Part shown: one piece after another, positions 1 to 64,000 of the stretch
Layout of the letters: every line of letters begins with the position of its first letter
Numbering within the stretch: the first letter of the stretch is position 1
NCBI GenBank assembly: GCA_963728165.1
Contig: CAVSIY010000008.1
Span: 34,397-98,396 of the forward strand
Origin: an uncultured Alphaproteobacteria bacterium
GTDB taxonomy: Bacteria > Pseudomonadota > Alphaproteobacteria > Rhizobiales > Hyphomicrobiaceae
Direction: 5' to 3'
DNA length: 64,000 nt
The notes under the pieces: model-generated
Seen by the model: the letters and a program-made list of their open reading frames with translations, nothing else
What the model was told of the DNA's origin: nothing
Databases searched by the model: none
Position numbers and translations under genes: made by a program

Positions 1-72
1 CTCATCACGCGAAACTTGGAACCCCAGCAAAAACGCCTAGAATCCGGGGTTGTCTCCCTGCCCGGAGTTGTC

Positions 73-1305
73 ATGAAAAACAGCGTTCAGACTGAAATCG
101 CGATTGTCGGCACCGGTCCGGCGGGACTGGCAGCCGCCTTGTGCCTCGCCCGCCTCGGGGTGCGTGTAGCGATCATCGGCCAACGGAATGCGCGCGCCGA
201 CAACCGGACAGCCGCCCTTTTCACGGGCTCGGTGCAGCTTCTGCGCAATCTCGGAGCATGGGAGGACTGCCGCAACGGCGCCGAGCGCCTGCTTGCCATC
301 CGCATCGTCGACGACATGGGGGCGCTGCTGCGCGCGCCGGAGGTGATGTTCACGGCGGCAGAGGTCGGGCTCGAGGCCTTCGGCTACAACGTGCCCAACA
401 GCCTGCTCGTCGATGCGCTGCACCGGCAAGTGGCTGCTGCGGGTGACCGGATCACGCTCATAGAGAGCGCGGCCGTGACGGGGCTCGACATCGCGGCCGA
501 CCGGGTCGAGGTAGGTCTTGCCGACGCAAGCGCGATCGCTGCGCGCCTCGTTGTCGGCGCCGATGGCCGCAACTCCGTGTGCCGCACCGCAGCCGGCATT
601 CCGGCGCGCACCTGGGGGTATGAGCAGAGCGCCCTCACCGGCACGTTCACGCATCGGCTGCCGCACCACGGCGTCTCGACTGAATTCCATCGGCCGGCGG
701 GCCCGCTGACGGTCGTCCCCTCACCCGGCAACGCCTCCAGCCTCGTCTGGGTCGAGCGGCCGGCGATCGCGCGGCGGCTCGCAGACATGGACGAGCCAAC
801 GTTCCGCGCCGCCCTCGAGGAGCGGCTCCAGGGTTTGCTCGGACCGCTCGGCGACATGGGACCGCGCAGCGTCTTTGCGTTGACGGGCCTCACCGCCGAC
901 GTTGCGGGGCGCAACCGAGTGGCGCTCGTCGGAGAGGCAGCCCACGTCATTCCGCCCATCGGCGCCCAAGGCCTCAACTTGGGATTCCGCGATGCAGCGA
1001 TCCTCGCCGACTGTCTGAGCGACGCGCTGCGTGCGGGCGCCGACATCGGAGCAACTGCTCCTCTGTCGGCGTTCTCGCGCGCGCGCCGCCTCGATATCGC
1101 AAGCCGCGCCTGGTCCATCGATCTCCTGAACCGCAGCCTGATCTCGGGCTATCTGCCGGTGCAGCTGCTGCGGGGCGCCGGCCTCTTTGCACTCAAGGCT
1201 ATCAACCCATTGCGGCGCCTGGCAATTCGCGAAGGGCTCGCCCCCTCGTTCGTCGCGCCTCGCCTGATGCGAACGCGCGCGAGCGAAACAGCGCTGGCCC
1301 CTTGA
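73..1305 (+). CDS. UbiH/UbiL/COQ6-family FAD-dependent hydroxylase (ubiquinone biosynthesis)
   Basis: FAD motifs GTGPAG and LVVGADG, plus GEAAHVIPPIGAQGLNLGFRD. ATG at 73 follows a GGAG; the ORF-track start at 16 is probably too long. Confidence 0.85.
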   Translation: MKNSVQTEIAIVGTGPAGLAAALCLARLGVRVAIIGQRNARADNRTAALFTGSVQLLRNLGAWEDCRNGAERLLAIRIVDDMGALLRAPEVMFTAAEVGLEAFGYNVPNSLLVDALHRQVAAAGDRITLIESAAVTGLDIAADRVEVGLADASAIAARLVVGADGRNSVCRTAAGIPARTWGYEQSALTGTFTHRLPHHGVSTEFHRPAGPLTVVPSPGNASSLVWVERPAIARRLADMDEPTFRAALEERLQGLLGPLGDMGPRSVFALTGLTADVAGRNRVALVGEAAHVIPPIGAQGLNLGFRDAAILADCLSDALRAGADIGATAPLSAFSRARRLDIASRAWSIDLLNRSLISGYLPVQLLRGAGLFALKAINPLRRLAIREGLAPSFVAPRLMRTRASETALAP

Positions 1306-1374
1306 CGCCAGCATCGTCCGATTGGCATCACCGCGGGACGAGCCCGCCTTGCGCGCAAACCTCCAGGCTTTTCG

Positions 1375-2289
1375 ATGAAGACCAACGCCCTCCTGCGCGA
1401 CTTGCAGTATCGCTTCGAATACGTGGTCCTGCGCCTCGTCGCCGGCTTCTTTCGCATGCTGCCGCTGCAGGCCGCGACGCGCGCCTCCGCCTTCGCCTGG
1501 CGCCGGCTCGCGCCCATCATCAACCCCAAGCGCCACAAGCGCGCGCTCGACAACCTCGCCATCGCCTTTCCCGAGAAGAGCGATGAGGAGCGGCTCGCAA
1601 TCGCGCTGGCGCACTGGGAGAACCTCGGCCGCATCATGGTGGAGACGATGCGCATCGACCGCTTCCTGGCCGAGCCCGAGCGCATCGACATCGTCAGCCA
1701 GAACATCTTCTCGCGCTACAAGGACAAGCTCGGCGCCGGCGTCGGCATCAGCCTGCACATGGGCAACTGGGAGCTGGCGATCCTGCCCTTCACTTGGGCC
1801 GGGGCCACCCCGGCCGCCGTCTACCGCTCGGTGACGAACCCCTACGTCGACCGCTATCTGCGCGACCTGCGCAAGGACCTCTATCCCGACGGCCTGTTCG
1901 GGCGCGGCAAAGTCGGCGACCATGGCGACGACCAGAGAACGGCGCGCGCGATCATGGACTTTGTGCGCCGCGGCGGCCGCCTCGGCCTCGTGTGCGATCT
2001 CTACGACCGCACCGGCCTGCCGGTGCCCTTCTTCGGCAAGGACGCAAGGACGCAAGCGATCGGCGTGATGATTGCGCGGCGCGCCGGCGCCCGCATCTGG
2101 CTGTCGCGCTGCAAGCGCATTGGCACATCGAGCCGCTTTGAGATCGAGCTGAAAGAATTGCGCGTGCCGCGCACGGCCAACCAGGCCGAGGACATCCGCT
2201 GGTCCATGACGCATATGCAGGAGCAGTTCGAGGCGTGGATCCGGGAGGCGCCGGAGCAGTGGATGTGGTCGAACCGGCGCTGGAGCTAG
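1375..2289 (+). CDS. Lipid A biosynthesis acyltransferase (LpxL/HtrB/LpxXL family)
   Basis: RAxDNLAIAFPE, HMGNWE acyltransferase motif, VPFFG, C-terminal PEQWMWSNRRW. Confidence 0.88.
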   Translation: MKTNALLRDLQYRFEYVVLRLVAGFFRMLPLQAATRASAFAWRRLAPIINPKRHKRALDNLAIAFPEKSDEERLAIALAHWENLGRIMVETMRIDRFLAEPERIDIVSQNIFSRYKDKLGAGVGISLHMGNWELAILPFTWAGATPAAVYRSVTNPYVDRYLRDLRKDLYPDGLFGRGKVGDHGDDQRTARAIMDFVRRGGRLGLVCDLYDRTGLPVPFFGKDARTQAIGVMIARRAGARIWLSRCKRIGTSSRFEIELKELRVPRTANQAEDIRWSMTHMQEQFEAWIREAPEQWMWSNRRWS

Positions 2290-2494
2290 GAACAATCCCG
2301 CTGCCGCTAACGAGCTGCACGCACGCAAACCGCGAACGCTGCTCAAATCCCAATCGCCGATTGCATGCCTGATGAGGCGCCCGGCTCATTCCCTGGCGGG
2401 CACGCCGGTATCTTGCTAGAAAGAATCATGTTTGCGCATCGCAAAAGCGCAGAATGCCTTCTGGCCGGCTAACCAGGGAGCACCAAGGGCGCTC

Positions 2495-3448
2495 ATGGAC
2501 CAGGTCCTTGCGATGTCCGACATCCACCCCCGCGACCGCGTGGCCTATTGGTTGGACGTCGTGCGCCACGTCATCGTCGACCACGAATGTCGGGTGAACG
2601 CTCCATCCACGTTCGACGCGACGATGCTTCGCGCCCCTCTCGGCGAACTCAGCGTCATGAGCGTTGAAAGCCTCGGATTGGAGTCCGTGGAGCACACGGC
2701 TCGCTCGATCGCGCGCGGCGAGGATGATGTCTTCTTGCTCTACTTGCAGCTCGCGGGCAGCGCCACCTACACCCAGGACGGCCGCGAAACCGTCATCCAC
2801 CCAGGCGACCTCACTCTGCTCGATGCGCAGCGCCCCTTCAGCTGCCGCTACTCGCACCGTAAACAGATCACCATCAAAATCCCGCACCGCGCCTTGAAGG
2901 CGCGGCTCGCGTCGAGCTCACAGCTCACAGCGCGCGCCGTGCGCCGTACCGACGGCGTCAGCGCCCTCGCGTCGGACTACATCAAAATGATCCCGGACCA
3001 CATCGACACACTGCAGCCAGCCGCGAAGCTGCAGGTCGCCGAGCACGTGCTCGACCTCGCCGCCTTCGCGCTCGCGGCAGAGACCGGCAAGGGCACGCCG
3101 GCCGTGTCGTCTGGACGCGCGGTTGCACTCCTCAGCCTGCGCATGGCGATCGAGAACCGCCTGAAGGACCCAGCACTCAATCCCACCGCCGCCGCGGGCG
3201 CCGCCGGCATCAGCGTACGCTATGCCAACCATCTGTTGTCGCAGCAGGGAACATCGCTCGAGCGCTTCATCGTGTCCCGGCGCCTGGAGCACTGCCGCCG
3301 CGCCCTCGAGGACGCGCGTCAGTCTCATCGCACGATCAGCGAGATCGCCTATGCCTGGGGCTTCTCCGACCTGTCGCACTTCAACCGCCGTTTCAAGGCG
3401 GCCTTCGGCTGCACGCCGCGCGAGCACCGACGCCAACACCCGGGCTGA
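2495..3448 (+). CDS. AraC-family transcriptional regulator (FeaR-like, AraC_binding_2 + HTH) #1
   Basis: N-terminal HPRDRVAYW and C-terminal ISEIAYAWGFSDLSHFNRRFKAAFGCTPRE. Start chosen by alignment with the three paralogs in the window. Confidence 0.9.
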   Translation: MDQVLAMSDIHPRDRVAYWLDVVRHVIVDHECRVNAPSTFDATMLRAPLGELSVMSVESLGLESVEHTARSIARGEDDVFLLYLQLAGSATYTQDGRETVIHPGDLTLLDAQRPFSCRYSHRKQITIKIPHRALKARLASSSQLTARAVRRTDGVSALASDYIKMIPDHIDTLQPAAKLQVAEHVLDLAAFALAAETGKGTPAVSSGRAVALLSLRMAIENRLKDPALNPTAAAGAAGISVRYANHLLSQQGTSLERFIVSRRLEHCRRALEDARQSHRTISEIAYAWGFSDLSHFNRRFKAAFGCTPREHRRQHPG

Positions 3449-3551
3449 GGCTCAGGTTATCACCAGGCAATCGCAGCAGGCGCCGCCCGTCGATTGACAG
3501 GGCCGCAATATCGACGCTCCCTTTGGCCGACAGGCGGAACGGGAGGCGGCC

Positions 3552-4916
3552 ATGAACGAGCCCACCGAGACGAGGACGTCGCGCACGCCGTGGTGGCGGA
3601 AATGGCGGCACCTGCACAGGCTGCCCCGCTCCCTCCTCTCGATCGGCGCCATGGGCGCCGCGCTCTCGCTCCTCGCAGTCGTCTATCTCGGCTACGACCT
3701 TGCCAAGGGCAAGATCTCGCCCTGCGAGGCCGTCTACCAGCAGACCTCCGTCGGGCTGTCGACGCGCATCAGCTTCCTCAAGACCGAAGGCGAATTGCAG
3801 ATCGGCCGCGAGCAGCTCACCGACCTCGACGAGCGCGCGCAGATGGCGGCGCTCAATCTCAAGACGTGCTGCACGGTCTTGGACGCGGGCCGGCTCGATG
3901 CCGAGCAGTTCCTGCAATGCAAGGGCTCAGCGCGCGCCTACGAGGCGCAGCTCGCCGACATTGCCGATCTCGTGCGCAAAGCCGTCAAGGAGGGCATCAC
4001 GACGAGCTCGATCGCGGCCAGCGCCTCGCCGCCGCCTGCGTCGGGCGAGATCAAGAAGAAGATCGACAGCGAGGTGGCGGCCGCCAAAGAGATCTCGCGC
4101 AACTTCAATCAGGCGGTCGTCGCGGTGCGCAAGGCGCAAGCGCTCGAAACCCTCAAAGCCACGCCGCCGCGCCACGTGACGATAAAGGCGCAGGAGAGCG
4201 AGCCCAACGACGACGGCCTGGCGACCAACGAGATCGAGCTCGGCACCTGGATCACCGGCTCCGTCGGCGCACCCAAGGATGCCGACTACTTCGCATTCAA
4301 GACGCCCGAGATGCGCCGCGACCTCATCCGCATCGAGTTGCAGAACCGCTCCACCACACTGGAGCCGCGGCTCGAGCTTTTCGATGCGGAGAAGACGAGC
4401 CGTGGCGAGGTGCACAAGACGACCGAAGGTGCCGACCTTACCTATTCGTTCGTCGGCGAGCCGGCGACCTCCTACGTCGTGCGCGTCAGCAACTACTATG
4501 GGAACACCGTCGGCGTGTATGTTTTGCGCGTCGTGGCGGCGAAGGCCTATGACGCGCACGAGCCAAACGACGACATCCTCAATGCCAAGACGATCGCCGT
4601 CGACGATCCCGTCAACGCCGGGATCATGGACAGGTACGACGTGGACTACTTCGCGGTCACGTCAGGAGACAAGGACGCCATGCTGCGCGCGGCGGTGCAG
4701 AACCGTTCCACGACGCTACAGCCCGAGGTCGCCGCCTACGATTCCAGCAAGGCCCTGATCGGCTCGAGCAACAACACGACACCGGGCGGCGACACGAGCT
4801 ACGCGTTCAAGGTCAAGCCGAAGACGACCTATTATGTGCGGGTGCGCGACTACTACACGAGCGCTGGCGGCGACTACACACTGACGCTGACGGAGGCGGC
4901 TGCGGGCGATGGCTGA
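3552..4916 (+). CDS. Membrane-anchored exported protein with two tandem PPC-like (pre-peptidase C-terminal) beta-sandwich repeats
   Basis: RBS GGGAGG; N-terminal hydrophobic helix; two ~110-aa repeats EPNDD...D.DYF...QNRSTTL.P...Y.VRV..YY...G.Y.L. Confidence 0.7.
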   Translation: MNEPTETRTSRTPWWRKWRHLHRLPRSLLSIGAMGAALSLLAVVYLGYDLAKGKISPCEAVYQQTSVGLSTRISFLKTEGELQIGREQLTDLDERAQMAALNLKTCCTVLDAGRLDAEQFLQCKGSARAYEAQLADIADLVRKAVKEGITTSSIAASASPPPASGEIKKKIDSEVAAAKEISRNFNQAVVAVRKAQALETLKATPPRHVTIKAQESEPNDDGLATNEIELGTWITGSVGAPKDADYFAFKTPEMRRDLIRIELQNRSTTLEPRLELFDAEKTSRGEVHKTTEGADLTYSFVGEPATSYVVRVSNYYGNTVGVYVLRVVAAKAYDAHEPNDDILNAKTIAVDDPVNAGIMDRYDVDYFAVTSGDKDAMLRAAVQNRSTTLQPEVAAYDSSKALIGSSNNTTPGGDTSYAFKVKPKTTYYVRVRDYYTSAGGDYTLTLTEAAAGDG

Positions 4917-5108
4917 GCCGCTCCCGCCGCGGTCAACGCGCCGCGCCCGATGACGCAAAATGCGTCCATAACATGTTTATTTTATTACATTTTATTCAAG
5001 CCAACTTACCAATCCGTATGGCGCCGGCGATGTGGCGACAAGGATCGCGGCGCAGTCTCCGCGCCCGGGTGAGCTTTTGCCACCCGGACACAAGATGGAG
5101 AGTTCCAC

Positions 5109-5270
5109 ATGTCGAAGAAGATTATGAGCGCAGCCATTCTCGCCGGCCTGCTGTTCGGCCTCGCCGCCCCCCTCGCAGAGGCGAAGAGCGCGCCCAAGAC
5201 CAAGGCCGAGTGCGAGAAGATGACAAACATGAAGTGGGACGACGGCACGTCGAAGTGCATCAAGAAGTAA
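5109..5270 (+). CDS. Small secreted protein, 53 aa, two Cys (not in ORF track)
   Basis: GGAG RBS at 5097-5100, ATG 5109, TAA 5268-5270. Sequence MSKKIMSAAILAGLLFGLAAPLAEA-KSAPKTKAECEKMTNMKWDDGTSKCIKK has a classic signal peptide ending AEA and GC3-rich codon usage. Confidence 0.75.
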   Translation: MSKKIMSAAILAGLLFGLAAPLAEAKSAPKTKAECEKMTNMKWDDGTSKCIKK

Positions 5271-5288
5271 ACTGCAGACCACATTCGT

Positions 5289-5312
5289 GCGGCGGGTCCT
5301 GCGGCCCGCCGC
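5289..5312 (+). terminator. GC-rich hairpin after the 53-aa ORF (weak terminator or stabilising stem)
   Basis: GCGGCGGGTC-CTGC-GGCCCGCCGC; no strong U-tract. Confidence 0.4.
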
Positions 5313-5379
5313 CATTATCCCCCCGCATCGTCGCTTGCCCGCCACTGTGCGAGCTGCGCTGAAGATTCTGGGAGCCCCT

Positions 5380-5592
5380 ATGAAGCGCTTCGTTCCTGTG
5401 TCGCTCGTCGCCAGCGCGGCGTTCGTGTGTCTCTCTGCAGGTGTGGGGCAGGCAGCGACACTCACCGGCGCAGGCAATCAACTCGTCGCCTCCGCGCACC
5501 CGACCCGCATCGTCAGCCAGGTGGGCTGGCGCCATCGCCACCGTCGCTGCTGGTGGCACCACCATCACCGCCATTGCCGCTACTGGTGGTGA
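5380..5592 (+). CDS. Small secreted His/Trp/Arg-rich protein, 70 aa, two Cys
   Basis: GGGAG RBS before ATG 5380. Sequence MKRFVPVSLVASAAFVCLSAGVGQA-ATL...GWRHRHRRCWWHHHHRHCRYWW has a signal peptide. Confidence 0.75.
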   Translation: MKRFVPVSLVASAAFVCLSAGVGQAATLTGAGNQLVASAHPTRIVSQVGWRHRHRRCWWHHHHRHCRYWW

Positions 5593-5647
5593 TGTCGCGT
5601 CGTTGGCATCGTAGGTCTCATCTTCACTAACCTCCTCTTCCCCGACT

Positions 5648-5679
5648 GGTGCAGGGCCCTCGTGCTCTGCACCTTTTTT
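5648..5679 (+). terminator. Rho-independent terminator
   Basis: GGTGCAGGGC-CCTCGT-GCTCTGCACC followed by TTTTTT. Confidence 0.75.
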
Positions 5680-5698
5680 GTTGCGCAACGGGACCCGC

Positions 5699-7072
5699 TC
5701 AAGCCTTGGGGAACGACACGCCGACGCGCAAGCCGGGCGCATTGTCTTGCAGCTCGACGCTGGCTCCGTGCAACTCGGCAATGGCTGCCGCGAGGTTGAG
5801 GCCCAGGCCGCTGCCCGGCGTCGTGCGTGCGCGCTCCAGCCGGTAGAGCCTGCGAAAGACGTTCGTGCGCTCATCCGATGGAATGCCGGGCCCTGTGTCC
5901 CACACGACGGCCACGTGCCGGTCGCGCCGTCCCACAAGGTCGACGCCGATGCGGGTGCCTTTGGGTGAATGGCGAATGGCGTTCTCGATCAGATTGGCGA
6001 ACAATTGCGTTAACAGCTCGCGGTCGCCGTGAATGCGGGCCTTGGCGCCGGTGGGCACCGTGCACTGGAGCTGATCGCCACTTTCCTCGGCCACCGGCTC
6101 GTAGATATCGGCGACATCGGCCAGCACCGAGCCGAGATCCACGTCGCAAAAACGCGACTTGCGAGCACCCGCCTCGATTTGCGTGATGCGAAGCAGCGCC
6201 TCGAACGTCTCCACGATCGAGTCGAGCTCGACCAGCGCCGCCTCGACCCGATCGCGAATGGCCTCCGTGTCATCCCTGCTGCCCAGCGCCTCCTCAAGCC
6301 GACGGCGCAGCCGCCCGATGGGCTTCTTCAAGTCGTGCGCAATGTCGGAGGAGGCTTGATTGACGTTCTCGATGAGATTCTGCAGGTGATTGAGCATGGC
6401 GTTGATTTGCGCGGCGACGTGATCGAGGTCGTCGCCGGAGCCCGTAAGAGGCACGCGGCGGGCGACGTCGCCTTGCCCCACCTGAACCAATGTCGTGGCG
6501 AACACATCGATCTTCTGCTGGGTGCGGTGCGCGAGCAGCCCGGCGAAGCTCACGACAAACAAGATCGTCGCCGCCAATCCCCAGCCGAGTCCGTGCAACA
6601 GGTTACGCTGCACCTCGCGGACGTCTCGATCGCTCCATCCAACGAGAAGATGGCCTTTCGAGACCGGCCTCCAGATGGCATAGAAGCGATCGTCGGGGTC
6701 ACCCTTGCCGGCGACCATGGGCAGCCACGCGCGGTCGAGAGTGCCCCACCCCTTGAACACCCGTACATTCTGCACGTTGCCCGCCTGATAGGAGCCGTCG
6801 GCGCGGCGCAGCAAGAAGATGCTGTTGAAGTCGCGCACGGATTTGGCTTCGTTGGCGACCACCACCGCCAAGGCGTCAAAGCCCTTCTCGGCGTCGATGG
6901 CAACGAGCGCGTTGCTCGTCTCCTCGACACGCTGGCGGACATTGCTCGCAAGCTCGGCGCCGAGCGTCAGGTAAAGGACGGCGAAGAGCGCAATCACCGT
7001 CAGCGTGAACAGGATGGTGAAGGCTGCCGCGAGCCGTACGGGCGTACGCTTTAGAAAGTCATTCGTGATCAT
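5699..7072 (-). CDS. HAMP-domain sensor histidine kinase (CusS/CzcS-like class)
   Basis: Two TM segments, HAMP, H-box IAHDLKKP, N-box LFANLIENAIRHS, DTGPGIP, GSGLGL. Overlaps the response regulator stop. Confidence 0.92.
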   Translation of the reverse strand: MITNDFLKRTPVRLAAAFTILFTLTVIALFAVLYLTLGAELASNVRQRVEETSNALVAIDAEKGFDALAVVVANEAKSVRDFNSIFLLRRADGSYQAGNVQNVRVFKGWGTLDRAWLPMVAGKGDPDDRFYAIWRPVSKGHLLVGWSDRDVREVQRNLLHGLGWGLAATILFVVSFAGLLAHRTQQKIDVFATTLVQVGQGDVARRVPLTGSGDDLDHVAAQINAMLNHLQNLIENVNQASSDIAHDLKKPIGRLRRRLEEALGSRDDTEAIRDRVEAALVELDSIVETFEALLRITQIEAGARKSRFCDVDLGSVLADVADIYEPVAEESGDQLQCTVPTGAKARIHGDRELLTQLFANLIENAIRHSPKGTRIGVDLVGRRDRHVAVVWDTGPGIPSDERTNVFRRLYRLERARTTPGSGLGLNLAAAIAELHGASVELQDNAPGLRVGVSFPKA

Positions 7073-7736
7073 GCATGGTGTAGCCGCAGCCGCGCACGGT
7101 GTGGATCAGCTCTTTGCTGTAGGGCCGATCGATCTTGGTGCGCAATCGGGAGATGTGGGTCTCGACCACGCTGGTCTTGGGCTCGAAGTGAAAGCTCCAC
7201 ACCCGCTCCAGCAGCATGGTGCGCGTCAACACGCGGCCCTTGGCGCGCATCAACACCTCGAGCAGGCGGAACTCGCGCGGCTGCAGGTCGATCACGGCGC
7301 CGCCGCGCGTCACCTTGCGCGCGATGAGATCCATCTCGAGATCACCGACGCGCAGCACCGTTTCCGCCTCTCGCATCGGCGGGCGCCGCGCCAGCGCGTT
7401 GACGCGCGCCATCAGCTCGGAGAAGGCAAAGGGTTTGATCAGGTAGTCGTCAGCGCCAACGTTCAAGCCGTCGACCCGGTCATCGACGCCGCCGAGGGAG
7501 GTGAGGAAGAGAACGGGCTGGCGCCGGCCTGCGGCGCGCAACGCTTGAACCAAGGAAAGGCCGTCGAGCCCGGGCAGCATACGGTCGATGACCAGCATGT
7601 CGTACGCCTCGCCCATGGCTTGCGCGAGGCCGTCGCGGCCGTCCGCCACCGTCTCGGCAACGTGTCCCTCCTCCGCGAACCCATGCGAGACATAGGCCGC
7701 GGTCTCGGGATCGTCCTCGACAACAAGGATGCGCAT
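7059..7736 (-). CDS. OmpR-family response regulator (CusR/CopR-like)
   Basis: MRILVVEDD, VIDRMLPG phospho-acceptor, GADDYLIKPF, winged helix VVETHISRLRTKID...IHTVRGCGY. True start at ATG 7736. Confidence 0.93.
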   Translation of the reverse strand: MRILVVEDDPETAAYVSHGFAEEGHVAETVADGRDGLAQAMGEAYDMLVIDRMLPGLDGLSLVQALRAAGRRQPVLFLTSLGGVDDRVDGLNVGADDYLIKPFAFSELMARVNALARRPPMREAETVLRVGDLEMDLIARKVTRGGAVIDLQPREFRLLEVLMRAKGRVLTRTMLLERVWSFHFEPKTSVVETHISRLRTKIDRPYSKELIHTVRGCGYTMHDHE

Positions 7737-7791
7737 CCACTTCGTTTCCAGCGAGGCGCCATCCTCGGGCAGGGCGGCTTTCCGCAAGATG

Positions 7792-7807
7792 TCCGTAACA
7801 TTACGGA
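7792..7807. promoter_or_regulatory. Palindrome TCCGTAA-CA-TTACGGA upstream of the response regulator (candidate operator)
   Basis: Perfect 7-bp inverted repeat ~55 bp upstream of ATG 7736; function inferred. Confidence 0.45.
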
Positions 7808-7893
7808 AGCTTAATCTGCGTTTGCCCGCGCCTGAGCGTCCCGCAGGCGCCCTCAAAGGCCCCCGAGGTCCGCGCCAACCAGCAGGCGCCGCG

Positions 7894-8331
7894 TCAGACC
7901 CGAGCGTCCATCAGTCCGTAGAGCCAGCCCATCGCCGCGCCGAAACCGGCAAGGATGAGCAGCACCGAGCCCACCATCTTGGGATCGAAGCCGAAGAACA
8001 GCGGGAACCTGCCCGTGATCAGCGGCACCAGGATGAAGACGCCGAGGATGGCCGGGCCAACGATGCCGAAGATCAAGCCCTTCACCGTCGGGCCACCGCC
8101 CGGAATGAAGCGATAGAGCAGCACGAACACGATGCCCCACACGCCGCCCCAGAACATGTCGCTGACGATCTGCGGCACGCCGGTCATGGCCGAGGGCTGC
8201 ATGGACCACGGCACGCGCGGAAAGATGCCGGCCTTCAGCAGCACGAAACTAATGATCTCGTGCGCGGTTACGACGGCGATGGCACCGGCAACGAAGCCGA
8301 GCGCCAAGCTCTGCAATGAAGATCCGTTCAA
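7894..8331 (-). CDS. Small integral membrane protein (~4 TM), unknown function
   Basis: GGGAGG RBS with TTG start; four hydrophobic Gly-rich helices; co-oriented upstream of the TCS. Confidence 0.75.
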   Translation of the reverse strand: MNGSSLQSLALGFVAGAIAVVTAHEIISFVLLKAGIFPRVPWSMQPSAMTGVPQIVSDMFWGGVWGIVFVLLYRFIPGGGPTVKGLIFGIVGPAILGVFILVPLITGRFPLFFGFDPKMVGSVLLILAGFGAAMGWLYGLMDARV

Positions 8332-8423
8332 GATGTCCTCCCTTTGTTGAAGGCTCCCGCCAAGGCGCGCAAAGGACCGCCTCCCACGCGCTTATCTGAT
8401 CTATGTTTTTCGGGCCTTGGAAA

Positions 8424-9419
8424 TCACTCTTGCGTGCTGCCGTCCTGTGCCTTCGCGTCGGAACTATCCTCTTGCGCCTGCCGGCGATAGTCGCCCGGCG
8501 TCATGCCGTAGGCGGCGCGAAAACGCCGGCCGAAATGCGATAGATCGGAGAAGCCCCAGGAGAACGCGATCTCGCCCACCATTCTGTGCGCTTGCGTTGC
8601 ATCCGCCAGTGCCTGTCGGCACCGTTCCAGGCGCCGCTGCAGGATGAAGCGCTCGAGCGATGACCCTTCCTTCGAGAGCAGGCTATTGGCATAGCGAACG
8701 CTCATGCCGGCCGCCGCGGCGACCGCTGTGGGTCTCAAGTCCGGCTCGCGCACGCGCGCCTCGATCACCGACTTCAAGCGGAAAAGCGCGGTGGATCCAA
8801 CCGACGAAAGCGCAGCGCCTGCCAGACCGAGCGCCCCCGATGCAGCGAGCGCGACCAGATCCAGGGCCTGATCGGCAAGCATGGAGGCGGCAGCGCCCTC
8901 GATCGCGTCGAGGCGCGCGGGAAGCATGGACAGAAAGCCCGATGCCAGTCCGCCCACCGACAAGTCGGACGCTATTGCGCGCGCGGTCAGTCCGCCGAGG
9001 CTGCCCAGCCGCGCCTCGAGCGCCTGGCGCGCTATCTTGAAAGTGACGGAGTGGATGCGCTCGGGAAAGATGATGGAGAACGGGCGCCGGGTATCAACCA
9101 GCAGGAAGCTGCCGCCCTCGTTGACGGCTTGGCGATCTTCCTGGGTGAACTGCCCCTTTCCCGCCAGCTGCAGGCAAAGCAAAATGTCGTCGCTGTCCGC
9201 ACCCGCCACATCGCGGGGAGAGCGGCTCACCTCGCAGGCGTCACACGCGAACGCCGCGACGCCGAGCCCGTCGAGGCAGCCTGCACGAATATCGCCTGAA
9301 TAGGAGGGGCCGTTGAGCGACGTGAACTCGTGCTTCACGAACGACTTGGTGGCGACCTCCACCCAATAGGCGCGCTTGTCGCGGGGGTGAATCTTGCGGG
9401 TCGAATAGACTATCGCCAT
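8424..9419 (-). CDS. AraC-family regulator (FeaR-like) #2
   Basis: HPRDKRAYW; GEIAFSWGFSDLSHFGRRFRAAYGMTP. Confidence 0.9.
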   Translation of the reverse strand: MAIVYSTRKIHPRDKRAYWVEVATKSFVKHEFTSLNGPSYSGDIRAGCLDGLGVAAFACDACEVSRSPRDVAGADSDDILLCLQLAGKGQFTQEDRQAVNEGGSFLLVDTRRPFSIIFPERIHSVTFKIARQALEARLGSLGGLTARAIASDLSVGGLASGFLSMLPARLDAIEGAAASMLADQALDLVALAASGALGLAGAALSSVGSTALFRLKSVIEARVREPDLRPTAVAAAAGMSVRYANSLLSKEGSSLERFILQRRLERCRQALADATQAHRMVGEIAFSWGFSDLSHFGRRFRAAYGMTPGDYRRQAQEDSSDAKAQDGSTQE

Positions 9420-9500
9420 AGCAATCTCGCATGCGGCATCGCCGGCCTCCCCTGCCCCCCGTGCGTCCTCCCTCTGCTCAAAGCCCGTGTCGGAGCCGGC

Positions 9501-10502
9501 CTAGCATTGGATCGGCTGCGTTGCAGCACCGTCTTCTTCCGTTTCTTTAGTGTGCGCGGCGGCGTGCGCTTGCGCGCGCCTGCGGCAGTCGCCCGGCGTC
9601 AGGCCGTATTCGGCTCGAAAACGCCGGTTGAAGTGCGACAGATCCGAGAAGCCCCAGGCGAACGCGATCTCGCTGATCAATCGGTGCGCTTGCGCGCCAT
9701 CCTCCAGGGCGCGGCGCGACCGCTCCAGGCGCCGGTGAAGAGTGTAGCGCTCAATCGAGAAACCCTCCTGTGACAAGAGGTCGTTGGCATAGCGCACGCT
9801 GATGCCGGCTGCCCGCGCCACCGCCGCGGGCTTGAGCGCCGGATCGCAAAGCCGGGACTCGATGACCGCCTTCAGCCGGAAAAGCGCAACGCCGCGGTAG
9901 GAGGAGAGTTTTGCCGTCTGGTCGGACTCCTGCGAAAGCGCCAGCGCAATCAGGTCGAGCGTCTGCTCGCCGAGCCGCACTGCCATCGCGCGATCGACCG
10001 CGTCGATCCGCGACGGCAGCATGGACAAGAAGCCCGAAGCCAGCCCCGCCAACGGCCGGCTGGCTGCCATCGCCCGCAACGTGAGCAGCTCTGCGTGGGC
10101 CACGCGTGACTCTATGGTCTGACGAGGAAGCACGAAGCCGATGCTCCGTGCCTTTCCCTGAAAGGCGAGAGTGTAGGGACGGCGCGCATCGATTAGAATG
10201 AGGCCCCCATTGTCTCCAACGGCGATCCGGTCATCCTGGGTCGCGACCGCTCTCCCGCCCAGCTGCAGGCTCAAGAAGAAGTGGTCGCAATCGGCGCGCG
10301 CGATATTGCGAGCGCTCCGCCCGACCTTGCAGGGGTCGCAGTGAAGCTCGCTGATCGCGACCTCGTCGAGGCTGTGCTGGCTAAGGGTAGCCTGAAAGCC
10401 TGGAGCGGCATTCAACTCGACGTCGCGGCTGCTTGCGGTATCGCGCCAATAGCCGAGACGCTCGGGCGCGGGAACGTCCTTCGTCGACAGAACGATCGCC
10501 AT
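9501..10502 (-). CDS. AraC-family regulator (FeaR-like) #3
   Basis: ERLGYW; SEIAFAWGFSDLSHFNRRFRAEYGLTP. Confidence 0.9.
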   Translation of the reverse strand: MAIVLSTKDVPAPERLGYWRDTASSRDVELNAAPGFQATLSQHSLDEVAISELHCDPCKVGRSARNIARADCDHFFLSLQLGGRAVATQDDRIAVGDNGGLILIDARRPYTLAFQGKARSIGFVLPRQTIESRVAHAELLTLRAMAASRPLAGLASGFLSMLPSRIDAVDRAMAVRLGEQTLDLIALALSQESDQTAKLSSYRGVALFRLKAVIESRLCDPALKPAAVARAAGISVRYANDLLSQEGFSIERYTLHRRLERSRRALEDGAQAHRLISEIAFAWGFSDLSHFNRRFRAEYGLTPGDCRRRAQAHAAAHTKETEEDGAATQPIQC

Positions 10503-10717
10503 CTGCGCTCCCCCCGACGGCCCCCACTGCTCCCTCGGTCAAACCATGATGCCACGTCGGCCAAGCCGCCCGGTGCCACATAGCTTTCAATATCAGCTCA
10601 CCTTTGCTCCGCGGTCTAAGTCGCTGCGTCAGTTATTGGCGTGCAGTGGACTCAACGGCGTTCATTACTCAGTACACGGGCATAGACGAAAAGCAACACT
10701 TTCAAAGCAAGACATTC

Positions 10718-11164
10718 ATGGCACACCACAATTCAAAGTTGGACCAGTCTCCGTTGCATCTGCTGCACAGAGTGCGCCAGTGCGCCGGCGAGCTCTTTCA
10801 AACGGAGATGTCGGGCATCAACCTGACGGCGCGCCAATACGTCGTGCTGGTTGCGGCGGCGCACAAAGACGGTTCGAGCCAACAGGACATCATCGACAGC
10901 ACCGGCATCGACCGCTCCACCGTGTCCCAGGTCGTGCAGACCATGATCCGCAAAGGTCTGCTCAAGCGCCGGCGGACGCGGGAGGATGCGCGCGCCTACG
11001 CGATCACACTGACGCCCTATGGACGCGATGTCCTGAAGGCCTCAGAGCCGATCGTCGGGCGCATCGATGAGGCCCTCATCGGCCTCCTTCCGGCATCGCG
11101 CGCGACGGCGTTCATCGAAAGCCTGCGCACCATCGTCGCTGCCTTGGGCCCAGCGCAAACCTAG
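10718..11164 (+). CDS. MarR-family transcriptional regulator
   Basis: LTARQYVVL...SQQDI...GIDRSTVSQVV..M.RKGLL.RRRT..DARAY.I.LT winged helix; likely start ATG 10718. Confidence 0.9.
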   Translation: MAHHNSKLDQSPLHLLHRVRQCAGELFQTEMSGINLTARQYVVLVAAAHKDGSSQQDIIDSTGIDRSTVSQVVQTMIRKGLLKRRRTREDARAYAITLTPYGRDVLKASEPIVGRIDEALIGLLPASRATAFIESLRTIVAALGPAQT

Positions 11165-11269
11165 AGTTTTGCGCCAGTTTCCGGCTGTGCGCCAAAGCGT
11201 TGACTCCTGCAAAGCGCCAAATAGAGTGCGCTGCGCCGCAACATTCGCGGCAGCAAGGGAGCTCAGCTG

Positions 11270-12325
11270 ATGGCCGCGACGCGCACGCCCGCGAAGTTCT
11301 TTTCCCCCCTCGCCATTGGCGCGCCGGAGCCCTATCGCAGCTTGCCCGTGCGGCTGGAGCGCATGATCCACTTCGTGCCCCCCCACAACGAGAAGATCCG
11401 TTCCAAGATCAAGGATATCGCCGGGAAGGTGGACGTCGTGCTCGGCAACCTCGAGGACGCCATCCCAGCCGACCAGAAGGAGGCGGCCCGCAAAGGCTTC
11501 ATCGCCATGGCGCGCGACACCGACTTCGGTGCGACCGGCTTGTGGACGCGCATCAACTGCCTCAACAGCCCCTGGATGCTCGACGACGTGATCGAGATCG
11601 TTGCAACCGTGGGCAACAAGCTCGACGTCGTTATGCTACCTAAAGTTGAGGGACCCTGGGACATCCACTACCTCGACCAGCTGCTCGCCCAGCTCGAGGC
11701 CCGGCACGGCGTCACCAAGCCCATTCTCATCCATGCGATTCTGGAGACGGCGGAAGGCGTCAACAACGTGGAGGCGATCGCCGCGGCCTCCCCCCGCATG
11801 CACGGCATGAGCCTGGGCCCCGCCGATCTTGCGGCCTCACGCGGCATGAAGACGACGCGCGTCGGCGGCGGCCATCCCGACTACGGCGTGCTCGCGGATG
11901 CCGCCGGCGACGGCGCCGCCAAACGTCCATTCTTTCAGCAGGACCTGTGGCACTACACCGTCGGCAAGATGGTGGATGCTTGCCTCGCCTACGGATTGAA
12001 GCCGTTCTACGGGCCGTTCGGCGACTTTTCCGATGCGGCGGCGTGCGAGGCCCAGTTCCGCAACGCGTTTCTGCAGGGCTGCCTCGGGGCTTGGTCGCTG
12101 CACCCGACCCAGATCGACATCGCCAAGCGCGTCTTCTCGCCCGACGACAAGGAGGTGGCGTTCGCCAAGCGCATCCTGGAGGCGATGCCCGACGGCACCG
12201 GGGCCGTCATGATCGACGGCAAGATGCAGGATGATGCGACTTGGAAGCAGGCCAAGGTGATCGTCGATCTGGCCAAGCTCGTCGCCGCCAAGGACCCCGA
12301 GCGCGCCGCCGCATACGGCTTGTAG
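11270..12325 (+). CDS. mcl: CitE-superfamily CoA-ester lyase of the Chloroflexus-type malyl-CoA/beta-methylmalyl-CoA lyase clade
   Basis: [72 protein letters not shown]; as recalled, closely matches C. aurantiacus Mcl. Confidence 0.85.
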
Positions 12326-12455
12326 AGGCGCCGGGTGAGGCCAGAACGCCGCAGGCCGCCTACCGACTTTGGCGCAGGCGATTGACAGCCGTCGCGCGCT
12401 CCCCTGGAATGGGCCCGGGTCAGATGGGCAGGCTGCGATGCGCGCCATGGGAACG

Positions 12456-12779
12456 ATGAGACAGGCCAAATTTGCCGTCGGGCAGGTCGTGCGTCACCGC
12501 ATCTATCCGTTCCGCGGCGTGATCTTCGACATCGACCCAGAGTTCGACAACACCGAGGAGTGGTGGCTGGCGATCCCCGAGGACGTCCGCCCGCACAAGG
12601 ACCAGCCCTATTATCACCTGCTGGCGGAGAACGCCGACACCGAATACATCGCCTACGTCTCCGAGCAGAACCTGTTGCCCGACGAGACGGGTCAGCCGTT
12701 GCGCCACCCGCAACTGTCGGAGCTCTTCACCGAGGACGAGAACGGCGGATACCGGGCGCTGTTTCTGCAATCGCACTGA
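12456..12779 (+). CDS. hspQ: Heat shock protein HspQ (YccV-like domain)
   Basis: AKFAVGQVVRHRIYPFRGVIFDIDPEF...KDQPYYHLLAEN...YVSEQNL. Start could instead be 12438 or 12447. Confidence 0.92.
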   Translation: MRQAKFAVGQVVRHRIYPFRGVIFDIDPEFDNTEEWWLAIPEDVRPHKDQPYYHLLAENADTEYIAYVSEQNLLPDETGQPLRHPQLSELFTEDENGGYRALFLQSH

Positions 12780-12812
12780 ACGCATAAGCAAGCCTCAAGC
12801 CCAAAAAGCAAA

Positions 12813-12840
12813 GACCGCCCGGCTTGCGCGCCGGGCGGTC
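12813..12840. terminator. Bidirectional terminator between convergent hspQ and ialB
   Basis: 11-bp stem GACCGCCCGGC/GCCGGGCGGTC with an A-tract on the left and GTTT on the right. Confidence 0.7.
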
Positions 12841-12873
12841 GTTTGAGAAGATCGAGCTTGCGCCGACGCGACG

Positions 12874-13752
12874 CTATTTCTTGGGCGCGGGAGTGACGGT
12901 CTCCGTCTTGGGCATGTTGGCCGGCGGCGGCGGGAGGTTCTTCATCTCCTCTTCCTTCCGCTTTTCGCGCAGCTCGGCTTGCCGCTGCATGATGTGCTCC
13001 ATCAGCTTCTTGCGGTTGGCCTGATACTCCTTGTTGTCGATCGGCTGGCCGGCGAGCGCGTCGCCGAAGCCGTTGAGGGGCACGGGAACCGTGAACTGAC
13101 TGCCGTTGGCCCAAATCGCCAGCACCGCGAGGCCGGCGTTGGACTTCAGAAGGCCAAGGAGCTCAGGCGTGGCCTGGGTCTCCGCCGTGCATCCCACGGG
13201 CATGCAGTGCGCGAACTTGAGATCGGCGGTCTTGAGGTCCTTCAACTCGATCTTCTCGTTCTTGGCGGCCTTCGCCCACTGGTCGGGCGAGTAGACGGCA
13301 AGTTTGACGCCTCCGGGAATGATCATGCCGAGCGGGACCATGACGGCCAGAACCTGCTTGGGCGCGCCTTCCATCTGCTGCAATCCAACCGAAACGATGA
13401 GCTGACCGGTATTGCTCTCGATCGCCTCGAACATGGTGCTGCAGAGCTGCTTCTCCTCGACAGGCGCTTCCTTGCCGTCGGCTGTCTTCGCCTTGGGCCT
13501 GACCTTAATCTTGTCGCAGAGCTTGACCCACTGGGACTTGTTCTTCGCCGCTGCGCCCTTCGCCGCGGGAGCTGCGGCTCCAGCCTTCGCTGCGGGAGCG
13601 GGTTTTTGAGCCTGCGCGGACGCCGGCGCGGCTAAGGCCACGAGCCCAAGCGTCAAAATTGCGCCAGCCGCAGCTGCGCCATGGCTCCAACCGTTGCCCT
13701 CACGGCGGAACCATCCTGCGCCAAGACGTGGGCGCGAAACTTCGTGTCTCAT
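12874..13752 (-). CDS. ialB: Invasion-associated locus B (IalB) family exported protein
   Basis: Signal or TM segment, QWVKLC, VPLGMIIPGGV, FAHCMPVGC.AE, PVPLNGF; canonical position next to hspQ. Confidence 0.8.
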   Translation of the reverse strand: MRHEVSRPRLGAGWFRREGNGWSHGAAAAGAILTLGLVALAAPASAQAQKPAPAAKAGAAAPAAKGAAAKNKSQWVKLCDKIKVRPKAKTADGKEAPVEEKQLCSTMFEAIESNTGQLIVSVGLQQMEGAPKQVLAVMVPLGMIIPGGVKLAVYSPDQWAKAAKNEKIELKDLKTADLKFAHCMPVGCTAETQATPELLGLLKSNAGLAVLAIWANGSQFTVPVPLNGFGDALAGQPIDNKEYQANRKKLMEHIMQRQAELREKRKEEEMKNLPPPPANMPKTETVTPAPKK

Positions 13753-14055
13753 GGAATGCGAACCTCTCTTCCGAGAGCTGGTCCCGCCAGCTCAGCCCCT
13801 AGGCGCACGTCGAGCCGCGCACCGCAAAGACGCTTATGTGCGTCTATCGACGGGGCAGTAAGGCCGCGATTGCGGCAATCCCGTGGCCACGAGAATCGGG
13901 CTCCCGGCAATAAAGTCATCGCTCTGCATCATCGTGGCAAAGGCGCAACTCGGGGCAAAACCTGGCCCAATTGGCCCTGCACCGCAGCCCAGCGCTAACC
14001 TGTGATAAAGACGGGCCGAATTGCCATGCCGCGCCAAAGGTAGCGAAGACTGTTC

Positions 14056-15867
14056 ATGCCTGGAACCCGCACGTTTACCTCGATCCTCGCCGCACTGATC
14101 CTCGCTGCGCACGGGGTCGGAGCCGCGCCGGCCGCCGCGCAGCCGATGCACGGCATCGCGCTGCACGGCCTACCCAAGCAGCCGGCGGATTTCCAGCACT
14201 TTTCCTACGTCAACCCGGACGCGCCCAAGGGCGGACGCCTCGTCATGAGCACCTTCGGCTCCTTCGACAGCCTCAATCCGCTGATCATCAAAGGCGTGGC
14301 CGCCGACGGCATCCGCGACTTCGTCATCGAGAGCCTGATGGCGCGTGGGCTCGACGAGCCGTTCACGCTCTACGGCCTCATCGCCGAGAGCGTCGAGGTG
14401 CCCGACGACCGCAGCTCCATCACCTTCAATCTGAACCCCAAGGCGCGCTTCTCTGACGGCACTCCTGTCACCGCCGACGACGTGCTGTTCTCCTTCGAGG
14501 TCTTGAAAGAGAAAGGGCGCCCCAACCACCGCACGTACTTCTCTAAGGTCGCGAAGGCCGAACGGTTGTCGGACCACAAGGTCCGCTTCACGTTTGATGC
14601 CGCGGGCGACCAGGAGATCCCGCTGATCCTCGGGTTGCTGCCGGTGCTGCCGCGCCACCTTCTCGACAAGGCCACGTTCGAGAACACGACGCTCACGCCC
14701 CCCGTGGGCTCCGGTCCCTACCGCGTCACCAAGGTCGATGCCGGACGCTCCATCACCTATGAGCGCGATCCCAACTACTGGGGCAAGGATCTGCCGGTGA
14801 ACCGCGGCCGCTTCAACTTCGACGAGATCCGCTTCGATTACTTCCGCGAAGGCTCGGTCATGTTCGAGGCCTTCAAGACGGGCCAGGTGAACCTGTGGCC
14901 GGAGCAGGACCCGCGGCGCTGGGCCAACGGCTATGACTTTCCCGCGGTCAAGGATGGTCGCATCGTGAAGCGGTCTTTCGACATCGGGCTCCCCGCCGGC
15001 ATGACGGCGCTGGTGTTCAACACGCGGCGCAAGGTCTTCGCCGATCCGCGCGTGCGCCAGGCGCTCATCTATCTGTTCGACTTCGAGTGGATCGACCGCA
15101 CGCTCTATGCCGGCCTCTACAGCCGCACGCAGAGCTACTTCGAGCGCTCGGTGCTCTCGTCTGCCGGACGCCCCGCCGACGCGCTCGAACGCCAGCTGCT
15201 GGCACCCTACGCCCGCTACGTGAAGCCAAAGGTCATGGACGGCACCTATCGGTTCCCGACGACCGACGGCTCAGGCCGCAGCCGCGAAAACCAGAGCGCG
15301 GCCTTCCGCCTGTTGCAGGAGGCCGGCTACGCGCTCGACGGCGAGCGGCTGGTCGACAAGAAGACGGGGCGCCAGCTCGAGTTCGAGATCCTCGCCGCCT
15401 CGACCGCACAGGAAGCGCTGCTCTTGAGCTTCGCGCGCGACGTGGAGCGGCTCGGCATCAAGGTCAAGCTGCGCGTCGTCGACAGCGCCCAATATCAGGC
15501 CCGCCTCACCAACTACGACTACGACATGATCCAGAACTCGTGGCCCTCCTCGCTGTCGCCGGGCAACGAGCAGCTGTTCCGCTGGTCAACCGCATCCGCC
15601 ACCACGCCCGGCACCTATAATTTCGCCGGCGTCGAGAACCCGGCGGCCGACGCCATGATCAGTGCGCTGCTGGCGGCGAAGACTGAGGAGGCGTTCGTCT
15701 CCGCCGTGCGCGCGCTCGACCGCGTGCTGCTGTCGGGCGACTACGTCATCCCGCTGTTCTATACGCCCAAGCAGTGGCTGGCTTACTGGACAAGTCTGAA
15801 GCATCCCGAGACAACGCCGCTCTTCGGCTACAACATCGACAGCTGGTGGTCGGCCCCCAAGCCATGA
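14056..15867 (+). CDS. ABC transporter extracellular solute-binding protein, family 5 (YejA-like)
   Basis: Signal peptide; HGIALHG.PK...FQHFSYVNPDAPKGG; GSFDSLNP; GSGPY; DPRVRQAL; LDRVLL.G.YVIP. Confidence 0.92.
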   Translation: MPGTRTFTSILAALILAAHGVGAAPAAAQPMHGIALHGLPKQPADFQHFSYVNPDAPKGGRLVMSTFGSFDSLNPLIIKGVAADGIRDFVIESLMARGLDEPFTLYGLIAESVEVPDDRSSITFNLNPKARFSDGTPVTADDVLFSFEVLKEKGRPNHRTYFSKVAKAERLSDHKVRFTFDAAGDQEIPLILGLLPVLPRHLLDKATFENTTLTPPVGSGPYRVTKVDAGRSITYERDPNYWGKDLPVNRGRFNFDEIRFDYFREGSVMFEAFKTGQVNLWPEQDPRRWANGYDFPAVKDGRIVKRSFDIGLPAGMTALVFNTRRKVFADPRVRQALIYLFDFEWIDRTLYAGLYSRTQSYFERSVLSSAGRPADALERQLLAPYARYVKPKVMDGTYRFPTTDGSGRSRENQSAAFRLLQEAGYALDGERLVDKKTGRQLEFEILAASTAQEALLLSFARDVERLGIKVKLRVVDSAQYQARLTNYDYDMIQNSWPSSLSPGNEQLFRWSTASATTPGTYNFAGVENPAADAMISALLAAKTEEAFVSAVRALDRVLLSGDYVIPLFYTPKQWLAYWTSLKHPETTPLFGYNIDSWWSAPKP

Positions 15868-17426
15868 CCGCGAAAGTCGCATCCCCGCCGCCGCGCTTCA
15901 ATATGGCGGCCTACTGCATCGGCCGGCCCGCGGCGGAGCGACCCGGCGCGCCGGCGCTCCTCGTCATCGCGGATGCGGGGGGCGCCACGCCGGCGGAGCT
16001 ATGGACGTTTGCAGAGCTCGAGGATGCGATTCTGCGCATCGCCGCGAGCCTGAGAGCGCGCGGGCTGGCGCCGGGCGCACGCCTCCTCATCCGGCTGGAG
16101 AACACCAGCGCCTACGCGCTTTTGTTCTTCGGCGCCATCGCCGGCGGCTTCGTGCCGCTGCCGACGTCGGCCGGGCTCACCGAGCGCGAAGCACGCTTCC
16201 TGCTGCAGGACAGCGGCGCGCAAGCCATCGCCTTCGGACGCGATCTTTCCTTCAGCGGATTGCCGAGCGGCGTGCAGATGATCGAGGCCGACGAGATTAA
16301 GCGCATGATTGCCGCGGGCAAGCGCGGCAGTTGGAGCGACACTGGCGCCGACACCGCAGCCGACGATGCCGCCTTCCTGATCTACACCTCCGGCACCACG
16401 GCGCAGCCCAAAGGCGTGCTGCACGCCCAGCGCTCGGCCTTCGGACGGCGCCCCATGTATCAAGGCTGGTACGGCATCAGACCCGACGACCGCATGCTGC
16501 ACGCCGGCGCCTTCAACTGGACCTTCACGCTCGGCACCGGCCTCACCGATCCGTGGGCCAACGGCGCCACCGCCATCATCTACACCGGCGAGAAGGACGC
16601 GAGCCTTTGGCCGCGCCTCATTGCGCAGACCGGCGCCACGCTGTTTGCCGCCGTGCCGGGGCTCTATCGCCAGATCTTGAAGTACGGAAATCCTACGCGT
16701 GACAATCTCGGTGCTTTGCGGCACGGCCTCATGGCCGGCGAGACGCCGCCGCCGGGTCTCTTCGAGGAATGGTCGGGGCGCACGGGCCGAGAGCTCTACG
16801 AGGCGCTCGGCATGAGCGAGATCTCGACCTACATCTCGACGGGTCCCGACGTGCCGCGCAAAGCAGGCAGCATCGGCAAGCCGCAACCAGGGCGCCGCGT
16901 CGCCATCCTCGGGCTCGACGGCGGACCCGAGCCGCTTCCCCCAGGCGAGCAAGGCCTGCTCGCCGTGCACCGCTCCGATCCGGGCCTGATGCTCGGCTAC
17001 TGGAACCGGCCGGAGGAGGAAGCGCAGGTCATCAGAGGCGACTGGTTCATCGGAGGCGACATCGCCACAATCGACGCCGACGGCTACGTCTCCCACCACG
17101 GCCGCGCCAACGACCTGATGAAGGCGCTGGGCTATCGCGTCTCCCCTCTGGAGGTGGAGACAGTCCTTCTCCAGCATCCCGACGTCGCCGAGGTCGCCTG
17201 CGCGGAAGCGCGCGTGCGCGCCGACGTCAGCGTGATCGCTGCCTTCATCGTGCCGCACGCGGGCCGGCAGCCCGACACGGCCGAGATCGAGCGCTTCGCC
17301 GCCGAGCGCCTTGCGCCCTACAAATGCCCGCGCGCTTATCTGCTGGTCGACTCGTTGCCGCGCACGGCAAACGGCAAGCTCATGCGCTCGCAGCTGAAAT
17401 TGCCGGACGGCCTGTCCACAGGCTGA
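15864..17426 (+). CDS. Acyl-CoA synthetase / AMP-binding enzyme (class I adenylate-forming)
   Basis: YTSGTTAQPKGV, YEALGMSE, GDIATIDADGY..HHGRANDLMK..GYRVSP.EVE, LPRTANGKL; ATGA overlap with the SBP stop. Confidence 0.9.
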   Translation: MTAKVASPPPRFNMAAYCIGRPAAERPGAPALLVIADAGGATPAELWTFAELEDAILRIAASLRARGLAPGARLLIRLENTSAYALLFFGAIAGGFVPLPTSAGLTEREARFLLQDSGAQAIAFGRDLSFSGLPSGVQMIEADEIKRMIAAGKRGSWSDTGADTAADDAAFLIYTSGTTAQPKGVLHAQRSAFGRRPMYQGWYGIRPDDRMLHAGAFNWTFTLGTGLTDPWANGATAIIYTGEKDASLWPRLIAQTGATLFAAVPGLYRQILKYGNPTRDNLGALRHGLMAGETPPPGLFEEWSGRTGRELYEALGMSEISTYISTGPDVPRKAGSIGKPQPGRRVAILGLDGGPEPLPPGEQGLLAVHRSDPGLMLGYWNRPEEEAQVIRGDWFIGGDIATIDADGYVSHHGRANDLMKALGYRVSPLEVETVLLQHPDVAEVACAEARVRADVSVIAAFIVPHAGRQPDTAEIERFAAERLAPYKCPRAYLLVDSLPRTANGKLMRSQLKLPDGLSTG

Positions 17427-17590
17427 CCGCTGTTGCGCTTCCGCCGCGCACGCCAATTCTTTGTCGATTGCGTCCTGCTGTCTGTGCACAGGTGGCAGAA
17501 TTCGGTGGTATTCGAACCGGTGCCGTAGGTTGATGTCCGAGGATCCAGCGCCTTGGGACATTTGCGGCTCGGGCGCGAGGAGGCGAAACC

Positions 17591-17926
17591 ATGCTCGACG
17601 AGGCTATCCGCTATTTGGGCGTGCACCCGGCGGTGCTGAGCGCCATGGGGCTGACCGCCGGTCTTGCCGGCATCGGTCTGTGGTACGTTCTTTATCACCA
17701 CCTGCAGGCGATCCTGATCACGCTGTTGAGTGCGGCGGGGTTCGGCTCGGGCCTGCTCGTCTTCTACCGCGGCTTTCGCTCGGAGATGAACGACCTGATG
17801 GGGATCGGCTTTTTCCTGATCGTGATCTTCCCCATCATCTTCTGGCAGGCGATCAAGCAGCTGGAGCCCATGCCGGAACCGCGCGGCGCCCGCGCCAAGG
17901 CGATGTTCTCGCGCAAGCCGAAGTGA
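17591..17926 (+). CDS. Small membrane protein (~3 TM), unknown function
   Basis: GAGGAGG RBS; three hydrophobic segments. Confidence 0.7.
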   Translation: MLDEAIRYLGVHPAVLSAMGLTAGLAGIGLWYVLYHHLQAILITLLSAAGFGSGLLVFYRGFRSEMNDLMGIGFFLIVIFPIIFWQAIKQLEPMPEPRGARAKAMFSRKPK

Positions 17927-18031
17927 GGTTTTTCCCCTTCCGTGGGCTGCTCGCTGCAAGCAAGCCTCCTTGAGAGGTGAACCAAAGTCCGTGCATCTGC
18001 GTCATCCTGCGGCCCGAAGCGGCGCCGCGGA

Positions 18032-18250
18032 CTAGCCCGGTGAGCCTTTATACTTGAAGGAGACCTTCACCTTGGTGCGGTAGGCCACGACCTTCCCGTC
18101 CTCAAGCACGAGATCCTGCTCGACAACCTCGGCCACGCGCATGTCTCGCAGGTGCTTGCCCGCCTCCTCGACAACCGATTTGGCCGCCTGCTCCCACGAC
18201 TCCTTGCTGCTCCCGATCAATTCGATGACCTTGTACATGCTGTCCGACAT
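18032..18250 (-). CDS. Dodecin family flavin-binding protein
   Basis: YKVIELIGSS..SWEQAA..VVEEA.K.LRD.RVAEV.EQD......KV..YRTKVKVSFKY; GGAGG RBS before ATG 18250. Confidence 0.88.
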   Translation of the reverse strand: MSDSMYKVIELIGSSKESWEQAAKSVVEEAGKHLRDMRVAEVVEQDLVLEDGKVVAYRTKVKVSFKYKGSPG

Positions 18251-18398
18251 CGAAGCCTCCTTTGGCCGTCTTGCGACGCGCTTCTTTGAGCGCGGAGACA
18301 AGGGTAGCACCAACCGGCAGGGGCAGAACGGGATTTCGATCTCTGCATAAGGATGCAGGTAAAGGCCGTTCGCTCAGGATCCTTGACCCACGCGAACG

Positions 18399-21300
18399 TC
18401 ACGCCGCCTTCTTGGCCTTCTGGGCGATGGCGACGAGCTGGGTAATCAGCGCGCGCACGCCCTTCAAGCGCTCCGCCGGAAGGTCCCACTCGCTCCGGAA
18501 CACGAGCTTCTGATCGGGCTGCACCTTGGTGTGCCCGCGCGAGGCCTGCACGAAGGCAATGAGCCCTTCCGGGTTGGCGAAGACGTTCTTGTGGAAGCCG
18601 ATGACGGCGCCCTTGGGGCCCGCGTCCACCTGCGCGATGCCGGCCTGGCGGCACAGGCCCTTGATCTCCATCACGTCGAGCAGGTGGCCCACCTCCTCGG
18701 GCAGCTCGCCGAAGCGGTCGACCAGCTCGGCGGCGAAGGCGTCGATCTCGCTGCGCGTCTCCAGCGTCGACAGGCGCCGGTAAAGACCCAGCCTGAGTTG
18801 CAGGTCGGCGACGTAGGTCTCCGGGATCAGCACGGAGGTGCCGAGCGAGATGGTGGGGCTCCACTGGTCGCCCGCGCCCTCCACCTCGCCGCCCTTCATG
18901 GCGGCGACCGCCTCCTCCAGCATCGACTGGTACAGCTCGAAGCCGACCTCGCGAATGTGGCCCGACTGCTCCTCGCCCAAGAGGTTGCCGGCGCCGCGGA
19001 TGTCGAGGTCGTGGGAGGCGAGCGAGAAGCCGGCCCCCAGCGTGTCGAGCGACTGCAGCACCTTCAAGCGCTTCTCGGCGGCCTCGGTGAGCGCGCTGGC
19101 CGACGGGGATGGTGAAGTAGGCATAGGCGCGCGCCTTGGAGCGGCCGACGCGCCCGCGCAGCTGATAGAGCTGAGCCAGCCCGAACATGTCGGCGCGATG
19201 CACGATGAGCGTGTTGGCGTTGGGCAGGTCGAGGCCGGACTCCACGATCGCAGTTGAAAGCAGGATGTCGTACTTGCCCTCGTAGAAGGCGCTCATCACG
19301 TCCTCGATCTCGCCCGGCGTCAGCTGGCCGGTCGCACGCGCAAAGGTCAGCTCCGGCACCGCCTCGCGCAGGAACTCGGCGACCTCCTCCATGTCGGAGA
19401 TGCGCGGCACCACGTAGAACGTCTGCCCGCCGCGGTAGCGCTCGCGGCGCAGCGCATCGCGCACGATCACGGGATCGAAGGGCGAGATGTAGGTGCGCAC
19501 CGCCAGGCGATCCATCGGCGGCGTGGTGATGAGCGATAATTCGCGCACGCCGGACAAGGCGAACTGCAGCGTGCGCGGGATCGGCGTCGCCGACAGCGTC
19601 AGCACGTGCACGTCCTCGCGCAGCTTCTTCAGGCGCTCCTTGTGGGTCACGCCGAAGTGCTGCTCCTCGTCGATGACGAGCAGCCCGAGCCGCGCGAAGC
19701 TGATCGACTTGCCGAGCAGCGCGTGCGTGCCGACGACGATGTCGATCGCCCCGCTTTTCAGGCCCTCCTTGACGTTGCGCCAGCTCCTTGGGGCCGACGA
19801 GACGCGAGGCCTGCGCGATCTTGATGGGCAAGCCCTTGAAGCGCTCGGAAAAGGTCTTGAAGTGCTGGCGCGCGAGCAAGGTGGTGGGCACCACGACCGC
19901 CACCTGCAGCCCGCTCATGGCGGCGACGAAAGCGGCGCGCAGCGCCACCTCGGTCTTGCCGAAGCCGACGTCGCCGCACACCAGCCGGTCCATGGGACGC
20001 CCCGATCCCAAGTCGCCGAGCACCGCCTCGATGGAGGTGTCCTGGTCCTCGGTCTCCTCGTAGGGAAAGCGCGCGACGAACTCGTCGTAGGCGCCCTCGG
20101 GCGCGGCGACGGCGGGCGCCTCCTTGAGCTGGCGCAGCGCCGCGATCTTGATCAGCTCCGACGCGATCTCGCGCAGGCGCTTCTTGAGGCGCGCCTTGCG
20201 CGACTGCCAGGCGACGCCGCCGAGCTTGTCGAGCTGGGCGTCCGTCTCATCGGCACCGTAGCGCGACAACAGCTCGATGTTCTCGACCGGCAGGAACAGC
20301 TTGTCGCCGCCGGCGTAGTGCAGCTCCAGGCAGTCGTGCGGGGCGCCGAGCACCGTGATGGTTTTCAAGCCGGCAAAGCGCCCGATGCCGTGATCGGCGT
20401 GCACGACGAGGTCGCCGACCGACAGGCTCGTCGCCTCGGTGAGGACGTCGATGGCCGAGCGCTGCTTGCGCCGCGGGCGCACCAGGCGGTCGCCGAGAAT
20501 GTCCTGCTCGCCGATGACGGCGAGCTCCGGCGTCTCGAAGCCCTGCTCCAGCCCCAAGACGGCGAGCGCCGTCGCCGATCCGGGAAGCGCCAAGGCCTCG
20601 GCGTAGGTCTCGACCTTGCTCACCTGCTTTGAGACCGTGATCGGCGAGCAGCGTTGCAAGCCGCTCGCGCGCGCCGGGCGTCCACGCGGCGACGATGACG
20701 CGCCGATGCTCCGCGTGCAGCCGCTTGGCGTGCGCCACCACGGCGTCGAACACGTTGACGTCCTGCTGGCGCTCGGCGGCGAACGAACGACCGCCGCGAC
20801 CGCGCCAGGAGCGCACGTTCGGCCCCGCTGCTTCCTCGAACGGGGTCAGGCGGAAGATGTTGTGCTGCTTGAGCGCCGCGCCCCATGACGTCGCGTCGAG
20901 GAATAGGCGCTCGGGCGGCACCGGCTTATAGGGCGGCGCCCCGAATGTCTGCTCCTCGAGCGCCTCGGTGCGCGCGTCGTAGTGCTCGGCGATCTGCTCG
21001 AAGCGGCGTGTCGCGGCCTCGTCGCTGAGATGATCGAAGCTCACCGGCACGCCCGGCAGATAGTCGAACAGCGTCTCCAGCTGCTCGTGGAACAGCGGCA
21101 GCCAGTGCTCCTGACCCGGGTAGCGCTGGCCGGCGCTGATCGCCTCGTAGAGCGGGTCGTCGCCGGTGGCGCCGCCGAACAGCTCCACGTAGCGGGCGCG
21201 GAAGAGCTTCTCGGCGTCGGCCCCGAACGCAACCTCGCTCACCGGCAGGATGGCGAGCTTCTGCACGGGCCTCGCCGTGCGCTGAGTCTGCACCTCGAAC

Positions 21301-21899
21301 GCCTTGATCGATTCGAGCGTGTCGCCGAAGAAGTCGAGGCGCACGGGGCTCGCCCTGCCGGGCGGAAAGAGGTCGACGATGCCGCCGCGCACGGCGTACT
21401 CGCCCGGCTCCATGACGGTGCCGCTTCTGACGTAGCCCATGAGCGCGAGCTGCTGCGTCAGCCGGCCCATGTCGATGCGCTGGCCGGCGGCGACCTGCTT
21501 GATGGCGCGTTTGAGGAAGGCGCGCGGGGCGAGCCGCTGCAGAATGGCGTTGACGGTGGTGAGCACCACGGTCGGGTGCTTGCGCGCGCCGAGCGCCAGC
21601 TTGGCAAGCGCGGCGATGCGGCGGGCGACGATCTCGGCGTTGGGACCGATTCGGTCGTAGGGCACCGTGTCCCAGGCGGGAAAGGAGATGACGCGCACGT
21701 TGGGTGCGAAAAAGGCGAGCGCGCGCTCCAGCGCGTCGAGGCGGCGGTCGTCGCGGGCAACATGCAGGAGCGTGCCCGGCGCGTGCTCTGCTTGCGCCTC
21801 GGCGACGAGCTGGGCCAGCACGAGTGCGTCGAGGCCCTCCGGCACCCCGGCGATAATGCGCTCCGTCAGCGCTTTGATGTCCGTGTCAGAAGACTTCAT
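18399..21899 (-). CDS. mfd: Transcription-repair coupling factor (three +1 frameshifts at ~20629, ~19778, ~19098, probably sequencing errors)
   Basis: UvrB-like N-terminus, CarD/RID GDLVVHADHGIG, GDVGFGKTE, DEEQHFGV, SATPIPRT, QLRGRVGRS, TRG motif and TRCF C-terminal domain, spread over four ORFs. Confidence 0.93.
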
Positions 21900-21949
21900 C
21901 CGTGCTCTTCAGTTCGTCTCGGCCTTGCCTGTAACGTCGAGCGACAACC

Positions 21950-22110
21950 CCCTCACCCGGTCCGGCATGCCTCGCATGCCGGACCGACCTCTCCCCCTGG
22001 GAGAGGTAAAGAAGAGTGCCGCGTGCTCCAACCACCTCTCCCGTCATGGCGGCGCCATGCTTTGCTGGACGGGAGAGGTCGCGAGCCCACTGGGCTCGCA
22101 GGTGAAGGGT
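21950..22110. repeat. Paired inverted REP/RIME-like palindromic element
   Basis: CCCCTCACCC-hairpin-ACCTCTCCCCCTGGGAGAGGT, then ACCTCTCCC...GGGAGAGGT-hairpin-GGTGAAGGG. Confidence 0.7.
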
Positions 22111-22140
22111 TGGACGCTCGATTTCGATCCGAAACGGTCG

Positions 22141-22416
22141 TCACCTCTCGCCCTCCGCCAATCCGTGGTAGCTGCGCAATGCCGCGATCAGCGCCACAAA
22201 CGCGGGCTCGTCGGGCGCAGCCCCTTGCGCGAACCATTGCGTCAGCACCGGATCCGGCATGGCGATGAAGCGCTCGAAATCGTCGAGCGCCTCGCGCGTC
22301 ATGCCGGAAATATGCGCCTCAGCATAGCGCCCGAGGATGAAATCCATCTCCTTGGTGCCCCGATGGGACGCGCGATAGGCCGCGCGGCGGCGGCGTATCT
22401 CCATGTCGTCAGTCAT
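22141..22416 (-). CDS. sdhE: Succinate dehydrogenase assembly factor 2 (FAD assembly factor)
   Basis: RRRAAYRASHRGTKEMDFILG (RGxxE motif); canonical position between mfd and recG. Confidence 0.9.
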   Translation of the reverse strand: MTDDMEIRRRRAAYRASHRGTKEMDFILGRYAEAHISGMTREALDDFERFIAMPDPVLTQWFAQGAAPDEPAFVALIAALRSYHGLAEGER

Positions 22417-22655
22417 GGCGGAACCGGCTCTCTTGGATAACCCGGGCCCAAGGCTTGACGCCATGCGGCGCGCCCGTCACCCTCGGTGCGGATGGGCCGT
22501 TGATATAGCGCCCGTTTTCGCCCGCGCAAAGGCCTGCGCAGCGCGAGACTGTCGCTGCGGCCCAGATGCCACGTGCCGGGCGCCATCGTCACGGCGTTTC
22601 ACGTCACGACCTTACCAGCACGGCCCTTGTCGATCTGTTGGATCCTGCATCGCCC

Positions 22656-24774
22656 ATGCGGCCCATCGAGCTGACGCCCCTGTTCGCCTCGCTGCAGTCG
22701 CTCACCGGCATCGGTCCGCGGCTCATCGTCTTAGTGAAGAAGTGCCTCGCCCTGCCGCCCGGCATTTCCGAGCCGCGCGTCCTCGACCTGCTCTGGCACC
22801 TGCCGGCGGGCGTCATCGACCGGCGCGCCGAGCCAACCGTCGCCGAGGCTGTCCCGGGCTCGATCGCAACCCTCAAGGTGCGCGTCCTCAAGCACAAGGC
22901 ACCGCCGCGCGCCAACGCGCGCGCGCCCTACAAGGTGCAGACCGAGGACGACACCGGGCGTATCGATCTCGTCTTCTTCCACGCCGAGAAGAAGTTCATC
23001 GAGCGCCAGCTTCCCGTGGGGGAAATCCGCTACGTCTCGGGCCGCATCGAGCGCTACGGCGAGGCGCTGCAGATGTCGCATCCCGATTACATCGTCGCGC
23101 CCGAGGCGCGCGACGAGCTGCCGCTGTTGGAGCCCGTCTACCCGCTGACCGCCGGGCTCTCCGGCAAGGTGGTGCAGAAGGCGACGCGCCAGGCGCTGGA
23201 GCGGGTGCGCGCGGTGCCGGAGTGGCAGGACGCAGCCTGGCTAAAGCAGCGCGGCTGGCCGCCCTTCAAGGAGGCGCTGCAGCGGCTGCACCGCCCGATG
23301 GACACTGCCGACGTGGCAACGGGGGGCGCCCCGTGGCAGCGGCTCGCCTACGACGAGCTTCTCGCCGGGCAGCTCGCGCTGGCGCTGGTGCGCCAGAATT
23401 TCAAGAAGCGCCCGGGCCGCTGCGTCAAGGGCGACGGGCGCATCCGTGCGGCAATCGCCGACGCGCTCCCCTTCTCGCTGACGGAGTCCCAACGCACCGC
23501 CGTGCGCGAGATCGAGGCCGACATGGCAGCACCCCATCGCATGCTGCGGCTATTGCAGGGCGACGTGGGCTCGGGAAAGACGGTCGTCGCGTTGCTTGCG
23601 ATGGCGATCGCGGTGGAAGCCGGCGCGCAGGCCGCCTTCATGGCGCCCACCGAGGTGCTCGCGCGCCAGCACCTCGACACCATCGCGCCGCTGGCCGAGA
23701 AGGCAGGCTTGCGCATCGCGTTGCTGACGGGGCGCGAGAAGGGCAAGACGCGCAAAGAGCTGCTCGACCGCCTGGCCGCAAGCGACATCGACATCGTGAT
23801 CGGCACGCATGCGCTGTTCCAGGCCGACGTCGTGTTCAAGGATCTGGCGTTTGCCGTCATCGACGAGCAGCACCGCTTCGGCGTGCACCAGCGCCTGTCG
23901 CTGCAGTCGAAGGGCAACGGATCGGGCACCGACGTGCTCGTGATGACGGCGACGCCCATCCCGCGCACGCTGCAGATGACGCATTACGGCGACCTCGACG
24001 TCTCCCGCCTCACCGAGAAGCCGCCCGGGCGCAAGCCGGTGACCACGACCACGACCCCGATCGATCGCATCGAGAGCGTCATCGACGGCCTGCGGCGCGC
24101 GATCAGCCAGGGCGCGCAGGTCTATTGGGTGTGCCCGCTGATCGAGAGCTCGGACGTGTCGGAGCTTGCCGCGGCCGAGGAGCGGCACGCGCACCTGGCG
24201 CAGATCTTCGGCAAGGACAAGGTGGGGCTGCTGCACGGCGCGCTGGGGGCGCAGGCGAAGGACGCCACCATGGAGGCGTTCGCCGACGGCCGCCTCGCGA
24301 TCCTGGTGGCGACCACCGTCATCGAGGTCGGCGTCAACGTGCCCAACGCCACCATCATGGTGATCGAGCACGCCGAGCGCTTCGGGCTTGCCCAGCTCCA
24401 CCAGTTGCGCGGCCGTGTCGGGCGCAGCGATCGGCAGTCCTACTGCATGCTGCTGTACAAGCCCCCGCTTGGCGAGGCCGCGAAGGCGCGGCTCGAGATG
24501 ATGCGCGAGACCGAGGACGGGTTCCTCATCGCCGAGAAGGACTTGGAGCTGCGCGGCGCCGGCGAGGTGCTGGGTGCGCGCCAGAGCGGGGTGCCCGAGT
24601 TCCGCGTCGCGCAAGTGCCGAACTTCGCCAGCTTGCTCGAAGCCGCGCGCGATGATGCCAAGCTCGATCTTATCGAGCGACCCGCACCTGTCGGGCCTGC
24701 GCGGGCAGGCCTTGCGCACGCTGCTTTACATTTTCGAGTGCGACGAGGCCGTGCGCCTGTTCCGGGCGGCCTAA
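22656..24774 (+). CDS. recG: ATP-dependent DNA helicase RecG (+1 frameshift at ~24665)
   Basis: LQGDVGSGKT, DEQHRFGV, TATPIPRTL, LHQLRGRVGR, DGFLIAEKDLELRGAGE.LG.RQSG; C-terminus continues in the +1 frame to TAA 24772-24774. Confidence 0.93.
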
Positions 24775-24779
24775 CGCGT

Positions 24780-24894
24780 CCCTCTCCCCATGCCCACTCG
24801 CATGGGGAGAGGGTTAGGGTGAGGGGCCGAAGTTGTCGCCGACACAAGCGGCTGCCCCTCACCCCGACCCTCTCCCCGCAAGCGGGGAGAGGGG
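24780..24894. repeat. Paired inverted REP/RIME-like palindromic element
   Basis: CCCTCTCCCC..GGGGAGAGGG-TTAGGGTGAGGGG ... CCCCTCACCCCGA-CCCTCTCCCC-GCAAGC-GGGGAGAGGG, between convergent genes. Confidence 0.8.
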
Positions 24895-24899
24895 AAACG

Positions 24900-25716
24900 C
24901 TAGCTCGTCGTGATCTTGGGCGGGCGCGGCCCCTTCTCTTTCGTCCGGCTCTTGCGCTTGGCCTGCTCCGCCATCTCCTTGAGCTTGCTCTGGCTCTCCG
25001 GCGTCACCATGCCCGCCGAGATGATCACCTTGGCGGCATCCTCGATGTTCATGTCGAGAAACGAGCACGTTGCGCCGCGGCAGGAAGCAGACGAACCCCG
25101 TCGGCGGCACGATGCCGGTCGGCATGAAGACGGTCAGCAGGTCGCTCTCGCCGCCGGGCGCCACGGCGCCGACCTCGCCCGTCGTCTCGCCCGTGACGAA
25201 CACGATCGACCACAGGCCCTTCGATGGAAACTCGATGAGTCCGACCTTCTGGAAGGCCTGCCCCGGGCCGGTGGCCGTGACCACGGACTCGAAGATCTGT
25301 TTCAGGGCGCGGTAGACGTTGCGCACGATCGGCATGCCGCCGACCATCTGCTCGCCGAAAGAGATGAGCGTGCGGCCCAACAGGTTGGCGGCGAGCGCGC
25401 CGATCAGCGTCAATGCAACGATGCCGACGATGAGGCCGAAGCCCGGCACCGCGAACGGAAGGTAGGTGTCGGGCAGATAGGCCTTGGGCACGAACGGCTT
25501 GATCCAGGCATCCGTGACGTTGATGAACCACCACACGAAATAGAGCGTGATGGTGACCGGCCCGACGATGACGAGACCGGTCAGGAAGTAGTTGCGCAGC
25601 CGCGCGCCGATGTGCCAGGCCGGCGGCTGGTCCTGGCGCGTCAGGCGCTGCAGCCCCGCACGCAACTGCGAGGGCGTGCTGCCGGCCGGACCATCCTTGG
25701 GATCGGGTGAGCTCAT
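24900..25716 (-). CDS. DUF502 domain membrane protein (+1 frameshift at ~25062)
   Basis: LRNYFLTGL....P..IT, IVRNVYRALKQI.E, LIEFP, VFMPTG..PPTGF; the shifted frame gives FLDMNIEDAAKVIISAG. Confidence 0.85.
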
Positions 25717-25851
25717 GATGGGTCCACGTTGCGGTGGTGCAGAGGGCTGGCCTGCCGCCGGATGGGCCCGCGATCTTCACACGGATCGCGGCCGAGCTAA
25801 AGGGTGTGGACGCAACCCGCCTACGAAGGCCCGCAAGGGGCTACGCCGGCG

Positions 25852-27165
25852 CTAATCGGTGGTGACGAGGCAGTCGAACCCGCTGGCGCGCAAGGAGCCG
25901 CAAAGTTGCTGCGACTCCTTCGCGCTGGCGTAGGGCCCAACCTGCACACGATAGAACGTGCCCATGCTGCCGATGACCGTCTGGTCCACCTCCGGCTTGC
26001 GCGAGCCCAGCTCGCTGCCGTGTTGTGAGAGGAGGCGAACGGAAAGCGCGTAGGCCTCGCTGCGCGAGCGCACCGCCGCAACCTGCACGTGGTACTTCCC
26101 GGTCGGCGTCTCCGACGCCGGCGGCTGGGCCACGATGGGCGGCGCGACGGCGGTTACCTGCGTTTGCGTCGCGAACGGCTGTGGGGCCGCCGGCGGCGGG
26201 GTTGGCGCCGCTGCGGCTTGCTGTACGGGCGGCGGCGCAGGCGCAGGCTGCGCGGCAGCCGGCGGCGGCGCGGCCGGAGGCGCTGCTGCCGGAGGCGGTG
26301 CTGCTGGAGGCGGCGGAGCCGTCGCGATCTCGGTCGTCTGGCTCCAATTGGCGGCGACGGGCGGCGCGATCGACGCCGTCGTCACTTCGCCGGAGCTGCT
26401 GCTCGACGAGCCGCCGCCGAACATATTGGTGATGCTGCTGAAAAAGCCGCCGACGCCGCTGCTGCTGCTGCTGGAGCTCGACGGCTCTGGCGGCGGCGGT
26501 GGACGCGACGGCGCGTAGTACACGGCCGATTGCGGCGCGCTGACGGGCGCGGACGCCGGCGATGCAGAAGATTGTGATGCAGAGGGCGCGGCGGCGGCCG
26601 GCGGGGAGCCGCTCATGGCCGTCTGCCAGCCCGCGGCGCCGAACGAGCCTCCGGCAATGCCCCCCGGCTGCGCCACCTCCGGCACATCGCCGACGCCGGC
26701 ATCGCTATAGGCGGCGACGCGATTGCTCATGGCCTCCTGCTTCTCGGCGACGGACAGCCCGTCCTTGAGCCAGATGGCGCCCGTCAGATCCGCGATCGCG
26801 AGAGCAGGCTTGTCCTTCTTGCGATAGGTCAAGCCGCGGTAATAGAGGGCCCGCGCCATCTGCTGATTCGATAGCCCACCGCTGATCGCTGCGTCAAAAG
26901 CACGGATGGCCTGATCAGTCCGGCCCGCCTGGTAGGCGGCAACGCCCGCATCGACCATCCGCTGCGCGATCGCCGCAGGGCTGTCTTCCGCCGCCTTGGC
27001 TTTGGCACCGGGGGCCGCGCTTCCCGGTCCGGGGCCCTTGGCAGGCGCCGTTTTGGAGCCGTCCGCCGCCTGCGCGGGCGCGTCAAACGCAAGAAGCAGC
27101 GACGCGCCCGCGGCCACCGCCGCGACAACAGCAAGAGTTCGTAGAAGCTGCCCCATCCACCCCAC
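25852..27165 (-). CDS. Exported SPOR-domain protein with N-terminal TPR-like region and Pro/Ala/Ser linker
   Basis: Signal peptide; ALYYRG..Y......A.AIADLT TPR-like segment; C-terminal YHVQVAAVRS..EA...FYRVQVGPY.S..E...LC..L...G.DC. Confidence 0.8.
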   Translation of the reverse strand: MGWMGQLLRTLAVVAAVAAGASLLLAFDAPAQAADGSKTAPAKGPGPGSAAPGAKAKAAEDSPAAIAQRMVDAGVAAYQAGRTDQAIRAFDAAISGGLSNQQMARALYYRGLTYRKKDKPALAIADLTGAIWLKDGLSVAEKQEAMSNRVAAYSDAGVGDVPEVAQPGGIAGGSFGAAGWQTAMSGSPPAAAAPSASQSSASPASAPVSAPQSAVYYAPSRPPPPPEPSSSSSSSSGVGGFFSSITNMFGGGSSSSSSGEVTTASIAPPVAANWSQTTEIATAPPPPAAPPPAAAPPAAPPPAAAQPAPAPPPVQQAAAAPTPPPAAPQPFATQTQVTAVAPPIVAQPPASETPTGKYHVQVAAVRSRSEAYALSVRLLSQHGSELGSRKPEVDQTVIGSMGTFYRVQVGPYASAKESQQLCGSLRASGFDCLVTTD

Positions 27166-27270
27166 CAGAGAACACCCGTCAGAGGACGGGCCCCAACCGT
27201 TTGAAGCCAGACGTTATTTCAAGCACGACATCGAGGCAAATCCGCGGCCGCCCCTGGGGATTGTTTTCCC

Positions 27271-29091
27271 CTATTCCACCGTGACGGATTTGGCCAGATT
27301 GCGGGGCTGATCGACGTCAGTGCCCATGAGGACGGCGGTGTGATAGGCGATGAGCTGCACCGGCACCGCATAAACGAGCGGATCGGTGAAGTCCGAGGCC
27401 GTGGGCATCTCGATGTGGGCGGCGACCTTGCAGCCGACCTTCTCAGCCGGCGCATCCGAGATGAGGATGATCTGGCCGCCCCTCGTCGCGACCTCCTGCA
27501 GGTTGGAGACCGTCTTCTCGAACAGGGGATCCTGCGGCGCCACGACGATGACGGGGACGTTCTCGTCGATGAGCGCGATGGGGCCGTGCTTGAGCTCGCC
27601 GGCGGCATAACCCTCGGCGTGGATGTAGGAAATCTCCTTGAGCTTGAGCGCGCCCTCGAGCGCCAAGGGATAGTTGGTGCCGCGGCCCAAGTAGAGCACG
27701 TCGCGCGCCTTGGAGAGGGGCTGCGCGATCGCCTCGTACTGCTGCTCGTTGCGCAGGATGGTCGAGATGTGGCGGGGCACCTCGATCAGGGACTTGACCA
27801 GCGCCCGCTCCTCGTCGGCGCTGAGCGTGCCGCGCGCCCGCCCCAGCCCGATGGCGAGGCAGGCGAGCACCGCAAGCTGGCAGGTGAAGGCCTTGGTCGA
27901 GGCGACGCCGATCTCCGGCCCGGCAAGGGTGGGCAGCACGACGTTCGATTCGCGCGCGATAGTGGAGGTGCGCACGTTGACGATCGCGGCGATGCGCTGG
28001 CCTTCCGCCTTGGCGTGCCGCAACGTCGCCAGCGTGTCGGCGGTCTCGCCCGACTGCGACACGAAGATGGAGAGGCCGTTCGCCGGCAGCGGCGGCTCGC
28101 GGTAGCGCATCTCGGAGGCGACGTCGATCTCGACGGGAAGGCGCGCATAGCGCTCGATCCAGTACTTGCCGACGAGGCCCGCATAGTAGGCGGTGCCGCA
28201 CGCCGACAAGGTCACGCGCTCGAGCGAAGATACATCGACCCCGAGGTCGGGCAGCTGCACCGTGCCCTCGCTCATGTCGATGTAGCTCGACAGCGTGTGG
28301 CTGATGACCTCGGGCTGCTCGTGGATCTCCTTGGCCATAAAGTGGCGGTGGTTGCCCTTGTCGACGAGCAGCGAGCTCGCCACCGATTTGATGAGCGGGC
28401 GCTCGACGCGGTTTCCTTTGCGGTCGAAGATCTCCACACCCGTGTGGCGCAGCACCGCCCAATCGCCCTCGTCGAGATAGGTGATGGCGTCGGTGAAGGG
28501 AGCCAGCGCGATGGCGTCGGAGCCCAGGTACATCTCGCCCGAGCCGTGACCGATCGCCAAGGGGCTGCCCTGGCGGGCCGCGATCATCAGATCGTCGTGG
28601 CCGGCGAAAATGATGGCGAGCGCAAAGGCGCCCTGCAGGCGCTGCAGCGCTTTACGGACGGCCTCTTGCGGGGAAGCGCCCTTCGCCAGCTCGTCGGTGA
28701 TGACGGCAACGATGGCCTCGGTGTCGGTATCGCTTTCGAACACGTACCCCTTGGCCGTCAGCTCATCCTTCAATTCGCGGTAGTTCTCGATGATGCCGTT
28801 GTGCACGACCGAGACTTGGCTGTTCATGTGCGGGTGAGCGTTGCGCTCCGTCGGCCGCCCATGCGTTGCCCAGCGCGTGTGACCGATGCCGGTGTGGCCG
28901 GCGAGCGGCTCCTTCAGGAGCCGGCCCTCGAGGTTGCGCAGCTTGCCCTCGGCGCGACGGCGCTCCAGGTGGCCGTTCTCGACGGTGGCGATGCCGGCCG
29001 AGTCATAGCCGCGGTATTCGAGCCGGCGCAGCGCATCCACGAGATCGGTTGCGACGGCCTTCTGCCCGACAATTCCGACAATGCCGCACAT
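27271..29091 (-). CDS. glmS: Glutamine--fructose-6-phosphate transaminase
   Basis: MCGIVG, RGYDSAG, GHTRWATHG, SQSGETADT, VASTKAF, EGALKLKEISYIHAEG, PRNLAKSVTVE. Confidence 0.98.
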   Translation of the reverse strand: MCGIVGIVGQKAVATDLVDALRRLEYRGYDSAGIATVENGHLERRRAEGKLRNLEGRLLKEPLAGHTGIGHTRWATHGRPTERNAHPHMNSQVSVVHNGIIENYRELKDELTAKGYVFESDTDTEAIVAVITDELAKGASPQEAVRKALQRLQGAFALAIIFAGHDDLMIAARQGSPLAIGHGSGEMYLGSDAIALAPFTDAITYLDEGDWAVLRHTGVEIFDRKGNRVERPLIKSVASSLLVDKGNHRHFMAKEIHEQPEVISHTLSSYIDMSEGTVQLPDLGVDVSSLERVTLSACGTAYYAGLVGKYWIERYARLPVEIDVASEMRYREPPLPANGLSIFVSQSGETADTLATLRHAKAEGQRIAAIVNVRTSTIARESNVVLPTLAGPEIGVASTKAFTCQLAVLACLAIGLGRARGTLSADEERALVKSLIEVPRHISTILRNEQQYEAIAQPLSKARDVLYLGRGTNYPLALEGALKLKEISYIHAEGYAAGELKHGPIALIDENVPVIVVAPQDPLFEKTVSNLQEVATRGGQIILISDAPAEKVGCKVAAHIEMPTASDFTDPLVYAVPVQLIAYHTAVLMGTDVDQPRNLAKSVTVE

Positions 29092-29213
29092 GGAGATGGA
29101 TCCTGAGTTTCGAAGCCGGCAATGATGCTATCGATTGCTTAATATGTCCCTCAAATCACACTATGTTTCAGCGGGTTTGGCGCTGCAACATGCTCGTTTG
29201 AGGTAGCCCCGCG

Positions 29214-30624
<1,411 letters not shown>

Positions 30625-30865
30625 TCATAGCGTCCGCCTCGGCTTCCGAACAGAGCGCCGCTGGTTGCATGTCGCCCGCGTGCCGGACCTGCTGGAGCGG
30701 TTGTGGCCCATTGAGCACACGAGGACCTGGATTGGCCGCGAATCTCTCGCAGCGACGCACACGGACTCGCCGTCCACATGCTTCGACAGCATGCGCGTTG
30801 GTTCAACCGCGCGAATCGGGCTTCATCCACCCCGAATTCATACACCCAACCGCGGAAGTGAAGAC

Positions 30866-31756
30866 ATGTCCGTTCTCCCGAACCCCGGTACGCCACGGCG
30901 CCGAATTCTAACTCCCTACGTGATCCTCTGGATGGCGATTGCCAGTTTCGCGTTGGCCTATCTCGCCCTCCTGGGGCTGCGACCGCACATGTTTGCGAGC
31001 GCAGCGCGCACCGCCCCCGACATCGAGCAGAAACTCGCTCAGACCAAACGCGAGGTCGAGCGCAGCCTCGCCGACCTCGACCCGCTGCGTCGCACCGTGG
31101 GCGAGGTGAAAATGGACGTCGCCAACCTGAAGGTCGCCGCGCAGGAGGCATCCGCGCGCGATCAGACGCTAATGGAAAAGGTGGCCGCGCTCGAGACCGC
31201 CCCGCCCAAGACAGCGGAGCCGGCGCACGCCGCAAGCCCGGCCCCCAGACATCGGGCCGCCATGCCCCCACCGCCGACGCCCAAACCAAACAAGGCGGCC
31301 GGGGCGAAGCCCTTCATGCCACCCGTGGGGCCGAGCGCCGAGGAGACGCGCACGCACGCAGCGCAGAAGAGTGCCAAGCTGATCAACGGCGCACAGACGC
31401 AAAAGGGCGGCGGCATCGAGACCGGCAGCATCCAGCGTCCGGCCCGCCCGACCACCGTGCCGCCGGCGGTCAAGTCTAAGACGGCCGCGAAGTCGCTGCC
31501 CGTGGGCGTGATCCTGGCAACGGGACCCTCCCTCGACACGCTGCGGCTCAACTGGAGCATCCTCACCGACCGCCACCCCGACGCGATACGCAATCTGCAT
31601 CCGCGTTATGTCGTCACCGGCAAGGCCCCAAAGCGCACCTACGGGCTCATCGCCGGGCCCGTGGCCTCCACCGCCGACGCCGAGAGCCTGTGCAAGGTCA
31701 TGGAGTCGCGCGGGCTGCCCTGCACGGTCGGCATCTATCGCGGCAAGGCCCTATGA
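30866..31756 (+). CDS. Membrane-anchored coiled-coil / Pro-rich protein with C-terminal SPOR-like domain
   Basis: One TM helix, heptad segment, Pro-rich linker, then LRLNWSIL...H...I..L.P...YGLIAGP.....AE.LC......LPC. True start probably ATG 30866. Confidence 0.7.
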   Translation: MSVLPNPGTPRRRILTPYVILWMAIASFALAYLALLGLRPHMFASAARTAPDIEQKLAQTKREVERSLADLDPLRRTVGEVKMDVANLKVAAQEASARDQTLMEKVAALETAPPKTAEPAHAASPAPRHRAAMPPPPTPKPNKAAGAKPFMPPVGPSAEETRTHAAQKSAKLINGAQTQKGGGIETGSIQRPARPTTVPPAVKSKTAAKSLPVGVILATGPSLDTLRLNWSILTDRHPDAIRNLHPRYVVTGKAPKRTYGLIAGPVASTADAESLCKVMESRGLPCTVGIYRGKAL

Positions 31757-31774
31757 TCCGCGTCTGAGCCTCAG

Positions 31775-32608
31775 CTAGGGATTGGCCGCGCCGAAAGCGT
31801 CGCAGGCGCGCCAATCCCCTCCCTCAGTCCCCCGCATGAACCAGCGCGTGCGCTCAGCGGAGGTGCCGTGCACGGCGAGCACTCTTAAGCGCTCGTCGGG
31901 ATCGCGACCCAGAATGCTGTCATCCCCGATGCGCGCCAGCACCTTGAGCAGGTCCGAGCGAAAGCGGGCGGAGTTGGCCCAGGCCGGGCTCGCCTTGATC
32001 CACACGCCGGCATAGCAGTCGGCCTCCAGCTCGAAACGCCGCAGCAGGTCGAGGCGGTTTGCCGGCGCACGCGCGATGACGTGGTTCAAGAGATAGAAGC
32101 GGCCGAAGATATTCTGGATGTGGTGGCCCATCTCGTGGCCGATGAGGAACGTGATCCCGGCCTCGCCTTGCGGCCCGAATCTCGCCATCAGACGGCTGGC
32201 CTCACGCGTGCCGACGAACACCGTCTGGTTGCCGCTGCAGTAGGCGGGGCCCTCACCCGCATAGAGGCCGTAGCAGTTGGCCGGCCCGAGGCGGGCAACA
32301 AAGCTGACGTTGATCGTCTCGATCTCGGCTGCGCGCGAGCCGATAAGGTGTTTCCAGGTGGCGATCGAATCGCCCAAGGCCCTTGCCACGATGGCGCGCA
32401 GATGCTGACCACGGGGGAGACCGCCGCTTTCCTCCGCCGGAGAGGCCGGTCCCCGCATGCCGACGGCGTCCGCCATTGGAAGAGCTTCGTGCCTCGGGCT
32501 CTCTTGAGCGCGCGCGGTTGCACAATGATGGAAGGCCGGGGCAATGGCTGCTGCCGCTCCGACCACCGTGGCCAACGCCGTCTTGCGCATGCGAGTGCTT
32601 TGCCTCAT
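31775..32608 (-). CDS. Neutral zinc metallopeptidase (YpfJ-like) with signal peptide
   Basis: GPAYCSGN.TVF, IGHEMGHHIQN, FELEADCYAGVW, HGTSAERTRWF.RG, ACD.F. Confidence 0.85.
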   Translation of the reverse strand: MRQSTRMRKTALATVVGAAAAIAPAFHHCATARAQESPRHEALPMADAVGMRGPASPAEESGGLPRGQHLRAIVARALGDSIATWKHLIGSRAAEIETINVSFVARLGPANCYGLYAGEGPAYCSGNQTVFVGTREASRLMARFGPQGEAGITFLIGHEMGHHIQNIFGRFYLLNHVIARAPANRLDLLRRFELEADCYAGVWIKASPAWANSARFRSDLLKVLARIGDDSILGRDPDERLRVLAVHGTSAERTRWFMRGTEGGDWRACDAFGAANP

Positions 32609-32680
32609 GGCACAAGCCTCCTGCCGGCAAATTGCCTCAGAGCCCCGCTCGTTCCGTTATCGCCCTTCGTTTCCTTGCGC

Positions 32681-33649
32681 TCAAAGATTGCTCGCATTGA
32701 ACGTATCGCAGGTGGCGATGTCGCCGCTCTGAAGCCCGGTGCTGAACCAGTGCACGCGCTGTTTCGAGGTGCCGTGCGTGAAGGCGTCGGGCACGATGCG
32801 TCCTTGCGTGCGGCGCTGCATCATGTCGTCGCCGATCTGGCTCGCCGCGTTCAAGGCTTCCTCCACGTCGCCCGGCTCCAGCCGCTTGTGCAGCTGATCA
32901 TTCCGGTTGGCCCACACGCCGGCAAGACAGTCGGCCTGCAGCTCCACGCGGACCTGCAAGGCGTTAGTGTCGCTCTCATCGAGGCTCTGCTTCAACTCGT
33001 CAACCTTATCCATGATGCCCAAGAGCTTCTGCACGTGATGACCGACCTCGTGCGCGATCACGTAGGCCTGCGCGAAGTCGCCCGGCGCATTGAAGCGCCG
33101 CTTCAGCTGATCGTAGAACGACAGGTCGATATAGATCTTGCGGTCGAGCGGACAATAAAATGGCCCCATGGCGGCGACGCCGGTGCCGCACCCGGTCCGC
33201 GTCGCGTCCGCGTACAGCACTAGAGACGGGTCGCTGTAGTGGCGCCCGAAGCCGGCGAAGAGGCCGCTCCACACGTCCTCGGTGTCGGCGAGCACCTGCG
33301 ATACGAACCGCTTCTTGTCGTCCTCGCTCTGCACGGCGCGTCCGCCGGGAAGACCGGGGATCTCCGAGGAGCCGCCGCGACTGGCCTGCCGTTCAGGGCC
33401 CGGCTCGGTGCTCGGCATCTGCGGCACCTGCGGAAAGCTGCCCTCGTTCAAGAGCTCGAGCGGGTTGATCCCAACCGCCCACAGGATGAGGCCGATCACG
33501 ATCAGCATGCCAATACTCTTGGCGTTCAGCGGGATCTGAACGACGCGGCCGTCGCCGCCGCTGCTGCCGGGAAAGCGGAAGATGGGGCCGCGCTCGGAGC
33601 GGCGATCCTCGACGTTGGGGCTCTCGCGATCTTCCTCACCGTAGCGCAT
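32681..33649 (-). CDS. Neutral zinc metallopeptidase (YpfJ family), membrane-anchored
   Basis: SPNVEDRR, TGCG...AAMGPFYCPLD.KIYIDLSFY, IAHEVGHHVQ, ELQADCLAGVW, DAFTHGTS.QR..WF..G. Confidence 0.92.
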   Translation of the reverse strand: MRYGEEDRESPNVEDRRSERGPIFRFPGSSGGDGRVVQIPLNAKSIGMLIVIGLILWAVGINPLELLNEGSFPQVPQMPSTEPGPERQASRGGSSEIPGLPGGRAVQSEDDKKRFVSQVLADTEDVWSGLFAGFGRHYSDPSLVLYADATRTGCGTGVAAMGPFYCPLDRKIYIDLSFYDQLKRRFNAPGDFAQAYVIAHEVGHHVQKLLGIMDKVDELKQSLDESDTNALQVRVELQADCLAGVWANRNDQLHKRLEPGDVEEALNAASQIGDDMMQRRTQGRIVPDAFTHGTSKQRVHWFSTGLQSGDIATCDTFNASNL

Positions 33650-33748
33650 GCCGTGAACTCCGCGGGCGACGACCGAGCGTCAGTCATAGTGCACGGGGAT
33701 TCGAAGCGGTGACAAGGCCGACGTCAGGCGAATGCCGGTGAGCGCCGC

Positions 33749-35218
33749 TCAGGGCGCGGCCTTGACCGGGGGCGGCGCGGGAAGTGCCGGCTGCTCTGCG
33801 GGTTCGGGCGCGACCGGTTTGGCCTTGGCGCGCGTCTTCACCAGGGCGCGCACGGCACGGGAGGCCGCGATCGTGCCGTCGTTGGCATAGGCCTCGTGGT
33901 TCTTCTCGATTTCTTTCAAGTCGTAGCGAAAGTTCACCATGAGGCCGAAGGCGTCGCGCAGGCCTTTGGGCGAGGGGTCCGCCATCCAGTTAATGCGCTC
34001 CAGCCGGGCGCCGTTGCCCAGGTGGAAGCGGGCGACGGGATCGATCACGCGCCCGTCCTCACCCTTGGCCACGAGAAAGTAATGGGCCGCGAGCGCGAGC
34101 AGCGAGGCCTTGAGCTCGTTCTCTTGAGCCTCGGCGGCGCGCGCGATGCCACCCGCGCGCTGCAGGGTGCTGAGCACCGCACGGGCCTCAGCTTCGATAT
34201 CGTCGCCTGACCCCTCGGCGGCGGTCGCGGCGAGCCAGCCGGCAAAACGCGGCATCGGCGACAGCGTCACGAAGGTTTTGAGCGTCGGCTGCTCGCGCGC
34301 CAGCTCCTCCACCACCTGCTTCAAGAGGAAGTTGCCGAAGGACACGCCCTTGAGGCCCTCCTGGCAGTTGGAGATGGAATAGAAGACCGCGGTGGTGGAG
34401 GTGCCGGCCGCGATCGGGGTCTCGGGCTCGTGCAGCACCTCGCCGATGGCTTCCGGCATGTCGCGCATCAGCGCGACCTCCACGAAGACGAGCGGCTCGT
34501 CGATGAGCGCGGGATGGAAGAAGGCAAAGCAGCGCCGATCCTTGGGATCGAGGCGGCGGCGCAGGTCGTCCCAACCCTTGATCTCGTGCACCGCCTCGTA
34601 GCGGATGATCTTCTCCAAGATCGCCGCGGGCGTGTGCCAGTCGATGCGGCGCAGGACCAGGAAGCCGCGGTTGAACCAGGCGTAAAGCAGGCGGCGCAGG
34701 TCGGCATCGACGGCGGCGAGCGCGGGGTCGTCGAGAGGGGCGCCCAACAGGTCGCGGCGCATGGCAACGATCTCCGCCGTCGCGCCCGGCGCCAGGTTGA
34801 GGCGGCGGAAGAACTCGAGCCGTGGGCTGTCGAGCGATTTCTGCAGCCGCGCCAGCGTTACGTCGGAAGGCTCGTCGAGATAGGCGCGTGCTGCGACGGC
34901 GACGCGGTCGGCGTCGGGACGCAGCTCGGTGGCAAGAAAGCGGAAGAACTTCTGGTGGTCGTCGTCGCCAAGCTGCGCGTACTGGTCGAGCAGCTCGCGC
35001 GCGATGGCCACGCCCGAGGCCTCGCCGCGGCCCGAGATCAGCGCGCGCGCCAGGGCCTCGATATCCTCCTCGGCGCCGGTGCCGAACAGCGAACGCGGCA
35101 GCAGCGCTCGGCCCTGCTCGGCAACCGAGCTCAGAAGCTCCTGCAGAAAGGCAACGTTCAAGTGTCGGATCCTTCCCTCGTCCTGGGCCAGCGCGCCGCC
35201 CCGCGGCGGAACCCGCAT
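33749..35218 (-). CDS. Malonyl-CoA decarboxylase
   Basis: WFNRGFLVLRRIDW.TPA.ILEKIIRYEAVH, RRCFAFFHP, FYSISNCQ.GL.GVSFGNFLLKQVV, DPVARFHLGNGARLER.NW. Confidence 0.93.
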   Translation of the reverse strand: MRVPPRGGALAQDEGRIRHLNVAFLQELLSSVAEQGRALLPRSLFGTGAEEDIEALARALISGRGEASGVAIARELLDQYAQLGDDDHQKFFRFLATELRPDADRVAVAARAYLDEPSDVTLARLQKSLDSPRLEFFRRLNLAPGATAEIVAMRRDLLGAPLDDPALAAVDADLRRLLYAWFNRGFLVLRRIDWHTPAAILEKIIRYEAVHEIKGWDDLRRRLDPKDRRCFAFFHPALIDEPLVFVEVALMRDMPEAIGEVLHEPETPIAAGTSTTAVFYSISNCQEGLKGVSFGNFLLKQVVEELAREQPTLKTFVTLSPMPRFAGWLAATAAEGSGDDIEAEARAVLSTLQRAGGIARAAEAQENELKASLLALAAHYFLVAKGEDGRVIDPVARFHLGNGARLERINWMADPSPKGLRDAFGLMVNFRYDLKEIEKNHEAYANDGTIAASRAVRALVKTRAKAKPVAPEPAEQPALPAPPPVKAAP

Positions 35219-35252
35219 GAATTAAGGGAGGTAGTGCGGGCCGGCGCCGGTC

Positions 35253-35555
35253 TCAAGCGGTGGCGGAGAGGGCGACGGCCTCGTAGGTCAAGACACGCCG
35301 CGACCGCGTCCACGGATCGACGAGGGTGCGGAACTCGGCATAGTGCGGCAGCTCGCGGTGGGCGAGGTAGGCCGCCTCGTCGTCATAGATCTGATACAGA
35401 AGGAACGACGTCCCCTCGACCGGGTCGAGGCACACGTCGTAGCGGCGGCAGCCCGGCTCCCGCTCGAGGCACGTCTGCGCATAGTCGATGAGCGCCGTGC
35501 GCATATCGTCCTGGCGCCCGCGCTCCGCCTCCATGAAGACGACGACCACGTGCAT
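35253..35555 (-). CDS. Putative quinol monooxygenase / ABM (LsrG-like) domain protein
   Basis: EPGC.RYDV......SFLLYQIY.DEAAY.AH...PHY. Confidence 0.85.
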   Translation of the reverse strand: MHVVVVFMEAERGRQDDMRTALIDYAQTCLEREPGCRRYDVCLDPVEGTSFLLYQIYDDEAAYLAHRELPHYAEFRTLVDPWTRSRRVLTYEAVALSATA

Positions 35556-35657
35556 GCTTTACTCTCTCAAAACTCTCTCAAAGTGGGGCCCCTCTCGCTT
35601 CGGCCGCCCGGGCAGGCGCCGAAGTGCGGCCGCCCATCTATTCCGAGCGGACATTCG

Positions 35658-35700
35658 TTAACCATTCCTAAACTCCTTGCGTTGAGATTGCATTAACCAT
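35658..35700 (+). promoter_or_regulatory. Candidate CtrA sites: TTAA-N7-TAAA and two TTAACCAT half-sites
   Basis: TTAACCAT at 35658-35665 and 35693-35700; the first extends to TTAA-CCATTCC-TAAA (one mismatch to TTAA-N7-TTAA). Confidence 0.5.
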
Positions 35701-35748
35701 TGCCGATACGCCCCATGCGGCAGAGCCCGGGGGGCCAATCGTTGGATC

Positions 35749-36246
35749 ATGCCCATGGATGCCTTCACCGACACCGCCTACACGACCTCGAGCCTTTCTG
35801 AGGCCAAGAACGACACCGGCCGCACCGCCTTCTGCGGCCCCTACGTCCTCTCCGCCATCACCGGATACTCCATCAGCAAGGTCGAGGACGTGATCCGGTC
35901 GGTGCGCAACAGCGTGCGCCGAACGCCCGTCAAAGGCACCGGCTCAGACGAGGTTGCAGAGGCACTCGCCCAGTTCGGCTACGAGATGGCGCTGAAGGAA
36001 AGCTTCATGAGCCGGCCGCGCAAGGAGCGTCCCACGCTGATGGCGTGGATGCAGAAGCCCCGCAACGTGTGGGCCCACTACATCCTCGCCGTGCACAAGG
36101 GCCGGCAAGGTCACTGGATCCTCATCAAGGGCGTGAAGATGTGCGACACCTTCACCGAGGGACGCTGGACCTTCGTCGTCGACGGGCCGCACCGCGGCGC
36201 CCGCATCATGGAGATCTTCGAGGTGCGCAAATCGCTGGGCGTCTGA
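35749..36246 (+). CDS. Hypothetical cytoplasmic protein, possible papain-like (C39-like) Cys-His-Asp fold
   Basis: FCGPYVLSAITG ... GHWILIKGVKMCDT; strong coding bias; no signal peptide. Confidence 0.55.
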   Translation: MPMDAFTDTAYTTSSLSEAKNDTGRTAFCGPYVLSAITGYSISKVEDVIRSVRNSVRRTPVKGTGSDEVAEALAQFGYEMALKESFMSRPRKERPTLMAWMQKPRNVWAHYILAVHKGRQGHWILIKGVKMCDTFTEGRWTFVVDGPHRGARIMEIFEVRKSLGV

Positions 36247-36297
36247 CGCGGCGACCCTTAAGACCTCGTTCAACAGCGCGCCCATACGATCCCGGCC

Positions 36298-36798
36298 ATG
36301 CGCAAGGCTACCCCGTTGCTGACCGCCATGTTGGCCGCCGCGATGTTTGCGGCGATGCCGCCCGCCGTCGCCGACGACACCGGGACGATCACCTCGTGCC
36401 TCGATGCCGAGCACAAGGCCAATCGCGACCCCCACATCTGCATCGGCCGCGTCTCCGACCCGTGCCTGGAAAAAGCTTCCGACACCACCAGCATGGTCGC
36501 GTGCGTCGACCGCGAGGTCAAGATCTGGGACGGCCTGTTGAATGCCGACTACCAGTCCTTACTCAAAGTGGTGCCCGCCTCGGCCGCCGACAGCGCGCGC
36601 CAGGCCCAGCGTGCATGGATCGCGTCACGCGATGCCGACTGCAAGGTGCCCTATGACATCTACGAGGGCGGCACCATGGCCCGCATCGACTCGGTGAACT
36701 GCCTCCTGGGCCACACGGGCGAGCGCGTGCTGCAACTGCGCACCTGGCGCAGCATGGCGCAGCCGGAGGAAGACAAGCCCGAGGAGACGCAGCCCTGA
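36298..36798 (+). CDS. Lysozyme inhibitor LprI / DUF1311 family exported protein
   Basis: Signal peptide; M..C...E...WD..LN..Y......A...QRAWI..RDADC......GGT......C. Confidence 0.85.
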   Translation: MRKATPLLTAMLAAAMFAAMPPAVADDTGTITSCLDAEHKANRDPHICIGRVSDPCLEKASDTTSMVACVDREVKIWDGLLNADYQSLLKVVPASAADSARQAQRAWIASRDADCKVPYDIYEGGTMARIDSVNCLLGHTGERVLQLRTWRSMAQPEEDKPEETQP

Positions 36799-36880
36799 GG
36801 CGGTGACAGTCCGTTGACCTTTGCCGGTCATCCTAGGGCGAAGCTTGAATCTGGCTGCGAAGACCCGCAAAGGACGCACC

Positions 36881-37057
36881 ATGCCCGTGCCGATCGTCTC
36901 GCTCATCGCCTACGGCTCAATCGTCGTCGCCGCGCTCGCGGCGCTCCCCATCTGGCCCTGGAGCCGCAATTGGGGCAACGGCAATGCCGGGGCGCTCGCC
37001 TACATCCTGCTGGTGATCTCGATCAACGCCGGGGTCACGCAGGTCCTCTCGGGCTAA
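36881..37057 (+). CDS. Small membrane protein, DUF3309-like
   Basis: LP.WPWSR.WG motif between two hydrophobic helices; AGGA RBS before ATG 36881. Confidence 0.65.
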   Translation: MPVPIVSLIAYGSIVVAALAALPIWPWSRNWGNGNAGALAYILLVISINAGVTQVLSG

Positions 37058-37084
37058 CGTCGAAGACGCCGCAGTAGGCCGGCA

Positions 37085-38332
37085 TCAACGCTTGCGCCCT
37101 CGGCCTCGATGGCCGCCGCCGCCATGATGGCCGCCACCGCGCCGAACCGCGGCTCTGTGCCCACCACCACCGTGGTGCGCTCTCACCCTGGACCGGCCTC
37201 CCGAATGCCTGTGAACAGATGACCGCCTTCTCGAATGCGTGTGGGCAGAGGACCGTTTTCTCGAGTTCGTGTGGGCAGACGACCGCCGTCTCGACTTTGA
37301 CGAGGCGCGGTTGCGATGCCCCTTCTTGACGCCGGCGGCGTGACCCTTCTTGACGCCGGCGGAGTGACCCTTCTTAACGCCGGCGGAGTGACCCTTTTTG
37401 GGGCCGATCGATACTGAATTGCCGTGCTTGTGATCACCCACCTTGGAACGGCGCCCGTCCCGCAGCTGCTGCTCGACACGGCTCCGTCCTATCTTGTCGT
37501 TGTGGTACTTAACGCCGCGCCGATGGTGGGCGTCGTGCCGCCACCGATTGGAGGTGATCCTCCGTCTGTTGACGTTGATCCTGTTGTATCTGTTGACGTT
37601 GACATGGATGTAGTGGCCGTCCCACCTGGGCGTGCACCAACCCCAAAAAGGAGCGATGACCACCACGCCCGTCCCCCAGTAATAATCATCCTCGTACTCG
37701 TAATCAGACGGCCAGTAGTAGGGTGGATAGTCGGGATACCACCAGTCGCCGTAAACGGCTGGCTCGTAAACCGGCACGTAGACGACATCGGGCTCGGTCG
37801 GCTCGATGTAGATGTACTCAGAGCCGCCCGAACGCTTGGTCGTGACCGTCTGATGCTCGTTGCTTTTGAGATGGCCCGCTGCCTCGGCCTTGTCCCGCAG
37901 GAACTGGACCCGATCCATGACATCGGCTTCGCTGGCGAGGAAGGCGTCGCCGAGCTTCTGGGTCCACTCGAGCTGCTCGCTCATCATGGCGAGGACGTCA
38001 GGGAACTGCGTGAGCGATTTGACGCTCGGATCCCAGTCCTTGCTCGCAAGCGCCTTCGCTAGCGCGTCGCCCTTCAGCTTGGCGTTCGCGGGCTCCTTGA
38101 TCCATCGGGCCGCCTGAACGACCTCGATGGGATAGGTGGCGGCCACCAGCACATTGGAGAGAAGATCGTCGGGATAGAGCGCTATTGGCGCAAGGATCTG
38201 ATCGAGCTGCTCTTTCGAGAAGGTCACATCAGCCTTGGCCGGAGTGTCTTGCGCCGACGCGGCCACGGGGGCCAGCACCAGAGGCACGGCGATAAACAGA
38301 GCCAACGCCGGAGCTATAAATCTTGCGAACAC
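37085..38332 (-). CDS. DUF3300 domain exported protein with long cationic His/Arg/Gly/Ser tail
   Basis: LDQILAPIALYPDDLL..VL.AATYP.EVV.A, WDPSVKSL..FP.VL, W...LGDAFL, IEP..P.VVYVPVY.P. Confidence 0.88.
   Translation of the reverse strand: MFARFIAPALALFIAVPLVLAPVAASAQDTPAKADVTFSKEQLDQILAPIALYPDDLLSNVLVAATYPIEVVQAARWIKEPANAKLKGDALAKALASKDWDPSVKSLTQFPDVLAMMSEQLEWTQKLGDAFLASEADVMDRVQFLRDKAEAAGHLKSNEHQTVTTKRSGGSEYIYIEPTEPDVVYVPVYEPAVYGDWWYPDYPPYYWPSDYEYEDDYYWGTGVVVIAPFWGWCTPRWDGHYIHVNVNRYNRINVNRRRITSNRWRHDAHHRRGVKYHNDKIGRSRVEQQLRDGRRSKVGDHKHGNSVSIGPKKGHSAGVKKGHSAGVKKGHAAGVKKGHRNRASSKSRRRSSAHTNSRKRSSAHTHSRRRSSVHRHSGGRSRVRAHHGGGGHRAAVRRGGGHHGGGGHRGRGRKR
37209..37391. repeat. Coding tandem repeats in the DUF3300 tail: 3 x 30 bp and 3 x 24 bp
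   Basis: 30-bp units at 37209, 37239, 37269 (SR.RSSAHT.); 24-bp units CCCTTCTTGACGCCGGCGG.GTGA at 37320, 37344, 37368 (GVKKGH.A). Confidence 0.8.
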
Positions 38333-38424
38333 GAACCCACCCTAAGCAGCTTACCCCCTAACTTAGGGTCTCATTGCGCTCATTCAATGAGCGAGATCAA
38401 TTCGGGCCAGCGCAAATTGTGCGC

Positions 38425-38994
38425 TCAGTCCTTCGCGCGCTCGACGTAGGAGCCGTCGTCCGTCATGACGACGACGCGCGTGCCCGCCCCGATGTGCGGC
38501 GGCACCATGACCCTGGCGCCGTTCGACAACACCGCCGGCTTGTAGGACGATGACGCCGTCTGGCCCTTGACCACGGGGTCGGCCTCGGTGATCTCCAGCG
38601 TCACGCGCGCGGGCAGCTCGATGGCGATGGGAATGCCCTCGTGCAGCGACAGCGTGCAGGTCATGCCCTCCTGCAGCCATTGGGCCTGATCGCCCATGAC
38701 GTCCTTCGACACCGTGATCTGGTCGAACGTCTCCGGGTGCATGAAGGTGTAGCCGTGATCGTCCTCGAACAGGTAGTTGTAGTCCTTGTCGTCGAGGTAG
38801 GCGCGCTCGACCTGGTCGGTGGTACGGTAGCGCTCGGTCACCTTCACGCCGTCGGCGATGCGGCGCAGCTCCAGATGCGTGACGGGCGTGCCCTTGCCGG
38901 GGTGGATGTTCTCGGCGCGGATGACGACGGCGAGCTTGCCGTCGAGATCGAGCACGTTGCCCTTGCGCACCGATGAGGCGATGACCTTTGACAC
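38425..38994 (-). CDS. efp: Elongation factor P
   Basis: HPGKG (modifiable Lys), [22 protein letters not shown]; GTG start. Confidence 0.96.
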
Positions 38995-39125
38995 TTAAGT
39001 TCTCCATTGCGCGGCCGGCCGGTGCTGGGCCCCGGTATGGAGCGGATGGCACGGTCGAAAAGGGGGGAGTGTTGGGCGCTCTCATACCCTGTCCCGGCCC
39101 CAAGGCCAAGCTGGGGCTCGCGGCC

Positions 39126-39241
39126 CCCTCTCCCCGTTTACGGGGAGAGGGCTGGGGTGAGGGGCAGCCACAAACCGCAGCGCAAGTTTCTGCTCCTCAC
39201 CCTAACCCTCTCCCCATACCGAAGACGGCATGGGGAGAGGG
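39126..39241. repeat. Paired inverted REP/RIME-like palindromic element between efp and epmA
   Basis: CCCTCTCCCC-GTTTAC-GGGGAGAGGG-CTGGGGTGAGGGG ... CCTCACCCTAA-CCCTCTCCCC..GGGGAGAGGG. Confidence 0.8.
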
Positions 39242-39274
39242 AATTTTGGGTGCAGATCGGCTAAACGAGAGCGC

Positions 39275-40318
39275 ATGAGCAAAGACACGCCCTGGTGGGA
39301 CCGCGCCGCGCATGCCGACCGCAAGCCGTTCCTGGAGGCGCGCGCGCGCATCGTGGCAGCCGTGCGCCGCTGGTTCGAAGCCCACGGCTTCACAGAGGTC
39401 GACACCGGCTGCCTGCAGATCTCGCCCGGCAACGAGGCACACTTAAGCGCTTTCAAGACCGAGCTGGTGCGCCCCGACCTGAGCCGCGCGACGCTCTATC
39501 TCCACACCTCGCCCGAGTTCGCGGCCAAGAAGCTGCTGGCGGCGGGCGAGGAGAAGATCTTCACGTTTGCCCACGCCTTCCGCAACCGCGAGCGGGGCGC
39601 GCTGCACGCGCCCGAGTTCACGCTGCTCGAATGGTATCGCGCCGATGAGCCCTACGAGACCGTGATGGCGGATGCGGCAGCCCTTCTGAAGCTCGCCGCC
39701 GAGACGGTCCACAACCGCTTCGTGTCGTTCCGCGGGGTGACGTCCAATCCGCGCGCCGAGCCCGAGCGGCTCACCGTCGCCGAAGCGTTTGGCCGCTACG
39801 CCGGCATCGACCTCTTGGCAAGTCTCAGCCAGGATGGCGCCGACCGCGACCGCCTCGCGGCCATGGCCGAGACCGCAGGCATCACGGCCCATGCCGACGA
39901 CACGTGGTCGGACATCTTCGCCAAGGTGCTGACCGCTGCGATCGAGCCCAAGCTCGGCAACGGCCGCGCGACGCTCCTCACCGAGTATCCCGCCGCCGAG
40001 GCAGCGCTGGCGCGCGTCTCTGCGCACGACGCCCGCATTGCTGAGCGCTTCGAGCTCTACTGCTGCGGGGTCGAGCTCGCCAACGGCTTCGGCGAGCTGA
40101 CCGACGCCGCAGAGCAGCGCCGCCGCCTCGAGGCGGAGATGGACAAGAAACAAGCCCGCTACGGCGAGCGCTACCCGCTGGACGAGGACTTCCTGGCCGC
40201 GCTGGGGCACATGCCGCCGGCCTCGGGCTGCGCGCTGGGCTTTGATCGTCTCGTCATGCTGGCGGCAGGCGCAACGCGCATCGAGCAGGTGATTTGGACG
40301 CCGCTCGGCGCCGGGTAG
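39275..40318 (+). CDS. epmA: EF-P lysine aminoacylase (EpmA/GenX/PoxA)
   Basis: LHTSPEFAAKKLLAAG, FRNRERG.LH.PEFT.LEWYR, ERFELY.CGVELANGFGELTD, PASGCALGFDRLVML. Confidence 0.95.
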   Translation: MSKDTPWWDRAAHADRKPFLEARARIVAAVRRWFEAHGFTEVDTGCLQISPGNEAHLSAFKTELVRPDLSRATLYLHTSPEFAAKKLLAAGEEKIFTFAHAFRNRERGALHAPEFTLLEWYRADEPYETVMADAAALLKLAAETVHNRFVSFRGVTSNPRAEPERLTVAEAFGRYAGIDLLASLSQDGADRDRLAAMAETAGITAHADDTWSDIFAKVLTAAIEPKLGNGRATLLTEYPAAEAALARVSAHDARIAERFELYCCGVELANGFGELTDAAEQRRRLEAEMDKKQARYGERYPLDEDFLAALGHMPPASGCALGFDRLVMLAAGATRIEQVIWTPLGAG

Positions 40319-40431
40319 CGGGTGACGGGCTCTGCCCCACGACGACTCCTCAGCGCAATGAAGATACGGCTTCATATTCGATGCGCTCGCGGCTAGCATC
40401 GAGCCCATCGAATTCTGCTGAAAGGTCGGCT

Positions 40432-41394
40432 ATGGCCGTCGTCTACTCCTCGACCGACGTGCACCCGCGCGACAGCGTCTCCTATTGGCTGGATGACGTG
40501 CTTCGAGGCTTTATCCGCCTGTCCATCAGAACCCGCGAAGGACCATTCCAGGCGCGTATGCGTTCCGGAGTGGTCGGTGAATTCGGCATTGCAGACTACG
40601 AGGGCGGGCCGCACGAGGCGGAGCGCACCGCCCGGGACATCTCGCGCGGGCAGTACGATGACGTCGTCCTGAACCTCCAGTTGGGAGGGCGATCGATCCA
40701 TTGCCAGGCCGATCATCAAGCCGTCATGGAGCGCGGCAGCTGCTTCCTATTCGAGTCGCGAAGACCGTACTCGGCGCGCTTTGAGGACCGGAACCGCCTC
40801 ATATCGATCCGAGTGCCGCGCCAAAGCTTCGAGGCGCGATTGGGACGCGTCGCGCCGCGCGCCTGCCGCACCTTGGGCTCGAAGGGACCCGTCGCCAGCC
40901 TGGCGTTCGGATACCTGACGATGATTACCGAACGCATGGACGAAATCGAAGGCGTGGCGGCCGGCCGGATCACGGACCACGCTCTCGACCTGTTAGCACT
41001 CGCGATTTCCACAGAGGGTGACGGAAGGGTTACGCTCTCTTCGCCCCGCGCCGTCGCGCTCACCATGCTGAAAGCGGCGATCGAGGCGCGGCTTCACGAA
41101 CCCGATCTCAAACCCGCCGTAGCGGCAGCGGCAGCCGGTATCAGCGTGCGTTACGCCAATGCGCTGCTTGCCGCGGAGGACATGTGCCTCGAACGCTACA
41201 TCATCGAGCGAAGGCTAGAGCGGTGCCGAAGCGCGCTCGAGGACCCAGCGCATGCCAATCGCATGATCGGGGAGATCGCGTTCAGCTGGGGCTTCTCGGA
41301 CCTCTCGCACTTCAATCGGCGGTTCAAGGCGAGATTCGGATGCGCGCCCGGCGAATACCGCAGGACCATGCGGTCCGACCTGTCTCCAGACTGA
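40432..41394 (+). CDS. AraC-family regulator (FeaR-like) #4
   Basis: HPRDSVSYW; GEIAFSWGFSDLSHFNRRFKARFGCAP. Confidence 0.9.
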   Translation: MAVVYSSTDVHPRDSVSYWLDDVLRGFIRLSIRTREGPFQARMRSGVVGEFGIADYEGGPHEAERTARDISRGQYDDVVLNLQLGGRSIHCQADHQAVMERGSCFLFESRRPYSARFEDRNRLISIRVPRQSFEARLGRVAPRACRTLGSKGPVASLAFGYLTMITERMDEIEGVAAGRITDHALDLLALAISTEGDGRVTLSSPRAVALTMLKAAIEARLHEPDLKPAVAAAAAGISVRYANALLAAEDMCLERYIIERRLERCRSALEDPAHANRMIGEIAFSWGFSDLSHFNRRFKARFGCAPGEYRRTMRSDLSPD

Positions 41395-41518
41395 AGATCA
41401 ATCCCGTGGGAATGCGCCGAGCGGCCTGTGACGCAGGCACCCTCGACAAAGCGTCATGAGGCGAGGAAAGTTCCTGGTCGTTTGAGTGCCCGGGGTGCCG
41501 CCTGCCACGGAGAGACAT

Positions 41519-41938
41519 ATGTCGGTCACGATCTACCACAACCCCGCGTGCGGCACCTCGCGCAATACGCTGGCGATGATCCGCCAGAGCGGCGTGGAGC
41601 CGGAGGTCATCGAGTATCTCAAGACGCCGCCCTCAAAGAAGCGGCTCAAAGAGCTGATCAAGGCCATGGGCATCGGCCCGCGCGACCTGCTGCGCCGCAA
41701 GGGCACGCCTTACGACGAGCTGGGCCTCGACGACGAGAGCTTGACGGACGAGCAGCTCATCGACGCGATGGTCGCGCACCCGATCCTCATCAACCGGCCG
41801 GTCGTCGTCACGCCGCGCGGCGTGCGCCTGTGCCGGCCCTCCGAGCTGGTGCTGGAGATCCTGGAGAACCCCGAGATCGGAGCCTTCGCCAAGGAGGACG
41901 GGCAAGCGGTCACGCCGCGCAAGCGCCCCAAGAGCTGA
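41519..41938 (+). CDS. arsC: Arsenate reductase, glutaredoxin-dependent ArsC family
   Basis: IYHNPACGTSRNTL, HPILINRPVV, LCRPSE; no arsR or arsB nearby. Confidence 0.9.
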   Translation: MSVTIYHNPACGTSRNTLAMIRQSGVEPEVIEYLKTPPSKKRLKELIKAMGIGPRDLLRRKGTPYDELGLDDESLTDEQLIDAMVAHPILINRPVVVTPRGVRLCRPSELVLEILENPEIGAFAKEDGQAVTPRKRPKS

Positions 41939-41939
41939 G

Positions 41940-42689
41940 CTAGTAGGGGGCCCCGAACTTGTAGTTGAGCCCCGCCCGCACCAGCGATCCGTCGGTCTGG
42001 GCGTTCCACGTATTGGTGAGCCCGTTGACATTGGTCGTGATGTTTCGGCTGCCGAGGTCGTAATAGAGATACTCGACCTTGGCCGTCCACGGGCCGCCGA
42101 GATCTCCCTCGATCCCGCCGCCGAGCGTCCAGCCGGAGCGGAAGGACGAGTTGGAGCCGTCGACCACGAATGGGTTGGTGCAGAGCACGCCGCCGCACTC
42201 CTCGACGATCGACACGGTGGTGTCGGCGCCGATGTAGCCGCCGGTGGCGTAGAACGCGAACTGGTTGAAGATGACGCCCAGCCGACCGCGCAGCGTCATG
42301 TAGAAGCCGGAATCGGTCTGCGTCGAGGCGTCGTAGCCCAGCGGCACGTAGGTGGTGGTGGCGCTGCCGGCGAGGCCCAGATATCCGAGGTCGCCCTCGA
42401 CGCCGTAGAGAACGGGGCCGTTGCGCCAGTTGTAGCCGAGCTGGACGCCGGCAACGACGCCGCTCGGCGCCGCGCTCCAGTAGTCGGTCAAGGTGTTGTA
42501 GCCGCCCGAGTCGGTAGCAGACGAGCTGCCCCATGCCCCGCCAAGATGGGCGCCACCGTAGAGGCCTTGCCATTGATGCAGGGCCGGTGTGCCCTCCAGC
42601 GAGACACCGTAGGTCTGGCTCAGAGCGCGTGCGCTGACGCCGACGGTGACGCAACAGGCCACAAGAAGAACGAACGACAGACGACGCAT
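41940..42689 (-). CDS. Outer-membrane beta-barrel protein, Omp25/RopB-like porin family
   Basis: Signal peptide; WQGLYGG.HLG, G.QLGYNW, GVEGDL, LRGRLG, GWTLGGG.E, KVEYLYYDLG, GLNYKF. Confidence 0.88.
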   Translation of the reverse strand: MRRLSFVLLVACCVTVGVSARALSQTYGVSLEGTPALHQWQGLYGGAHLGGAWGSSSATDSGGYNTLTDYWSAAPSGVVAGVQLGYNWRNGPVLYGVEGDLGYLGLAGSATTTYVPLGYDASTQTDSGFYMTLRGRLGVIFNQFAFYATGGYIGADTTVSIVEECGGVLCTNPFVVDGSNSSFRSGWTLGGGIEGDLGGPWTAKVEYLYYDLGSRNITTNVNGLTNTWNAQTDGSLVRAGLNYKFGAPY

Positions 42690-42896
42690 GCACCCCTCCC
42701 TAATCGCAACGGACCGGTACTGGTACTGGCTCTCTGCCTACGCCGGATCGGGGCCGGGAGCGACCGCGCATGCGATTCCGTCCCCGCTATCAACAGGCCC
42801 GAACCGCTATCCCCAAGAAGAGACGGCAATCCCCAAAAAGACCTGTGGGAGACGACCCGCCGCGGACCCGGCCGAGCGCTGCGGGTCTGTGCTCGG

Positions 42897-43484
42897 CTAG
42901 GGCCGCGGGGTCATGGCACCCGAGCTCGGGGTCATCGACCCGAGGGTGTCGGCGTTGACGACATTGAGCGGGAACGGCGTGAGCTCGCTCTGGCCCTTGA
43001 GGAAGTTGGTCACCTCCTCAAGGCCGGAGACGGTGGCGGAGGACCACAAGTCGGTCGTGCACGTCTTGGGCGTGAAGGCGTTCGTGACCACCACGTAGTC
43101 GCCCTCGCTCTCCTTGACGGAGCAGGTGCAGGTCGCCTTCGACGGATCCTTGGGATCGACCACACACGTCTTGTCGAAGCAGTTCGCCCACGGCCGGTTG
43201 TTGGCGCAGCGCGCATAGCTCTTGATGGGAAAGTAGCGCGACACGACCTGCTTGCCGGCGCTCGTTTGCTTCACCGCCTGGCACGGCGTCGATCCGACCG
43301 AATATCCGGTCCGCACCTCGCAACTGCACGCCACGGTGTCGGAGCCGGACTTGGCCGCGTCGCATTTCGCAGTCGTGCACAAGGCGTACGTGCTCTTGCA
43401 GACCTGGTAGTTGCCCGCGATGGCGCCGCCGCTGCCAAGGACCGCGAGCCCCATGACGACGCCAAACAATACTGCATGTTTCAT
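42897..43484 (-). CDS. Secreted Cys-rich protein (12 Cys, two internal repeats), unknown function
   Basis: Signal peptide ending AIA; Cys pattern C-x6-C-x4-C-x11-CxC-x12-C followed by C-x8-C-x4-C-x11-CxC-x20-C. Confidence 0.75.
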   Translation of the reverse strand: MKHAVLFGVVMGLAVLGSGGAIAGNYQVCKSTYALCTTAKCDAAKSGSDTVACSCEVRTGYSVGSTPCQAVKQTSAGKQVVSRYFPIKSYARCANNRPWANCFDKTCVVDPKDPSKATCTCSVKESEGDYVVVTNAFTPKTCTTDLWSSATVSGLEEVTNFLKGQSELTPFPLNVVNADTLGSMTPSSGAMTPRP

Positions 43485-43653
43485 GCTGCAAACCCCAGTC
43501 TCAGGCCTTGCCCCGCGTTGGTGAGGCTACCTAATCGCCGCAATGTTGAGATTTGGCGCATCGGGACTCGATGGACAGCGCAAAGTCGGGCTAGGGTTGC
43601 CCGAGGCTAAACATCACATTTCGCATGCGACCGACCGCGCAAAGGGAGAGGTC

Positions 43654-44739
43654 ATGACCGCGTTCCGGCAGACTCTGAGGACGGCGGCCGATCTGGCGGA
43701 TGCGGGGCTCATCTCGCGCGAGCGCGCTGCTGAGGTCACGGCCGTGGAGGCGCGCTACGCTGTGGCGGTGACACCGGCGATGGCGGCGCTGATCGATGCG
43801 GCCGACGTCGACGACCCCATCGCGCGCCAGTTCATCCCGGACGCGCGTGAGCTCGAGCGGCACGTAAGCGAGCGCGACGACCCGATCAGCGACGATCTCA
43901 AGAGCCCGGTGCCTGGCCTGGTGCACCGCTACCGCGACCGCGTGCTCCTGAAGCTCGTCGCCGCCTGTCCGGTCTACTGCCGCTTCTGCTTCCGCCGCGA
44001 GATGGTGGGCCCCGGGAAGGCGGCGCCCCTTTCCGACGAGGAGCTTGCGGCAGCGCTCGCCTACATCCGCGCGCACCCCGAGATCTGGGAGGTGATCCTG
44101 ACGGGGGGCGATCCGCTCATCCTCTCACCGCGCCGGGTTGCAGAGGTCACAGCTGCGCTTCAAGCGATCGCGCACGTCAAGGTGCTGCGCTGGCACAGCA
44201 GAGTGCCGGTCGTGGCGCCCGAGCGCATCACGCCGGCCCTCGTCGAAGCCATGCGCGCGCCGTCGAAGACGGTCTACATGGCGCTCCACACCAATCACCC
44301 GCGCGAGCTGACGGACTTGGCCCGCGCTGCCTGCGCGAGGCTCATCGACGCCGGCATCGCCATGGTGAGCCAGACGGTGCTGCTCAGAGGCGTCAACGAC
44401 GACGCCGACACGCTCGAAGCCTTGATGCGCGCCCTGGTGGAGACACGCGTGAAGCCCTACTACCTGCACCATGGCGACCTGGCGCCGGGGACGGCCCACT
44501 TCCGCACCACCATCGCCGAAGGCCAGGCGCTGATGCGCGCGTTACGCGCCCGTCTTTCCGGCCTCGCGCTGCCGACGTACGTGCTCGACATCCCTGGCGC
44601 GCACGGCAAGGTGCCGATCGGGCCTGCGCATCTCTCGCCGGGCGCAGAAGGCTATACGCTGCGCGACGCCCATGGAGAGCCCCACAGCTATGAGGACTGC
44701 TGCGCGGGGGCGCCTCAGCCGATGACGGCAATCTTGTAG
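43654..44739 (+). CDS. epmB: Lysine 2,3-aminomutase (EF-P beta-lysylation, radical SAM)
   Basis: LVHRYRDRVL, CPVYCRFCFRR, LTGGDPL, QTVLLRGVNDD, PYYLHH.D...GTAHF; AGGGAGAGG RBS before ATG 43654. Confidence 0.93.
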   Translation: MTAFRQTLRTAADLADAGLISRERAAEVTAVEARYAVAVTPAMAALIDAADVDDPIARQFIPDARELERHVSERDDPISDDLKSPVPGLVHRYRDRVLLKLVAACPVYCRFCFRREMVGPGKAAPLSDEELAAALAYIRAHPEIWEVILTGGDPLILSPRRVAEVTAALQAIAHVKVLRWHSRVPVVAPERITPALVEAMRAPSKTVYMALHTNHPRELTDLARAACARLIDAGIAMVSQTVLLRGVNDDADTLEALMRALVETRVKPYYLHHGDLAPGTAHFRTTIAEGQALMRALRARLSGLALPTYVLDIPGAHGKVPIGPAHLSPGAEGYTLRDAHGEPHSYEDCCAGAPQPMTAIL

Positions 44740-44996
44740 ACGAGCAGGATCAACACCGTCGCGATCAAGCCGCCGATCACAATCCGAAAGCGTCCCCAGG
44801 CATGGCAGACGAGCGCCGCCGCCAGAACCACGGTGGTGAAAAGTGCGCCGCCGACATATGGCGTCACTTGCGCGATCGTGAGCGCCGCTCCCTCAACGTA
44901 TTGCAGCCGAAACACCTCGCCGAGTGAGCGGATGATGATGAGCAGGAGCACACCCAGCGCAATCTGGGAAAGACCGTGTGGCGAGATACCTCTCAT
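44715..44996 (-). CDS. Small membrane protein (~3 TM)
   Basis: Hydrophobic 93-aa ORF; stop overlaps the epmB 3' end. Confidence 0.6.
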   Translation of the reverse strand: MRGISPHGLSQIALGVLLLIIIRSLGEVFRLQYVEGAALTIAQVTPYVGGALFTTVVLAAALVCHAWGRFRIVIGGLIATVLILLVYKIAVIG

Positions 44997-45097
44997 GGTT
45001 GCAGCCCCCAACGTTGCTTGCACGCCCGTCTGACCTGGGTCAGACTGCCCCACAATACAAGGTCCGCCACAAGGACCCTTCCATGGGGAGCAACCGT

Positions 45098-47230
45098 ATG
45101 AACGAGCCGCTCAAGCGCGAAACCTTTTTCGGCGCCTGCCCGCACGACTGCCCCGACACCTGCGCCATGATCTACGAGGCGGAGGACGGCAAGCTCGTCA
45201 ACGTCAAGGGCAACAAGGACCATCCCATCACGCGCGGCACCCTGTGCGTGAAGCTCAAAGATTTCCACGATCACCACGCAAATCCCGACCGGCTGATGTA
45301 TCCGCTGCGCCGCTCCGGCCCCAAAGGCTCCAAGCAGTTCGAGCGCATCACCTGGGACGAGGCCATCGCCGAGATCGGCAAGCGCTGGCGCGAGATCATC
45401 GCCACGTACGGCAGCCAGGCCATCATGCCCTACAGCTATCTCGGCAACATGGGCCTCGTGCAGGGCATCAACTCGGGCGACCCGTTCTTCAACAAGCTCG
45501 GCACCACCGTCAACGAGAAGACGTTCTGCACGTCGGGCTCCTCGACGGCGTGGCTGCTGACGAACGGCCCGACCGGAGGCGTCGACCCGGAAAGCTTCGT
45601 GCACTGCAAGTACATCGTGATCTGGGCGTGCAACTCCATCTCGACCAACCTGCATCATTGGCCCTTCGTGCTGGAAGCACAGAAGCGCGGCGCCAAGGTC
45701 GTCGTCATCGACACCTACAAGTCGCGCACCGCCAAGGCCGGCGACTGGCACATCTGCCCCAAGCCCGGCACCGACGGCGCACTCGCCATGGGCTTCATCA
45801 ATTCGATGATCGAGCAGGGCCTCGTCGATCAGGACTACGTCGACAACTACACCGTCGGCTATCCGGAGCTGAAGGAGCGGGCGCGTGAGTTCACGCCCGA
45901 GTACGTCGAGAAGATCACGGGCGTGAAGGCGGCCGATATCGCCACCTTCGCGCGCGAGTTCGCAACCTCGCAACCCTCCGCCATTCGCATCGGCGTAGCG
46001 ATCGAGCGCTCGGCCGGCGGAGCGCAGGCCTCGCGCGCCATCTACTGCCTGCCGGCGCTTGCGGGATCGTGGCGCCACGTCGGCGGCGGCGTGCTCCAGC
46101 TGCCGCTGTGGGAGTTTCCGGTCGATTGGGTGAAGGCGGCGCGGCCCGATTTCATCAAGCCGGGCACCCGCGTCGTCAACAATCTGCGCTTGGGTGGCGC
46201 GCTTACCGGCGAGATGAAGCTCGATCCGCCGATCAAGAGCCTGTTCGTGTTCTGCACCAACCCGGTCAGCCAGACGCCTGAGACCAACAAGATCGTCGAG
46301 GGCCTGAAGCGCGAGGACCTGTTCACGGTCGTTGCCGAGCACTTCCTCACCGACACGGCGAAGTACGCCGATATCATCCTGCCGTCGGCCATGGCGGGTG
46401 AGGCCGAGGACATGATGTGGTCGTGGGGCCACTTCTACTTCACGTACAATCAGAAGGCGGTCGACCCGCCCGGCGAGTGCAAGCCGACGAGCGACATGTG
46501 GCGGCTGCTCGCCAAGGAGATGGGCTTTGACGATCCCGTCTTCAAAATGACCGATGCTGAGTTGTGCGCCGCCTACATCAACTGGGACGATCCCAAGATG
46601 GGCGGCATCGACATGGATCATTTCAAGCAGCACGGATACTTCAGGATCAACGTCGGCACCCCGGATACGCGCGCGCCGCACGTGAACGGCAACTTCCCAA
46701 CGCCGTCCGGCAAAGTCGACATGCTGCTCACCGACGCCAAGAACTTCGTCGCCGGGCCGTTCCGCGCCATGTACGACGGCGACCAGGACGGCAGCGCCAT
46801 CGATCCGCTGCCGGGCTACGTGCCGGTGCGCGAATCTCCCGAGACCAACCCGGAGCTGGCCAAGGTCTATCCGCTCAACATCATCTCACCGAAAAGCCAC
46901 GGCTTCCTCAACTCGTGCTACGCCAACGAGCCGCACAAGATCAAAGGCCAGGGCGAGCAGTTCGTGATGATCTCGCCGACGGATGCAGCCACCCGCAACA
47001 TCCGCGAAGGCGATCCGGTGCGCGTGCAGAATGCGCGGGGCAACTTCGAGGGCGTGGCGCGCGTGACCGAGGACGTGAACCCCGGCATCGTCGTCGCGAC
47101 GCTGGGCTACTGGCGCTCGCTCAACCGCTCGGACGGGTCGGTCAACTCGATCTCTTCGGACGCCTGGTCGGGGCTGGGACGCGCGCCGACCTTCTCCGAC
47201 AACCTGGTCGAGGTCACGCGCATCAATTGA
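45098..47230 (+). CDS. Cytoplasmic molybdopterin (bis-MGD) oxidoreductase, uncharacterised single-subunit type
   Basis: CPHDCPDTC...GTLC [4Fe-4S] motif, RL.YPL.R.G.KG..QFE.ITWDEA, C-terminal molydop-binding domain; no Tat signal; GGGGAG RBS before ATG 45098. Confidence 0.88.
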   Translation: MNEPLKRETFFGACPHDCPDTCAMIYEAEDGKLVNVKGNKDHPITRGTLCVKLKDFHDHHANPDRLMYPLRRSGPKGSKQFERITWDEAIAEIGKRWREIIATYGSQAIMPYSYLGNMGLVQGINSGDPFFNKLGTTVNEKTFCTSGSSTAWLLTNGPTGGVDPESFVHCKYIVIWACNSISTNLHHWPFVLEAQKRGAKVVVIDTYKSRTAKAGDWHICPKPGTDGALAMGFINSMIEQGLVDQDYVDNYTVGYPELKERAREFTPEYVEKITGVKAADIATFAREFATSQPSAIRIGVAIERSAGGAQASRAIYCLPALAGSWRHVGGGVLQLPLWEFPVDWVKAARPDFIKPGTRVVNNLRLGGALTGEMKLDPPIKSLFVFCTNPVSQTPETNKIVEGLKREDLFTVVAEHFLTDTAKYADIILPSAMAGEAEDMMWSWGHFYFTYNQKAVDPPGECKPTSDMWRLLAKEMGFDDPVFKMTDAELCAAYINWDDPKMGGIDMDHFKQHGYFRINVGTPDTRAPHVNGNFPTPSGKVDMLLTDAKNFVAGPFRAMYDGDQDGSAIDPLPGYVPVRESPETNPELAKVYPLNIISPKSHGFLNSCYANEPHKIKGQGEQFVMISPTDAATRNIREGDPVRVQNARGNFEGVARVTEDVNPGIVVATLGYWRSLNRSDGSVNSISSDAWSGLGRAPTFSDNLVEVTRIN

Positions 47231-47295
47231 GGCATTGAGCGCAACGGTGCGGTCACGAGTTCTGGCCCAGGATCCAAGGCGCGGCAGCATGCGGC

Positions 47296-47323
47296 TTGAC
47301 CTGGGCGTCGGATTCGCCATGCT
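47296..47323 (+). promoter_or_regulatory. Candidate sigma70 promoter for the copper cluster (TTGACC-N16-CATGCT)
   Basis: Resembles -35/-10 boxes upstream of a GGGAG RBS (47339-47343). Confidence 0.3.
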
Positions 47324-47345
47324 GGTCGTATCGTCGCTGGGAGAT

Positions 47346-47729
47346 TTGCCTCTGTCTGTGGCCCGCCGCTTTCTGGCCGTCCTGATCGCAACCGCCGTGG
47401 CGTTCGCGCCCGTCGGTGCGGCAATGGCGGCGCATGCGCCGGGGCCCAAGACCCAGCACGCCATGCAGCACAACTCTGCGATGGGGCAAGCGTCGGCCGC
47501 CGATCACTCAGGAATGCATCATTGCAAGGGCGCCGGCACGCGCTCCTGTTGCTGCGACGACAAGGCCGCCTGCGCCCAGACCTGCCTGCAGAAGTGCTTT
47601 GGCCAGATGGCCGTGATGCCGCCGGGCCGGACCCTGCGGATCGCGCTGGCCTTCCGGGTCGCGCCCCGCCCCGCCGAGCGGCCGCCCGGATGGTCATCGG
47701 CCCCGCAGCTTCCTCCTCCCCGAGCCTGA
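47346..47729 (+). CDS. Exported His/Met/Cys-rich protein, DUF2946/CopL-like leader gene
   Basis: Signal-like N-terminus; HAMQH...HSGMHHC...CCC...C...C..KC; C-terminal PPPRA. Start uncertain (47319, 47346 or 47358). Confidence 0.6.
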   Translation: MPLSVARRFLAVLIATAVAFAPVGAAMAAHAPGPKTQHAMQHNSAMGQASAADHSGMHHCKGAGTRSCCCDDKAACAQTCLQKCFGQMAVMPPGRTLRIALAFRVAPRPAERPPGWSSAPQLPPPRA

Positions 47730-47847
47730 CCTTCTCTTGAACCGCGAGCGCTGATCGCCGCACGCCTGAGCGCGTGCGGCAGCCGCGCATCGCGACGTCA
47801 TGGGCGCGCGCCTGTGATGCATTCCCTTTTGAGAAGGACCACGACGG

Positions 47848-49134
47848 ATGCAGTTGAAACTCATTGCGATTGCCGCGGGCGCACTGGCGCTCGCCGCAGC
47901 GGCGGCCGGCGGCTACCGGCTCGGCACCGGCACCTGGCCGCGTCTCGCCGCGCATACGCCTGCCGATCACGGGACCGCCGCGGATCCCGCCATGTCTGCC
48001 AAAGTGCGCAAGCCGCTCTACTACCGCAACCCCATGGGTCTCGCCGACACCTCGCCGGTGCCGAAGAAGGACTCCATGGGCATGGACTACATCCCCGTCT
48101 ACGCCGACGAGGTCGAGGACACGCCGGGCTCGGTCAAGATTAGCCTCGACCGCGTGCAGCGCTCGGGCGTGCGCACGGAGCGGGCCCAGATGCGCCATCT
48201 CGTGCGGCCCGTGCGTGCGCCCGGCGTCGCCAAGGCGGACGAGCGCACGCTGCATTCGGTGACGCTACGTGCCGACGCCTTCATCGAGAAGCTCTACGTG
48301 GAGGAAACCGGCGCACGCGTGAAAAAGGGCCAGCCGCTGTTTCGCATCTACAGCCCGGCCATGGTCAACGCTCAGGTCGATTTCCGCATTGGCTTGCCGT
48401 CGGACCGCAGCGCCAATCTCAAGGGCGCGGAGCAGAAGCTGCGCAACCTCGAGGTGCCTGAGGCGGTGCTCGACGAGCTGAAGCGGACCGGCACGCCGGT
48501 GATGTCGATCGACTGGCCCTCGCCCGCCGACGGCTATGTGATGAAGAAGAACGTCATCGAGGGCCAGATGGTGCGCATGGGCGAGGAGATCATGCGGCTC
48601 GCCAATCTCGACAAGATCTGGGTCATCGCCGACGTCTCCGAGCAGGACATGGGGCTCGTGGCCGTCGGGCAGCCGGTCAAGCTGCGTTTCAAGGCTTTCC
48701 CGTCGGACGTCTTCGAAGGCCGCGTGACCTTCATCCTGCACGAGCTCGACATGGCGACGCGCACGGGCCAGGTGCGCATCGAGCTCGCCAACCCCGACCG
48801 GCGCATCAAGCACGAGATGTATGCCGACGTGGAGATCGACGCTGGCGCCAATGACAAGTCGCTCGTCGCGGTGCCCAACTCGGCCATCATCAACAGCGGC
48901 AACCGCCAGGTGGTGCTGGTGGCGCGCGGCGAGGGCCGCTTCGATCCGCGTCCGGTGACGCTGGGGCTGCGCGGTGAAGATTACACCGAGATCAAGGAGG
49001 GGATCGCTGCCGGCGAGGAGGTCGTGGTGGCGGCGAACTTCCTCATCGACGCCGAGAGCAACTTGAAGGCGGCACTCGCCGGCTTCACGACCGACGAGAC
49101 GGAGCCCGAGCCGGCACAGGGAGCCCATCCATGA
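47848..49134 (+). CDS. cusB: Heavy-metal RND efflux periplasmic adaptor (CusB/SilB-like)
   Basis: YYRNPMG....SPVPKKDSMGMDYIPVY, V.KGQPLF.IYSP, VWVIADV.E, GRF.P..V.LG. Confidence 0.92.
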   Translation: MQLKLIAIAAGALALAAAAAGGYRLGTGTWPRLAAHTPADHGTAADPAMSAKVRKPLYYRNPMGLADTSPVPKKDSMGMDYIPVYADEVEDTPGSVKISLDRVQRSGVRTERAQMRHLVRPVRAPGVAKADERTLHSVTLRADAFIEKLYVEETGARVKKGQPLFRIYSPAMVNAQVDFRIGLPSDRSANLKGAEQKLRNLEVPEAVLDELKRTGTPVMSIDWPSPADGYVMKKNVIEGQMVRMGEEIMRLANLDKIWVIADVSEQDMGLVAVGQPVKLRFKAFPSDVFEGRVTFILHELDMATRTGQVRIELANPDRRIKHEMYADVEIDAGANDKSLVAVPNSAIINSGNRQVVLVARGEGRFDPRPVTLGLRGEDYTEIKEGIAAGEEVVVAANFLIDAESNLKAALAGFTTDETEPEPAQGAHP

Positions 49135-52100
49135 TCGCCGCCATCATCCGCTGGTCGGCGCGCAACCTGGTGCTCGTGGTGCTGGGCGCGGCGTTCCTGA
49201 CGGGCGCCGGTCTCTATGCCGTGCGCCACGTCCCGCTCGACGCCATCCCCGACCTCTCCGACACCCAGGTCATCGTCTACACCGAGTATCCGGGTCAGGC
49301 CCCGCAGGTGGTCGAGGACCAGGTCACGTTCCCGCTGTCGACGGCGCTCCTAAGCGTGCCGAAGGCGCGCGTGGTGCGCGGCTTTTCCTTCTTCGGCGTG
49401 AGCTTCGTCTACGTGATCTTCGAGGACGGCACCGACCTCTACTGGGCCCGCTCACGCGTACTCGAATACCTCTCCGCCGCCCAGCGCCAGCTGCCGAGCG
49501 GGGTCACGGCGACGCTCGGCCCCGACGCGACCGGCGTCGGCTGGGTCTACCAGTACGCGGTGATGGCGGCCAAGCGCACGCTCGCGGAATTGCGCACGAC
49601 GCAGGATTGGCAGGTGCGCTTCGCCGTGGCCAAGGCCGAGGGCGTCTCCGAGGTCGCGAGCGTCGGCGGCTTCGTGCGCCAGTACACGGTGATCGTCGAC
49701 CCGCGCCGCCTGAAGAGCTTCAACATCCCCCTTTCAAAGGTGCGCGCGGCGATCCGCGAGTCGAACATGGATGTGGGCGGGCGTGTCGTGGAGCTGGCCG
49801 AAACCGAGTTCATGGTGCGCGGGCGCGGCTATTTCCGCGGAGTGAAAGACATCGAGCAGATCGTCCTCAAAGCGGAGGGCGGCGCGCCGGTGCTGTTGCG
49901 CGACGTGGCCCGCGTGGAGCTGATGCCGGACGAGCGGCGCGGCGTCGCCGAGTTGAACGGCGAAGGCGAGGTGGTCACCGGCATCGCCGTGCAGCGCTTC
50001 GGCGAGAATGCGCTGTCGGTGATCGACAACGTCAAGGCGAAGCTCGCCGAGATCGCGCCGAGCCTGCCCAAGGGCACCACGATCGTTCCGGTCTACGACC
50101 GCTCCGAGCTGATCAAGCGCGCCATCGCCACGCTGAAGTCCACCCTCGTCGAGGAAAGCCTCATCGTCGCCTTCGTGTGCATGATCTTCCTCTTGCACGC
50201 GAGAAGCGCACTCGTTGCGATCCTGACCCTGCCGCTCGGCATCCTCATCGCCTACATTTTCATGTACCAGCTCGGAATCTCCTCCAACATCATGAGCCTG
50301 GGCGGCATCGCCATCGCCATCGGCGCCATGGTCGACGCCGCGATCGTGATGATCGAGAACGCGTTGAAGCACCTGGAGCGTGCGCCCCCGGGCAAGCCTC
50401 GCATCGAGGTCCTGATCGAGGCGGCAAGCGAGGTGGGCCCGGCGCTGTTCTTCTCGCTGCTCATCATCACCGTGTCGTTCCTGCCGATCTTCACGCTCGA
50501 AGCGCAGGAAGGCCGCCTCTTCAAGCCGCTCGCCTTCACCAAGACGTTCGCCATGGCGGCGTCAGCCTTCCTGTCGGTCACGCTCGTCCCCGCACTCATG
50601 GTGATCTTCGTGCGCGGCCACATCGTTCCTGAACGCAAGAACCCGCTCAACCGCTTCCTCATCTGGGTCTATCGGCCGGTGATAAAAACCGTGCTGAAGG
50701 CGAAGACGTTGACGATCGCCCTTGCCGTCGCCGTGCTCGCCGCAACGCTCTATCCGGCCCAGCGCGTCGGCTCGGAGTTCATGCCCACCCTTAACGAGGG
50801 CACGCTGTTCTATATGCCGACGACGCTGCCCGGCCTCTCCATCACCAAGGCGGCGGAGCTGTTGCAGACGCAGAACAAGATCATCAAGACGTTTCCCGAG
50901 GTTGCGAGCGTGTGGGGCAAGGCGGGGCGTGCCGCCACCGCCACCGACCCGGCACCGACCGAGATGTTCGAAACCGTGATCAACCTGAAGCCCGAGAGCG
51001 AATGGCCCGCGGGCATGACCACCGACAAGCTGATCGAGAAGATGGACACCGCGCTGCAGTTTCCCGGGGTGTCCAACGCCTGGACCATGCCGATCAAGGC
51101 GCGCATCGACATGCTGGCGACCGGCATCCGCACCCCCGTCGGCGTCAAGGTGCTGGGCACCAACTTGAAGGAGATCGAGCGCCTGGCGCGCGAGATCGAG
51201 GCGGCGATCAAGACGGTGCCCGGCACCTCCAGCGCGTTCGCCGAGCGCATCCTCGGCGGCAACTACATGGAGATCACGCCCGACCGCACCGAGCTCGCCC
51301 GCTACGGCCTCATGGTCGGGGACGTGCAGGAGGTGATCGCCTCGGCCTTGGGCGCCGAGCCGGTGACGACGGTCGTCGAGGGGCGTGAGCGCTACACGGT
51401 GAGCGTCCGCTACCCGCGCGACGTGCGCTCCGACCCCCAGGCGATCGCGCGCGAGGTGCTGGTGTCGCTCCCCAATGGCGCCTCGATTCCCTTGGGCGCC
51501 GTCGCCAAGGTGGAGCTGACGCGGGGTCCGGGCGTCGTCCGCACCGAGAACGCGCAGCTCGCGGGCTACGTCTACGTCGATGCGCGCGAGCGCGATCTCG
51601 GCTCCTACGTCGCGGACGCGAAGAAAGGCGGTGGCGGAGCGCGTGACCTTCCCGCCGGGCTACTACGCGGTCTGGAGCGGGCAGTACGAGTACTACGAGC
51701 GGGCCAAGGCCCGTCTGGAGCTGGTGGTGCCGCTGACGCTCGCCCTCGTCTTCCTCCTGCTCTACCTCAACTTCCGCCGCATCACCGAGACGCTCATCGT
51801 CATGGCCTCGCTTCCCTTTGCTCTGGTCGGCGGCCTGTGGCTCGTCTGGTATCTGGGGTTCAACCTGTCGGTTGCGGTCGCCGTCGGCTTCATCGCGCTC
51901 GCAGGCGTCGCCGCCGAGACGGGCGTCGTCATGCTGATCTATCTCGACAACGCCTTGAAGGAGGCCCGCGCGCGGGCCGCCCGCGAGAACAGGCCGCTCA
52001 GCCGCGGTGATCTGCACGAGGCGATCATGGTCGGCGCGGTGGAGCGCGTGCGCCCCAAGATGATGACGGTCGTCGCCATCACCGCAGGGCTCCTCCCCAT

Positions 52101-52311
52101 CCTGTGGAGCACCGGCACCGGCTCGGAGGTCATGCAGCGCATCGCCGTGCCGATGATCGGAGGCATGCTGTCCTCGACCATCCTGACGCTGGTGGTCATC
52201 CCGGTGGTCTATGCGCTCGTCAAGGAGCGCGGGCTGCGGCGGCAGCAGCCCTCGGCAGACACTCAGCGGCCTGCTACGCTGTCGGGAGAGACCGCGGAGG
52301 TGTCGCGATGA
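49131..52311 (+). CDS. cusA: Cu(I)/Ag(I) RND efflux permease (+1 frameshift at ~51625)
   Basis: LDAIPDLSDTQVI, LGPDATGVGWVYQY, Met site FMP.LNEG.LFYMPT, PTEMFET, VERVRPKMMT, MQRIAVPMIGGM; extra A in AAGAAAGGCG. Confidence 0.93.
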
Positions 52312-52871
52312 GAGTGCCGGCAAAGCCGCTTGGTAGCTATCCCTTCTACCTGCAGCCGTTCTTCGCCAACCAGCGCCGCAAGTACGGCGAGGCGTTGCAA
52401 TCGGCGCTGCTGTGGGCCCGCTCCCCGAAGCTGTTCTTGGGCGTTGCCTTTCTCTACGGCATGATCGACCGGCGCTCCTCGCCCATCGAGCCGGCTCTGC
52501 GCTCCCTCATCACCGTGCGCGTGTCGCAGATCAACGATTGCCCCTTCTGCGTCGATCTCAACTCGGCGACGCTGATGAAGCGGGGCGTCCCACAGGAGAA
52601 GGTGGACGCGCTCGAGGACTGGCGCGCCAGCAATCTGTTCGATAGCCGCGAGCAGGCGTCGCTCGAGTACGCGGAAACCATGACGCGGTCCGATCTGCGG
52701 GTTGGGGATGAGCTGGTGCAGCGGTTGCGGGTCTTCTTCGACGATGACGCCATCGTGGAGCTGACCGGCCTCATCGCCTTCCAGAATCTGTCGAGCAAGT
52801 TCAACAGCGCGTTGGGCGTGCCGGCCCAGGGGTTCTGCCGGCTGCCGCCTGCCAATAAAACCGGAGGATGA
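52308..52871 (+). CDS. Carboxymuconolactone decarboxylase / AhpD-like protein (CxxC)
   Basis: RVSQIN.CPFC.D.N, E.A.L.YAE..T, IVELT..IAFQNL.SKFN; ATGA coupling with cusA. Confidence 0.88.
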   Translation: MRVPAKPLGSYPFYLQPFFANQRRKYGEALQSALLWARSPKLFLGVAFLYGMIDRRSSPIEPALRSLITVRVSQINDCPFCVDLNSATLMKRGVPQEKVDALEDWRASNLFDSREQASLEYAETMTRSDLRVGDELVQRLRVFFDDDAIVELTGLIAFQNLSSKFNSALGVPAQGFCRLPPANKTGG

Positions 52872-53248
52872 CGATGCACGTCTATCGCGCGGCCGCGCTG
52901 GCGCTGATTATGATGGCGGCGGCCGGAGCCGCCTTCGGCCACGCCAAGATGACGTCGAGTGTTCCGAAGGACGGCGCGACGGTCCCCGCGGGCCTCGCAA
53001 AGATCGAGATGCAGTTTTCCCATCCCATGCGCCTCACGCTCGTGCGCGTGCACCGCGCCGCTGACGACACGTACGTGGCGGTTCAGGGCGCGCTGCCCAA
53101 GGCCTTCGCCGATGCGGCCACGGTGCCAGTCGACGCGCTCGCCGAGGGCGCCTATGACGTCTCGTGGACGGCGGTGTCGAAGGACGGGCACGTGATGAAG
53201 GGGCACTTCGCGTTTACGGTTTCAGCGGGCGCCGCGCCCGCACAATGA
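52868..53248 (+). CDS. copC: Periplasmic copper resistance protein CopC
   Basis: Signal peptide then H1 (AFG-HAK..SS.P.DG), Y.VSW.AVS.DGH...G.F.F.V; no Met-rich Cu(I) loop. Confidence 0.88.
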   Translation: MTMHVYRAAALALIMMAAAGAAFGHAKMTSSVPKDGATVPAGLAKIEMQFSHPMRLTLVRVHRAADDTYVAVQGALPKAFADAATVPVDALAEGAYDVSWTAVSKDGHVMKGHFAFTVSAGAAPAQ

Positions 53249-54097
53249 TCGTGCCCGAGCAAGTCGCCGTCTTGCTGCGCGCCCTCGTCTACGCCGGCGC
53301 GATCGCGACCGCGGGCGCCATGCTGTTCCAAGCGAGCTTTACGCAGGCGGCGCGCGCGGTTGCCCCCGTCCTGCGGCGCCAGATCCTTATTGGCTTCCTG
53401 TTGCTGCTCGTCGTCGAGCCGCTGCGCTACGGCATATTTCAGCTCGCCATCGCCGACGGCGACTGGACGCTGGCGTTCGGGCCGGACCTGCGCTGGATGG
53501 GCATGCTAACGCCGATCGGACAGGCTGCGGCCGTGCGCCTGATCGCCGCCGCCGTCATCGTCGCCGCCGGCTTGCGATGGGCTCCGATCGGGTTAACGGC
53601 GGCGTTCGTCGTGATCGGCTCGTTTCTGCTCGAGGGGCACACCGCCGCCAGCGAGGGGCGCCTTTTGGTTGCGCCCCTTCTTTTTGTCCACCTGACGGCC
53701 GTGCACTGGTGGCTCGGCGCGCTCTTTCCACTGATTGCCGTGACGCGCCGCGTCGAGCCGGCCGCCGCCGTGGCGACGATCGAGTTGTTCGGGGGGCGGG
53801 CCATCCTTGTCGTCGGCGGCCTGTTGGCGGCCGGGCTGTTGCTCGTGCTCCTGCTGACGGGCGGCGCGGTGCGCCTCGACAGCGCCTATCAGCAAAGGTT
53901 GGCTGATCAAGCTCACACTCGTCGCCCTGCTCTTGTCGATTGCCGCCGTCAACAAGCTGCGCCTGACGCCGCTGCTCCGCCGCGACTATGCCCTGGGTGC
54001 GGCGCGCCTGCGCGCCTCCATCCGTGTGGAGATCGCCGTGGCCGCCCTCATCCTCTGCGCCTCCGCCTGGCTCGTCGCCACCGGCCCCGACACCTAG
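53245..54097 (+). CDS. copD: Copper resistance inner-membrane protein CopD (+1 frameshift at ~53901)
   Basis: Multiple TM helices; GHT, HL.AV.WWLG.L, then in the shifted frame KL.LV..LL.IAA.NKLRLTP. Confidence 0.85.
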
Positions 54098-56588
54098 CGC
54101 GCTGACCGTCTTGTCGTGCGAGCCACCATCCCACGAGCTCGGCGACGGCCCAGCTCCACACGATGCCCGCAGCGATCATCAAAGAGACGGCAAGGTCGAT
54201 GGGCACGAGGCCGAGGAGCGCGCGCAGCGCCGGGACGAGCACCGTCAGCACCTGCAGCACGATCGATCCCGCCACGGCAACATGCAGAAACGTGTTGCGC
54301 AGCGGCTTGAGATGAATGCGGCGCGAAGGATAGGCGAACGCCACCTCCGCCATCAACTCGTAGAGGAATACCGCCGTCCGCGTCTCTAAGATGGCGTAGC
54401 CGAGAAACGGCAAGAGCAGGAACAGCACGATGCCGGCGAACGCCTTGGCCAGCCCCGAGATGACAATGAAGCGCACCGAGACGGCGTCGAGCAGTCGCCC
54501 GTCGGCCGGGCGCGGCCGCCTGTTCATGATGCCCGGGTTTTGGTCGAAGGTGAGCGCGAGCGCCGGCGCGCCGTTGCCGATCACGTTGATCCACAACAGC
54601 TGCACGGCGGTGAGCGGCAACAGGAACATGCCGCCCTCGGGATCCTTCAATCCCAGCATGAAGGAGAGCCCGAGGCCGCCCACGACGAGCAGGACCAGCG
54701 CCAGGTTGGCGGAGAACAGGAAGCGGATGCACTTCTGGATGTTCTCGTAGATGCTGCGCCCTTCCTCGATCGCAGCGACGATGGTGGCGAAGTTGTCGTC
54801 CATCAGCACGAGATCGGCGACCTCGCGCGCCACGTCCGAGCCGCGCCGCCCCATGGCGACGCCGACGTCGGCGCATTTCAGGGCCGGTGCATCGTTGACG
54901 CCGTCCCCGGTCACGGCCACCACTTCGCCGTTGGCCTTCAATGCCTCGACCAGCTTGAGCTTGTGCTCGGGGGAGGCGCGCGCGAACACATCGACGTCGC
55001 GCACGGTCGCCCGCAGCTCATCTGCCGACAGGCCATCGAGGTCACGCCCTGACAGAACCCGACGCGGGGCAATGCCAATCGCCTCGGCGACGGTCTCGGC
55101 GGTGGCGGGATGATCGCCGGTAATCATGACGACGCGGATGCCGGCGGCCTGCGCCAGCCGCAGCGCGTCACGAACCTCAGGCCGTGGCGGGTCCCACAAC
55201 AGCACGAGGCCGAGAAAGGTAAGGTCTGTCTCCGCCTCGCCCTCGCGCCAGCCGAGCGCCAGCACGCGGTAGCCTTCCCGCGCCTGCCGCTGCGCCTCAG
55301 CCTCCCAGGCTTCTTTCTCCGCCTCGGAGAGGCGGCTGCGGGCGATAAGCACCTCCGGCGCGCCCTTCAGGTAGCTCGTGGGCCGCTCCTCCTCGAGAAC
55401 GGTGACGCGCATGAAGCCGTCGGCGCTGTCGAAGGGGCGGCTACCCAGCCGCAGGTGGCCATTCATCAGCCCGAGCGCGTCGTGCCCCTGCGCGGCGGCA
55501 AAGTCGAGGAGCGCAATCTCCAAGGGATCGCCCACGCGCGCGCCGGGCTCGGCGTCATTGGCCAGCACCATGGCCTTCAAGGCGCGCGCCTCGTCCGCCG
55601 CATCGAGCGCCTTCACGTACATGCGGTTCTCGGTCAGCGTGCCGGTCTTGTCGGTGGCGATGACGGTGACGGAACCCAGCGCCTCCACCGCGCTCAGGCG
55701 GCGCACGATGGCCTTGCGCCGCGCCAGGCGCTCCACGCCGAGCGCGAGAGCCAACGTCATCACCGCCGGCAGCCCCTCGGGCACCGCCGCGACGGCGAGC
55801 GCCACGGAGAACAGGAGCACGTGGCCGATGCGCGCCACGCCCTCCACCACGAGGCCACCGAGCGTCAGCGCGAGCCCTAGGCCTAAGATCACGTAGGCGA
55901 CCTGATTGCCAAACGTGCGCAGGCGGCGCTCGAGCGGCGTGGCGCCTGACTCGATTCCGCCGATCATGGTGGCGAGCTGCCCCATGGCGCTGTCGCGCCC
56001 GGTGCGAAAAACCTCCATGTAGCCTTTGCCGCGCACGAGCAGGGTGCCGCTGAGGAGCTCGGCGCCGACGCGCTTGGCAACGGGAAGCGACTCGCCGGTG
56101 AGCACCAACTCGTCCACCAGAACCTCGCCCTCCGACACCACCACGCCGTCGGCCGGGATGCGGTCGCCCGCCTCGATGCGCGCCACATCTCCGGGAACGA
56201 GGTCGCGGCTCGGGATCTCCTGAAGCTCGCCATCGCGCAGCACCCAGACGTTGGGCGCCGCCATCGCTTTGAGACGGGCGAGCGCCGCCTCCGCCTTTCC
56301 CTCCTGATAGGTTCCGAGCCCGGCGTTGAGCACGAGGATCACGGCGATCGCCACCAACTCGATGGGAACGCCCGGTGCACCCTCGTAGGCCCACAGTGCG
56401 ATATCGACGCCAAGCGCAAACAGCAGGATATAGATGAGCGGGCTTGCGAACTGACGCGCTAGACGCTGCCAGATGCTTGCAGGCGGCGTCTCGGGCAGCG
56501 CATTGGGACCTTGGCGGGCAAGGCGCGCTGCCGCCTCGGACCCACTGAGGCCCTGCAGTGTCCCAGCTCTTGCAACGCCAGCCGACAT
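54048..56588 (-). CDS. P-type ATPase, subfamily IIA-like (PacL/CtpF/LMCA-like) with atypical ion-binding residues
   Basis: [38 protein letters not shown]. Start uncertain (56588 or 56675). Confidence 0.9.
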
Positions 56589-56605
56589 AACCGCGTCCTC
56601 TCCGC

Positions 56606-57622
56606 TCAGTGCCCGAACACGTAAAGCACGTAGGAGTTCAACAGATAGACGAGAAACAGGGAGAGACTGATCCAATCGAGATAGCGGAAGGCGCGCCGCT
56701 TGGCTCGGTAAAGGATGCCGACCACCACGATGCCGGTCATGATCACCGCAGAGAAGGCGGAGACGGCGTGCACGGGCGAGACGTGCGATAAAATCGGCCC
56801 TTTCCGGTAGGCGATGTCATCGATCGCCAGGATGAGGATGTCGAACAGATTGCTACCCAGCAGGTTGGCGATCGCCATGTTGATCGCGCCGAGGCGCAAG
56901 GCCGCGATCGTCACCACGAGCTCGGGCAGCGAGGTGGCGCCAGCGACGAAGAGCGTGCCCACGAACGTCTGCTTCCAGCCCATGGCGTCGGCGAGATCGG
57001 AGCCCACGAACGGCAGCCAGACGCCGGCTGCAACCAGAACCGCTGCGGCCGCCAGATAGCGGCGCACGGCCGTGCGCAAGGTAATGTCGGCGTATTGCGC
57101 CGCCACCTCCTCGACGAATGCCTCGCGCTGGTTGCGCTCGTAGGAGAACACGGTGCGAATTGCGATCAGGTAGAGGCCGATGATGATCGGCGAGTAGAGC
57201 CCGACGTGGCCGACGTTGAAGACGAAGCGTTGGTCGGCGAGGATGACGCTCATACCCGCAAAGCCGATCAGCACGATGCCGAATCCGGCGGCAAGAATGT
57301 GGCCCTGATGCACACGCAGGAAGATCGGCTCATCGCGGTGCAGGAGGTCCAAGACGATCAGGATCGCGAGATTGAACACGCACGAGCCCATGACGTCGCC
57401 GACGGCGATGTCGGGCACGTCGGCGATGGTCACGGCGCTGAGCCCCGTGATCAGCTCCGGCAGCGAGGTGACGGTCGCCAGCAGGATGAGGCCGATCCAG
57501 TTGTGCGACAGGCCGGTCTTCTCGGCGATAATGTCGCCCGAGCGCGAGAGCTCCGGCCCGGCAAGGCCGATGAGGGCCGCGCAGACGATAAACTCCAGCC
57601 AGATCAAGCCGAGATCTGCCAC
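56606..57622 (-). CDS. Cation/Ca2+ antiporter (CaCA, YrbG-like)
   Basis: Alpha repeats ATVTSLPEL...G.VMGS.VFN and AGATSLPEL...NLLGSNLFDI; GGAGGAGG RBS before GTG 57622. Confidence 0.9.
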   Translation of the reverse strand: MADLGLIWLEFIVCAALIGLAGPELSRSGDIIAEKTGLSHNWIGLILLATVTSLPELITGLSAVTIADVPDIAVGDVMGSCVFNLAILIVLDLLHRDEPIFLRVHQGHILAAGFGIVLIGFAGMSVILADQRFVFNVGHVGLYSPIIIGLYLIAIRTVFSYERNQREAFVEEVAAQYADITLRTAVRRYLAAAAVLVAAGVWLPFVGSDLADAMGWKQTFVGTLFVAGATSLPELVVTIAALRLGAINMAIANLLGSNLFDILILAIDDIAYRKGPILSHVSPVHAVSAFSAVIMTGIVVVGILYRAKRRAFRYLDWISLSLFLVYLLNSYVLYVFGH

Positions 57623-57743
57623 CCCGCCCCCTCCTCCCCGATTATCTTTGATTATCTTTGATTCGAGATCGATCCCACTCCGCCCGCCGATCCCTATCAC
57701 GCAAAGGCCTGTGCGTTTGCGCCACAGGCTCCGGGCGCCGGCT

Positions 57744-57757
57744 TTGACCTTGATCAA
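57744..57757. promoter_or_regulatory. FNR/FixK-type box TTGAC-CTTG-ATCAA
   Basis: One mismatch to TTGAT-N4-ATCAA, in the divergent intergenic region between the CaCA gene and phaC. Confidence 0.75.
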
Positions 57758-57892
57758 TTTTGGCGGCCCGCGCTTCAAGTTGGGCCGTCGGGCAACCACA
57801 TATTGCCACAAAATCTAACCCGCACGAGACATGCACGCCATACCAGCCTGTCTTCGCTATCACGTCGACCTCTCACCAGCAGCGAGCGCCCC

Positions 57893-59761
57893 ATGAACGA
57901 GATGAGCACGGCCGAACGCCGCACCGGCGCGGCGCCCCTCGACCACTCAGGTCAGCCGCCAGGGGACAAGGCCCACGTGCCGCTCCCGGCCCGCGCAGCC
58001 CTGGCACCGCTGCCGGGATGGCTGGGCGAGGACGGGGTGGATCCTTCGCTCGAATTGGCGGACGTGCTCGACCGGTCCCTCAACTACGCGCGCTCGCGCC
58101 TCACTCTGGGGTTGTCGCCGGCGGCCCTCACCGAGGCCTACTTCGATTGGCTCGTCCATCTCGGCGCAGCGCCCGGAAAACAATTGCAGCTGGCGCAAAA
58201 GGCGCTGCGCAAGTGGCTGCGTCTCATGCACTACATGGCGACGAGCGCGCCCACGCAGAAGCAGCACACGTGCTGCATCGAGCCGCTCCTCAATGACAGG
58301 CGCTTCAACGCCGATGGATGGCACGGCTGGCCCTACGACGTCATCTACCAGACGTTTCTGTTGCAGCAGCAGTGGTGGCACAACGCGACGACGGACGTTC
58401 GCGGCGTCACCCAGCAGCACGAGCGCCAGGTGGAGTTCGCGGCCCGCCAAGTCCTCGATGTCTTCTCGCCGGCAAACTTCATCGCCACCAACCCCGAGGT
58501 TCTGCACAAAACCATGGCCACCGGCGGCCTCAACCTGGTGCGCGGCTTCTGGAATTTCGTCGAGGACTGGGAGCGCTCGATCAACGGGCGCCCGCCCGCG
58601 GGCTCGGAGGCCTTCAAGGTGGGCGTGAACCTGGCGGTGACGCCGGGCAAGGTCATCTTCCGCAACGAGCTCATCGAGCTCATCCAGTATACGCCCACGA
58701 CCGACAAGGTGCGGCCCGAGCCGGTTCTGATCGTGCCGGCGTGGATCATGAAGTACTACATCCTCGACCTCTCAACCCGGAACTCGCTGGTGAAGCACCT
58801 CGTCGAGCAGGGCTTCACCGTTTTCATCATCTCCTGGAAGAACCCCACCTCGGAAGACCGCAACCTGGGCCTCGAGGACTACCGCACGCTGGGCATCGAG
58901 GCAGCGCTCGCAGAGATCGACAAGGTCGCCCCCGGCAACATGGTCCATGGCGTCGGCTACTGCCTCGGCGGCACGCTGCTATCCATCGAGGCCGCGGCGC
59001 GGGCGCGCAACAACCACGATCCGTTCAAGACCGTGACCTTGCTCGCCGCGCAAGTCGACTTCACCGAGCCAGGCGAGCTCGGCCTCTTCATCAATGAAAG
59101 CCAGGTGTCGTTCCTCGAGGACATGATGTGGCAGCAGGGCTATCTCGATGCCCACCAGATGTCAGGAGCCTTCCAACTCTTACGCTCCAACGATCTCGTC
59201 TGGTCGCGGATGGTGCGCGACTACCTTATGGGCGAGCGCCGTCCCATGATCGATCTCATGGCGTGGAATGCCGATTCGACGCGGCTTCCCTACCGCATGC
59301 ATTCGGAGTACCTGCGCCAGCTCTTTCTCAACAATGACCTGGCGGAGGGGCGCTATCGCGTCGGCGACCGGCCGATTGCCCTCACCGACATCCGCGCGCC
59401 CGTCTTCGCGGTCGGCACCGAGCACGACCACGTGGCGCCGTGGCGCTCGGTCTACAAGCTCAATCTTTTCCTCGATACCGACGTGACGTTCCTGTTGACG
59501 AGCGGCGGACACAACGTCGGCATCGTCTCCGCGCCCGGCGTGCCGGGGCGCCACTACCGCGTTCGCACCAAGCCCGAGATCAGCCCCTATGCCGACCCCG
59601 ACACCTGGGTAAGCGAGACGCCCGAGAAGCAGGGATCGTGGTGGCCGGCGTTGTTCGGCTGGCTGGCCGCGCACTCCGGCCCCATGCAGCCGGTCGACGC
59701 TGCGCGGGCGACACCCACCGCGCTCTGCGACGCACCAGGTGCCTACGTCTTGCAAGACTGA
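57893..59761 (+). CDS. phaC: Class I polyhydroxyalkanoate synthase (PhaC2-like, with N-terminal extension)
   Basis: NLAVTPGKVIFRNELIELIQY, VPAWIMKYYILDL, lipase box GYCLGG, DHVAPW, SGGHNVGIVS, GSWW. Confidence 0.95.
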   Translation: MNEMSTAERRTGAAPLDHSGQPPGDKAHVPLPARAALAPLPGWLGEDGVDPSLELADVLDRSLNYARSRLTLGLSPAALTEAYFDWLVHLGAAPGKQLQLAQKALRKWLRLMHYMATSAPTQKQHTCCIEPLLNDRRFNADGWHGWPYDVIYQTFLLQQQWWHNATTDVRGVTQQHERQVEFAARQVLDVFSPANFIATNPEVLHKTMATGGLNLVRGFWNFVEDWERSINGRPPAGSEAFKVGVNLAVTPGKVIFRNELIELIQYTPTTDKVRPEPVLIVPAWIMKYYILDLSTRNSLVKHLVEQGFTVFIISWKNPTSEDRNLGLEDYRTLGIEAALAEIDKVAPGNMVHGVGYCLGGTLLSIEAAARARNNHDPFKTVTLLAAQVDFTEPGELGLFINESQVSFLEDMMWQQGYLDAHQMSGAFQLLRSNDLVWSRMVRDYLMGERRPMIDLMAWNADSTRLPYRMHSEYLRQLFLNNDLAEGRYRVGDRPIALTDIRAPVFAVGTEHDHVAPWRSVYKLNLFLDTDVTFLLTSGGHNVGIVSAPGVPGRHYRVRTKPEISPYADPDTWVSETPEKQGSWWPALFGWLAAHSGPMQPVDAARATPTALCDAPGAYVLQD

Positions 59762-59776
59762 ACGGGGACGCGGCCC

Positions 59777-60061
59777 ATGATCACCTTGCAGGACTGCATC
59801 GCCTTTTGCGGGTTGACCGAGGAGGAGGTGTTGGCGCTCGCCGAGCACGAGCATGTGCCCGAGATCGTCGCCACCGGCCTCGCCTGCCAGCTCATGAAGC
59901 AGCGCCACGGGCCGGACAAGGTACGCACCATGATCGTCGAGGACATCCGCTCTGCGTTGGCCCGCGGCGACCGACGCCACGCCCAGGAGCTGTTCGCAGC
60001 GTTGCGTCACTTCCTCAGCCAGCATCCAGAAATCTGCCGGGCGGGCCAAACCCGACCGTGA
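59777..60061 (+). CDS. Conserved hypothetical protein (CxxxC / EHEH)
   Basis: MITLQDCIAFCGLTEEEV.ALAEHEHVPEIVA; starts 15 bp after the phaC stop. Confidence 0.7.
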   Translation: MITLQDCIAFCGLTEEEVLALAEHEHVPEIVATGLACQLMKQRHGPDKVRTMIVEDIRSALARGDRRHAQELFAALRHFLSQHPEICRAGQTRP

Positions 60062-60169
60062 CGCCACAGTCCCATCGCATTCCGGGCTGCACGTTCAGAG
60101 TCCGGCACCCCGAGTGCCGCATTTTTTGCTTACCCCTCGTCGTTCCTTTCCGTTGCCATGGAGGCTGTC

Positions 60170-60536
60170 ATGATCGAGCTCTTGAAAGACTTCCCCGGAA
60201 ACGTCGTCGCACTTGTCGGCGGCCGGCCGCGTGACGAAAGAAGATTACGAGAAGGTGGTGATCCCGGCGGTCGAGCGTGCGCTGTCCCAGCACGACAAGG
60301 TGCGCCTCTACTATCAGATCGGCACCGACTTTTCCGGCATCGATCCCGGCGCCATGTGGGCTGACACCAAAGTCGGCATGGGGCATTTCCTGCGCTGGGA
60401 TCGAATCGCGGTGGTGACCGATGTCGACTGGATCCGCCTTTCGGTGACGGCCTTCGGCTTCCTGATGCCGGCGCAAGTCAACGTCTATTCGACGGCAGAG
60501 GCCGCCGCAGCGAAGAAATGGATCACCACCGTGTAA
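60170..60536 (+). CDS. SpoIIAA-like / STAS-SEC14 domain protein (+1 frameshift at ~60215)
   Basis: MIELL..FP.NVVA / G.VT.EDY..V.IP, A.W.D..VG..H..RWDRIAVVTD..WI; GGAGG RBS. Confidence 0.82.
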
Positions 60537-60645
60537 GTCGGCGGCACCGCACTTGACCAGCAGGCCTTCGACTGGGAAAGACTTCGGCTGGCCGGCTCGT
60601 CCGCGCCGGCCGATGCCGTTCGCTTAAGCAGCAAGAGGTCGAGCG

Positions 60646-61618
60646 ATGACTGCGGTAGCCAAACCTGCGGCGGAGTGGGCGCTCGTCGGCGACATCGGCG
60701 CGACCAACGCGCGCTTCGCGCTGGTGGCGCCCAACGGAGAGCTCGCCGAGATCCAAACGCTGTTGTGCGAGGACTACCCGACCATTGCCGACGCCATCGC
60801 CGCCTACCTCACGGAAGCGAGCGGCGCGAAGCCGGTAGAGGCCGTACTCGCAGTGGCCGCCTCGCCCACGGGGGACGAGGTCTCGATGACCAACCATCCC
60901 TGGACCTTCTCGATCGAGGCGCTGCGGCAGGCGATCGGGCTTGAACGGCTCAAGGTCGTCAACGACTTTCACGCCAACGCGGCCGTCGTCCCGCATCTGG
61001 CGCCGCCTGAGCGCAACAAGATCGGTCGCGGAGAGCCGATCGCCGGGGCGCCCATCGGCGTCATCGGGCCGGGCACCGGCCTTGGGGTGAGCACGCTCGT
61101 CCCAACATCGGCAGGACCCAAGCCCATGCCGGGCGAAGGCGGGCACGTCACCATGGCGCCGGCCGATGCGCGCGAGAGCGCCGTGCTGGAGATCATGCGC
61201 TCACGCTATGATCACGTCTCAGCCGAGCGCGTCCTGTCGGGGCCCGGCCTCGTCAATCTCTACAATACGCTGTGCGAGCTCGAGCACGTCAAGGCGGCAC
61301 CGCTCACTGCCGCGCAGATCACCGACCCGAAAATCGCCATGACCGACGCACGCGCGCGCGAGGCGACGGCCATGTTCTGCGCCATGCTCGGCACCATCGC
61401 CGGCAACCTGGCGCTGACGCTCGGGCGCACAGGGCGGAATCTACATCGCCGGCGGCATTGTGCCTAAGCTCGGCGACGCCTTCGCGCAATCGTCGTTCCG
61501 GGAACGCTTCGAGGCCAAAGGGCGGTTTTGCGAGTATCTTGCCGCGATCCCGACCTATGTCATCGTGCGTCCCTTCGCGGCGTTGCTCGGAGCCTCCAAG
61601 CTCCTCCACTCCGCTTGA
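60646..61618 (+). CDS. glk: Glucokinase (+1 frameshift at ~61425)
   Basis: [43 protein letters not shown]; the shifted frame gives [11 protein letters not shown]...[10 protein letters not shown]. Confidence 0.9.
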
Positions 61619-61620
61619 TC

Positions 61621-62559
61621 TCAGACGGCCTCGATCGTCACCTGGCCCAGAAGACGCTCGACGTCCTCCTTGCGGCAAAGGTCGGTCGCCGGCGTGAGCA
61701 GCGCCGCCGATCCCGCCGCAATGGCGTGGCGCAGCGCCTCGTGCGGCGCCTGCCCGCTGCTCAAGGCCCAGATGAAAGCCCCGAGAAAGCTGTCTCCCGC
61801 GCCCACCGCGCTGACGAGCTTCACCGGCAGCCCGGCGGCATACCAGGCCTCCTCCCGGCCGACAAGCAAAGCGCCGCGCTCGGCGAGCGTCAGGGCGACG
61901 AACTCCGCCCCGCCGGCCGCAATCAGCTGGCGGCAGGCGCCGATCCATTCGGCCTTGCTCGTCAAGGGCGCGTCCATCAGATCACGCATCTCGCGCAGGT
62001 TAGGCTTGATGAGATGCACGCCTTTCTTCAGCGCGGCCTGCAACACCGGCTTCGTGCTGTCGACGATGAGCTTTGCACCTTTGTCCTTCGCGAGGTCGGC
62101 CAAGACACTGAAGAAGTCGGCCGGCACGCCTGCCGGCAGGCTGCCGCTGGCAACGATGAACGAAAGGGAAGCATCGAACGCGGTGATGGTCTCCAGGCAG
62201 GAGCGCCATTCCGGCTCGCTCAGCTGCGGTCCGGGCACCACGAAGCGGTATTGCTCACCGCTTACCTGCTCGAAAACGGTGAAATCCTCGCGCGTCTCCT
62301 CGGCAATCGCCACCGTGCGACTCTGCACGCCCTCCGCATCGGTGAGCTTGCGCAAAAGCGCGCCGATCATGCCACCGGCGGGATAGACCGCGACGACATC
62401 ACTGCCCAACCGGCGCACGACGCGGGCCACGTTGATACCGCCGCCGCCGGGATCGCGCCGCACCGGGCCGCAGCGCAGCTTGTGGATGGGCTCCAGGCGC
62501 TCCACGGAGGTGGAGACGTCGATCGTCGGATTGAGGGTTAGCGTGAGAATGCTCGCCAT
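61621..62559 (-). CDS. pfkB: 1-phosphofructokinase-family hexose kinase (PfkB / Pfk-2)
   Basis: TLTLNPTID, PGGGGINVARV, SGSLP.GV, IKPN..E, SAVGAGDSFLG. Confidence 0.92.
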   Translation of the reverse strand: MASILTLTLNPTIDVSTSVERLEPIHKLRCGPVRRDPGGGGINVARVVRRLGSDVVAVYPAGGMIGALLRKLTDAEGVQSRTVAIAEETREDFTVFEQVSGEQYRFVVPGPQLSEPEWRSCLETITAFDASLSFIVASGSLPAGVPADFFSVLADLAKDKGAKLIVDSTKPVLQAALKKGVHLIKPNLREMRDLMDAPLTSKAEWIGACRQLIAAGGAEFVALTLAERGALLVGREEAWYAAGLPVKLVSAVGAGDSFLGAFIWALSSGQAPHEALRHAIAAGSAALLTPATDLCRKEDVERLLGQVTIEAV

Positions 62560-62571
62560 GTTTGCGCGAGC

Positions 62572-62832
62572 TTACTTCAGTATCTCGGATTCGGCTTGCG
62601 GCAGATGCTTCTGGACGCGCTCCAGAAAGGCTTCCCACGACAGATTGAACAGATCGAGCAGCAGAATGAGCCCGCCAGCTGAGAGCTTCTCCTCCCCCGT
62701 CTCAATGCGTGTAACCGCGAGCTCTGGCACCTCGAGCGCGGCCGCCATCCGCTCGCGCAGGGCATGGTGCTCCTCATGCAGCTCGCGCACCGCCAAGCCG
62801 ACGGCCAGATCATAGGCGGCTCGCTTGTGCAT
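62572..62832 (-). CDS. Small XRE-like helix-turn-helix protein
   Basis: VG.AVRELHEE....RE.MAAALEVPELAVTRIETGE..LS; ATG at 62832, 11 bp after the upstream stop. Confidence 0.6.
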   Translation of the reverse strand: MHKRAAYDLAVGLAVRELHEEHHALRERMAAALEVPELAVTRIETGEEKLSAGGLILLLDLFNLSWEAFLERVQKHLPQAESEILK

Positions 62833-62843
62833 AGTGTCCCCCT

Positions 62844-64000
62844 TCAGACCCCGAACGGATAGGTGTCGGGCAGCCCCTCGAGCTGCACCGTCTCGAACGG
62901 CGTCACCGCCTTGGTCGCATCGAACCAGACATACTCGTCGAACTGCTGCGGCAGCACCGCCTGGAAATAGTGGCTCGCAAGCTCCGTCTCGGGCCGATAG
63001 ATCACGCCGATGGCGCGCTCGAGCCGCGGCTTGGTCAGCGCCTCGCGCAGCTCGCCCCCAAGCGTGGACCCCAGCGGCAAGAGAAACTGCTGCTTGCCCG
63101 TCGCCTCGGAGCCCGTATGGCACAAGCGCTCGTAGCTGCGCGCCAGCGCTGGGCGCACCGACTTGAACTCCACCGGGCCGTCCCATTCGGAGGCCGCGGC
63201 GACCGTCCCGTGATCGGTGCCGAAGCCGACGAGGTAGGCGCCGGTGCCGAACTCGGCGCGGCACAGCTGGCCGATGTTGTGCTCGCCGCGCATCGACATC
63301 TCGGTCGCCCGTGCGTTGCCGACGTGCGAGTTGTGCGCCCACACGATGGCCTTGGACTGCGGCCCGTAGAAGTGCAAGAGCGTCTTCAAGGTGTCGAACA
63401 TGTGGCTGTCGCGCAGGTTCCAGGAGGCGCGCGAGCCGTAGTACATGATGCGGTAGTAGCGCTCCGCATTGGCGACGAGGCGTGCGTTCTGCACCGCGTC
63501 GAGAAAGCGCTCGCCGTCGTGCAGCGCATACTCGCTCGACTTCGCCAGGATGCTGTTCAGCATGTGCACGACGTCGTGCTCGCAGGAGCGGTAGGTCCCG
63601 GTGAGCGCGGCGCGGCCGTAGGTCGCCGGATCGGCCTGCCAGGGCGTCAGGCAGCCGTAGCGCTCGCGCGCGATCGCCGCAGTCGCCGGATCCACGTCCT
63701 CGAGATAGGACAGCACCGAGCGCATGGAGTTGTAGAGGCTGTAGAGGTCGAGCCCATGGAAGGCGACGCGCCGCTCGAGCGGCACGGCACCGTTGTACTC
63801 GCGCATCCAATCGACGAAGGCGCGCACCTCCTCGTTGCGCCACATCCAGGTGGGGAAGCGGGCAAACGCCGTCCACTCGGAGGGCGGGAACTCGGAGTGG
63901 CGCACATAGTGGTCGACGCGTGCAGCGTCCGGCCAGTCGCCCTCGATGGCGACGAAACGAAAGCCCTTCTTCAAAATCAGCTCGCGCGAAATGCGCGCGC
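62844..64000 (-). CDS. Erythromycin esterase family protein (5' end outside window)
   Basis: FVAIEGDWPDA, FHGLDLYS, SWNLRD.HM, VWAHNSHVG.ARAT, LERAIGVIYRP, QFD...WFD. Confidence 0.88.
   Translation of the reverse strand, partial: ARISRELILKKGFRFVAIEGDWPDAARVDHYVRHSEFPPSEWTAFARFPTWMWRNEEVRAFVDWMREYNGAVPLERRVAFHGLDLYSLYNSMRSVLSYLEDVDPATAAIARERYGCLTPWQADPATYGRAALTGTYRSCEHDVVHMLNSILAKSSEYALHDGERFLDAVQNARLVANAERYYRIMYYGSRASWNLRDSHMFDTLKTLLHFYGPQSKAIVWAHNSHVGNARATEMSMRGEHNIGQLCRAEFGTGAYLVGFGTDHGTVAAASEWDGPVEFKSVRPALARSYERLCHTGSEATGKQQFLLPLGSTLGGELREALTKPRLERAIGVIYRPETELASHYFQAVLPQQFDEYVWFDATKAVTPFETVQLEGLPDTYPFGV

Follow-up and report, generated by a model that had tools for sequence, protein, structure and literature searches.

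We take Bradyrhizobium diazoefficiens, a rhizobial alphaproteobacterium, to be related to the bacterium whose genome is studied here. Its FixLJ-FixK2 regulon (bll4644-blr4659 and bll6069-blr6074) has the same type of box as the locus described below, TTGA-N6-TCAA. Transcripts in microoxic relative to oxic cells rose 28.7-fold for the PCMT gene bll4651, 9.4-fold for the glucokinase gene glk (blr4658), 12.1-fold for a 1-PFK-family kinase (blr4659), 28.1-fold for the CBS gene blr4646, 13.5-fold for phaC2 (bll6073) and 35.6-fold for the CBS gene blr6074, and bll4651, bll6073 and blr6074 are listed as FixK2 targets (PMC6515984). A preliminary description of our locus had named phaC2 as a FixK2 target, which these data bear out.

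In Burkholderia cenocepacia J2315 the lxa locus, with 50 genes and dominated by USP genes, includes a class I PHA synthase induced 224-fold, a pfkB-family kinase (89-fold) and a cation ATPase (15-fold); it has Anr-like regulators, 17 intergenic sites carry a TGA-N6-TCA motif, and deletion of the locus lowers anoxic survival (PMC3721108). In Mycobacterium tuberculosis, Rv2029c (pfkB) and the adjacent Rv2030c, which joins an Ere-superfamily domain to a phosphoribosyltransferase (PRT) domain, belong to one operon (Rv2028c-Rv2031c) whose genes are listed as hypoxia-induced (PMC4410610), and CtpF is a SERCA-type pump under DosR (PMC6879984). The preliminary description had named pfkB, Rv2030c and ctpF as parts of this hypoxia regulon, correctly in each case. 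Its idea of an oxygen-regulated island is not new, because Sass et al. 2013 described such a locus and already pointed out its overlap with the DosR regulon (PMC3721108).

Here we describe a locus in a 64-kb stretch of DNA (the window). We consider it likely, from the sequence, that this part of the window is the left two-thirds of a low-oxygen regulon cluster of about 14.7 kb in a Hyphomicrobium-like alphaproteobacterium, with an FnrL-type regulator encoded in it.

Box 1 and the divergent operons beside it

An FNR/FixK-type box, TTGACCTTGATCAA, had been claimed at 57744-57757 and is present there (box 1, no strand assigned), between a CaCA-ATPase operon and a divergent phaC operon. It is the sole match to TTGAYNNNNRTCAA in the window, where 0.05 were expected, and 4 of 100 shuffled windows contained at least one match. 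The whole genome has 34 boxes and the reversed control 3, an over-representation of about 11-fold, while control motifs of the same composition gave 0-13 matches; all but two of the boxes (32/34) lie outside coding ORFs.

The leftward operon (minus strand) begins with a CaCA-family cation exchanger with two Na_Ca_ex repeats (56606-57622; Pfam Na_Ca_ex 1.3e-28), whose score against the NCBIfam calcium/sodium antiporter model is below the cut-off and which occurs in only 4 of the 39 genomes of the genus (G000, the genome under study, and its Hyphomicrobium-like relatives G014, G015 and G021). After a gap of 14 nt follows a P-type ATPase (54048-56591, alternative TTG start at 56675) with the Pfam domains E1-E2_ATPase, Cation_ATPase_N and Cation_ATPase_C. 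It is of type II and closest to type IIA: its best NCBIfam scores were for PMR1- and SERCA-type Ca pump models, below all equivalog cut-offs, and among solved structures the Listeria Ca2+-ATPase LMCA1 is the nearest (E 4e-118). Its M6 reads INVIGNGAP, and the alignment places an Asn, conserved in the G021 and G022 orthologues, at the position of an LMCA1 Asp that presumably corresponds to SERCA Asp800.

The rightward operon (plus strand) begins with phaC (57893-59761; Pfam PhaC_N, PHBC_N and Abhydrolase_1), which encodes a class I-like PHA synthase scoring 531 bits against NCBIfam PHA_synth_I, below the cut-off of 623. It is the second copy in the genome, and its paralogue (C2:440896-442362) is 38% identical. 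Related phaC genes lie behind FNR boxes or adjoin PCMT-Ere genes at three other loci of the genus (L055, L056, L064). The next gene, 15 nt after phaC, encodes a 94-aa hypothetical protein (59777-60061) with no match in Pfam or NCBIfam; it is kept in G022 (89%), and a paralogue at C2:376151-376405 (72% identical) adjoins a box-linked USP gene. The third gene is SpoIIAA-like (PF11964; 60170-60536), with a Pfam match of 7.4e-25 for the ORF 60213-60536. Its true start is the ATG at 60170 and a frameshift lies near 60213; the N-terminus MIELLKDFPGNVVALSA.GQVTK... is encoded in a single frame in five relatives and in another frame here. The last gene, glk (60646-61618; Pfam Glucokinase), is also frameshifted, near 61418-61435. 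The intact part of its ORF (60646-61467) matches profile positions 1-254 of 314 only, and the missing C-terminus continues in the +1 frame, ending at 61618. The gene is intact in the relatives L003 and L004; no second glk copy was found in the genome, so its sole glk is the frameshifted one.

Between box 1 and phaC lies a block, GCGCTTCAAGTTGG...GCAACCACATATT.CCACAAAATCTAAC (57770-57820, plus strand), which is near-invariant across four genomes and is kept also in G022, a genome without the exchanger. An Rfam search of the block returned no family and no match to the sigma-70 consensus was found in it, but it is probably the core promoter or leader of phaC. Relative to this predicted promoter box 1 would be near -57, not at -41.5 or -61.5, and no -10 element at class II spacing is recognisable on either side of the box. 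The distance from the centre of box 1 to the phaC ATG is constant (142.5-144.5 nt in G000, G015 and G021), and that to the exchanger gene varies from 112 to 208 nt. All four genomes with the CaCA/phaC arrangement have a box in this spacer with its half-sites kept, although its own spacer bases change (CCTT, CCTT, ATCA and CCGC). Control of the CaCA-phaC spacer is evolutionarily labile, because in G014 the box is displaced by about 80 nt towards the exchanger and G022, which retains the ATPase-phaC pair, has none between them. Box 1 possibly controls the phaC side, and may control the CaCA-ATPase side too.

The regulator and boxes beyond the window

The preliminary description had placed box 1 at the centre of the island, but of the four boxes it lies furthest out. 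A distance of 7.8-9.6 kb separates it from the other three and a regulator gene, which are past the window end; coordinates above 64000 are window-equivalent. A scan of this neighbouring sequence for further boxes, as well as USP, CBS or Hsp20 genes, had been proposed, and it gave three perfect boxes and a CBS-pair gene, together with an FnrL-type regulator gene and hemN, but no USP or Hsp20 gene. The four boxes within 9.6 kb are the densest box cluster of the genome (permutation P about 0.003).

From box 2 (65544-65557) a leftward operon on the minus strand runs back into the window. It comprises a DUF2267 gene (64886-65389; Pfam), a 681-aa PCMT-Ere fusion (62844-64889; Pfam PCMT and Erythro_esteras), an 86-aa protein (62572-62832) and, as its last gene, pfkB (61621-62559; Pfam PfkB 1.4e-44). 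The gene first described as an esterase does have an erythromycin-esterase domain, but what the window holds (62844-64000) is the Ere-like C-terminal half of the fusion. Pfam otherwise agreed with the gene content first proposed, except that the HTH match of the 86-aa protein is marginal (HTH_31 and HTH_3, E 0.03-0.05, below cut-off), so that it is only a possible XRE-like HTH protein; its gene is kept between PCMT-Ere and pfkB in G014, G015 and G022. The single-copy PfkB is a hexose or hexose-phosphate kinase of the 1-PFK subfamily; it has 307 bits against the NCBIfam 'hexose kinase' model TIGR03168 (cut-off 216) and falls short of the 1-PFK and PFK-II equivalog cut-offs.

Beyond box 2 come the CBS-pair gene (about 65634-66053; Pfam CBS), box 3 (66362-66375), the regulator gene (66513-67265; Pfam cNMP_binding/HTH_Crp_2), box 4 (67306-67319) and hemN (67398-68735; Pfam Radical_SAM/HemN_C, above the NCBIfam equivalog cut-off), all three genes being on the plus strand. 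Boxes thus stand upstream of each transcription unit in the cluster, the regulator's included, and copper and RND efflux genes flank the cluster on both sides. The regulator resembles Rhodobacter FnrL and Rhizobium FnrN in its N-terminal CX2CX7C and central Cys (Cys107), and has an ETVSR helix; of the NCBIfam models FnrL fits it best, at 186 bits against an equivalog cut-off of 300. Targets of FnrL include hemN, ALA synthase and ccoN. Here too hemN, an ALA-synthase-like gene and a COX1-family ccoN-like gene are box-linked, the last two elsewhere in the genome, whereas PCMT-Ere, pfkB, phaC and the ATPase are not classical FnrL targets. Other boxes precede a USP gene, a Host_attach/tandem-USP operon, PNPOx, flavodoxin and Trx2 genes, and a Crp/Fnr paralogue with two boxes. 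The box-linked genes outside the cluster are typical FNR/FixK targets. The box-linked USP genes are on another contig, and no box is linked to either of the genome's two Hsp20 genes.

G015 (the same genome as L004), G021 and G022 carry this cluster too, with boxes in the matching intergenic positions (half-sites kept, spacers altered), and the partial L003 and the fragmentary contigs of G014 show the parts that they cover; the FnrL-type gene stays beside the cluster in the first three and in what L003 and G014 cover. Co-occurrence and synteny of the full gene set are confined to the genus. PCMT-Ere occurs in about 24 of the 39 genus genomes (full-length or split hits counted), and a perfect box is upstream of the gene or its operon at each of the 12 PCMT-Ere loci that were inspected within the genus, that of G000 included. 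Outside the genus PCMT-Ere often has neither a strict box nor island neighbours, and Ere and pfkB are adjacent only sporadically (at 1 of 80 metagenome loci). On contig L147, which is more distant, FtsH and PCMT-Ere follow boxes and adjoin Host_attach and two USP genes.

Likeness to described systems and rival explanations

Judged by product names and Pfam families rather than by sequence, the cluster has PCMT, glucokinase, a 1-PFK-family hexose kinase, CBS and hemN in common with the B. diazoefficiens microoxia regulon, and the phaC2 family as well; phaC2 there is divergent from a CBS gene. Host_attach with USP and PNPOx genes are microoxia-induced there and box-linked on other contigs here (PMC6515984). 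Here, unlike there, the adjoining regulator is of the Fe-S FnrL type, not FixK2, and the genes are in one cluster with a CaCA/P-type ATPase operon. Like lxa, the cluster is a multi-operon accessory locus with many FNR/Anr-like motifs, its own Anr-like regulator, a PHA synthase, a pfkB-family kinase and a cation-transporting P-type ATPase, but the USP, Hsp20, nitroreductase, acetate kinase, alcohol dehydrogenase and ribonucleotide reductase genes of lxa are absent from it, and the PCMT-Ere, DUF2267 and CBS genes are without mention in the lxa paper (PMC3721108). Because the host of lxa is a betaproteobacterium, this is a likeness of kit and logic, not of synteny. The DosR/DevR dormancy regulon shares pfkB, an Ere-superfamily gene and a SERCA-type P-type ATPase, but it is controlled by a two-component response regulator with Dev boxes rather than by the CRP/FNR type, Rv2030c has a PRT domain in place of PCMT, and there is no PHA synthase. 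This likeness is an analogy by convergent recruitment, not membership.

That box 1 is a chance palindrome without function is already disfavoured, and we hold it to be very improbable. Some window shuffles contain a match, the canonical -10 at class II spacing is missing and G022 has no box, but the motif is over-represented and almost exclusively intergenic, all four CaCA/phaC spacers retain the box despite changes in its own spacer bases, and three more boxes and a regulator gene lie within 10 kb. The cluster might instead serve mainly carbon storage and sugar utilisation (phaC, glk, pfkB), controlled locally by the HTH-like, SpoIIAA-like or CBS proteins, with the boxes as minor modulators and the ion pumps as unrelated neighbours between metal-resistance operons. 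The flanking efflux genes, the conservation of the phaC promoter block independently of the box, and the differing distributions of the exchanger and PCMT-Ere in the genus fit this explanation. It is nevertheless improbable: four perfect boxes in 9.6 kb are hardly to be expected by chance, each transcription unit has one upstream, box-preceded phaC and PCMT-Ere are found together again in other arrangements (L055, L056, L064), and strong microoxic induction of the orthologous families is known from two experimental systems.

With the boxes taken as real CRP/FNR-family operators, it is unlikely, if less so, that box 1 and perhaps others answer to a paralogue, such as the FixK-like C1:138330 or C1:215747-216571, which might respond to NO, redox, a FixLJ-type cascade or carbon status, so that this arm would not be directly oxygen-sensed by FnrL. 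At least two such Crp/Fnr paralogues exist and could bind the same boxes: C1:138330 shares the ETVSR helix but is without the N-terminal Cys cluster in its aligned part, and C1:215747-216571 has a DTLSR helix and two boxes upstream, which suggests a cascade. The Bradyrhizobium equivalents, moreover, are targets of FixK2, which is not an Fe-S sensor (PMC6515984, PMC9104804). Yet it is the FnrL-type gene with its four Cys that is embedded in the cluster, behind its own box and with its adjacency kept in relatives. A paralogue would alter the wiring and not the biology, because FixK-type cascades are likewise low-oxygen responses in known systems.

Several observations speak against the low-oxygen reading: the glk and SpoIIAA-like frameshifts, the lack of USP and Hsp20 genes in the cluster and of a class II -10, the competing paralogues, the missing box of G022 and displaced box of G014, and the PCMT-Ere loci outside the genus.

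Predicted low-oxygen physiology

The boxes, their clustering and conservation, the sequence features of the regulator and the other box-linked genes, a regulon-like set, were seen directly, and they support the oxygen-regulated island of the preliminary description; its label 'dormancy' is an extrapolation and unproven. The reading is further supported because the same gene families are low-oxygen-induced in the published B. diazoefficiens and B. cenocepacia work. From sequence we infer DNA binding, an oxygen response, induction and physiological roles, as follows. The regulator would carry an oxygen-labile [4Fe-4S] cluster on Cys8, Cys11, Cys19 and Cys107. Under oxygen shortage it would dimerise and bind the TTGAY-N4-RTCAA boxes through its E..SR recognition helix. 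The four boxes would then drive fnrL itself, hemN, the divergent pair CBS / DUF2267-PCMT-Ere-HTH-pfkB and, from box 1, phaC-hyp94-SpoIIAA-like-glk and possibly also the divergent CaCA-ATPase operon.

In such a regulon, HemN would provide oxygen-independent haem synthesis, glucokinase and PfkB would phosphorylate hexoses for substrate-level ATP, and the second PHA synthase would make PHA as a sink for reducing equivalents. PCMT-Ere may act in the repair or turnover of aged proteins, and the ATPase and exchanger may maintain ATP-driven cation homeostasis when respiration falters. Since low-oxygen clusters are known in Bradyrhizobium and Burkholderia, this cluster would be a further case of a described type.

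Gene content and layout of the cluster

The gene content given in the preliminary description agrees with Pfam. On the minus strand, a CaCA exchanger gene (56606-57622) precedes a type II P-type ATPase gene (54048-56591), and a PHA synthase gene, phaC (57893-59761, plus strand), diverges from both. Downstream of phaC and in the same direction lie genes for a 94-amino-acid protein (hyp94), a SpoIIAA-like protein (PF11964) and glucokinase (glk), and a pfkB-family kinase gene (61621-62559, minus strand) converges on the glucokinase side. The island phaC is the second copy in the genome and 38% identical to the other one, while glk is single copy. An 86-amino-acid protein with only marginal HTH matches is encoded between pfkB and the gene that had been described as an esterase. 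The erythromycin-esterase domain of the latter is present, but it is really the C-terminal half of a 681-amino-acid fusion with an isoaspartyl methyltransferase (PCMT-Ere), which leaves the window.

Genes beyond the window end were found by GC3-guided ORF calling and Pfam. Rightwards past PCMT-Ere, the order is a DUF2267 gene, box 2, a CBS-pair gene, box 3, a Crp/Fnr regulator gene, box 4 and hemN, which passes its NCBIfam equivalog cut-off. The DUF2267 gene is upstream of PCMT-Ere on the same minus strand and heads a leftward operon. Altogether the cluster spans about 14.7 kb, and its 13 genes make up five or six transcription units. The preliminary description had pointed to the next window for more boxes and for USP, CBS or Hsp20 genes: three boxes and the CBS-pair gene are there, but the island has no copy of USP or Hsp20. 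The USP genes of the genome sit on contigs C2, C6 and C7, two of them box-linked (both on C2), and its two Hsp20 genes are not near boxes and lie outside the island.

Metal and efflux genes bracket the cluster on both sides. On the left, copC/copD-like ORFs (52868-54105) overlap the 3' end of the ATPase gene, and on the right are OEP/HlyD/RND genes (L001:15714-19474, equivalent to C8:103713-110469 on the contig of the window). The hemN-OEP junction is kept in the relatives L003, L004 and G021.

Two genes of the phaC arm are frameshifted. The SpoIIAA-like gene (60170-60536) is broken near 60213, so that its N-terminus MIELLKDFPGNVVAL (ATG at 60170) is in another frame than the remainder (60213-60536), where five relatives have one frame throughout. 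In glk the break is near 61418-61435, and the last ~60 residues are in the +1 frame, ending at 61618, 3 nt short of the convergent pfkB stop. These may be either assembly errors, an option because split genes occur in related MAGs too, or real decay. The P-type ATPase has an intact PEGL motif in M4, and its M6 segment (residues 675-691 of 847) reads INVIGNGAP where LMCA1 has INLVNDSLP. Asn thus replaces an Asp which we take to be the Ca-binding Asp of M6. The Asn is no error, because the G021 and G022 orthologues keep it, and the ion specificity of this variant may differ from Ca2+, judging by the residue change.

Operators and regulator

The box that had been claimed at 57744-57757 (box 1) is there, as the 14-mer TTGACCTTGATCAA. 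The typical FNR/FixK box is the 14-bp palindrome TTGAT-N4-ATCAA, with the FixK2 variant TTGA/C-N6-T/GCAA. In the window, TTGAYNNNNRTCAA is matched once, by box 1, against an expectation of 0.05, and at least one match turned up in 4 of 100 shuffles. Three perfect boxes at C8:99940, 100758 and 101702 (boxes 2 to 4) are CRP/FNR-type operator palindromes like box 1, and all four are located in 5' intergenic regions. The genome (3.95 Mb in 9 contigs, with the window at C8:34397-98396) has 34 boxes, 32 of them outside coding ORFs, against 3 for the reversed pattern and 0-13 for other controls of the same composition. Boxes 2 to 4 are 7.8-9.6 kb away from box 1, on its right and shortly after the window end, and the four in 9.6 kb are the densest box cluster of the genome (permutation P ~0.003). 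The island had been described as centred on box 1; since the three other boxes are all to its right, past the window end, box 1 is instead the outermost operator of the cluster.

The island regulator has Cys8, Cys11 and Cys19 (CX2CX7C) together with Cys107, and so has the four cysteines, three N-terminal and one central, that are the [4Fe-4S] ligands in the oxygen-sensing FNR subgroup (FnrL/FnrN/AadR). FnrL is its best NCBIfam model, at 186 bits, under the equivalog cut-off of 300. The E..SR recognition helix of a cognate regulator is found as ETVSR in the island protein and in one paralogue. Going by sequence, two Crp/Fnr paralogues could bind the island boxes too.

Operators of this type are expected to be centred near -41.5 (class II) or -61.5 (class I) from the transcription start. 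By sequence inspection, a -10-like hexamer stands at class II spacing from the box of hemN and from that of the G029 phaC. A manual search around box 1 gave no convincing -10 hexamer at this spacing, and a sigma-70 consensus scan of the CaCA-phaC spacer gave no match. Between box 1 and phaC is a 50-nt near-invariant block (57770-57820, GCGCTTCAAGTTGG...GCAACCACATATT.CCACAAAATCTAAC), better conserved than the flanking coding sequence. It is probably either the phaC core promoter or the site of another regulator. A sigma-54 promoter was rejected on inspection as the GG/GC spacing is wrong, and an Rfam scan of 54000-64000 for leader RNAs found no match in the spacer and a sub-threshold sbcD match inside the ATPase gene.

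Elsewhere in the genome, boxes adjoin a COX1-family ccoN-like gene, an ALA-synthase-like aminotransferase gene, a USP gene, a Host_attach gene followed by a tandem USP, and genes for a HesB-type Fe-S protein, a PNPOx-family protein, flavodoxin and thioredoxin 2; a Crp/Fnr paralogue has two boxes upstream. Such a gene set is characteristic of an FNR/FixK regulon.

A second box-controlled cluster is at C2:374480-379653. Its box at C2:375520 has an exo/endo-phosphatase gene on one side, diverging from it and from a USP gene, and a 72%-identical hyp94 paralogue converges on that USP gene. A box at C2:379640 is upstream of Host_attach and the tandem USP, and the cluster mirrors the Bradyrhizobium pair bll4644 (USP) and bll4645 (host attachment). 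A small protein of ~80-97 amino acids (...DDLK..RDE.KLKIHLGS.E.Q...) is encoded behind a perfect FNR box both at C6:50406-50770 and at L056:2357-2720, a related locus where it stands directly upstream of phaC. It has no match in Pfam and may be phasin-like or a stress protein.

Conservation within and beyond the genus

Going by loci found through PfkB, the genome belongs to Hyphomicrobium or close to it. The relatives G015 (the same as L004), G021 and G022 share the cluster and have boxes in the equivalent spacers, and the partial locus L003 and the fragmentary contigs of G014 show parts of it as far as they reach. Of 39 genomes of the genus, 4 have the CaCA gene, and each of these shows the divergent ATPase-CaCA / phaC arrangement with a box in the spacer. 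The half-sites of these boxes are constant and their spacer bases vary. From the phaC ATG to the box centre there are 142.5-144.5 nt in the genome studied here, G015 and G021, and the distance to CaCA ranges from 112 to 208 nt; on this ground it can be argued that box 1 is positioned relative to the phaC promoter. There are two exceptions: in G014 the box is shifted ~80 nt towards CaCA, and G022 has neither CaCA nor the box, yet keeps the near-invariant block on the phaC side.

PCMT-Ere, full-length or split, is much commoner than CaCA, in ~24 of the 39 genomes by our own count. A perfect box is upstream of it, or of its DUF2267-led operon, at 12 of the 12 loci inspected, even with different neighbours, and phaC again adjoins it in the loci L055, L056 and L064. 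As the modules differ in distribution, the cluster is a mosaic of box-controlled modules, the rarest being the CaCA-ATPase-phaC arm.

The gene set had been expected to co-occur elsewhere. The kit does recur in other taxa, but it is not obligatory, and the synteny is genus-level, since PCMT-Ere loci of four other genera (G044, G046, G074 and G077) have neither a strict box nor an island gene within 20 kb. Among 80 metagenome loci with Ere homologues (55-90% identity), at least 51 have the PCMT fusion. Their neighbours, on flanks often much shorter than 10 kb, include pfkB at 1 locus, DUF2267 at 7, phaC at 3, ATPase at 3 and USP at 2, and a strict box lies within 700 nt upstream of 7 of the 41 evaluable fused genes. 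Another close homologue has housekeeping-gene surroundings, and Virgibacillus PfkB loci (34-35% identity) have no other island protein by tblastn. A distant contig labelled Bradyrhizobium sp. carries a PHB depolymerase gene, FtsH and PCMT-Ere genes each with a box, Host_attach and two USP genes.

Linkage of Ere and pfkB as a rule was rejected on the count of 1 in 80, the one locus being a near relative. PCMT, Ere and PfkB are also close together on two Bacteroidaceae MAG contigs (L011 and L013), so the pairing recurs in three phyla (Alphaproteobacteria here, Bacteroidaceae MAGs, and M. tuberculosis by literature), yet is sporadic. In L011:1624-8422, genes for an S41 peptidase, a methyltransferase, PCMT, Ere, DUF2267, PEBP and PfkB stand together; PCMT and Ere are separate genes, and DUF2267 and PEBP lie between them and PfkB.

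Published low-oxygen systems and the predicted role of the cluster

Three organisms provide published systems for comparison. In B. diazoefficiens, Table 2 of PMC6515984 reports the induction of proteins and transcripts at 0.5% O2. Listed as FixK2 targets are bll4651 (protein-L-isoaspartate O-methyltransferase, 28.7x transcript), blr6074 (CBS protein, 35.6x) and bll6073 (phaC2, 13.5x), the last as in the preliminary description; not so listed are blr4658 (glucokinase, 9.4x), blr4659 (1-phosphofructokinase-family hexose kinase, 12.1x), blr4646 (CBS protein, 28.1x), bll4644 (USP, 19.3x) and bll4645 (host-attachment protein, 21.8x) (PMC6515984). In B. cenocepacia, the lxa locus includes a class I PHA synthase (224x), a pfkB-family kinase (89x) and a cation ATPase (15x), with Anr-like regulators and 17 intergenic sites that carry a TGA-N6-TCA motif, and its deletion lowers anoxic survival (PMC3721108). 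The DosR kit of M. tuberculosis is also as the preliminary description gives it: the Rv2028c-Rv2031c operon has pfkB and an Ere-superfamily/PRT protein (PMC4410610, our only source for the adjacency of Rv2029c and Rv2030c, as M. tuberculosis was absent from the genomes that matched), and CtpF is a DosR-regulated SERCA homologue exporting Ca2+ (PMC6879984).

Like lxa, the cluster is multi-operon, with five or six transcription units, four copies of the box and an fnrL gene of its own, and has a PHA synthase, a pfkB-family kinase and a cation P-type ATPase (likeness at family level only; PMC3721108 Table 4). Unlike lxa, which has several USPs along with a small heat-shock protein, it has no USP and no Hsp20. 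The DosR/DevR regulon, with its DosR-type response regulator and Dev boxes, is an analogue only, as the cluster has a CRP/FNR regulator and FNR-type boxes. The cluster belongs with the FixK2/FnrL regulon clusters and the lxa locus, whose authors already noted the overlap with the DosR regulon (PMC3721108). Given these parallels, the earlier proposal of an oxygen-regulated island was right in substance and already in the literature. Comparative evidence, together with experimental precedent in homologous families, supports the reading of the island as oxygen-regulated; the term "dormancy" is unproven.

The boxes are present, clustered and conserved and the regulator has the right residues; every further step is one that we infer. 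When oxygen is low, a [4Fe-4S] cluster would form on the FnrL-type protein, and the protein would dimerise and bind the four boxes. It would then activate its own gene, hemN, the CBS gene, DUF2267-PCMT-Ere-HTH-pfkB and phaC-hyp94-SpoIIAA-like-glk, and possibly the CaCA-ATPase operon too. Likely roles would be haem synthesis without oxygen (hemN), substrate-level ATP from hexose phosphorylation, PHA as an electron sink (second phaC copy), protein repair and ATP-driven cation homeostasis.

A more speculative reading, which we consider rather doubtful, is that PCMT-Ere and its companions form a cross-phylum "maintenance" module of non-growing, oxygen-starved cells, independently recruited by different oxygen-responsive regulators, with the Ere-like domain carrying out step two of an enzyme for protein repair or turnover. 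The recurrent companions are the pfkB-family kinase, DUF2267, PEBP, CBS, USP and Host_attach, and the recruiters would be FnrL/FixK2 in Alphaproteobacteria, Anr-like regulators in Burkholderia and DosR in mycobacteria. The Ere-like domain would then be no macrolide esterase and would act on methyl esters or succinimides that the PCMT domain produces.

For a Hyphomicrobium-like methylotroph, the cluster amounts to a low-oxygen regulon prediction with four operators, one sensor and ~13 cluster genes, and takes in ~25 box-linked units elsewhere in the genome. It is also an independent case of the kit that recurs in Bradyrhizobium, Burkholderia and Mycobacterium, made up of an Ere-domain protein, a P-type cation pump, a pfkB-family kinase and a second PHA synthase. 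It also sharpens two questions, the most interesting being what an Ere-like domain fused to PCMT does, and the next being why a SERCA-like pump, here with Asn for Asp, belongs to hypoxia regulons.
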